DNA of 64,000 nt from Paraspadella gotoi. Lineage: Eukaryota; Animalia; Chaetognatha. Each line of letters begins with the position of its first letter. Positions within the stretch are counted from its first letter, which is position 1. A program made the translations under genes and the position numbers. The stretch spans positions 15,387,918-15,451,917 of the forward strand of contig CM119269.1 in assembly GCA_051294375.1 (NCBI GenBank). Reading direction: 5' to 3'. Below are positions 1 through 64,000 of this stretch, piece by piece. Below the pieces are notes generated by a model that saw nothing but the letters and a program-made list of their open reading frames with translations, was not told the origin of the DNA and ran no database searches.

Positions 1-486
1 GTTTATATATCAATGTTCTCTATTCAAATTTTGATCCGCAACCTTCACTACGCCTTATTGAACAGTGAACAGATTCTGACAGAAAAGTTGTTACAGTACT
101 TAGAGTTAAGAGATAGCCTTTCTAAGCATCAGTTCGATCTAAGTAATTCAATGAAACACTGACCTTTGAATACATAATTTAGTTATTACTTAATGATAGA
201 AGGATTCGATCTTTTTTTCGGAAAACAAAGTTCGCACGTATTGGATTTAATTAGTAGCAGTCTGTTATTACAAACCTCGAAGAAAAATGCAAAATACGTT
301 AAATCTCATTAAAAACAAAAACAGCACCTTTCACACTTGGAAAATATACTGACACTTCAGCGAAAGCTAATACTGACTACCCAATTTCCATTGAATGAAG
401 ATTTTGTCACTCATCGCGTCTCCAAAAAAAAAAAAATGATTCCCTTCTTGACTTTTCGAAATTTCTTTCATAGCCCAACCCCAACA

Positions 487-804
487 ATGCCGACTAACCA
501 CAGAAAATGGATATGTCCCGATTGCGAATGGGTTAACAACACAGGCGCTAATCCAAAGTGCGACATGTGTCCCTTCAAAATCGACGCTGCTAAAGGTAAA
601 TAAACAAGAATCTAGTTAAATCTAGTAGAATGAGCTGGTTTAAACTGTTCCAAGTAAATCCAAATCATTTTTTTCCCTTATTTTATAGGGAAGCAAGTTA
701 CAATAATTCACGAGAAAAAGGATTGGAGATGCGGAAAATGTAACTGGTTAAACACAGAAGAACAGAAAAGGTGCGGGATATGTTACAATGCCAAAACTGC
801 ATAA
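487..804 (+). CDS. 74-aa protein made of two RanBP2-type (NZF) zinc fingers; 2 exons (487-595, 689-804)
   Basis: A GT-AG intron at 596-688 joins MPTNHRKWICPDCEWVNNTGANPKCDMCPFKIDAAK to GKQVTIIHEKKDWRCGKCNWLNTEEQKRCGICYNAKTA*. Both halves fit W-x-C-x2-C-x3-N-x6/7-C-x2-C. A possible acceptor at ~473 means an upstream exon cannot be excluded. Confidence 0.7.
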
Positions 805-1122
805 AGAAGACAATATTAAGTATTCTGGTAACAATAATGGAAGATAATATAATTATAGAGAGATGAGTAAGATAGATGCTTCATTTTGTTTTTTAAAGGA
901 AATTTTATCAAGCATGTTAATGATTTAATCATCCGTTAAAAATGTTGAAAAATTATCATTAAATGGTATTACATTAAAATATTTAATTTAATAACATTGT
1001 ACAATGTACATGTATAATGTTGTCTTTTTTCGGAAAGTAAGAAAAATTTGTATATAATTCTTTTCTAGCTACTCACATATCCTAATAATTACCCTTCACA
1101 CTTTAAAAATTAAATATCATAA

Positions 1123-1288
1123 GGAAAAAGTTTAAATTGTGATTCAGCAACGAATTTATTTAATAATAAACGGACATGTTTCGGTTCGGTTTACGAACCT
1201 TCTTCAGTTCAGCGCAGTTAAGGACAGTGAAACATGTCCGTTTATTATTAAATAAATTCATTGCTGAATCACAATTTAAACTTTTTCC
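1123..1288. mobile_element. Inverted repeat (60-bp arms 1123-1182 / 1229-1288) carrying a minimal hammerhead; Penelope-like pLTR remnant
   Basis: The arms are reverse complements with one mismatch. A hammerhead core lies on the minus strand across the left arm and spacer. Confidence 0.7.
1168..1216 (-). ncRNA. Minimal type-I hammerhead ribozyme motif
   Basis: Minus strand reads CUGAAGA-A-GGUUCG-UAAAC-CGAACC-GAAA-CAUGUC-CG: intact core boxes, a 6-bp stem II and palindromic stem III (ACAUGU) followed by C17. Stem I is weak. Confidence 0.7.
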
Positions 1289-3559
1289 ATATGTCCCAAA
1301 CGCAACGAAAAATAAAGGAAATTATAACAAATTAAATATCTAAAAGTGAAAGAACTGACGAATTCCCAGAAAGCCTAATTAAAAGTTTGATTTAATAAAT
1401 CTACAAATAGCGATACAAGTTTGCAGTTTACCTACAAATTGTTAGATGTTAAAGTTACGGTTTTTCATTCTTAGTAAAAACTAGATAGTATCTTTCGCTT
1501 ATCTTTCCACTTTTTCTCCATAACTTTAGATAGAATTGATAGAATTGTATCGACTATCGACGATAGCATCGTGTACCCGTTCCCTGTCGATGTTCTTTTT
1601 TGACCTCGTCTTGCCAAAAGATAGCAGTATTTTCCGACAACAAAAAATGAAGTAATAATTAAATAAAAGAACATATAATCAAAATTGTTCCTGATCTTTA
1701 AAAAATTGCGGTTTAATTTTCAAAAAGTGTTCTGTACAATCGTAAAACTGTCTTCTATTTCAAAATTCAGTTGTGTAACATACATCGGGAAAGGGGAACC
1801 TAAATAAAAGGACGTAACTGTCAGGTGAGACCATTGCCAATTTCAGATTTTTTCAAGATCCTCACATGAAGTGATTACCAACTATTTAACCCAATTCTTC
1901 AGAAAATTAGTTCAAAATTTTATTCAGTATTTGCATAATAACGCTAATATGGGTGAGTAATAGTGACTGTAGCTGTAACGCCTTTTGTTTAAGAGAAATG
2001 ATCATGTTTTGTTTTTATTTTGAAAAAAAAACAATTGTTACTTAAAACAAAAGACTGCGTGGTCCGAGAATATTAAATCTTACCCGTTAAAAAGATCATA
2101 AGTATATAACTGATACTGAAACTGTGAAAGGATAAGATTTTGATTTACTCCATAAGTAAAAATGGTCCCCGGCAGTGCTCTCCGCTCTCCGAAAGTAAGC
2201 TGAATAATGAATGTAAACAAAAAATGATATCGGATACGTAAAACTATGTATTCAGTATTGTCGTAGACATGAAAACTCAACAATCGTCATTCACTTTTGG
2301 AGCTGGATGGGACTTCAGTCACTTCTGCTTTTCCGTTTTTCGTTTGTAACATTCCGTGGTTTTATATTGTTATGTAAATTATACATTTAATATGTATATT
2401 TATTAATGTTTTATCAAGAAGATAGTATCCTGACTCAATTTATATTGAAATTTTGGCTCTACCGATCTCGGAGCTTCATTACGGTTTCTTTTAAGTTTAC
2501 AATTTATTTAGAGTTAATGAATTTGTAAATGGCACATGAGCCATATATGTAACAATGAATGAATGAATGAAGTATGATACAATTGATAAATATACAAAGG
2601 GAATGAATATAATAAGAGAAAATTAATTAGGTCAAATTTGGACAACGGCATGTATATTGGATTTATTGTCCTTCATCATATTATTAAATTAAATAAGGAG
2701 ACGCACCGTTCCCCTCTCAATGACAAATTGTCGAAAAATCTTATTAAGGATTGATTGCCCTTAAATGAATCAACCGGCAGAGTATCTGAGTATAAACTTC
2801 TGTTTTGCATTTTATAAACTCAAGAATCTAGACTTAGCCGACACACAGATTAAGGTTTAAGACCCCGAATAATGATTTGTTCCTCCTCCTCGGAGTCTGA
2901 GGTGAGTTTCTTCGATCCGTCGCTCCGTCGGGTTCGCAATCTCGTTTCGGAATCGACCCAGGAAAAAAAAGTGGGATCCTTTCCTTGGACGCCGATTTGG
3001 ATTTTATTCAACTTCGTGCCGCTTCTCGGTCTCTCTCCAATTTATAACATTCATAAGGAATCGAATTCGTTTCGTTTTTCGGCATTTTTCGATTTTTCAT
3101 CTTAATATTTTTGGCATCAGTTGTTAAACAATAGTGGTTTTCTGGGACTATACAATAAAAAGATTTTTTTCCAGTTTGACCCACAAGCAAATTTTAACTT
3201 TTAAATTTGTAAGAATAATTTCAATTTTTGGTTTTGAGAGGACAGTGGCCTCAACCGTGTCGAGTGCCAAGTTTTCTTTTGTAGCGGTTTGTTTACCGAA
3301 TGTTCCCTGGTAACGCTCCGCAGGGGCTGTCAAAATCGCAATTCTATTATAGTCTATACGATCTTTCCGTAGACAGAAAGTTGGCTTCCCTAGTAGTTTC
3401 CATCCAAGCTGTGCAAACTTTTCCCCGCGTCCCGGGGATTTTTTTCGCTTTGTATAGAAGATAAAAGATTAAGATTTTATTCTTCCTCAGTCTGAAAATA
3501 TTCTGTCTAGACTATCGACAACACCCAGCGGTTAAAGGCGCCGGCGAATCTAAACGAAA

Positions 3560-8875
<5,316 letters not shown>

Positions 8876-9616
8876 TGACCTGCTGGATGACTCTGAATGG
8901 TCATTCTTTTTATGAATTAAACGTAAACTTAAATTTAAGAAAATTAATTTGTGCTCATCTAGTCGAATCTCACGTGGTTCTGTTGTCAGAAAACAGACCA
9001 GTTTTTATCTATTTTTTATAATCAGTATAATTATTTAATTTACATTCCAACTCTTTTTATTCTCTTTGCCTTAGTCAATAATGGGGGTTGCTACGTTAAA
9101 CTTGTCCCATGATTATGAAACGTTTTTAATTATTTAAATGGGTTATAAAAAGTCTATCTAGTCCTAAAGCAAAAAAAATAAAAAATTCATTGTCATGTGG
9201 CAATTTAAAATTAGTGCCCTGATGTTTTACTTGGATTAGTAGCATTCAAGTTTTTTCTGTTTATAAAAGAATTTCTTTTATTTTTAATTATTTTTTATTA
9301 TTATTATCTGGAAGGTTTTTGCTTTGTCTGCCAAGATACCGATCATTGTAACGATTGTTTTATAGAGGAGCTTAGCAGCCTTGTTGACTTTCTTGTCACA
9401 GCCTCAATACATCATTTATGTGATAAAACTGTCCTTTTTTAGAAGCTATATTAATGCTAAAACTTTTCATGTATGTTTTGATATAAAAAAACGCGTGATT
9501 TTTTAATACACATTTTTAGAAATTACTCATTTACTTATTTCGCATAATTTCAAGTTGACAATCGAAAAAAATTCGAGTTTTTAAAAAGAGATACACAAGT
9601 AAACGAGTATTATGAT

Positions 9617-12600
9617 TTAAAATTGTTCTTTTAACCAAAGCGCAGAACCGACAGCTTTCAGATTTCGCAGTCCAATGAATGTCTCCATTTTAGAATCAAA
9701 TTCAATAGGACGCTGCTGCGGTGCGGTGTAGAACGGAGCCATGTTGGTTCCTGAGTAAGAAAAGCACAAAATTTCAGCATATTTTTGTACGCAGGAAACG
9801 TTCGAAATTCGTTGGTTAGACTTTGTACGTTCTTCCACCGACTGTAAATAGGGGTAGCCCCACTCAATGGGGTGAGAATGATAACGTGCTCAAACGAAAA
9901 TTTATACATTTTAAAGTAAACTTTTAATGGACAAAACATTCTTATATGGCTCAATACACAATTATTTTTTTTAATATTTATATATAGGAAAGGCCAAAAA
10001 TTTTTTTTTGAATTTTAAAATTATAAGACCAGATTCAGATAGCTCATAAAAAGCGGTCTACACAAAGTATAATTCTTTTTTAAATATTTTTATGATAAGT
10101 GTGTCAAAAATAAGAAAAACCGTAAAAAAACATCAATCATCATCTTTCGATGATTTTATCAGTTTTTTTATATTTCCACTTAGAAAACGTAGGAATTTTT
10201 AAAAGCTATAATTATATTTCTTGTTTAACTTTTTCTGCTCTATTAAAATCCATCAAAAAGTTTCAATGTTTAAAAAAAAAATTTTAAATTTTTTAATGCA
10301 TTAATCAAGACGTATAATGTAAATTTTTTTGAAAATGATTGCTTAAATATTTAGTCAAGACAACTAAAAAACTTTGCTAATAGTCGAAATTTTATATAAT
10401 CTCCGGACTTGGTCCCTACTGTAAAATGAAGTTATCGTTAATTCGGATATCCAATATATCAAGTTACTAATATATTTTCTACCATTCCAAGTTATGATAA
10501 ATTTCAATAATTTGTATTTCTGTGACTCACCTAAGTAGGATATAATTTCACAAGTTTCTTCAAATTGGGCCAGTTTTCTTTTGTACTTGTTTCTTACGTA
10601 CTCGGTGCTACGAGGATTAAATGCTGCAAAAAACAAGGTAATTAAACGTTGTGGGTAAAAAATGGTTATTCATTTTGCTCGCATACACTCGTATTAGTAG
10701 TGACCTTCAAATATACCTTTTAAGTGGAAAGCAACGTAGAGCAACGCTGATCGCGCTGGCGAGAGAAAGGGATACTTGGGTTTAAAATTCCCGGTTGCGG
10801 TCAATGCCTTAATCACCGCTGTTGCAACTGTCTGTTCCATATAACCCAGCATGGGTAAACCTGCCATAAAAGGTGTTCTCCGCTTATAAAATCTTTTTTT
10901 CTTCTACTTCTTTTCAAATTATCGTTTCTACAGGGACTTCAATCAAAAACTTGTAATATAATCAAAACGAAGAGTAATCGGGTTATAAATTCTTTTTTAT
11001 ATTAATAAAAAAAATATTTGACTGGTTTAATTTTACTTTCGCCGACCGCGGTTTTGACGTCTTTCAAAAAATTAGTTTTTATTTTCGCCGACCGGGGTTA
11101 GGGAAGGGTTAAAGTTTAGGGGTGGTTTAGGGTTAAGAGGGCTTAGGTTTAGCGTAATTAGGTAATATTATTTTTACCTTTTTTTAAAAAAAATAAATAT
11201 TTTAAAATATTTTTTAAAAACCATTAAAAATATGGTTGTGAAAAAACCATTTAAAAATTTTCACATTTTCTATGGAGAGTACTATGTATAAATATGGGCG
11301 TATGCGAAAATTGAAAAATTAAAATTAAATTTTTTTTATTTAAAAATGTTCACAGGTACAAGCCTGTTCGTGATCTACTATTCGAATTTTGATTCTATTT
11401 GATTTTAATATTTTTGCTACGCTTTACTGTACAGTGTACAATCCACACACCTGAAACATGCAAAGGCTCCAGCTTTTTGGGCGGTAATTTCCTTGGCATC
11501 GTCAGGTTAAAGTAGAGATAAGGCTTCCGCATGAATTTGACGCGTTCTTTCTCAGACCGGAAGTACCAAAATTTTCCACGGTACTGCACGACGAGACGGG
11601 GGTCACCGTCAACAATTGCCTCGTACCGGAGTCGACCATCCCGGTAAGTGACGGGGCAGTAGCCAAGTATCTCCGGCTAAAAAATCATTTGACGCCGGAT
11701 GAGGATAAATAGTAGGAAACAAAAGGGAGAAAATCAGATAGGGGAACAGTATTGGAAACTGACCTGCGCCGGGTGCTGTTCCTTGACCCAATCGGCATCG
11801 CGCTTTATCGGCAGATAGTCGGGGTCTTCAGGCAGGCGCCGCGGCGCCAACGGCGGCAGGTACTCCTCGGTCCTCTCCAAGAACGTAGCCAACTCCGCCT
11901 CCCCACTCGTCTTGTAATAGACCCCTAAGAGGTGTTTCGTTTTAATTCCGCAATGCTTTCAAATTTGACCAATTTTTTCCCCTCCCTCTTTGCGTGATTT
12001 TTGTTTAATTTTTTTGGGGGTTGGGTTATCATTTTCTTTTTTCCTTGCCTCTGTATTCTACGGCATATTTGAGGTTGTCTTCCTCGGAGCCATCTACGAA
12101 TTCACCCTCGTCCGCCAACGCCACTGGACAGTACTCGCGAAATATGCCGAGTCGGGATCGGAACTCGGCCGGACGAACGCAAAGGTGAACCAAGGACGCC
12201 GCAAGCCCTAGAAAGAGAACGAATTAACTGTTGGGGGGAACTTGTCCCAAAGACGCAATTCAATTTCTCGGCCCCGCCCCCCTTAGGAAGTCCAATAATC
12301 AACCTTGTTTAACGCGAAAGATATACTCCTGGATCTGCCTGACGACGACATAGCATTCTTCCAAGGCATGATGCCGCACCCACCACTTTGACCGTGCCCC
12401 GTCCAACGGAGACCAGTTCGCCTCCTCGGACCGGAAAAAGTTGCGAATGGCATCTTGGAAGCGAAAGAGAAAAAACGGGTATACGTTAATCGCGTCTCTC
12501 CTTATACGGATCTCGCTGGACTTACCAATGTTACTGAGATAAGCTTCTCTTTTGTATTTGAGTATTGGTGTACTATCGTGTTTGATGAATTCGGGTCGTT

Positions 12601-15562
12601 CGGGCATAACTGCCGTAATAATATCTGATAATCCGGGGGAAAAAAAAGAAAAAACAGTGGGAACACATTTTTTCAAACTGACTACTAAATCTTTCAAATA
12701 CACCTGTGCTAAAGACGACGTTGTTGTTGTTGACGTTGTCGTCTTCATCGTCCGTAAGGAAAGAGAGTATAGACGTCTTAATCGAACCGAGGGACGCCTC
12801 GCTCGAGTATTCCAATGAAGTCGTCCACGCTTTGCCAAAGTCGGTCAGTCTATCCCGAAGACCCCTAGTCAACATTTCCTATCGATCGGATGGGAAAGGA
12901 GAGTTAAAACAGGGATTAAGTAAACCATTATCTTTGACACAGCATTTTTTGAAATTTTCTTAATAGTTATAGTCTATAGTTATAGTTATATTTTTTTTCT
13001 GCATTTTTTTGATTTTTGTGAAATGAGTCTTTTTTTTTACCCGATCGCCCATTTCAAGCTCGATGACTTTCAATGGGATGATGGCTTCATCGTCCATGAG
13101 TTTCATTTGATTTTCGGTCATGGGATAACTGTCGAGGACCCAGCTATTGTTGAAACCCAAGAAAAAATACAAAAAATTAAAATTAAAATATAAAAATGGA
13201 ACCAATTAAAAATGACTCACCCTCTGGACTGAAACCTTTCTTCGAGTAAATAAACGTCAAGAGCTTCGACTGCCAAATCGTCTGGCACCGTGAGTCCCTA
13301 GAAGAAAATCGGAGCCAATACACAGATTTCGTTCTTAAATTTAAAATTGTTTAATGTCAACCTACTACGAAAATTAATTAAGCGAATTTGTTTTCACAAG
13401 GTAAACATACAGGGTTGGGATTCAAAACTTAGATTTCAATGACAAATAATAGGAATAACAACTATTTTAAGTCGGGAAAACATGCACTCAAGCCGAGTCA
13501 ATTAGAGTCATTTCTAAGGTATGTATTTTATAAGGTTTATATTTATGATGTATAGGAATGAGTTTATGAGAGAGAGAGAGAGAGAGATTTCTGGGTTTCC
13601 AGGTTTTGATGGAAAAGTTATCACTCAGTGATTCACCTGATGGAGGAAGTGCCTGATCCGTGCGGTGAGGTCAACTTTCGGTTGCGTATCGAGGAGATCC
13701 CGCAAGGAGTCCCCGACCGATACTCGGGGCACGCCGTGTACCTCCGCAACATGATTCGCCACTAAAGACGAGTTTTGTAAAAGACGATATCAGCTTTGGC
13801 GACATTAACTTTTTTAGCCATTCTCTATATTTTCCTGCTCGGTTTTTTTACTCACGCGTCGTCTTTCCCGACTTGGGCGGTCCCAATATGGCCAGCTTGA
13901 GCGGGACGGCCGGCTTGGGGGCGACCTGGCGAACGAAGAGTACAGGGTTGTCGGCGAAGCGATCTCGCGCCTCAACCGACGACAGGAAGTAGACGTGAGA
14001 CCGGAAGAGCAGCGGGAAGGCGGGACCCGGCGCCGGTACTAGGCAAGCACCATCGTAGAGCTAACCGTCAAAAATCAAAATGTACAAAACAAAACCAAAC
14101 TAATTATCTCTTATTGGATCTTACCTGCACCGGGCACCAAACCCCGAATCGGCTGGCCTTCCGGTATCCGGCTACGACGAGTCGCCGGGCTAATTCCGCT
14201 CTCAGCGGGTAGCACCGATCGAAGACGCTCGCTCGATGCTCCGTCAGCGGTCGCAGCCTCTTCCTCATGACGTATCGGACTATATGGGGTTGCCTGGCAC
14301 CGTCAACTTCCAAGCAAGGTATCCAGTAGTCCTCCGACAGGTTTTTCTGCACTTCCTCCATCCGGGTCATCTCGCCCTCGTACCACTCGGAGATCTTCAT
14401 ACTGAGGAAAGGGAGTATTGACTTATGTCAGAGTTCGGTGGGTCTAAGAGGGCAAGATTCTTTCTCCGACCAGAATTTTTCGTGAGCGTCCTCTGGACTC
14501 TCCTCCTCTTCTTCCTCCTCCTCGTCGTCGTCTCCTTCCTCCTCGATGAGTATCTGCTCGATCTCCTCCATCATTTCCTCTTCACTTCCTCCCTGAACGA
14601 GAATTATTTTTTTTGTAAATAAATTTTAAAAAATGGTAATGGATAATGTTGTTAGAAGACAGGTGTAGTTCCGTCTCGATACAATGAAATATCATTTAAT
14701 CATCTCATGCATAATGTTCAAATTTTAATTTTGAAGACAATTTTTTTATATCATTTTCGTTGAACATTTTTAACTTTTTTATTCAGAGAGAATATTCTCC
14801 GTTATCCAGTTAAATAAATTCCGCGATCGTTTTGTCGCATTTTCCGTCTAACGTGCAGAGTGATCTGAGATCCATTTTCCGTCAAAGACAGATAATTTTA
14901 TAGTCACCTCGTCGGCTTCGTCGTCGTCGTCCAAACCTCTGAGTCGCCGAACGGCTGACTTTTTCCTCTTAATTTTTAGATGGCAATAACATGATTATGA
15001 CAATGATGACAGTTAAAACAAAACAAAAAGACACATTCGAAACAAAAACTTAAAAAAATTCAATGAAAACCAGCGACGCCATCTTGCGAAATAGATGTTC
15101 TTTTCAAAATAGGAAGAAAAAAAATCTTAAAAGCATAAGGATCGTCGCAATTGCATAAGAAAAATCTGGATTGACGACAAATTTTGATACTAAAAAAAAA
15201 TCAAATTTGAGAAAAGAAAATTAATTTATAAACAGAAAGAAAATAAAGAAAAAAATAAATATAAAGAAAGAATAGAAAGAAAAGAAAGAATATAAAGGAA
15301 GGAAAGAAAAGAAAGGAAAGAAAGAATAGAAAGGAAAGAAGAATAAAAGAAAGAGAAGGAAAGAAAGAATAGAAAGGAAAGAAAGAATAGAAAGGAAATG
15401 AAAGAATAGGAAAGGAAAAAAAGAACAGAAAGGAAAGAAAGAATAGAAAGAAAGAAAGAATAGAAAGGAAAGAAAGAAAAATAAAAATAAAGAGAGAGTG
15501 ACGAGAAGAAAGAACGAAATAAAAACCCGATGTTGCGATAGCAAAATGATAACGAAGGAGAG

Positions 15563-15619
<57 letters not shown>

Positions 15620-16467
15620 AGCCAAATCGTTTTCGGACGAATCAGCAGCGTAGCAGCAGAGGCAGCCAGAAAAAAAGAAAGAAATCAAAATGCAGAAGCA
15701 GCAGGAGAAAAGAGAGAAAAAGAAAAAGACCCTGCAGAGCCAGCTGCAGACTAGTTTTCTTTTTCGATGAATCAGCCTGGGGAAAAGAGAGAGAGAGAGA
15801 GCTACATATAATTAAAAAAAAAAGAGAGAGAGAAGGAGACATGAAAAAAATTTGTTGGTTTTGATAAAACGTAAACAAAACATATTTAATAACTGTTCTC
15901 ACCCAATTTCAAGGACCTTGATGATGAGAAGCTGTATATAAATTTTCAGATTCATACACCCAAATTTAATCATAAAAAAGGCGATCGATAAGTTGGAACG
16001 CCGCCGAACGTCGACGACAACAACGACGACGCCTACGCCACTTATGCGCAAAAGCGTTACGAGATCGTCGCAAACGCAAAGCGATTACGACGATAAAAAA
16101 ACCTTTTTTGAAACCTCACCTTTTCCTCCTCATTTTTGGCGCGAAACTCCTCGATGAGTTCCTGTCTCCTCTTCTCTCTCTCCTCTTCCTGCTTCTTTTT
16201 CAGCTTCGCTTTCTCCTCCATTCTCTTCGCCCTCTTTTTGTCCATCTTAGCCTGCCACCTGGTGATAAGCATAATTACAATAGTTTATAGTGTACAATTA
16301 AATTTATTACTTAATAAATATACTTATTAAAATATAAATATACTACTTAATTAGTATAATTACTTACCGATCCATCATCGACGGCACAAGTCGAGCCAAA
16401 ACGTCTTTCTCCTCCACCTGAAGAACGATGGCGCAATCTGATAGAAGTAAAGAGAAAAATACAATAA

Positions 16468-16553
<86 letters not shown>

Positions 16554-19500
16554 ACACACACACACACACACCGGGATACAATCCTTTATCCGACAAAAAC
16601 TTGGCCTCATTGGAAGTGTTGGGAAATCCCTCGAGGATGAAGCCCCTGCTCCTGAAGGGCTCCTTCCTCCAGAGTGGAGAGATGACGTCTTCGAGTAGCT
16701 CCTCCGGCAATTCCGTCGAGCCCGTCGCGTCGGCCAAGTAGGCCAGAATCGCTAAAATGAAGACACATATTAGGATAATTATTATCAATTTGTAGATTAA
16801 TGAGACAATGTTTCTGATTTTAACTCACCATTCTCCGTCTCGTCCAGCTCGAAATCGACGGGAACGATGAGGCCCTCGTCCTCTTCGCCGTCGCCGGCTT
16901 CGTCGGGTCCGCGGCGGCGCCGGTCCGGACGGCGATACGGGGTCTTCGGATCTTGAACCACGGGGTCGGAAAATTTGACGGAGGGAACTTGACGAACGGG
17001 AATCGATTCGACGTCGTCTGCCGAAAGAAAAAAGACCAGCTGTGATCGTAGTGGAATTCCGAGAAACTATTTTTTATATATATAGCATCATAATAATTCA
17101 AGTAAAAATGTTTTTTTTTAAATTAGCTCAAATGTAATCACCGTCATCAATGACGACTTCTTCCTCTTCATCCGGACAAGCGCACTGAAGCGCCACCTTC
17201 ATCCCTTCCGGCAAATCCGTCGGCGGTTCCATCACCGGAGACGGCGGCAACTTCAAAGGAGGTTCCGGCACTTCCGGCGAAGAAGTGGTGGAGGCCTGGC
17301 CGGTTACGCGCTGGACCAATTCCTCGCCAGTCTCCACGTCGAGACCCACTTCCGGGATCTAGGAGCATAATATCGAGAAAACAACATAGAAATAAAAGAG
17401 AAAGAAATATTAAAAAAGAAGGAGAAAAATAAGTTGGTTCACTGGTGGATTTTCCGGCTCTTGAATCACTTCTTCCTCCTCTTCTTCCTTCTCCTCTTCC
17501 TCTTCTTCCTCGTCGTCATACTCTGGCCCGATTCGTTTCCCATGCTTCAGCAGAATCAACTCCATCAACTTTTCCTAAATTTCGCGGAGACGAGAAATGA
17601 GATTCGCACTAAATGCTGTAGCACAAGAAATAAAACTTGAGTCGAGACGAACCCGGAAAGAAAAATGAAAGATTCCTAATTTCCGAGATAAAGCTCGTCC
17701 GTGAGCCGTCTTCCCGCTTCCTGTTTCGAACATTAAGTATGTAGATAAAAGTATATGAAACCTTTTAAACAACAACAACGCTGCTAACCTTTGGGTCCGA
17801 GGAACAAGACTCTCAAGGGCGGGTATTTGAGGGGTTCGTCGCCTGTAAAAGATCGTTAACTCCCGAATCACCGGATGCAATGAAATGAGAAAAGATAACG
17901 AGACCTGCGACGTAGTCCTTGGGCGTCTTGATGAACTTCTCCCTCGCTTCGTCGGCGGAGAAGTAGTAGATCTTGTTGCGGTAGACGGCGGCCTTGTCGG
18001 GGTCGCCCGGCCACAACACGCCCGTCTCCTTCAGTGCCACCGGGCAAAAGTGTTTCGTGTCTCCAAGGAAACGCTTTCGCATCTTCGCCGCATCTTCGGG
18101 CTTAGAGAAAAAGAGAGCGGGCGTGGGTGGGGGAAAGACGAAATCGAAAGTGGGAAAGGTGAAAAATTAAAGATGGTTGAAAATGAGTGAAAACAAAACA
18201 TTTAATTCGCTTGCCACATACTCTTTTTGAAGAGATTTCTATTTTTTTTTTGGTTTTTAAATTTTTAAAAAATGTTTTCTTTTTCTCTATTTTACACACA
18301 CCTCAAGATTGTACGTGAGTGCGACCCAGTCGAAAACTTCTGGCGGGCCCTCTCCGCCTTCACCCTCGTCTTCTTCACTATCGTCATCATTGGAGCGACC
18401 GCCTCGGCCGCCTCCTTCCGCCAACAAGGCCGCAGCTTCATCGAGAGCATCCTGCGAAAGACCGTATAATTTATAATTTTATATTATTTAATATTTATTC
18501 CTTGAGCTGAATTATGTCTTATGTCAAGAGAACTCGCCTGTTCTAAATCCTCTTCCTCTTGATCGATATCTTGACCTTGAAATTCCCAGGCTCGGTGTTC
18601 ATATTTAACTTAAAACAGAGTTTAAATTAAAGGTTAATCATCCGGACAAATAATGGCCCGATTAATTAAATATAATATTAACATATCAGATAAAGAAAAG
18701 TCGGAAATAAAATTTATATAGTTTATTGCCACACGACAGGACAAATTACCGCCTGTTATTTGATAGTTTCAGAACTTCGAATCTGACTGTAGTCCGACAC
18801 TACACTACACTAAAATAGAATAAAATTAAATCTAGCCAATTTATGGTAAATATAATCGTAATTGTAACACTTTTTTTATTTTTGTGGAGTCTCAAAAAAA
18901 ATTATAGCCCAAATTACAGTGATATTTTAGGCATAGAATGTCTTTTTAAAAAAGATTTATCCTAGTAAATAAACAAGATTCTTTTCTTGGTTTTGATTTA
19001 AAAACCTTTCACTGACAAAATATAATTGTCATTTATTTGTCGTACTATCTTAAATCGACTGAATAAATTGATGCGGCCAACTCCGACCAATTATTCTCCT
19101 AAGGAAAGAAGAAAACCGGTTAAGAATCTCAACACGCAACCCAAAGCCAAATTTCAGATCAGTAAAAAATTTCGTTTCAGAACTACACAGCGGACTTGAC
19201 AACAGATGCGACAAAAACAGGAAAAATGGAAGGCAAAAGTTTAACAAAATGCGGAAACATTTTCGGTTTTCATCGCACCCTCAGCGCAATATTCGGATCA
19301 ATGTGCGTCTTGTGCTGGTCGTTCAACAACTCTCTCTTTCGAATTATTCCTTATGAGGCATCCGTCTTTCTTCTCTCAAACATGGTGTACACTTTAGTTG
19401 CTTTTGCGCCTTGGACAATAATGAAGCGGACAAAATGGACACAAGGGTATGATAAATGCATAGCGCCTTAAATTATTATACCTTTTTAAACTCATTTTAC

Positions 19501-22500
19501 GTTTCCATACATTATGTTAGAATTTCCGGCTGGAGATGCACACTCACGGTGATATTTTTTGGTTTCTTGGACGTGATTGGCCTTTTCGGCATAGTTAGTT
19601 GCTTGAAATGGGCTCCTGTTGGAGACGTTGTTTGCCTTATCGCAACGCGCGTCATGTGGACTGCGATCTTGGAAGCGGTTTCAAGGTAATTCACGAATGA
19701 TGCATATGACAGCTTGAGACTTTTTATTGCCCATTTTTAGGAAAGTCTGCATTTCGCCAATGCATATAGTTGGAACAGTTACGGCTTTTATTGGAGTAGT
19801 TCTTGTAACTAAGCCGCCTTTCATTTTTGGACAATCAGGTTACTGAGTAATGTATAATGTATATTATAAAATTTATATTATCCTCTCAAAGTACAGTGTG
19901 TCCCAATGGTACTATCTGTTAACCCAAGCTTACTGCTCCTATACCAGATAGAAAAACTTAAACCATTAACATAGATAAGCGCATAAGTAAGAGCCATTTT
20001 ATAAGATAACTAATTTTTTTAAATTACACTAAGCAAACTACTGTTATTACTAAAAGTAATTGGTAACAAAATTTTTATTTATTTATTTTTTTTTAATATA
20101 TAAATTTTTATTCTTATTAATGCACTTATTTTATACGAAATTAAAGTTTGAATAAATTATATCAATTTAAAATATTTTTAATAGAATTTTTATAATATAA
20201 TTTATTTAAAAATATAAAATGTAAGCTAACAATGTCGGATCTGCCCACGATTATTAGCGGTAATTAATTAATTAATACAAACTATATAAACTAAAATAAT
20301 AATTTAATTAATAAATTAATTAATTTGATCCGAAATGTTTGTTTTCAGGGCAGTGATTTCTATTCGGGTATTTTCAACAATAAAATTGAAACTTATATAA
20401 CTATTATTTCCTTTGTTTCCACTGATTAATATAAAACACGCTTTATTTAAAAAAACGGTTGGCTATAGTTATTTTCTCTTTTATAACATCGAACTCACTG
20501 GTGAATTTCTATGCTTTCAAAATACGGTAAGACATAATTTCTTTTACCTTAAGATGAAACTAAAACGATTTTTCATGGTAAGGGCAACTTTTAAAGATTA
20601 AATTGCTCGTCAATCTATTGCGTTTTTAGATATACTACAGCTTAGGCAAAAAAACGGCATGCTATATTTTAAATTTTTTTTTCCATTTTTTCCACTATTT
20701 TTTTCTCTCTTGAACCTTCTCTCTGTCCCTCTCTTTTTCCTCTTTCTCTCTGACTTTCTCTCCCTTTCTCCGACTTTTCTGTCCTCATATTTCTCTGTGT
20801 CATCCCTTCTTTTCTTCCTTTACATTGATTCTCTTCCTCTCTATCTCTACTTTTCTCTCCCTCTCTGATTCTCTTTCATCCCTCTTTCTTATTCTTTTCT
20901 TTTCTCTTAATTGTTTTCGTTCTCCCCCTTCTCCCCATATATTAATTTTCTTTTCACTCTTTTTCTCTCTCCCTGCAACTTTTTTTTCACCTATGCTCTC
21001 TCTTCTCTTATCTTTTTCTCATTCTCACTCATTTTTTACATTTATATCACACTGGATGTATAAAAATTTTTAAAATGTATTGTAGGAAAAAAAATATTGG
21101 GTAGCGTATGATTTTATTCAAAGTTTGGTTGCCAAGCAGATTTTAAAAATCGACAGATTTTTGTGGAAATTTTTTCCGCAAAAACCTGTTGATTGAGAGG
21201 AAAACAATTACTGACGCTTTCCATTACATTAAAAGATGCGGTTTTTTTTAATTCGTCAACCTTAGTATATTTCTCATCTATTTAAAACTATAAAAATAAT
21301 CAAAAACCGAGTTTTAGTTCAAATAAAACGCACCTCACAAATCCTCACAAATTAAAAGTTGATTTAAAAATTTAATTGCTGCAAAACTATTAAATTTTTT
21401 GCCCTAATTTTTTAGGTACCAGAAGCACCGTTGAAAGGGAATATTTGATTAGATTTGTGGACATTTTGAAGTATTTTTGTTTAACAAATTGTAATAAAAT
21501 GTAAAAATGTAAATTTTGACTAGTCAATTTAAAAATTAATTCATAGGTAAACAATGAATGACCAACGGCAAATGAACCGACTCAGTGGTAAAGAAGATAA
21601 GAAGTACCCAAAATCTGGAGTAAAAAATTTTCTTCAATGATCTTGACGTTCAAATCTTAAAACAAAAGTCAAAATGGACAAAAATGGACATAATTTTTTT
21701 TATCAAAAGTAGCAAAAATTATATCAATTCTTGATTAGAAAATGCAGCAGATGATTTTAATTAATAGATAATATTCTAGCAATATTTCAAAAGTTGGTTT
21801 TTTTTGCTGAATTCCTCGATAGAAATCACTGCCTCAGGTCTTTTCATCACTGACCACGACAAAAGCAACGACAACGATGATGGCGACGATGACAATAATG
21901 CCGATAACGATTGACTGATTAATTAAAAAATTAATTGATTGAATAATTAATTAAGAGATAACTAAATAAATTGATTGATTGAATAATTAATTGATTGATT
22001 AATTGACCGATTAATTAATTATTTATTAATTAATTGACTAATTGATTAATTAACTGATTAATTATTTGATTATTTTATATATATTGAATTTACATTTAAT
22101 ATAAAAAGAAAAAGAAGCATAATCAATTAGTGAAACAGGTTTTTTGTTTTTTCCATTTAAACTCATTTTCATTCAGACAATTCCATCGAAACTTTATTTC
22201 CAGCTTAATCACACACTTTCCTACCCACATACAAAATTTCAAGTCAATCGCCCCTTCCACTTATTAGTAATTGGCGTTCAAATAGTGAAAAAAATTTTTT
22301 TCCATTAAAACTCATTTCCACTTGATTCCATCGAAACTTCATATCTAGCTCAATCACACACTTTCCTACCCACACACAAAATTTCATTCCAATCCATCCA
22401 TCCAATCAGGAGCAATTGGAGTTCTTTGCTAAGGTGGGATGGACAGACGGACGGACGGACATCATTTTTTTTTGCATAATTTATCATAATTCGATGTTCT

Positions 22501-25500
22501 GACATGATATAAGTGAATGCCCGACAAGATTGGGGGGGCGGACCGACGGACCGACAAAGTGAATTATAGAGTCGGGATCTGCTGATAAGCAAACTAAAAA
22601 TTAAAAAAAGTGAAAAACTAGGACTTTTCTGCGCAATATGGACGTAAATGTTAATGGACACTTCCATTAAGAAACAGTGTAGGTAGTGACATTCGTAAAA
22701 CGTTTTATTCTCACAATTTTATTTAAATACAGGACAAAAAAATGAATATTCTTTGAGATACATCGCTTATTTCGGCTCAGTCGTGATCGGCCTCTGTCAA
22801 GCTATTCAGTATATACTTTATATAATTCACGCAAAGGTTCACTGGGTTATATGGCAAATTTCTCCCGTACTATCTGGCATCCCTTTCGCGATCATCGCCT
22901 GTGCATTAAATGGCTCATTTAACCTTCCGCTAATATTAGACACCAAATTTACAACTAACGTAGTTGGTCTTTTAGTCGTTTCTTCGCTAGATTTGTTTGG
23001 AAGAATATTAAGAACATTCTCAACGGAGGTAATTAACCCTTATTCGTTTCTATTATTGCATCAAAATAACTTTGTTTGTAATTTTTTTCTTGATTTAAAA
23101 AAGAATTGTTTATACAGGGGTGGGACCATATATCGAGACAAAATTTTAAAAATCATTACTTTGAAACTCTTAATTATTTTTAAAATCTGAATAAATATTC
23201 AAATAATACTCTTTCTAAGTTTTTAGATGATATTAATTGTTTGGAAATTCTTTGATATAATGATTTTTTTTGATGCTCGGTTTTTCTCTGCGCGGTTTGG
23301 AAGAAAAATATTTGAATATATGGTGGACTAAAATCCACCAACCGTTCATCAGCGGCCATTGGTGCCGGAGGAAAGTCATTCGCCTCCCAACCCAAAGGTC
23401 CGGGGTTCTAGCCCGGTGGTCGTCTGGCAGTTAAGAGGGACGGGGCGCTTAACCCGCCTGTAACATGGTGTGACAGCCTGATCCGAAGCTCAGGGACTGC
23501 TTACATTGAACAGTTCGGTCACTAACACATAACAAATATCACTGTCTTTTCATTGGTGAGCCCGACTTCCGAACACAACAGCAACAACAACACTTTCAGG
23601 CGACATGCCTCAACCTGGCGATGCATTTTCCGCCCACAACACATCAGGCGACATGCCTCAACTTGGTGACAAACTTTCCACCAACAACGACAATTCACTG
23701 AAGAGACGCAACAGACTTCTCTCTACGGGAGGGGGGATGTATGGTGGACTAAAATCCACCAACCATTCATCAGCGGCCATTAGTGCCGGAGGCAAGTCAT
23801 TCGCCTCCCAACCCAAAGGTCCGGGGTTCTAGCCCGGTGGTCGTCTGGCAGTTAAGAGGGACGGGGCGCTTAACCCGCCTGTAACATGGTGTTACAGCCT
23901 GATCCAAAGCTCAGGGACAGCTTACATTGAACGGTTCTGTCACTAACACATAACAAATATCACTGTCTCTTCAAATACTTACTTTTTCATCTCATTCTAA
24001 GACATAAAAGTTAAACATATTTTTGGATGTACTTATTTGTAGTATAATAATGCTTCTGACAAGGTGTACATTACATTTTGGTTAAAGAAATTTAAAAGTA
24101 AGCAGGAAAGGTTCGGGTAAGTTACTGTTATGGATTAATTTTTATTGAAACTTACTTTTATGAAAAAAGTTATTAACCTTATTGTCAGATAATTGAATTC
24201 CTCATGTAAGATTTCTGAATATATAATAAAAGGGTCGAAACTATAAGAAATACATAAAGTATTTGACGATTTAAGCATATTCGTTAAAATATTTCTAAAA
24301 TTTTATTTTATTACCCTAAAAAAAAATTAAAGGGGTTTAATTTGGATGGTGATGAAAAGCTTAAAATCAGGTAAATTGAAGATAAGGCATAACACTGTCA
24401 TGTTCAGAAACGACAACTAAAAATATTAACCAGAATGGCTTTTATTGTGTGCAATATAATGCGTCCGCATAAAAACGACCAAATTTTGAAAACATCCACA
24501 ATGTTTTGTAGTTGCTTAAAAATTTATTTTGTTTAATTGTATACTGCGGCGCAAAAAAATGTAGTTACATATTAGCTTTAAATACCTCACTTTTTCCTAT
24601 ATTAATTTTAGGAAAATATTTCTGAAAAGTATAGCTAAAAGCTATCGATTGGTGCAAAAAAAAAATGGTTCAGACAGTAGAATACAGCAATAAAATAAAA
24701 TAAAATATGAAGACGGAATTAGAAAAGAATGATTTTTTGAGGTTAAGTTGATGATATTTTTTTTCTATCTGATAATAAAAAAAGTATTTTTTATAGTTTC
24801 CTTACTTATTTAAATTTGATTTAGGTCAAAAATGGTTTTTACCTATCCCTACAGATACGTATTCTATGCAGAATTTGTTCAGCTTATTTTATATTATAAA
24901 CATTTTATTATAGGGAAGTTATTGACTCTTATTAAAAAAAATATTTTTTTCGATTTTTGTACTAATCAACTGTAGTAATCAACTTTGTTATCCTATAACT
25001 TTCAAACACTTTGCTCTATTTTATTGGGACTTTGATTTATCGCTTCATCTTTCAAAAAGCTTTGTTTCTTATTTCTATATCTTTGTAGAATTCAGCCATC
25101 CAATACGGTTTTTTCGATGTATGGCTAAGTAAAAAGCCAGAAATAACGTTTGCCACTTATTTTATTATTGTAACTCAAATCATTCAGACAGGACAGGACA
25201 GGACGTTAAGTTTTGTCTCGATATAGGGTCCCACCCCTGTATTTATTTAAATTTTAATTTTTTATCCATAAATCAGGAAGGAACGCCGACAATAACATCG
25301 GTGACCTCAGCCTTGGACATTCCTTTTTCATACATGTGGGCTTGGATTTTTCTAGGCGAAGAGCTTGGACTTTTCCAGGCGTTGGGATCGCTATTGATTC
25401 TCTCGTCAATTATAATGGTTTCATTAACAAGCAATACAGCCATCAATAACTCAACGGAAAATGATAATAAAAGGTTAACTCTTGAGTGGCGGTAAATTTG

Positions 25501-28500
25501 GAATGTTTAACCAATTAAAGTTCAGAACTCTACTTTGTTTCGAATGTTTAAGTGACGGCGAGGAACAAGTCATCTTACTCGAACACAGAGAAGGAGAAAA
25601 TGATCACGAGACCGAAGATTAATCTTTTGGCATTTCACAAGATCGCTGCATGAATAAAAACAAGAACAAAACGGAATACGAAACCAAAGCGCATGAAGAT
25701 AAACTAAAAACCACAACAACCTGCGTCTTGATCTTGATCTTCGCCGCTGGCGGCGACTGCATTTTTCGCTATTAATTCTGTCGTGAATAAAAGCGCAATT
25801 CACTCGGCATTATCCTTGACAAGACGCGGGTCAGTGTAACAGAAGCAAAGTATACGGCAGGAAACTTACCTTGAATCTTCTCGTCTATCTCTGTTATCAT
25901 GGATTCTGTGGTTTTTTCGTCGACGTCCACAATCATCGGTTCGATCTCATTGTCGCGAAGAATCGACAGAATCTGAAAATTATGAATAAAAGTAGAAAAT
26001 CATTAATTCTTTCTTTACGTAGGGGTCGTAGATAGACCGAGTTAGCTGTTATTTTTTACTTGATATTTATTCCTTAGGTTTTTTAAATCAACAATGCTTT
26101 ACGTCAAATGTTTATTTGTATTCATATTGTGCAATTACTCTACGCTCGCGTCGATAATTTATTTACGCACTGAGAGTGCAAGCAAGAAAACAGAGAACCT
26201 TTGCGCCACCTACGATGGAGAGGTGCAGTATGAAGTATCTCACGCCCCTTCCCTCGATCCATTACGGCACGATTTATATCATAAATGCTCTTAGGACGGA
26301 AAGATCGTAGAAGCGGAGATGTTTCCCGAATGGTTGCACGAACAAAACGCAATGGAGTTAAGGGATCCGTCCAAGTTATGTTCCAAGAATTGGACTGCTT
26401 TAAAGTTGGAAGGTTTCGCATTCACATGATTAAGTTAAGAAGGAATGCCGAAATTCAATTTCTTTCAGTCAGTTCAGCGACGATTATAGTGTTGCATGTT
26501 AACTGTTCCGAGGTTCACAGAACCAAATGCCTCCTTTGTAAGGAGTGGATCGAATTAAGACAGAAGCTTTATAGCGTTGGGATAAAGACTGTAATTCTAC
26601 ATCGCACCCTTTTCAGCGAAAAAAAGTAAGCCTGTCAGAATAATACCTATAAAAAGTAATTCCTGATAATTATTAACATTTGTATTAAAGAATCTCTGGT
26701 GGAAAAAACTTTATAGTTAATATCAATGATGACTATATGTTGATTCTGGGTGCTGACAAGGAACCGCCCAGGGAAGTTTTTTTTTAATTCTATGGAAAGG
26801 GTTCTTTTTAAATATATATTGTTTTTTTATTACTTAGAGACGGTGTTCCGTTTCAATCACCAATTAGAAATCTTTATTTCAATTCATACTCGGAACGTTA
26901 TGGTAAGCCCAACAAAATAAAACTAGATAAATGATACGTCACTTAATGGGACCTTTCTTTAAAGGAACAAAAGACCTTAAAATATCACCATGGATTCAAA
27001 CCACCAACCATAAATTAAGGAAATTCGTCGCCGCTTTCGTCGTCATTTTCGTTTCCGTTATAACCGTATTTTTCGGTGATGCGTGACCAACTAAATATTT
27101 AAACTGAATCCCTGGGTTGTGTCGATTAATTGGGGCCCCACAATTTTTTTGGGTGTGCCAAAATCCCCAATCGCAGGTTCTAGAAACGGCGCAAAAATCG
27201 GTGAAAAACGTTACTTGGAATATCTGCAGAAACGAAAAAATTACCTTGCAAAGAAAATTTTGAAAAGAGCAATAGAAAAGCAACGAATTCGGAAAGAGCG
27301 TGGTAATGTCACTGACTCAATTTTTTTTCCTACGTCGTATTCGCGCGCATACACCTAAGACTTATCTAAAATTTTTAATTATCGTGGGAAAACTATCATC
27401 TTAAAGATTTACATTGGAAAATAACCAGTTAATTTTTAAAACGAGAACCATTATGATAAAGAGTGGGTTGAATATGAATATCCGCCACTGTGTACTTTAA
27501 CCCCATATAAAAGCCATGGAGGGTTTTCCTTGCGTCCTCACACTTTTCCGGAACCGGTACCTAGAAGTCATGAACTCATGGCTTCACTAAATGAGACCCT
27601 GGGTCACAATTAATATGAGGAATTAATATTTATATGGGTAGTGAAACTAGACTATGCCCGCTACACAATTTCGAAATTCTTTACGTTGTGGACGCAACAA
27701 TTTTTGGATTAAGATTAAGAATGAATTTATTCTTCAACAAAAACGATAACAATAAAAGGCTCAGATGCTCAGTCTATAACAATAGGTATTTACAGGGTCA
27801 AAGTCAACCATAAAGAGAGAGAAAGGGCAAGCGATCGAAGGTAAGGTCTGTATGGTCACTTATGATTAAGGTTGCGTGTTGTTGTTCCACAACGTATTGT
27901 TATTTTTTGCTATTATTGTTTTTTTAATTTGCTCATGCTTAGTCTGTTTGATAATCAAATCATCTACTTATAAGCCGAGAAAGGAGCATCCGAGGCGGAT
28001 CCTACTTCCAACGAAAGTAACAAGAAAGTGGAGGCCGAAAAGATGAAAAAGGGGAAGCAGCCGTGCGAATGGCTTTACGTCTTGATGGCTTTCATCATAG
28101 TGGTCATTCTAGCCATTTTTCTGGTCGTTATTTGGTACAGTGACGAGGGTCAATGCCAGTACAATGGCGACTTCAAATCAAGTTTTAAAAAAAATTTAAA
28201 AGGTTTTTACGGGAATACATATTCGACATCTTCGACGTGATATTCATGTTATGCTCCGTCTCTGCGATGGTAACGCTTTTCCACATGACGATGCTAACCA
28301 CTCGCCAACTTCCTTCTTTCATTTATGATTAAATACAGATTTTGGTCGATCTGATTGTCAAGAAAATTCCCTGCGGAAGTAAAAGGATTGTGATAAAACA
28401 ATGCCATTGCCACTGCGGCAAGAAGAAGGTGGTGGTGGAGCCGAGTTCGAGTTCGGATCTCTTCGAAAATAGCGAAGAAAAGGCCCGGTATAAAATGGAC

Positions 28501-31500
28501 AAGGAAAACTGCTGTACTATCGAATATCGCCAGTTATTCGGCGTCTTCTTCTGCCTCTGCGTGGGGGTGGTTTGGTATCTCTTCCGTCTTGACTATGAGG
28601 TTTAAAACATATTTTTCATTCTGATCCTTGCAATGGAAAAGAGGTATCTATTACTTCGTTTTTCAGTGGGTTTGGGTTCTTCAAATGTTTTTGGCCTGTT
28701 GCCTCGTGACCGCCTGTCAAGCAATTTTTTCGAATACCATCAAACCAAAATTTCAGTTAGTATTTTTTATAATGATAAGCATTTTTGTGAAGTTGAACCG
28801 TTGATAAGAATGAGTCACCTCTCTCATTCACACTCACTTAGATACGTGGTTTTCCTAGCTTTGGGGCTTTTGGTCTACGATATCTTCATGGTGCACGTGA
28901 CGCCCTATATAACCGGAAAAAAGGAAAGCATCATGGAGCAAGTCGCTGTGAAGCCACCGACGGACACAGAACTTCCCAGGTGATCAACTCTGAACATTCG
29001 TCCTTTTGACAACAACAAAAAAAACAAAAAAAACAAACAAAAAAAACCACCGCACCCACTTGAAAAGCGCAGATACTTCGCTTTCGCCCTCTACTTTCCC
29101 GACTATTTTGCTGGGACCGTTCCCGCGTGTCTCGGCATTCGGCCCGCTGTTCTGCTAGGATTGGGGGACCTGCTAATTGCCGCGATTATCATGGAATATA
29201 TATTCCTTTTTGGGCGCGTCACTGGCGCCGGTTCGCGCTACGAAGTCGCCTGCAGTTTGACCTACTTGGTCGCTTTAATCGCCTGCTACGTCACTGCTAT
29301 CTTAGCGGAGAGCCCGCAGCCGGCGCTCGAATTTATCGTTCCCATGCTCCTTATAATCATATTCATCATTGCAGGAGCTCATAAGGAGGTAAAGGAAGGG
29401 CGAATAAAAAAGTGATAAAAGGGCTAATAAGGTGAAGATCAAAAGAACTACGTAGACGAGGGGGAAAAATGAAAGAAAAAACAACGAAAGCCTAATTGTA
29501 AAACCTTAATCATTGTTCAGGCAAAGTTGTTGTGGAATTTGGATTACAGTGAATATCCGAGCCAGGAAGTAAGTGTTCCGTTTTATCAAGAATAATTTTC
29601 TAGTAGCTTAAAATTAATATATTAAATGATTTAATCCAATGTTTCTAGTCCGGCATTTCTAAATTTTTAAATTTGTTTTAAAATTAACATTCATGTAGGA
29701 ACTGGTCGCCCTTGTGAGGTCAGAGCTCGTGGCGCGGAAACGGGCCCAAGACGAGACGGCAGTGAAAAACGAAAATGGTCCTTCCGTGGAGAAAAGGGTC
29801 ACGGACGAAACTGAAAACGAATCTAGTGGTGCAGAATCTAGTGGTTCGGCGGAGACTCAACATACATTGGGAGAAATACAGATTTAATACATTTTTTTTT
29901 TCATTCATGAGCACTAAGCAATAAGCATAAAGAGAGAAGAGAGCGAGAGAGAGAGAGAGAAAAAGAGAGAAAGAGAAGAGAGAGAGAGAACGAGAACGCA
30001 CCTGCGGCCATTCGGCGTCGAATTCTCTCATCTGTCGTCGGAAATCCTCCAACTCGACGAAGTCTTCGAGGACGTTGTCTGGAATGACTGTGCTGCCGAA
30101 TTTCGTCAGATGGACGGAAGGTACTTCTTCGAGTTGCTCCTCGGGCGCGGCGGCTGTGGCAAGGAAGAAAGATACGGGATACGCGAAAAATACCAGTCAG
30201 CGTTTTGTCGCCTTTTTTTTTTAAACGAAAATAATGGAACAAAAAATAATAAACAAAAGATCATAGGGTGACTGAAACAATGCAACAACGCCGGATAGAG
30301 TATTCCGTTGAATTAGGCTCACAATCAGTCGGCCCTTGGGATACGTCAGGCCTTTCCGTCGCATCGTTCTCTGTTTCTACTGCTACGCTGGCCTCTTCCG
30401 CGATCGGCTCGACCTTTTTGGCCGCTTCGACGCGCGGTTCGGAAAAAGAATATTAACAAAAGAGAACAATCGTCAGCGAATTGTTGAGGCGGAGGGTGAA
30501 AAAAAAAGAGAGAAAAGTGAGGCGCTACTTGATTAATTGAATCAAAACTAGGCGAAAGTGCGAACCTTCTTCATCTTCCTCAATAACGTCATCGAGGGCG
30601 CGGCGTTGCGCTTCTCTCGCCGCGAAGAGGGCGCCGCCCTTCGTCGCCCACCAGCGACTCGCCAAAACGTTGTTTGTCTGAAAGGAAATGCATTCGTCGC
30701 GAGTTGAAAGTGCGACTCGTTTATCGCTTTCTCTGTGAAGAAAATCTAGGGCTGACTTGTGGATCGGATTCTCGAAGGCGGACAACCTCCACGGGAGTGA
30801 TGAGAGGATCGTTGACGAACGCTAGCCAAACCTCTTTTGAGTGAGGAAAATTGTCCAAAATCCAACCCCCATGACTTAGGAAGAAAATGAGTAAAATTTG
30901 ATATTCTTTTCTTATTTCCCTCTTTTCACATATGAGTTCTTTCTTTCTTTTTGAAGTTTTTCTTTTTTTCTTTCTTTTTTTCATTCTTTCTTTCTTTCAT
31001 TCACTTAGTCGAGGCAGGATCTCCGCGAAGACGATCTTCTTCCACTTCAGCTAATTTTGCTTTAGTCAAATCCACTATCGTTTCCGGCGATAGAGAGATG
31101 TCCTCGAAAGTTCGCTTGTGCTCCTCCATTAACTGAATCCAAATTATTCGTGAATTTTCAGTCAAATCGAAGAAGGGATCTAAACAAAGACTCGACCTCT
31201 CTTAATAAAAGCTGAACTTCTGGATGATTTTCCGAGACTTCCATCGTTTCACGCTCTGCCTCTAAATCGTCCAGTTCGGCGCCCCACGGTGGTTGGCTCA
31301 CTACGTTTTAAATAATAAATAAAGAAATAATTTGTTGGTATTATTACAACTTCCTTTAATGACACAGCTTACCATATCCAGGGCTGTAAAGTTCTGGATC
31401 TTCTCCATCGACCCCTCAAATGGAATAGGAAAAGATATTTTAGATAATCGACGAGGAAAAAACAAAATATTCGTAATTTTAAACAAACGACGAACCATAA

Positions 31501-34500
31501 CGACCGAGCCCGCTCTCGGGACTTCGCCCTCCTTGACTCTTGAATCCGTCCCCAGTACTGAGGCGGTCGTCGTGGGGAATTCCGCCTGGCGTGTTAGACG
31601 CCAAGCCAGACTCCGTGCCGGTTTGTAGCCCTGACGCCGAAAGAACATCAACATTTTTAATGATATTAATATACATTTTTTTTATTACTGACGATATAAA
31701 ATCTAAAACTAAATTATTGAATTCCGATACAGGATGGTCGTTTAAAATCGAACAATTCAATTGATATAAAAGTTCTACGGATTTGAAGACTGCGAGTGAG
31801 GTAGTTTAAAATTAATCGAATAACAAGACGAAAATACAAAATACATACTTATATAATGTTCAGAATATTCAAATACGCCGCCCGGTTTTTATAATAACAA
31901 ACATGTAATCCCGACAAAAACCTCCGATAGGCTGTACCTACCTCGGGAAAGCCTGTTGAACACTTTTAATTTAACAAAAACGAAAGAAACAAAATTAAAA
32001 CCGAAACACATGCTCATGGTAAAACAATTACCCCCTGCTTTATTCTCTTCTCCTGTTTCGGCATCAACAGCGACGTCGGTGTCGCTCGTCATGTCAAGAC
32101 TCTTTTGAAAACCATGGATAAAAACAAAAAAAAAAAAAAAATTGCCTTTTTTAGCCGCATCTGCTTACAGTAGATTCCGGCTCTATAATTTACTTTGTCG
32201 GTCCGCCCCACCAATCTTGTCGGTAAGTCACTTAAATCATGTCAGAACATCCGTCCGTCCATCCCCCCTTAGCTTTGAACGCTAATTACTCATGATTGTA
32301 TGGGGCGATTGACTTGAAATTTTGTATGTGGTTAGGGAAGTGTGTGATTGAGCAGGAAATAAAGTTTCGATGGAATCGGCCAAGTGGAAATGAGATAAAA
32401 TAGAAAAAAACAAAACAAATATATTTCACTATTTGAATGCCAATTACTCATGAGTGGATACTGGATAGTTCAATTGACCTGAAATTTTGTATGTGGTTAT
32501 GAAAGTGTGTGATTGAGCAGGAAATCAAGTTTCGATGGAATCGTCCGAGTGAAAATGAGTTAAAATGGAAAAAACAAAAAGTCTATTTAACTATCTGATT
32601 ATGCTTTTTTATTTTTATATTTAATATAAATTCAAGCTTCATCAATTAATTATTAATAAATTAGTATTTAATTAATTTGTAATTAATTAATAATTAATAA
32701 ATTATTTATAAAATCGAGATTGTTTTGTGATTGAGAGGCGAGACAAAGTGGAAAACGATTTTGTCATGAATAAAAAAAAATAAATTCATTAATTAATTAA
32801 TCAGATAATTAATTAATTAATTACCGCTAATGATCGTGGGCAGATCCGGCATTGTTTGCTCAAACTTGTTTTTCCTCGCCGATTAATTTTTCAGCGCAAA
32901 ATATAACTTAACGGATAACTTAAATAAAACAATAATCAATAAGAATCCAAAGGTTATCACCGGAATTGTCCAACTTACAGCCAAACTGCCGAGATCGATC
33001 CCTTCCTCCTCTCTCCTCCTCCTCTCGTCTCTCTTCTCCTTCGCCACCACCCTCTCCCTCAGTTTCTCGAACTCCAGATCGGAGAGTCTCCTCCGCTCTT
33101 CCTCCGCCAGACGCGCCTCCTCCTCCTCCCGCGCCGCCTTTTCCTCCATCATAACGATGTAAGGATCAAGGTAGTCGGCCAAATTATCCTGGATCTCTTT
33201 ATCGACTAAATCGTCAACTGCCAACGCGAACGACTTTAAGTAAGTAATAAAAACCATGCGAACCTGCCAACACCGCGGGAATTTACCTTCTCGATCGGCG
33301 ACGATGCCGGCCATATGATCGATTGATTCTTGCTCAGCCGACAGGATTCTGTTTTTTATCTGAGAAATGGAAGTGAACAATTATTTTGAGATTCTTGGGG
33401 TTATAACCGATCGATGTCAGCTCTTCTCGCCTGAATGAGGGCGTCCTGAAGGAGTGCTTCGCGGAGGGTGTTGTTCTGAGCCTCGAGTTCTCCTTCGATC
33501 GCTGGACGGAGAATGAGGCTGAGATCGACCACCGTCGCGTCGTAAAACTGGAAAAGAGGAAATTGTCACCGGGAGAATAACATACGTTATTAATAAGAAA
33601 GAAATTCTTAGCTTACCCGCGCCAACTCATTCGCCATGGTCGTCTTGCCCGAGAGATTCGGACCGATGACGGCCAATTTGACTGGGAATCTAGGTTGCGG
33701 TGGAAAAAGAAATCGGCGCGGGTTTTGCATGAAGAGATCCAGCGCCTCCTGTAGGGCGGCCATAGAAATTCAAGGACGAGGTGAAACCGGGAATAAATGT
33801 ATAAATTTTTAAAGGTTAACAGTTAACCTGTGTAGACAGGATGTAGAGCTTATCCAAAAAACCCACGGCGAATTCGGGTCTGCCTTGCACCACGTTTCCG
33901 CGCGACAGTTCGACCGGACACATACGGAGCCACTTGGAACGTTGCCACCGAAAGCGAGGCGCCAGCATGCGAACGCTGGAAATCGAGACCAAAATTGATC
34001 ATGCTCTAGTTTCTGACTAAATATATTTGTTATCCATCGACAACAAAGAAAAAATGGGCACCTGTTCAGTTTTAGAATGAGCTCTTCCGTGTCGACTTCG
34101 TCGGGGATCTCCTCGTTTTCATTGTCGGGGTCAAGCAACTGCTGGGGGACGACTGGTGGTCGACCTCCGAGGTGAGCGAGTCGCGCCTTCAGCACCCGAA
34201 ATAGGTAAGTGTTGTTGCGGTTGGCGTCCAACTCTAACACTTGGCTCTGATCGTGGTCTTAATATAAAAACAGTCAATTGTCAGTTGGAAAAATCTATAG
34301 GAAGAAACTTGGAGATAATTACCGGCCATAAACTCTCTAAGCAGGGGCAACATTTTCTGTCGGTAGACTTTGAGGTTGTTTCTGACATTATCCTCGCCGT
34401 CTTCGGGTCGACGCAAAAGTCTGTAGAGTTGCGCCTCCGACAGCTGCATCGTCAGTTCTCGCTAAAAAGGTTTATTTTGATAACTCAAAGGGCGTGCAGT

Positions 34501-36282
34501 GAAAAAAAACCTTCATTGGAAACTCACTGGATCAAATGGAAGCCGATTTGCGATGTCATCGAGATCATCGCTGTCATAGCCACCGTCTTCCCCTTCTTCA
34601 TCTTCGTTATCTTCCTCGCTATCGTTCTTTTTTGAAATCACAAAAATTAATATAATACTATATGTAAAAACAATAATATTATTAGCTCACCGTACGAAAT
34701 TAAATAAGCAATTTAAGCATTCAACCTACCACTCGAAGTAACCTCCTGGGAAATTGTTTCTACATGACAAACCGGGCAATGCATTAACGAAATAAAAAAA
34801 AATGAAAGCAGTAGGTTACCTTTTTTCCTTTTTCTGGAATAGCCTTCAAAATACAAGACATGGTGTTTCATAATCGAAGTAAGTACAATAATTTCGATAG
34901 CCATTCTTACCAGCAAAGCCCTCTCTTCGTCGTCGGGGTCATAAATCATCCTCGGGTAAATGTTTCCGGAAACGGGATCAACTTTTTGGGTGAGTCTTCT
35001 TTTGAGTAAGTCTTCGTCACTAATTGCGAATAAACCGTTTTATTGTTTAAAAACTTCGTATTATTTACCTCTTTTTGTTGCATTTTGTATTTAGAAGAAA
35101 AACTAAAATAGCTTCAGCTTCAGCAACGATTGATTTGATTTTAATGTTTTAAATTGGATATGTTTCGACTCATGTTTTGCGAGTCTTCATCAGTGATAAG
35201 CAATTAAGAATTTTTCACAATCAAATCAATCGTTGCTGAAGCTTATTAAAACTTTTCGTTTTTTATTTAAAAACTATAATCTCGAGCATTTTGAGAAAGC
35301 TTTCCCGAACCTGAGCTTCATATGGACAATAAAATCGGGTTGAAGGGGAAACGTTTTCAACAACTCTAACTGATCTTTCATTGACATTTCTTGTTCGGAG
35401 AGACTTGGAAACTCGTCGAGAATGTAACCTGTGGAAAAGTTGTGATCAAATATAGTGTTTACTTGATTAATTAAGGGCTCAGTTTTTAGCATCATTTGTT
35501 ATCTTTTCCATTATTGATTAGATACCGTAATGAGCGACCTCCGGAGAATACATCTTTTCTTTGATCATTTCAATGAGTAGATCGTCGGAGAGTTCTTCTC
35601 CCGCCCAAACGCGCCGCCGAATTTCGCTCTGAAACTCTTCCTCTTCCTTGGTGAGACGTTCCTTTTTTAGGATTGACCAGGTTGGAAAAATAATAACACC
35701 ATTTACTAAGGGCAAAGTCATAAATACTAATAATAAACGCAATAATAGATTTAAAGTTGAATGTAATAATAACCAAAACAAAATAAAGGAAATAATTGAA
35801 AGGGAGGAACCAACCGTTTTTTCTTTCTTTTCTGTACCACCCCCCTCACCCTCCGCTGCTGTAAATTCTGGAATCTCAGGAGCTTCACCTTCAGCGATAC
35901 TATCATCCACTGGAGGCAAAAATCGCTGGACGCCCGGTAAATATATATAACCATTTCAGTTATCCATAAGAAAGACTGAAGGATGAAAACCTCTTACCTC
36001 GACCAGAGTCTTGGGGTGGATGTAACACATATTCCACTCTTTGGCGAGTCGTTTGGCCAGCATGCTCCGACCACTACCAGGTTTTCCGATAAATACTATG
36101 CAAGTAGGCTTAGAGCGAAGGTAATCGAAGTCCGTAACGTCCTCGCTGTATGGGTCCAAAAAAGGGATAACGTTCGTCGGAGGCGGCACGGAAGGGAACA
36201 ACGGAGCCCCCGTTGGGAGAATGGGGACTTCCTCGCTGGATCGCCTTGATGTCCCATTTTCTGCAGCCGCTGGCTCAGCCAT
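9617..36282 (-). CDS. AK9: Adenylate kinase 9 (multi-AK-domain ciliary protein), many exons
   Basis: Starts [10 protein letters not shown]; has P-loops [24 protein letters not shown] and [26 protein letters not shown] strands, YHS-like FCPV-L motifs ([15 protein letters not shown]), and the AK9-like C-terminus [18 protein letters not shown]...[12 protein letters not shown]. Internal exon boundaries not all verified. Confidence 0.92.
9880..10330. repeat. Dispersed AT-rich repeat, related in inverted orientation to ~53950-54360
   Basis: gtgctcaaacgaaaattta...cagattcagatagctc...acacaaagtataattc matches the reverse complement of gaattatactttgtgtag...gctacctgaatctg...aattttcgtttgagca. Boundaries are approximate. 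Confidence 0.6.
15221..15620. repeat. Purine-rich low-complexity and (GA)n tract in an AK9 intron
   Basis: AGAAAGAA-type degenerate repeats followed by GA dinucleotide runs; explains the spurious Phe/Ser/Leu-rich ORFs. Confidence 0.85.
16469..16571. repeat. (CT)n(CA)n compound microsatellite in an AK9 intron
   Basis: Directly visible; source of the poly-ER ORFs. Confidence 0.95.
19226..25495 (+). CDS. SLC35G/EamA (DMT) family transporter nested antisense in an AK9 intron
   Basis: Hydrophobic exons at ~19226-19446, ~19521-19686, ~19741-19839, ~22733-23028 and ~25277-25495, with motifs [20 protein letters not shown] and [15 protein letters not shown]...LGSLLIL. Confidence 0.8.
20232..22590. 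mobile_element. Helentron/DINE-like non-autonomous repeat, split by the 20351-21831 insertion; inverted copy at ~32155-32857
   Basis: acaatgtcggatctgcccacgat...gcggtaattaatt (20230s) and 22130-22590 match the reverse complement of 32155-32857. Contains a (GGAC)n microsatellite and an internal ~180-bp tandem duplication. Family assignment is inferred from the (CCGT/GGAC)n signature. Confidence 0.6.
20351..21831. mobile_element. Non-autonomous hAT-like TIR element
   Basis: Termini CAGTGATTTCTAT...ATAGAAATCACTG; the flanking 8-mers tttcaggg / cctcaggt look like a decayed 8-bp TSD. No transposase ORF. Confidence 0.55.
23352..23423 (+). promoter_or_regulatory. tRNA-derived cassette (Pol III A/B boxes) inside the LTR; also at 4804-4877 and 23773-23844
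   Basis: Acceptor-like stem GCGGCCA/TGGTCG(C/T), A-box-like TGGTGCCGGAGG, Gly-like loop CTCCCAA, and T-arm CCGGG-GTTCTAG-CCCGG (B-box-like GGTTCTAGCCC). Confidence 0.65.
23427..23500 (+). ncRNA. Twister-like self-cleaving ribozyme, circularly permuted (type-P5-like); copies at 4879-4952 and 23848-23921
   Basis: P5 GCAGUU/GACUGC, G-A-CGG strand, U^AA-CCC-GC, P3 CUGUAACA/UGU(U/G)ACAG, P4 CCUGA/UCAGG with loop UCCGAAGC. P1 and P2 are weak. Confidence 0.65.
26094..29887 (+). CDS. Signal peptide peptidase-like (SPPL2-type, A22B) intramembrane aspartyl protease nested antisense in an AK9 intron
   Basis: Signal peptide [19 protein letters not shown], divergent luminal domain, catalytic LVYDIF (~28875) and LGLGDL (~29160), QPALEFIVP, and last exon 29699-29887. 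The 5' exons are less certain. Confidence 0.85.
32155..32857. mobile_element. Intact copy of the Helentron/DINE-like repeat (inverted relative to 20232-22590)
   Basis: ccgtccgtccatcc microsatellite, internal tandem duplication, and terminal gatcgtgggcagatccggcattgt. Confidence 0.6.
35116..35243 (-). mobile_element. Inverted repeat (25-bp arms) enclosing a minimal hammerhead motif (35157-35193); Penelope-like remnant in an AK9 intron
   Basis: Arms agcttcagcaacgattgatttgatt / aatcaaatcaatcgttgctgaagct. Minus strand reads CUGAUGA-A-GACUC-GCAAAACAU-GAGUC-GAAA-CAUAUC. Confidence 0.62.
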
Positions 36283-36586
36283 TTTCTTAGCTTAAAGGCT
36301 CTCGGTAACAGTTCGGCATGTTTTCTGAAATGAATTCAAACAGCGTATGTTCTGTACATTCAACCATCGTTCGAGATTATATTCATTATTGAATGGTAGC
36401 TTTAATTACAGTCAAATGAATTAAAGCCCACGAAAAAGCGCTCGTAATTTTGCGTGACAGCGAATGGAAACTGAAAAAAATCCTAAAACGAAAAAAAAAA
36501 CCGTCCCAAGACAATGAAACATGAAACGACGACCGAAAACATGTTCCGACTTTTGAATTAGAGCCAGAGGAGAGATTGTGTACTTC

Positions 36587-36600
36587 GTCGTCATGGATAC
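36587..36600. promoter_or_regulatory. RFX X-box in the AK9/MORN2 bidirectional promoter
   Basis: GTCGTCATGGATAC fits the X-box consensus GTNRYYATGGNWAC and lies centrally between two divergent ciliary genes. Confidence 0.6.
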
Positions 36601-36870
36601 AAAGTTAAGACAAAAGACACGTTCTCCATGCAGTCGATTGGTAAATTTGTTATTAATTTTAACTTAATTTAAGTTTTTAGGTTTTTAAATGAGAAAACTT
36701 TCAAGTAATAATGATCCGACATATGGGCAGGGTCCTCTACTGAACGCGCGTTTCCTCTTCGGTATTAAGAGTGAACTAAAAGATAATCGTCCTTCCGAAT
36801 TTCGTTCGGTCAACCGCCTACCGAACGGATTCATCAATGGACTTCATAACTTTCACATTACATTCCAATA

Positions 36871-37479
<609 letters not shown>

Positions 37480-37869
37480 ACTTGTACTTTGTTTCACACT
37501 GGATAGTGAATATGACTTAAAACCACCAATTAAATCGCCAAAATGGACGAAAAAAAATTATATTTTAAATCAAAATCACGAACACAAAAAGCTAAATCGC
37601 GAAAAACGTTAATAATCATCAAACGTGTAAAATAAGAACATGATTTGATGTTGGTATTGCCGACTAGAAAATGTATATTCTTTTACAGCACTAAAACAAG
37701 GAAATATACAACTTTTAACCATAAAGTGATCAACATAACATAGTCGGAATTTATACGTGTAACGAAAAAAAGCTTCACTTTGTTGAAATAAATGTCATCT
37801 TCAAAAAAATCTAAGTTCCTAAGTTGCGCTACAAATAAATCCGAGTTACTCCATAATTTATTCGAATTA

Positions 37870-40800
37870 TCAGTTTTCAAACATTTTCCGAATGTTTTTG
37901 ACGTCGCCTCGTTGAACGTCTTCCTCAGGCTCTGGCGCCGACTGAGAAGTCGGGCTCGTCGCTTCTTCGCTCTCGCCATCGTCTCCCTGGGCACCGCCCT
38001 TTGGCGTTGCTGCCACTTTTGACCGAAGATTTTGGCCCATTTCGCCTCTTGGCGCTCCAAGCGCGGATTTGATTCCTAAAGCCTGAAAGAGAAAATAAAA
38101 AGTTAGATTTCTGTTTCATGTGCTCATCAGGTCACCCTCATCAGTTGTATTTAGAATAAAATCCATTTTTTAAATGTTAACCATCGGCAATCCTCACGAG
38201 AAATATCGGTTAAGAATTTTCACCTCTGCATCCATTTTGGCCGACTTGCTCGCTTCGGGGCCTCCTCGAATATTGCGATTCGTAGTGCTATGAGTAGGAG
38301 CCGTATCCCTTATACCCTGAAAGTCAATAATCATTTTTGCATTGGTGTTAAAAGCAAAATGAGTATGTAATGACTATTGAATGAGTATTGATGAAACGAA
38401 AGTAATTCGTTGGTAAAGAAAATTTATCAGTGATCGAATTTTTCTCACATTTCTCATATTCTCTGCAGAATCTAAAGCTAAGTAAACAAGAACGGTAATT
38501 CAAATGCGTTGCGCCGCAGTGACTGCCTTATCACGTATATTTCTCATGACATGACGTGACATAACATAACTACATACAATAACTTTCTTAGCCCGTGTAT
38601 TTATGACTTGCACTGCATTAAAATTCCGTCTTTTATTCTATTTTAGTTTTAGGATTTCCTGAAGGCGGCGCTTGCAGTCGCTTAGATTTGAGGTTTTTTG
38701 TCTTAACAAAAGAGCAACCAAAGATAGGGAAATTATATGCATTTTTAAAATCAGTGGGATAGACCGATGGACAGATATACCGACCGAAAAATGACTTATA
38801 GAGTTGCTCTGCAACTAAAAATATCGTAAACAAGATCGGTTCATCCAATGTGTTGCGCCGCAGTAACTTCACTGTATTTCCCATTGATCACATGATAATG
38901 ATGACATGACTAAAAAACTTTTTAACCCGTGTATTTATGACATGCACTGCAAGTGGGACAGACCGATGAACAGTAGGGTGGAGTGATGAAAAGATTGAGT
39001 GATTGACATTATTTTTTTGCTGCCTATGGATATATAATTAATGAATTTTAAATCTTTTTAAAATTTTTTTAGCATAACATTATAGCAAATTCAATTATTT
39101 ATGTAGTAATATCCTTATAAAATCGTCAAATTTCAAAATATTTTTTTTATTTTTAAGAACTGATTTGGATTCGCTGTAAAAAACTAAGAAACTTTTTATA
39201 AAATATGTTATATGATATTTTAATGTTTAGATCTTAAAAAATGACTAAAACGTTTTAACATATATAAGTTTCTACTACAGAGAATAAAAAATTTATGAAT
39301 TTTCACCTTTTTTCTTATTTTAAACATTGAAGATGACTGAATTTTTGATAACATGTTTTATATTTTTGATTCAACTTTTTATGAAGAATCTGAATCTTTA
39401 ATAAAAGTTTTATAAAAATTATTTTTAAAATTTACTATTTTATAAGGATATTACTACAAAATATATATATTTTACTATTCTGTTCCCGAGATAATATGAA
39501 CAAAATATTTTTTGTACTAATTAATCATAATATCTCACATCTAAATATCATTGTTCGATCATTCAAATAAATTTTTTGTTCTCGAATGTTCACTCTTAAT
39601 CGAACAGGCATACCGACAGACCGACCTACCGAAAAGGGCCATAATGCCCATATAGTAGTACTCGCGGCGCAACTAAAAATAGGCACCTTGATGGAAAGAG
39701 AGCTGGCGTCTATCCCGGATGATTTCGATGCGTCCGGCCCTCCGCGGACATTTCTGTTTGAAACTTCCATCTTTTGGCGGTGATCGGTGCATGCTCGGAT
39801 GTGAAGGGAGTCAATCCCTATATTAGAATTTACAGAAATCATGCGCAAAATTAAGTTTTCTATTTCTTCTCTTATAGTTATACTTAATATTAAATTACTT
39901 AATAATAAATTACTTATAGAAACCACAGCTAGCCTATTAATTAAAATTTTGCTGAACTTACCTATATTAGCGGACTTTTGCGCTTGAACGCCACCGCGGA
40001 CAATCGTGTCGCCGGCCGTGAGGGCGTTTTTCGGATCCCGAGTCACCGCCTTCATCGCCAGCGAGTCAGTTCCTATGCCCGAACTCTTGGCGGCGTCGGG
40101 CCCTCCTTAATTATGTACAGAGAATTCCAATGTTAAAACGGTTGTGATGCAAGCAATTAAATAAGAAAGCATGATCTACCAAGAATGTTCCGGTTGATGT
40201 TGTAATCTCTTTTGGGTCCCACCCGCGCCGCCTTCATGTCCATAGAGTCCATATCGATCTTGGCGCTCTTAGCCGCATCTGGACCGCCGCGAATGTTTGC
40301 GTTCGGCGCGGATTGCCGCTAATGAAGATTTACATTACATTTTTTCTTAGTAAAATCCAAAGCGTTAATTCCTTGTAACCCCTTTTATTTGATTCCATTT
40401 TTCCCCACACAAGAAAAATTAATACTTGATAATTGTCAACGACTCCTCTGATTCCCATTGATTGATAATCGATCGTGGCGCTCTTGCTCGCTTCCGGACC
40501 GCCGCGAATGTTGGAGTTTGGATTGCCTAATCGCTGAGCGTGCTTCGTATACTGAGAGATGCCTGATTTTAAAATAAGATCAAAAATTTACTGCAATTTC
40601 AAAGAAATTGTAGACGGAGTGGGACGCTATGAACGCGACGTGTACCGAGAGCGTTTGCGTCGAAAGTCCCACCCTTCGCCATCTGCGGACCCCCAAAGAC
40701 GTTTGCTGTGACGCGTTCCGTTTCGATCTTCGGCCCTGGATTTATAAATTAAATAAATTCTAATTTAAACTGGGCCGCTTCCAGAAGCTTGACGTTAAAA

Positions 40801-43067
40801 TAAAAGCTTGCCTTTAAAATCCAAGGAATCCATTCCGTATCCGGAGCCTTCGATCTTCGGTTGATGCTGTCCACAAAAAATTCTCCGGTCTTTCATATCC
40901 TCTCTGCTGTGAAAGTATGATGTGAGGTTGAGACGGCGATTACACTCGCAGCATATGAAGCATTTTTGGTGGAAGAAAACGCCCTAGAAGTCATTCGCAA
41001 TAGATTTTTAAAAAAAGACTTTTGATAAACCCAAACTACTTAGAAAACTAAAATTATTGCATTTGCTATGAACGCACCTTGAGGGGCCCGTGGGTGGCGT
41101 CGTTGGGATAAATCTTTTCGTGGCATCTGAAGCACTGGGTTTCGATGTCGGTGAAATCCTTGGAGGGTGGAGGCGGGCCCCAGAGCCTCACCTCGGCCGA
41201 CGAGGACCTCGAAGCGTCGGACAATTTGTCGTCCTCGTCGTGACCATTGATGGAGGGGGAATGAAGACTGGCCATCTCGTCGACGATCTAACGCGGATTA
41301 TGATTTTAAAGTAGGTTTTAAAACTAGGTGCGCGAGATATCATCAGTCAAACAGCTGTGATTTTTCGTGAACACTTGAACACCTATACAATACTTCTAAA
41401 ATAGGAATATTTCCATTAAAATGATTCGTGACTTTTTTAAAAAAATTATTTCAAAATACATCCAAAACACGAACAAGGAGGCGAAAAATTCTGTTGCTTG
41501 AAAAAATAATGATGAAAATAAACAAATACCAAAAAATGTCAGGGACGCGAATTAATCGTCTATAATCGGCTTTCAAAAATAAGGGGGGGCGGATGACGAA
41601 GACGAAATCGATATAAACCGGAGGAAAAACAGCGCCCAACCTCGAAAAGGAGCGCCTGCGAAAACATCTCACTCTCGCTTATATGCTTGTTTACCCTTCT
41701 TTTCGTTTGTTTACATTTGGGCCGAGTCGCGATGGACTCACCTCGACAGTCTTTGCGTCGTCGTTGTTGTTAGTCTCTTTAATCCAAGAAGAGTCGTTGG
41801 AGGGCGACTTCAAGAGGCGGGCGATTCGGTTAGTCGTTGGCGTGGTCCTCGACGAATCTTCCGGGGGAGAGGGGAGTAGACGATCGTCTATCTCTTGGCT
41901 TTCGATTCTCATTTTATGGAGCATGACCTGGGTCCTCTCCACGCCGTTCCTGGTCGATGAATTTAAGAGAGGACTATATTTAACTAGTATTAAAAAGATA
42001 TTCGTATGTCCAAAATAATAGGCCGAAATTTTCTATAAGCAATTCGGGTTTTAATGACGTAAAAAGAATTTAATAGATGCGTTATGATCCAGGGGTTTCA
42101 AATTCTGCCAGTCCAAACGAAATGGTCTCATCTGCTTCGTAAACAACCCTAAAATTAAAAACAGTCAGTCGCCGAATGTTTTATCCAAAATTTGTATTTG
42201 TAAATCTTATTTCGGGCATCCCCTTAATTCGGCCATGTTCAATAAGCCGAAATTAATCCACTTTCTTGGCATCAGTTAATTTTCAAAGAAATAGTCCCTG
42301 AAAAATAAATTCACTCCTCATCTTCGCGTTCTATAAGACCGAAATTTCTCGTGATAGCCAACACGAGGGGATGTGATGACAGACGGAGTCAACCGTTTTT
42401 TTTTTCTAATAGCTTTCCATGCTGGGTTATTCTCAAGGAAAAAGATATTTAAAAAACTAGTTAAAATGTCCTTCCGAGTGCAAGAGTTTTTGGCAACCGC
42501 CTCATCATTCATTCTACGAAAAACAAATATTTGCCTTTTGTTGGCAATAATCGAAACACCGTTTCACTTTCATGACAATTTTCACGGATAAGAGAATATA
42601 CTTATGGCAATGAAAAGTCATCCACGACGACCACGACTCGTCTATTAACGATCGAGCTGTGACAAAAATAATAAGCGAGTGACCGAATACTTAAATCTCC
42701 GGTTCGCCCTAATTATTGAACTATCCTTGGAATTTTCCCTATATTATAGATACCTCCGACGAAGGGTGACAGTACCTTTGATTTTGTTCTGCTTCGGCGA
42801 CAGAGCTGTCAATTTCTAGGTCGAGGTCCGGAAATTCCGCCACCTGATCCACTTCCGGTCGCGAATCGTCGACGAACTCGTCCATGACGTCATCCACCGG
42901 ACTCATCGGAGAAGTCGGCGACTGAAAGGTACGGAGAGGCAAAAGATTAACCAATTATTTTGATTTCGTTGTTTTATGACTATTAGAAAGAAGAGACTTA
43001 CTTCGCTGAGGGCAGTCGATGTGGGAAACTCATCGCCGGTTATGTGCGCCTCCGTTTCCGTCGACAT
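37870..43067 (-). CDS. Hillarin-like single-LIM protein with seven ~36-aa GGP repeats
   Basis: LIM domain CFRCHEKIYP...GVFFHQKCFICCECNRRLNLTSY...FCGQH; repeats N[IV]RGGP[DE]A[AS]KSxxIDxxS[LM]xI[KR]; ends GDVKNIRKMFEN*. The 5' exons (43067, ~42925, ~41950) are linked by inference. Confidence 0.75.
38488..38960. repeat. Dispersed repeat family (gttgcgccgcagt core), tandem here and inverted at ~50200-50425
   Basis: aagaacggtaattcaaatgcgttgcgccgcagtgact matches the reverse complement of agtcactgcggcgcaacccatttgaatttcggttctt. The segment gagcaaccaa...aaatcagtgggatagaccga is also shared. Confidence 0.6.
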
Positions 43068-46000
43068 TATTTTTAGGTTTAGTGATAAAACTTGGGTGCA
43101 GTCAACGTGTGAGCTTTAAAGCTTTTTACCAATCCGTCGCCACACACTTCTTAGTTTGTTTTTCTTTATTATTCTTCCATGCGTTAAAATTATCGGTTTT
43201 ATCTCCTGGGAAATAAAGTAATTAGATTTGAAGGGAAGCAGAGGAATCAGAATAAAAAACGGCTGGTCGAGAACAAGAAACTTGCTGAAGACAGAAACAT
43301 TCTCGAAAAACAGATAACGAGAAACGTCCCAGGTAAGTACAGATTGAATCAATGAGCTTCCCAGGGAGAAAAAAAAATCAACAATCAGAAAATCAACTAA
43401 AGTATCCAACGTAAATTTTTGCTTTCACAAAAATAAAAATGTAAAGTCCTGACGACCACTTAGTATTTTCACAAATGGTTGTCTGGCGACAATTAATTTC
43501 GGCAGTTAAACCTAAACGAGGAGAACCACCCCAAAGACTGTATTTGAAAAGGGAGGCAGTTTTGATAAAAGTAGGCAAAACCTCTTACGAAGTCTGAAAA
43601 AACGGCAGAAGTATCGAAAAGTGGGAGGAAATTCGTGAAACTCGACGGAGAATAAAATTTGAGAAAGACCTTTGTTCTCCTTGGCCTCTTTATTCGCACT
43701 TTGAACAAACTGTCATAAGGAGTTTAAAACTTTTAAACTATTCCGTTTGAAAAATCATTGAAAGGGAAGTGAAACTACGTAGAACATATCGCAAGGACCA
43801 ATCCTCTTTTTGTGACATCTTAACACAATTGGCATTTCCGTATAAAATTTTTTTTTCAAAGAAAAGAGACAAAATTTATTCGTGCCTTGTCCGTTTCTGT
43901 TTTAGTGGGGGAAAACTTTTATTAGCAGTTGGAATTCTTCTAATTTTTTTTTTTTTCAATCAGTACGAATTAAACGGAAAAACGAGAAAAACTATGATTC
44001 ATAGTATGAAGTAGATACCGAAAATGGTTTCAATCAGGATTAAATTATATCGGCTCTCGCTCTTTTTTCTCTCTGTCCTCGATTCATTAAACCCGAATCA
44101 AGCGGTGATTTTCCGTCAGGCCAAGGTGACCTGTTAAAATTTCCAGGCAACATCCTAAAGTTCTTCCCCCATTAACATTTTACAACACCCAACGGGTTAA
44201 TTTTTGATTCAATATTTTTGATTCAATAGGCTATCCTGCCCAGAGTCCTGTCCTGACTTTGGAAATTGCCTAAACTGCGGTTCAATCTTCAATTCAATTC
44301 CTAAACATTTTCCGACGACAAGGCGAAAAAAAGAGCAAATCCGAATGACTCTGACCTTTCATCCCCTTTTTCGCCGACTGCGGTCCTTGGTGAGCGAATG
44401 CTCTGAAAACTTTTCGAATTTCTCTACTTTTTTTATAATAATTGTCTATCATTATAAACAATGACTAACCTAGGATAACAAATATACTATCTAGGAAAAA
44501 AGTATATGACATTCTTAATAAAGGATATCTACTCAAAAACTTATTTGATTTAAAAAAAAATAGAATATTTTTAAATCTACATTAAATTTTTTTTCAGTAG
44601 CTTCCTTCTTTTTTTTTTGTAGGTCAAATGGTTTAGAAGTTAAAGGCAAAACAATGAAAAATGTTTAAAAAAATTATATTTAATTTTTTACCATTTTTAG
44701 TATTTGTTTTTATTTCGAATAAAGTTATTTTTTTATTTTTTTTAAAATTTGATAATGCTAAAGGCCTTGTACCTCTTTTTGGTTCAAAAAAGTACTATTA
44801 TAGCTCTCAGAAAAAAAAGAAAGATGCTCAACATCAACATCGGGGCTGAAAAAAATTGTGTTAAAGACGTGTAAAAATATTTCAATGCCGAATTATACCA
44901 AATATTAAGAATGTTTTATCCAGGTTTTATATACTTTTTTTTGAATAAATGAATTATGTTTTATACTTTTTTCCTAGATAGTATAACCGGATATATATCA
45001 GAGATAAAAAAAATTGGATTTAAAATCTCAAATTTGCTTACAAAATTATCCAGATTCAAACCCGAGACGTCCCAAGTGCGTATGCATAAAATCATAACCC
45101 CAAGGCCGCTTTCGCTCCGTGAGCGCTCATCGAAGACCAAAAAATATACGAAGGATGTTGATGAGAATTGCTTGGCTCTGAACCAATGGTTTCGGACGGT
45201 CGGAGCAGCACAATTTTTTTTTCGTTGGAACTTTGTGAACTTTTTTTCAGGCCGTCTTTGCGCGAACAAACAAAAAAGGATTCCTGGCCTCATCTCGCCT
45301 CGAATTCGCCGGGAGGAGGAAGAGGACGAATTTTCTAAAAAGGGGATTCATTGTTGTCGTTGTTGTTGTTGTTGTTCGCCTAATCGATGTTGCGAGAGGT
45401 AGATAAGAAATGAAAAGAGAAGGAGAACGGAAAAGAGAGAAATTTTGTCGTGAATAAAATGGTCGTTGAGAAAAAAGAGGATTGGCGTTTTTGTTAATTG
45501 TTTGGTTCTCCAGGAAAATTTCGAATTGTTCTCAACAAAACAATAACGTAAATTTCTGGAATTTTTTTGAAAGAGCGATGTATCGTCGAAGAAATTCAAT
45601 AAAAGTTTAGGGAGGATAACAATATGAATTTATTAATCTTAATGAAAAAATGACGAGATAATAAACTTTTTTTAGTTTTACATATTTTTTTACATATATT
45701 TCATACTTTACGAAAAAACAAATGACGTGACTGGAATTGTTCACCGGACGACTAAAGCGACGACGCACGGTGCGTGAATCCGAGTCGACGATGACTCACT
45801 TTGCCTCACGTTTCCTTTTGGGTCGAAGCGGAGTCAAATTCCAGAAAATTCCGAGCTTTGACTTCTCGGCCAATTACTCAACGAGGGCGACGAGAGGAGA
45901 AATTAAGGAAGACGCGAGTTCGATTCCTCTCCTTTCATGAATCCTATCAGAAACTTACGAATTGTTTTTAACAGAACACAAGAAAAAAATTACCACAACA

Positions 46001-47841
46001 GATGCTTTGGATTTGAAAGACTACATTAACTAAAATTAGCAATTATGATAAATATTTTGTTAACCGAATTCAAAATTATGAGTCACGCTTACGATAAATC
46101 CTTGTAAGCTCCGATAAGAACTATCACAAAAATCGTTAAAATCAATAAAATTTAGACAAATAATAATGGATCGACGGAATTCCGTTTGCCGTTTTTTTTT
46201 CTTTTTTTTTCGTTGATAAGGCCGAATTTGGAACCAGGTTGACTGCTTTTTATTTTGAGGCGAGATCTCTTTTTGTTTAGAATCCGGTCTCGTCCACAAA
46301 ATCTCGAAAAGACCCCATTTTATCCCCTTTTGTCGGCGAAGACTTCTGAACGACGACAGACGAAAAGCGCTGAGGCCCAGGGGCGGCGAAAGAAGTCGGG
46401 GACCTTTTGGGAGAGGGAAGGAGGGATGTAGTGTTAGATCCAAAGACAGAAAGAATAAGCGGCTGTAGTGGAGAAAGGGAAGTTTGAGAAAGAAAGAAGA
46501 TTTTTAGGTAGATGAGAAGTCTTATCTTTTCCTTTTCAAAGGCTTTTGCCTTATCAGGATTTTTTCGGCGACGAAGGATCTCCGATCCAATTCTTGACAA
46601 TCGGTAGGTGAATCTCGTCGCATAGCAACCGGCCAAGCGGGAGAACAGAAAAGAAATTTAAGACGTCAAAAGTTGTCGGATTCTTTTACATAGTAGATGT
46701 AAAATTCGATCGGGCCAACAAGAGGAAACAAAAAGAGACGAGATAATTAGCGTTCGAAGAAAAAAATCTTTCGACCTTTCTCAGATTTTTTTACTCGGAA
46801 GGATCCAAAGCCCCAGTTTTGCCGACGGGCCCCGAGCCGCCTCACCACCAAATACAAAGTATCAAGAGAAAGTCGATTGCGATTTCCTTTTTTTCCGATC
46901 GGCCGGCGGATGTGTGAGTCGTGTCACGCATTTCACTCTCCCGATTAACCGCCCGTGGAGTGGTTTAAATTCAATTTTAAAGATGTTAACTGTAGTTTTT
47001 TTTAAAAATTATATCATTTAAATTTATACCGTTTTAAATTTTCTCGAAAACGAAAACCAAAAATTTTACGACGTGCAATTATTGAGTTTGGGGGCTGAGT
47101 CATTATAATTGAGGCAGTGCGATAGAAAAGCTTCGGATTTACTAAAGCCAAAGAGAGACAGTTCAGTTGCGTGCTGGTTCTTTCTAAATCCCAAATAGAA
47201 AAAAAATCAGTGCATGTCATAACAGATGGAGATATAAGAAGTATTTACACCTCATTTTGTTACATACACAATATCAAAACCTGATTCATAAAGTTCTCCC
47301 ATGTAGATTGTAGTAGAAACTGTAATTATGCTTATACCATGTGTTGCAAAAACCTTTTTGGAAAGAGATGAAGAAAAACTAATGTGAAGATTTGAGAGGT
47401 CATCAATAAATGAATTAAGGCTAGGACAAAATCATAAATTTTATATTTTTTATAATGAAGGTAAAACTAAGATTAGGGATATATAGATAGACCTTTATTA
47501 ATTTGAATTCTAATAATTTTTTTTCTCTATATGCTAGTTTTGACCAGAAAAACCAGAAAAAAAGTCGTTCATTTCGAAAAAAAAAAGTTTTAGTTGTTGA
47601 TGTTGTCACCAAAAAGTTGAGATTAAACTTAAAAAACAAATAGTCTTGACTCTAGTATATAATATATATAATATAATAAATATATAATTATAAATATAGA
47701 ATATCAAAAGTCCAAATAATTAAAAATACGAGAACCTTAGTTCTGAAATGCTCTTTTGTCTAGGACCAGTAGCTCGCTCTTATTAATACCCTGCCGCAAT
47801 TAACCAATCGAAGATAAAACGTCATCAGACTACTCGCAATC

Positions 47842-49444
<1,603 letters not shown>

Positions 49445-49619
49445 CGCCTTTCATTAACTCTTCCCATGTATTACGCACCGTTATTCGTACTATTTCCCCC
49501 CCCCCTGCCGATCGTTAACGCGTTTTAACGTCAGCGGTTCGGTGATAGTCTTATTTTATTACGCTTTATGGTAATGATTTTTTGTAGTTCGAACTTTAAA
49601 CTTAAACAAAACAAATGAA

Positions 49620-50684
49620 ATGGATTCGGTGATCGATTTGACGAGAGAATACTCCTACGATGGCGAGGAAGAGGAGGTCGTCGAAGAAGAGGACGACGAC
49701 GACGTGGTGATAACGGGAATCGATCTACCCCCTCCGTCTCCCGAGTCCACGCTCACCCCTGCCCCCTCCAAATTCGACGATCACAATAGAAAAACTCTCG
49801 ATAACATGAACCCAGGCGATCTGATCGAATTTCACCGCGGCCTCTACCATCACTGGGGCGTAAGCATCGGTGAAGGACAAATCATCCACTTGAGCGGCGA
49901 AGGAGGCGACGGAATCAGGTTTTGAATCCTCGAGCATTTTCCGCGGAGAGAGGTCACTTTACGACCAATCTTATACCCCTCCCCCCCCCCGCAGTGCGAG
50001 CGCTGGCGGATCTATTGGCTCCATCTCCGGCGTCGCCTTCACGGTTTCCGGCGTCCAGTTCGACAAGGCCAGAGTCAAGTGCGACGGTTTTTGGGAAATC
50101 GCCCGCGGGTGCAAAGCAAGCGTCAACAATTCCAAGGACACTATTATTCGGTAGCCTCAGGATTTTTTTCGCGTTCATGATTAATCTCTGTTGACATTTC
50201 TCGGTCGGTCTATCGGTCGGTCGTATGTTTGTCTGTCGGTTTATCTCACTAATTTTAAAAATGTTCCTATCTTGCTTATACTTGGTTGCTCATTTGTTAT
50301 GATAGGAAAAAACCTCAAATCTAACCAACTGATGTTTTTTTATATAAATCTCAAACTAAAACGTCGAAAATACTAAAGATAACAAAGTCACTGCGGCGCA
50401 ACCCATTTGAATTTCGGTTCTTCTTCTTTTATATTGATGACATTATTTATCGTGTAATTGTCTGTCTCGTCAGTCCCGACGCGACTCACGTGATTGTCAA
50501 CCGAGCGCTAAGCAAAATTGGTGTCATCGGATACAACGTGCTGTGGTCCAACTGCGAACACTTCTCTTCATGGTGCCGTTACGGGATGGGATGGAGCGAC
50601 CAAGTGGAAAAGTTTGTCAGAGTATTCGACAGGTTGGTCGCCCCACAACATCGACTGAAGGGAAGTCGGTGTGCTTATCATTAA
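49620..50684 (+). CDS. LRAT/PLAAT (HRASLS) family permuted NlpC/P60 acyltransferase-phospholipase; 3 exons
   Basis: PGDLIEFHRGLYHHWGVSIGEGQIIHL, VNNSKD and YNVLWSNCEHFSSWCRYG...SDQV; the His-His-Cys triad is intact. Confidence 0.92.
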
Positions 50685-51137
50685 CCGCGTTTCTTTAATA
50701 GTTACTTTAAATAATCTTATAATTCATCATGTCCTCCGACAATCTCCCTCAACATTTTTTTTTCTCATTGCGATCTTTACAAAAATCTTCCTCCCGCGCA
50801 GGGGAAAGGAGGTGTTAACGTCAGCGATGATGCTTCTCGGTTTTTGTCCTCGACGAATGAGACCCTACGCCTCTACAGCCGACGAGGAAGAGAATCTTCC
50901 GCCTCAAGAGCGCAAATTTCCTGAACTGGAATTTTTCAACTAGTCGACCCGATTCGGGCGGGAAATGCCCGCCCAATCTTAATTATCTCACAATTTTTAT
51001 TTATATCATTATAAATTATTGTATTTTTTTTCGCCATGGTGCCAAGAATGAGAAGTAAGATTGATCCACCACGACCGCTTGTTTTTGGAGTCACGAATTG
51101 GTCCGCGCCAAGTTAGTTCAGTCACCAACCAAACGAT

Positions 51138-52450
51138 TTATTCAGCCTCCATCAATGTGTTAATTTTCTCCTGGAGTTCTTTCAGTTCTCTTTCTGCCTT
51201 TTTCTCCTGAGCAGTTTTTGCCACCTTTCCGAGATTGCGAGCCATTTCGTTGTATCGTTTGGCTACCACAATATCACCGATGGCAAATTTAGACTGGAAA
51301 AACAAGAGCTTACCGTGGATTAAAAAAAAAAAATCAGAAACGATAAAAAAAATTGAAAGGGCAACACCAACCTGAGCCAACATATTGATGCAACAAATAT
51401 CATTTGGTTTGGCTTGAAGCGCTTTGTAAGCATGCCTCGTGGTTGTTCGCCATAGGGATTCTTGGTCTTGGTGTAGCTAGTCAAGCAAGTTTTAAAAAAT
51501 GTCAGCGAAGTTCACTGTTGAAAAACAAAACTCTTACCGCGTTATTTGAAGACTTGTCAAAAAATGCTGAGACGGACATAATAGATTTCAAACCAGCTTC
51601 CGTTCGGTTTTTGGCCATGCCGTAGTGGTATTCCGCCAGCGCAAAATTGGCAAGGAAGTTGGAGTCGTCCTCGCGATACGCGGCCTCCATGTGCTCCCGC
51701 GCCAACTGCCGAGGGGGGGGGGGAGAGACCGATTTCTTTGCTTTCGCGGTCATGACCTGAATCTCCCTACCGCGTGGAGCTCCCTTTGCTCCTCGTCTCG
51801 TCTCCGATCCCCCCGATCCTGCAGGACGACTCCATAAAGGGCGAGCACTTCCGACCTGAGCGCGCGGTCTCGTAATCGCGGCACTTGCTCAACCGCCTTT
51901 CCGATAAATAGGAGCGCCTCGTCGTGCAAGGTTTTCCGCCTATCCATTGACGTGTTGATCAATGCTTAAAACAAAAGATTTTTAAGAACGAAAATAGTCA
52001 AGACTGAACCAAAAGTAATAGCATAAAGCTTTTTTGTACCCATGTGATGGCAAGCTCTCGCTAAATGAAATAGCAACCGTGGGTCTCGATCGGTTTCAGG
52101 ATGAAGGTTCAGCATTTGGTATATTTCGTCGAAACGATCCTCGGCAAACAGCGCCTCGGCTTTCCCAGCTGCGTTTTCGTTCTTCAACCTGTGGAGTTTC
52201 GAAGGCGATTTCGTGTAAAATCACGATTATTAGAGCATCTCGAACAATCCCAGAGTAGCTCTTACCCAAAAAAAGACTTGATTTCGCATTTGGCGACGAT
52301 TGGGGACGCGGGAAGTTTAGGAACGCCGCTATAGAGAGCTCCTGCCGCCAGACACGCGACCCCAACCGTTTTAGCGCTAATCAACCCCGAGCGGAGGTAT
52401 TGCGCGGTTGCACGAACTACACCGGAGCCGTTTCGTAGACCAGTTGCCAT
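51138..52450 (-). CDS. Helical-repeat protein resembling regulator of microtubule dynamics (RMDN/FAM82), with a mitochondrial-type N-terminus
   Basis: Arg/Ser/Ala-rich presequence plus a short TM; KAEALFAEDRFDEIYQML...RLLFHLARAC; AREHMEAAYREDDSNFLANFALAEYHY; GT-AG introns. Divergent, so the family call is tentative. Confidence 0.55.
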
Positions 52451-53509
52451 TGCGTTAAAAAACCAAAAAATTAAAAAAAAGATTCAAAAAATGAAAAAAA
52501 AAGTAAAAAAATGAAGATGCGTACGTGTACGATATACGGTACGATTACGATGTAAGCTATTTGTTGATGTGAATAAAGCTAGAAAATTATTGCCACGGAG
52601 TTGCTGTAAAATCTGTGGGACTTAACTATTACCAAGACTAGGTTTCGAACATAAACTTATCAAGAATAGCTAAATTGTTATGTCTTACATGACAAGTCAC
52701 TAACTTCTCGTACAAGTTCTGGTTATAACTAGAATTGTTTCTACCTCAATCATTAACCAATCATCCGATTGGTAATGTTATTAGTACATAGGAAAAAGGC
52801 ATTGTCATTGATATATGATCATGATCAAAGGCAACACTGATTTGTCAAACAAGACACAAGGCAGCGGAGATGAAAACAAAAAGATAAATACGCAAAGGTA
52901 AACATTAAAATATTGTCAGCAAATGAATCGTCAGGATGATAATGGATTTTAAAATACGAAAAACGATTGACCACGATATGAAGCGTCATGAAAGGGGATA
53001 AAATTACGAAATAATTATAAGGACGGTAGAACGATGACAATGGAATTGGCTAAGGGAGAGCTACGAATATGGACTAGATAACACTGATGCTAGCGAATAA
53101 ATTTCAAATGAATACTAAAGCAAGATAAAACCTCAATAATGGATTAATGGAGTAACTTTTAAAACTCGCTTTTCAAATTAAAAAGCAGACAGGTTTAAAA
53201 ATGGTATGATTCAAAACCGATATTTAAATATAATAGGCATAAAAGACACGTTCTGATCTGATTGCTCGATCCTTTGAAAAATTTTAAAATTGTTTCATTT
53301 CATTAAAAGTTATAAGTATTATAGACAAAATTTCAAGGAAAGAAGTTTTTTTCATTTTTTGTAATAATTATTATAATCATAAAATAGATCGCATATCCTT
53401 AGGTTAATATTATAATTTATTTTGCTGTAAACAAAATTTTTGCCGCATCGTTGAACTTATGATGATAGTCATTATCAAGTCTTTCATAGTTTTTGACCAG
53501 TTCTTCTTA

Positions 53510-56500
53510 CTACGTGACGCGATAAACGCTGTTGGTAAGTCTTACGGGTAATCCGCCAATGTTCACCTGGAACGAAATTATCACAATAATTACAATATAC
53601 TTATTATACTCTATATCCATCGTAACATTATAGAAAAAAAAATTTAACACGTCACCTGGTAGAATTCGACAAGTTGAATCAGATCATTGAATCGTGTTCG
53701 GCCACCGTCTAAACTGAAACACACTCGCCCGGCTTCTTGAAACTAAAAACGAAAAATCAGAAAATTAATAATTTTATACCATAGTAGAAATCTACTATGA
53801 AATTATGTTCAATAGGGGCGGGGGTTCAAAACTTTAGTCTTGAAGTCTACTTTTAGGTAAAAAAAGAATTTTTAAAAAAAGTTCGATTTTAATGCTTTTA
53901 TTGTTGTTATTAAAATTACAATATTACTATTATTACTATCTTACTATATAATGATAAAAAAAAATTTTAATCAATCTTAACTTTTTTTGATGAATTCTGA
54001 TAGAGCATAAAAAGTTAAATAAAAAATATAACTACAACTTTCAAAAATTTTTATGTTCTCTTGGTCAAAATTAATAAAAAGTAATAAAATTATCAAAAAA
54101 TGATGTTATAAATAGTTTTTCATATTTTTCACACATTTATGATCAAAATATCGAAAAAAGAATTATACTTTGTGTAGAGAACTTTTTGCAAGCTACCTGA
54201 ATCTGATCTTAAAAATAAAAAAATAAAAAAAATTTTAGGCTTTCCTATTTATTTATAAATAAACATTAAAAAATTAATATATAGAGTATGGAGTAATATT
54301 AAAATTTTTTGTCTATTCAAATTTTTTAAAAAATGTCTAAATTTTCGTTTGAGCAGGTGCTTAATTCAAATTTCTTAACCACCTTACTGAGTTAAGCTCC
54401 CCCTAACCATAGCCAGCAATAGCAGCAATACACCCCACTCACCGCGGTTATTCGAAAATGTCGAGTCTTTAACCCGTGCGCCAGCGTTAAAACGTAGGTC
54501 CCGGAGTAGCTGAGACTCTCTCGCAGCAGGAAGAGTCCGTCTGTGGCGCCATGAATCTTGATCAGGTCTTGCGCCTCCTCGCGAGAGATTTTCCCGTGGA
54601 ACCAGGGTTGGCCCAGGTGGACGGCGGCTCCGGGGTGTGGGAAGCGGGGTGGTTGGAGGGCGAGGTCTTTGGTCGAGTGAGGGCGGGGAAGCGGGGCGGC
54701 AAACCCGGCCGCGCGGTGGGGCGAGGAGGGAAGGTGGGGGGAGGGAGAGAGTGGGGAGGACCGAGTCTCGCTGCGGTCCCACCGCTCGCCAGAGGCGATG
54801 GAACGGAAGGAAGACGTCGCCCGTTGACGCCACACGTGCGCCTCCTCGATGGCGGCCCCTTCCGCTTCCACGGGGTCCTCGATCACGCGACCCCCGTCGG
54901 GACCCGTGAAGTCCATCGCCACGCGATTTTGCGACCAGTGGACATCGTCCTGCGGGCGGTTGGACGATAGACATTAACATTCAAGATATAATTATTAGAT
55001 AGCCAGATTTATCTTAGAATTGATAGAATTATTGCTTTGATTTAAAAAACAATACAATAACTGAATACATGAACTATGTACATTATACAATCTATTCTTT
55101 TTTCCTTTTTCCATCCAGTATTTAAATTTTTAACACTCACCCCTGGGGACGCCATCGTCGACGGGTAAGTATTTTGCCGGCCTCGACTCTGACTCCGCAG
55201 TTCGCGTCTCTCTCTTCGCTCCGCCTCCCGGTAATTTTCCCGAAGCTGCTGTCCGAACTTGGCCAGCCGCAGTCCCGCTAACCAGCACTGTCGTTGTCGT
55301 TCGTCCTCCACGCACACCCACAACATCTCTTTGGGCTCCGCGACCGCTTTGTCGGGCTGAGAGTTCAATTGAATTTCGTTTAATGACAAGACGGAAATGT
55401 AAATGCACCTAATTTGCGACGAGACAGAGATAAAAAGACTCGGACCCAGACATCGTCGCGAAGGGTTAAAAAGTGTGCGGAGTTCCCCCTTATCGATCGC
55501 TCACCTTTAAACAGAAACAAAACTCGGTCGGGGGATTGACTCCAGTCTTTTTGGGTTGCGTTGCCACGTAGATGCTCGACTCTTGCAGACCCGAGATCAG
55601 TACCATGTGGCGAGGTTCTTTTGATGTCCCTGGGAGACGAAAAAAAAAGCATTAAAAATAATTATATTTATTATTATGATTCTTCAAAAATTTGACTCCA
55701 AAAAATAAATATCAATTTACCCCGAGCCCGTGGCCGAAACCGGAGAGAAAATTCTATCAACTTTCATCTCTTCACATTCTATATTTAATTTTAAAAGATT
55801 ACCTTTGGAAGAGACGTAAAGACCGGAGCCACGAAGAAAAGCAAAAGCCTTTCTCCAGCTTTTCTTGCCCATCTCCCTCATAACGACGTGGCCTTGAAGC
55901 TCCGGCACCTTCTCCGAAGACGAGTTATCGCGATACCCGATGGTCTCATCGCCGACTGGATCGACGCTCACGATGCTCTGAGAAAGGATCAGTTATTATT
56001 CTTACCAAATATTGCTATAATATAAACTGGTAAACAGACTAGGCTTGAATTAACTGGTCAGACGTCAGATTGAACAATGAACACTTATGACTTTTCCTAA
56101 CCACTATTCTCTTGTAGATTTCCGCCGTTTCCAAGGTATTGGCTTCGGCGCTTAGACTCAGCATTTGCAGCGGAAACGTCTGCAGAGGATTCTTAAAAAG
56201 TTCGAAGCGACGAAAATCCTTTCGGAAGGCGAAGCGGGGAGCCGAGTCGGTCGACGGAGGAGACGAGCCTGATTATGAAAACAAATGGTCGATTTAAATT
56301 TTGCATCAATACTTTTTAGAAAACAGTTCAGAAAACAATTTTGTAAAGACTTATTCAGTGATTGATTGATTCATCACCAACTGCCCATAAAAAGAAGAGA
56401 TTACAAAAAAATCATTGAAAAAAGAACGAAGTTTCTTTAATAAAAAACTAAAATTGCATACCGGAAGCGGAGGCGAGGGCTCTGGCGAGGAACGGCGATG

Positions 56501-59019
56501 AGGAGGTCGAAGAGTTGTCGACTTTGGACGGCCACGTCAGCTCCACAATCTCCAAGATCTTCTCGTGATCTTCCAGACTCCGTTCTGTGCGTCATCAATT
56601 AAAATTTCAAAGAGTGAGTGAGAAAACAAATCTTAGCTGAGAAAGACAAGTCTCCCTTCCCCCTTACCAATGCCGAGGGCTGGAAACTGCTCAACGATGC
56701 ACCAAACGCTGTTCTCCATGGCGCGGGTTCGGTGGATGAGAACGTGGCACAAGTCTCCGGCCGTCATGTATTCATCCGCCGTGATGTTGCGGTGGACGTT
56801 CTCCTCCGTGTAGACAAGAAGCTCCGTCTAGGGTGCCGAGTAAATAATGATAATAATTTATTATATAATATATTAAATAATAATAATATAACATAATAAC
56901 AATAATTTATTATTATAATTTACATAGTGACATTAATATCTTGATTTTGTATGAAAATTTAAAAAAAATTTAAATTTTGTATTTTAAAATATTCAATAAA
57001 AATATTTATTACAAATTATTTTATTTGTTATATTTATTTATATATTTTTTTAGAATTAGTTTTTATTAATTTTGATTTTTGATAATCTAAATCTGAATTT
57101 TATTAAACTATTAATGGGAGTGTTGTCTTCTGGTAATTGAGGGAGCATTTATACAACAAAAGGTTATATTACATCCTACCCAAGTATATAATTATAAAAT
57201 ATATCAATTTATTTAGAAGAAAACGTGCTCTATGAAAAGAGTTACGAAACATTCAAGCTCACAATGCATAAATTCCACTGAGAAACTCACATGCTTGGGG
57301 CCGATGTAGATTGAGTTGGAAACGGCCTTGGGGTCATTGACTTCTCGCTGGTGAATTCGAAAAGGCAACGATTGAGTTAGTTAACTAAGTTAGTAAAACG
57401 ATTAACTTGATTAGGGTTGTCTTTCCCATAAAAAAATGTATGGTGGAGGTTGCGTTTTTAACGTTTTTAACGATGGCCGGAAATATGGTTCTTGTGGCCT
57501 AAAACGTTCTCCATAAATAATAAATTCATTTAATACACGTATATAAGTTTTTAATTACATTTTAAATACTTTTACGCATGTTTACAACAAATAAATTGTG
57601 GTCTGTAGGACCTACATTGTAGGTACATATAGCAAAAGAGACCAACTAAGCAGATGGTATAAAATACTTGAAATTCGGTGTGGAAAAGACTGAGGTTGGA
57701 GCCGCACCCCCAGAGTCGTGTCGAAGACTCGCTAAAAGTCGAATTCATCGATTCCAGCGATCGGCATCCTCGAAGCGCCCAACGCCAAGATGGTGCAGCA
57801 GCCGGAACGGCCTTGACGCCGTATCGACGCTCTGGCGATGAAGGCGTCGCCTCTCTGTCTCGCCGCGACCTTCGACGCGGAAAAAGACGCCACCGCCTTC
57901 GCCGCCGCGAGAACCAACCGCCGACGGTTTGGACGACGCGGCGCCACCTCGAAACTCGGCGCTCCTTCTCGGCTTCGAATCGGAAATTGTCCCAGCGTCG
58001 TTCGGCCGAGGGACCGACCAAAACGTCGTCTTCATGGTCGAAGACGAGATTTTCAACGAAACTGACCGACCGCGACGACATGAGTCGTTCAACGATTTCT
58101 TGTGATTTTGAAAACGCGAACACGAATTTTTGTTCAAATTCTCTTTTTTTTTATCGATTTTTTTTTCCTTTTTCCTTTTTTTTTTCCTGCGCGAGATATC
58201 AGAAGTTCATTTCGAGGTAGTTAGAATATTTAAAAAAGATCTTCATTCCAGGACTCTCGAAAAAAATATTGGATCTCTTTCTCGCTTTGCTCAGCTGGAA
58301 AGGCAGTTATAAAATATTTTATTTGCTAATGCCTCCTTATTGGAAGGCACTTTTATAAGGTGATAAAGGACTGGCTTGGATAAAGTTAAATGAGTTATTA
58401 GAATCAGATAAAATTCTAATCAATAAATAATAATCGCTTTAAAATTACCGACGGACCGACTGAAAAGTGCCTTGCTGAGAGATTTTTAGCAGAGGCCGGA
58501 CGAAAAAGATTCGGCAAGATGGCACAGTTTTGAAAAAAAATCGATTTGGTGAAATTTTAATTATTTTACCGTTTCAATTTTTAAATGAAAGAAATTAAAA
58601 AAAACAATTTCCATTCATGTTATTTACTACCTAGTATCTAAAAAATAATTTGAAATGAATCCAAAAATGATGTTCATAATTATAATAGTATTTATGAATT
58701 AAAGTCGTTTTTTCTGGGTAAGGTAAAGGGAAAAACGGATCAACGAGTTCAACGATTCAGTGCAACGGAACTCTTCAAACTTTTTACGATCGAGCAAAGT
58801 CCGAGGGACTCTCTCTGCATCGAGCTCCGAGTACTAAAAACTGCAAAGTTGATAACCTTTCTTCTGGCGCCACTTTAACCATTAAGTTGGAAACGAATAA
58901 AAAGCTGAAACGTGCATATGTCTAGTTTAACGGTGAAAAAAAATTATTATCATTATTTATAAAGGACCGAATAAGTTATAAGTGATTTTTAGGTGAAAAT
59001 AAAGAAAGAGGGAAATAAG

Positions 59020-59079
<60 letters not shown>

Positions 59080-61252
59080 GAGAGAAAGAGAGAAAGAGAG
59101 AGAGAGAGATTGCGAAAGATGTTGCGATTAATTTACGATATCAGAAACGAAAATCAGAGCCCAAGAGCCTCCTATCAAAAGTTCATAAGATAACCCGATT
59201 GTTTTGGAACGACGTTCATTATTTACCTCTATTACATAATTAAATTGTTTAAAATTAACAGACTCATCCATTACGGAAAAGACAACCCTGACAATGACAA
59301 AATTCGGCCCTCCCGCATTGAGAGAAAAAAAAAAACTTACTCCGTCAAGATGATAAACTTTTCCGAAGGGCGAGGAGGAAAAGCTGTAGGCGCGTTCGCG
59401 GGGCGAAGGCAGCGAAAACCAGGAATGCTTCAAGTTTTCTGAAACCGATCGAGAAATTAATTATCGTATTGCGTAATAAAATAAATAAATAAATTCAATG
59501 AACCTTTTTGGGATGCTTCGCCGGCCCGGTTGGAGGCCAAGGAGGAAGTAAGAGATTCTTTTCGAGGTGACGACGACGAGAGCGACGTTGGACCTATGAA
59601 CAAAAAAATAATTATTTATTTATTTTTCGACAAATTAACCAGTCGGTGAAGTTTGGACAAAGTTGAAATACGTAAGAAAGAGCACGATTGAGCGACAAGA
59701 AAGAAACGAAAGAAAAAAGTGCAGATAGAGAAAAAAAAAAAAGTAAAAAAGAAGGAAAAAGATGAGAGCAAAAAGAAGGAAAAGACTGGAGAAAAGAAAA
59801 GAAAGCGAGAGAAAAGGAAAGAAAAACAAAAAAGAAGAGAAGCCAGGAAGAAAGAAAGAAGGTAAGAAAGAAAAAGAAACTTACCGTTCCTGGACGCGGT
59901 GGCGGGAGACGAACCCGATGACGCCAATGGCGAAGTTCCGTCGGCGAATGGATTGGGAATCGGCATCGGTCCTTAGGAAGACAAAATGAATTTAGGTATT
60001 TATGTAAATTTAAAAAAAAATTGTTAAGAGCGTTAAAAATTTACCGACGGTGAGGGAGGCTTGCGTCGGCGAGCTCATGGATGCGTCGGAGAGGGTGGAG
60101 GAGGCGATGGAGGAGTTTGACTTGACGGAAGCTTCGAGACCCGAGACGTCGCTGAAAAGAGTCATCCAAGAAATTGTCAACTTACAGTGCGGGAAATTTA
60201 CGATAAAATAAAAATAAAAGATTCTCTAAGTGTCATAAAGTCCAACGTATATGCACGAGAGACTCGAAAAACGACCTAAAAATAATCAAATTAATTATAC
60301 ATACTATTCCACTATGACTTTAAACTTACGTTCTATTATTAGTTCCAAGATAAACGGTTCCATTGAGAGTCGGTTGTCCTGAAATGAAAAGCGTTGGCAA
60401 CTGAGACCGACGGCGCCATAATCTCCCGCGAATACGGAGTCGAGAAAATGAAATGAACTTACCCGAAGACATCTGGGATCTCGTTCGGTACAACGGATGG
60501 TGAGGAATAAGATGAGGAAATGGGTTCATGAGATCCTCGTCCTCTTCCAGATCTTCTTCCTCGACCGACATCTCCGACTCTCTGCAATGCATTGTTGTTA
60601 ATTAATTTAATTGGCGTTCAAACGAAAAAAGTAAACGAATGTCCATTACGCTCTTCACTAAATTAAAAGTCAAATACTTTCGCCCGCAATTAACCGGATC
60701 AAAACAGGATCTTGCAAAAGTTTTAAATTTTAATATTGTTGGGAGCTTTGTTGTTAGTTAATAATGGTTGGAAATGTCATAAAAAATAATTGCATGGTTG
60801 TAATATAAGAAGAACATGATTTCTAAGAGAATGAAGACAGCGAAAATATACTAACCGAGAAAAGAGAACTGAGAAGTTAGTTGTAATTTTCTTGACACAT
60901 TTGGCAAAAAAATTACTGACTTGATTTATACGAAGAAAAAAAAACTTATGATATTTAAATGCGAGCGAAAAAAAATTATAAATTAGTTGGAAGGAAAAGA
61001 TTCCAACTCCACGAAACAAAAGAAGAACCGAAAATAGAGTAATAATAAAAATAGAGTAAGAAATAAAAATTGTTCAGTAAAAACGAAATGAAGAAAAACA
61101 ACGCTGCTCACTTGTTTTGGGAGTTATCATCGTCGTCATCGTCTTCACGCGGTCGCCGCATGGCGGCGTCGATGTCGCCGTCGACTCGGCGCTCGTCGCT
61201 CACAGTCGTCTCCATATCGTCCTCGACGAGCGCTTGGAAGGTCCAGGTCATC
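53510..61252 (-). CDS. Grb7/Grb10/Grb14-family adaptor (Pro-rich, RA, PH, BPS, SH2); 5' end uncertain
   Basis: PIPNPF motif; RA (WCIVEQFPALGIERSLEDHE); PH (PELQGHVVMREMGKKSWRK...LRGSGLY; WLAGLRLAKFGQQLRENY); BPS (VAMDFTG..GRVIEDPVEA...EEAHVWR); SH2 (QPWFHGKISREEA...DGLFLLRES...FSLDGGRTRFNDLIQLVEFYQVN). Confidence 0.9.
59023..59109. repeat. (GA)n microsatellite
   Basis: Directly visible. Confidence 0.9.
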
Positions 61253-61256
61253 TGTT

Positions 61257-61338
<82 letters not shown>
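61257..61338. repeat. (GA)n microsatellite serving as the polypyrimidine tract of a minus-strand acceptor
   Basis: Directly visible; abuts the CAG acceptor at ~61253. Confidence 0.9.
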
Positions 61339-61339
<1 letters not shown>

Positions 61340-62164
61340 ATGTTTACATGACGCTCAAACAAAAGCAAAAGACGAGTAGGAAGACGACGACAACGATTGA
61401 CCCCCCCCCCAAAAAAAAGGAAAATGACGGCGCGGCGTGATTAACTACTTGGGAGGTCTTCATATTGTTTTCAAAAGCCCAATAATCTAACTTATAATAT
61501 TTATAAGTCAAAATACCAAAATTCGCTTCTATGAAAAACTGAAGACTTCAAAAAAAAAAAAAAAAATTAAAAACAAACTGGAAATTTGGCCAAATGAAAT
61601 ATAAAAAAATTAAGAAATAAAAAAGTCTTTTTTAAATCCAATCGCGATATTAAAGGTCATTCGTATTGATAAATTATTTTGTCCCTGCCTCTTATTCGGT
61701 TCAACTAAAATACAATAAAAAACAAACCTAAAAGAAAGACGGCTGGGAAGAAAACAGAAGAAATTACACGGTATAAATTATTTTAAACAATGATTATTGT
61801 TCAAGATAAAAAAAAACTCCGTAGATCGAATTTTGATATATTTAATTATGTGCGGCGTGTTCTTTGTGAGAGAAGAAATACGTATACCAGAGAAACAGAG
61901 AAAAAAGGCAAAAACGCTAAAAACACAACAACTACGTATTTACATTGGCTGAAAAGGTCAGCCATAACAAGGTCATTCATGGTCGGATATAATCAGGTCA
62001 TTCTTACTGACCACTACGGGTCGCAAAGTACAAAGACTTCGTCGTCGTCTTCGTCGTTGTATTCGTCGTTATTGTTCAAATCATTTGAGTTCCCAAATAT
62101 GTTAAATTAGAATTTATTCATTCCTTCCATCACAGATCGAACAAGGAAATTCCGAGCGACTCAC

Positions 62165-63420
62165 CCTGTGAGGAGGCGTGAGGTGACCTGGAATGGGATT
62201 CACTGTATGACATCGTCGGTTGTTGACGACCGTGGGGTTGACTAGATTGAGAGTCGTCACGGTGACTGATGCCGACCGCGCGTTCGTCAATGGACTCGTC
62301 GTAAGAACGCCCGCTGAAAGAGGGAGGGAGGGACAGTAAAAATAAATAGGTAAAAGAATGAATAAAAATAAAAGGGATTGCAATAACCAGGAAATATCAC
62401 ATATCTTAATTACTAATTATTAATTAGTATATACTTAGTATATACTTAGTATATAATTATTAATTAGTATATACTCACGAATCGTGTAAAACATGTTCCC
62501 TTACCTGATATCAGCATAATTTTTTCGGTTGTCGTCAGACTAAAGAGGAGAAAAAGGCTTAGTTTAAATAACGGCGCGTAGAGTAGAGTGGTTTATTTAA
62601 ATAAATATTATGAATATCACTAACGGTATTCGTTAGTCCATACCCGTTGGACAGAAGATTGGGTTGGCGCCATAGAAGATTGGGTTGTCGCCATGCAAGT
62701 AGGAATCGAACCTGCGTCAAATTTAAACAAAAAATAGTCTTATTCTTAATTTCAAATTTTTACAGTATATATGTTGGCTTGTTCATGTACTCGATCAACT
62801 TGTTTTTTTTGCATACGTAAATCATAAGACATACATCCTTCAAATTAAATCCAGTATGGCAAAAGCAGAGTTGCCTGTGACGCCCATTGGGAGAGGGCAT
62901 CTCATTGTTGGCTTTAGGGGCTACGGACCATCAATGACGCTTCCTATCACTGGCGCGGGTACCTTAGGACGGTCTCGCTTTGCCAACAGAGAAGGAAGTC
63001 ACATGGACTATGAATGGAACCCAACGCCTGAGATGTTGCGTTCCCCCTCTGAGCCAATGGGATCGGCTGAATGACACTGAAGGTGAGGCGGTGTGAATAT
63101 ACCGCCACACCAGTCATTTTTTCTTTATTGTCGTTTTATTCAATTTTATCCTTTTTTGTAGTATAATTTTTAAAACTTATAAAAATATACAGAAAATCCT
63201 CACCTTGATATTCTCCCGAAATGGAGGGCGTCAACATGTCGTTCTCCTCCTAACATTTCATGAAAACTTTTTTACTTTTCTTACGCAAGATTATCAAAAA
63301 CTTGTATAGTCTACAATTTCCCACCTTGTGTTCATTTTCGCAACGTTCCTCCTTAGCTTCATTCACTGATTGATCATTTTTAATTCGAAAAAATATGGAA
63401 CCGATGTTTTCAAAAACGCC
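62165..63420 (-). other. Probable additional minus-strand exons (5' part of the Grb gene or a separate uncharacterised gene)
   Basis: Short AG...GT-bounded open segments at ~62165-62315, ~62645-62711, ~63203-63248 and ~63325-63419 with no recognisable domain. Confidence 0.35.
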
Positions 63421-64000
63421 TAATTTTTTTTAAATTAAAAAAGAAGCTTTAGGGCTAGTAATAAGCTATGAAAATCTTCATGTTGTAAATAGCAATTTAC
63501 CTGACATATTATAAAGGAAGGGTCCTGTTAAAATCGGTTGATTCCCCGAAGTTGTAATGATGAATAAATTAATTTATACATTGGTAATTTGAGTCAATAA
63601 ATAGTTGATCTTTTGTTTGGATCATTTTCAGAGTGATTCGCTTTCTTCGTAATTTAGAGGTCATTTCGATCAAACCTGGAAAATCAAAAGATAAATATTT
63701 CAGTGAACAAACTCGACCGTTTGGACGAATAATATCAATTACATAATTCATTAATGTTGGTAAATTTTAATGCAATCATGGAAATTCAGTAAATTTGTTG
63801 AGATATATATACATAACAAATTCTAAACAAAACATGACGAATGAGCAAACGATTTTGGAAAGGAAAAGACGCGGAAAACGAAAAATCATAAAACGATGCG
63901 ACAATTTTGTTAACTCAGGAGACCATCAAATTTTATTTCCAAAAAAGCGTCAGAATAAACGAAGTCAATTGTGAGGAACTTCCGATATTCGACTTGGAAT

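Follow-up and report, generated by a model that had tools for sequence, protein, structure and literature searches.

A type-P5 twister core is present in both LTRs of a small tRNA-headed LTR retrotransposon within a 64,000-nucleotide stretch of DNA (hereafter the window), and the best explanation, to which we give about an even chance, is that an LTR retrozyme uses it to process its RNA. The structural assignment to the type-P5 twister core is well supported, the motif is very probably twister-derived, and it is probably catalytically active in the family. The original prediction for this DNA, which is partly supported as a whole, missed the main point, namely that the LTRs of a tRNA-headed TRIM carry the motif as a fixed part. 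The features of the element and of the motif are collected in Table 1.

Table 1. Features of the LTR element, its twister-like motifs and the solo LTR, numbered from the first base of the window.
Feature	Position	Strand	Description and basis
Left target-site duplication (TSD)	23315..23318	+	AATA; identical 4-mer at 23974-23977
5' LTR	23319..23552	+	234 bp, TA...CA; LTR comparison
Terminal hairpin at LTR start	23321..23340	+	7 bp; sequence and fold
tRNA-like head	23352..23424	+	73 nt, likely Pol III promoter; by eye and fold
Acceptor-like stem of head	23352-58/23417-23		7 bp
T-arm-like stem of head			5 bp
B-box-like part of head	23404-23414
A box of head	~23360-23370		partial
Type-P5 twister-like motif, 5' LTR	23427..23500	+	descriptor, Markov, covariance-model and control tests
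P5	23427-32/23495-500		7 bp with 23426/23501
General base and neighbour	G23439, A23440
T1	23441-43 : 23483-85		CGG : CCG
Minimal P1, 6-nt linker	23444..23449	+	G.U pair capping palindromic GCGC; self-complementary hexamer GGCGCU
Predicted cut	U23450^A23451
P2 strand	23453-55		CCC
T2	23456-57 : 23488-89		GC : GC
P3	23458-76
P4	23477-81/23490-94
L4	23482-89		UCCGAAGC
Internal region	23553..23739	+	187 bp, non-coding
PBS	23554..23566	+	12/13 match to the tRNA-Trp PBS of Gypsy-32_NVi and Helenus-2_SyJa (Fig S2 in the supplement of PMC10886601)
Polypurine tract (PPT)	23727..23737	+
3' LTR	23740..23973	+	234 bp
Twister-like motif, 3' LTR	23848..23921	+	predicted cut 23871^23872
Right TSD	23974..23977	+	AATA
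Solo LTR, same family	4771..5004	+	91-92% identical; 4-bp TSD CAAC

The element (23319-23973) is 655 bp long and non-coding, ends in TA...CA, and has LTRs that are identical at 225 of 234 positions. Both insertions in the window, the full element and the solo LTR, are flanked by 4-bp TSDs (AATA and CAAC). The motif occurs in three copies, one in each of the three LTRs. By its layout the element fits a Helenus-type TRIM, a group described together with TRIMp3 by Kojima (2024; PMC10886601): it shares with these elements the short non-coding LTR design, an LTR sequence that by eye and fold looks tRNA-like, a PBS, a PPT, 4-bp TSDs and solo LTRs, and Helenus-2_SyJa/SyUm are closest in layout. Wasp Helenus families include a Trp PBS and TA...CA ends, as here, and at least five wasp LTRs in the supplement of that paper begin with TA. 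Unlike most of the families described there, whose tRNA part lies near the 3' end of the LTR with a T run after it, the element carries its tRNA-like head near the 5' end, and the twister motif starts two bases past it. No likeness in sequence between the element and Helenus was noticed by eye. The tRNA-like head was called neither by ARAGORN nor by Rfam, which counts against the reading as a retrozyme.

Several further observations concern the element and its surroundings. Half of the internal region consists of two 45-nt direct repeats that are 82% alike (23596-23688), and 23699-23707, near the PPT, is by eye complementary to the LTR 3' end beside the PBS (23543-23552), a possible long-range RNA pairing. 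A 22/24 match to the LTR terminal hairpin lies at 4598-4621, 170 bp upstream of the solo LTR, and is possibly the end of a related element. The host DNA has compact invertebrate-type genes and a CpG o/e of 1.28, which may point to a hymenopteran. The solo LTR is inserted in sense between two exons, GATase and SIS, of a GFAT-like gene (4029-8872), and the full element, also in sense, has a hydrophobic ORF on one side and an EamA-like exon on the other (22699-25492). Two other dispersed repeat families, one at 22012-22591 and 32162-32704 with internal 145-165-bp repeats and one at 9884-10259 and 53984-54358, each have inverted copies that are 74-76% alike.

The sequence and coordinates of the 5' LTR motif stand as originally predicted, and this copy has the complete set of core bases (UAA, GC, UCC-AAGC and GA-GG), including the bases of T2, the general base and the A+1 that had been described as retained. 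T1 and T2 are both able to pair in the 5' LTR and in the solo LTR. In the 3' LTR motif (UCCAAAGC) T1 is mismatched once, at 23906, and P5 once, at 23919, each time by a base that is in the minority across the family; the solo LTR has an intact core (4879-4952) and a decayed P5, so that the two defects reported for these copies are both seen. In the natural twisters tested by McKinley et al. (2024; PMC11662667), mean cleavage fell from 0.76 to 0.65 when the longer pseudoknot had a single imperfection, and the T1 mismatch may therefore weaken the 3' LTR ribozyme rather than kill it. P4 closes the 8-nt L4 with 5 bp (pairing probability 0.75-0.99). P2, 3-4 bp long in the type-P5 family and rightly described as weak here, has two pairs plus a mismatch or bulge and is unpopulated in nested folding, which counts against a retrozyme. 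P1 had been called essentially absent; a normal helix is indeed lacking, and the region is better read as a stem of one G.U pair with a palindromic loop, reaching 6 bp solely in the modelled two-copy form. That P1 can be dispensed with, as the prediction also held, agrees with a review of twisters (PMC5408937). Other registers considered by eye (canonical GAGGG at 23435-39, a type-P1 order and an HDV-like fold) were rejected, as P2 or T1 cannot pair in them.

Resemblance to a twister by chance alone is very improbable. The type-P5 descriptor (GA-x-GG, UAA, 3-5 nt, GC, P4 and UCC-y-AAGC, with x and y paired) matched, on both strands of the 64-kb window, only the 5' LTR and solo LTR copies, compared with 4.1e-5 and 8.7e-5 core matches expected per window under two order-2 Markov models; given a P4, the core passed in 21 and 39 of 60000 trials, and with P3 of at least 4 and P5 of at least 5 in addition, in 0 and 1, which is about 40-fold or more lower. 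A P4 of at least 4 pairs plus a P2 of at least 2 with a short P1 occurred in none of the 153 microbial loci (metagenome and genome) that were fetched by patterns on the same core. A covariance model built from those 39 of 88 natural P5 twisters that have a fully paired P2 placed the three LTR copies at the top of the window (21.2, 21.1 and 18.8 bits; E 0.004-0.013; next match 11.4), a test that is partly circular because the search patterns that yielded the training set derive in part from the candidate. The Rfam twister models, to which the original prediction had pointed, found nothing in the window as a whole that reaches the gathering score, and nothing at E<=10 in two narrow stretches, so the motif lies below their recognition. 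This negative result speaks for chance, as do the many windows that the scan spans and a descriptor written after the candidate was seen; against it stand the low expectation for the core, the absence of the pairings from the pattern-matching controls, and a position that coincides with the putative ribozyme slot of the wasp Helenus-2_SyJa/SyUm. A hammerhead search of the LTRs of our element gave no match, the twister-like motif being there instead.

Natural twisters of type P5 (RF02684, clan CL00120) share with the candidate the order of elements, the core bases and both pseudoknots, and the phage members of RF02684 also share its C:G T1 variant and 3-nt P2. Twisters with GACGG plus the same L4 sequence and a full P1 exist in viral and metagenome contigs, and seven matches in six loci exceed the Rfam Twister-P5 threshold (38.0-47.3 bits). 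Because the CGG:CCG swap and the 3-nt P2 both occur in such Rfam-passing twisters, they validate the motif and not its novelty. The circular permutation that had been claimed is thus present but is the known type P5, and the compensatory swap does keep the pairing but is equally not new; what is new is the context in a tRNA-headed LTR element. Among 94 distinct descriptor-positive sequences, the C:G T1 pair is found in 18 and the 3-nt P2 in 75, counts that mirror the search patterns rather than natural abundance, with at least one probable chance match among the sequences. The candidate lies below any Rfam score, and its oddities are its P1 region of 6 nt (14-30 nt in the 94 examples, most of which were fetched with a minimum length), its two-pair P2 and the A-U pair closing L4; the corresponding pair is G-C in 93 of the 94, and this is counted against the retrozyme interpretation. 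P1 is topped by a G.U pair in 24 of the 94, and one natural twister (L456) has a CCC P2 strand with merely two pairs. P1 and P2 imperfections were well tolerated among the natural twisters tested by McKinley et al., whose supplement lists about 2600 tested twisters that could include the LTR motif or a relative.

Short-P1 twisters passed in 4 of 69 loci from viral contigs (L511, its near copy L522, L538 and L563); neither L511/L522 nor L538/L563 was accepted as support for a dimeric ribozyme. L511 (280-379), like L522, has two head-to-tail type-P1 twisters in a phage, and the 6 nt that join them can be read as a twister of type P5 whose P1 is minimal. Other phage contigs (L449, L463, L479-L485 and L491-L492) hold arrays of three to five or more P5 twisters with a 3-bp P2, with a few hundred bases from one unit to the next.

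Copies of the LTR element family are numerous and scattered in organism A, where 17943 contigs of run X1 match, a measure of depth that does not equal copy number, and where contigs show many different flanks at both LTR ends; many contigs have loose ends that begin before 23319. In organism B (run X10), the one match covers 148 nt (23518-23665) outside the motif. At least seven LTR sites have both alleles at 10% or more in runs X1, X5 and X9 (among 40 of 101 rows), and only one of these seven lies inside the motif, at 23466 in the P3 loop. Three keep pairing: the variants at 23420 and 23423, both common, replace G.U by G-C in the acceptor-like stem, and that at 23426, beside the motif, turns G.U into A-U and extends P5. 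The remaining three lie in the LTR 3' tail. A narrower comparison of 23441-23500 gives 11 variants at 2% or more. The variant reaches 35-47% at 23466, 2-10% at 23465 and 99% at 23472, a site at which the window copy carries the rare, P3-weakening base, and the low-level changes are mostly at CpG, including 23485 (1-11%) and 23441 (0.3-7%). The TTTT runs of the window copy at 23547 and 23626 are likewise rare states in the family; most copies are therefore free of such a Pol III stop inside the unit, and the window copy is probably decaying. The twister core is retained across the family in these data, which are depth-weighted and come from contigs of a young family, and because of that youth its retention is weak evidence. 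For a covariation check, variants within the family are few and the searches of metagenomes, prokaryotes and viruses yielded no diverged relative: there was none among 97 metagenome loci and 56 prokaryote-genome loci, no viral contig contained a 19-nt stretch of the family, and the LTR, compared by blastn with all 367 loci collected at that stage, had no match.

Folding of the monomer is dominated by a helix between CGGG (23441-44) and CCCG (23453-56), with pairing probabilities of 0.77-0.99. A different hairpin, GUUAAG/CUUAAC, had been proposed as a switch that hides the cleavage site; its strands are perfect 6-bp complements, and we reject it on folding, as its pairing probability is at most 0.01 and the true competitor is the CGGG/CCCG helix. 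The twister-compatible fold of the monomer carries a penalty of 8.2-9.6 kcal/mol versus a median of 4.1 for 93 natural twisters, of which only 3-4% are as bad; this too counts against the retrozyme interpretation, with energies that leave out both pseudoknots and a folded copy that carries private changes. The predicted 421-nt circle of this copy, in contrast to known retrozyme circles, is not unusually structured (z -1.3, 54% paired, 13 of 100 shuffles as good), a further point against a retrozyme. These features can also be explained by a captured twister that has decayed to an inactive four-way junction of P5, CGGG/CCCG, P3 and P4, within an ordinary Helenus that uses linear RNA with a long R region. 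We regard this as unlikely, and weigh it as follows. The high folding penalty, the Rfam result, the A-U closing pair and the weakly structured circle all agree with it, most Helenus LTRs among those examined in the supplement of PMC10886601 are without a ribozyme, and a linear template would not survive being cut in each LTR; on the other side, all core bases and the two pseudoknots are kept across a large family, the common variants lie in the P3 loop or preserve pairing, and a second Helenus lineage has, by eye, a ribozyme in the same slot.

That second lineage is the Trp-primed wasp family Helenus-2_SyJa/SyUm. Read by eye, its LTRs (Helenus-2_SyJa-LTR and Helenus-2_SyUm-LTR) show all parts of a type III hammerhead immediately after the tRNA head: the cores CUGAUGA and GAAA, a GUC cleavage site, all three helices, and loops I and II that are complementary to each other. 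This hammerhead is unmentioned in the accessible text of PMC10886601, which names ribozymes only when citing retrozymes and reports none in any LTR; the TCCNAAGC octamer is found in no LTR of its supplement, where line breaks may hide matches. If the hammerhead is real, the SyJa/SyUm element would count as an animal LTR retrozyme in its own right. PMC7761336 mentions unpublished insect elements with type III hammerheads, and insect LTR retrozymes may therefore already be known to that group.

The retrozyme-like cycle that we propose by analogy, with equal weight for and against, would begin with a Pol III transcript starting from the tRNA-like head of the 5' LTR. Cleavage of both LTRs at U^A (23450^23451 and 23871^23872) would release the 421-nt unit, a host ligase would circularise it for reverse transcription, and a Gypsy element using tRNA-Trp would mobilise the element. 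Plant LTR retrozymes (Cervera et al., 2016; PMC4918200), as described in the accessible text, are likewise non-coding, with a ribozyme in both LTRs, a PBS, a PPT, 4-bp TSDs, a predicted unit-length RNA and a ribozyme fold that is blocked in the monomer, and their circles keep the hammerhead in the blocked fold. The differences are a twister in place of a type III hammerhead, an animal host, the tRNA-like head, a Trp rather than Met primer, 421 nt versus 600-1000, and a circle that is not strongly self-paired here. Animal ribozyme repeats are described as lacking LTR, PBS and PPT (in the parts of PMC4918200, PMC7229834 and PMC7761336 available to us). Twisters have been published in a retrotransposon, the Schistosoma Perere-3 (PMC8501958), whose T-variants resemble the candidate in a weak or conditional P1; this is a non-LTR element with the type-P1 order, a single 5' ribozyme and a P1 supplied by the target site. 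In the literature searched, most subscription papers being outside it, we found no twister in an LTR element, no animal LTR retrozyme and no natural dimeric twister.

The linker GGCGCU is self-complementary (chance 0.02-0.04; 5 of the 650 hexamers of the element), and the two LTR copies could swap halves so that their GGCGCU loops form a shared 6-bp P1, a double twister resembling dimeric hammerheads. A lone copy, as in a solo LTR or the mature circle, would sit in the inactive CGGG/CCCG helix. Folding results for this dimer model are mixed. When the core is kept open in the model, the 6-bp P1 does form between two copies; its cost per ribozyme is about 2 kcal/mol if free monomers are the reference (3.75 for two solo copies) and 7.5 if the free dimer is (10.5 for two solo copies). 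For the two-LTR transcript the computed energies are -190.6 for the swapped form, -189.2 for two monomers and -209.9 when free; the swapped pair is thus merely 1.4 kcal/mol better than two monomers, which counts against the model with pseudoknots omitted. A single cross-LTR ribozyme is worse than the monomer (12.3-13.6 vs 10.0-10.8), and the inter-LTR P1 has a probability of 0 when unconstrained. That efficient cleavage needs both LTRs through a shared P1 and that a lone copy is inactive is the most speculative step of the cycle, argued by analogy, and we hold it somewhat doubtful. The analogues are the minimal hammerheads that cleave as dimers in axolotl and newt retrozymes and in Penelope-like elements (as described in PMC7229834 and PMC6765202), which also have one base pair capped by a palindromic tetraloop beside the cut and two copies per transcript; they differ in ribozyme class, and their elements are without LTR, PBS and PPT.

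The small computed gain for the dimer also fits a twister that is active as a monomer, trimming the tRNA leader or processing ends, with an incidental palindrome. The chance of a self-complementary hexamer, 2-4%, leaves room for coincidence, and the dispensable P1 and tolerated P1/P2 defects of tested twisters (PMC5408937, PMC11662667) are in keeping with such a role. We judge this quite unlikely, as the CGGG/CCCG helix rules the monomer ensemble; a ribozyme of this kind would also cut the circle and host pre-mRNAs, both insertions apparently lying, on weak evidence, in sense introns.

Our broadest proposal, which remains tentative and is more probably wrong than right, is an animal lineage of LTR retrozymes that are driven by Pol III and whose ribozyme slot is exchangeable, holding a hammerhead in the gall-wasp family and a twister here, in which a natural double twister with a palindromic P1 would cut solely two-LTR transcripts and spare circles and solo-LTR RNAs. 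The design with a ribozyme in both LTRs has so far been described in plants, with a different ribozyme, the hammerhead. If the retrozyme interpretation is true, the animal LTR twister would join TRIMp3 elements and retrozymes in one design, twister ribozymes would gain a role in LTR retrotransposition, and different ribozyme classes could occupy the same slot. A dimer-gated twister, if true, would parallel the double hammerhead and provide a natural switch that cuts only the full-length precursor.
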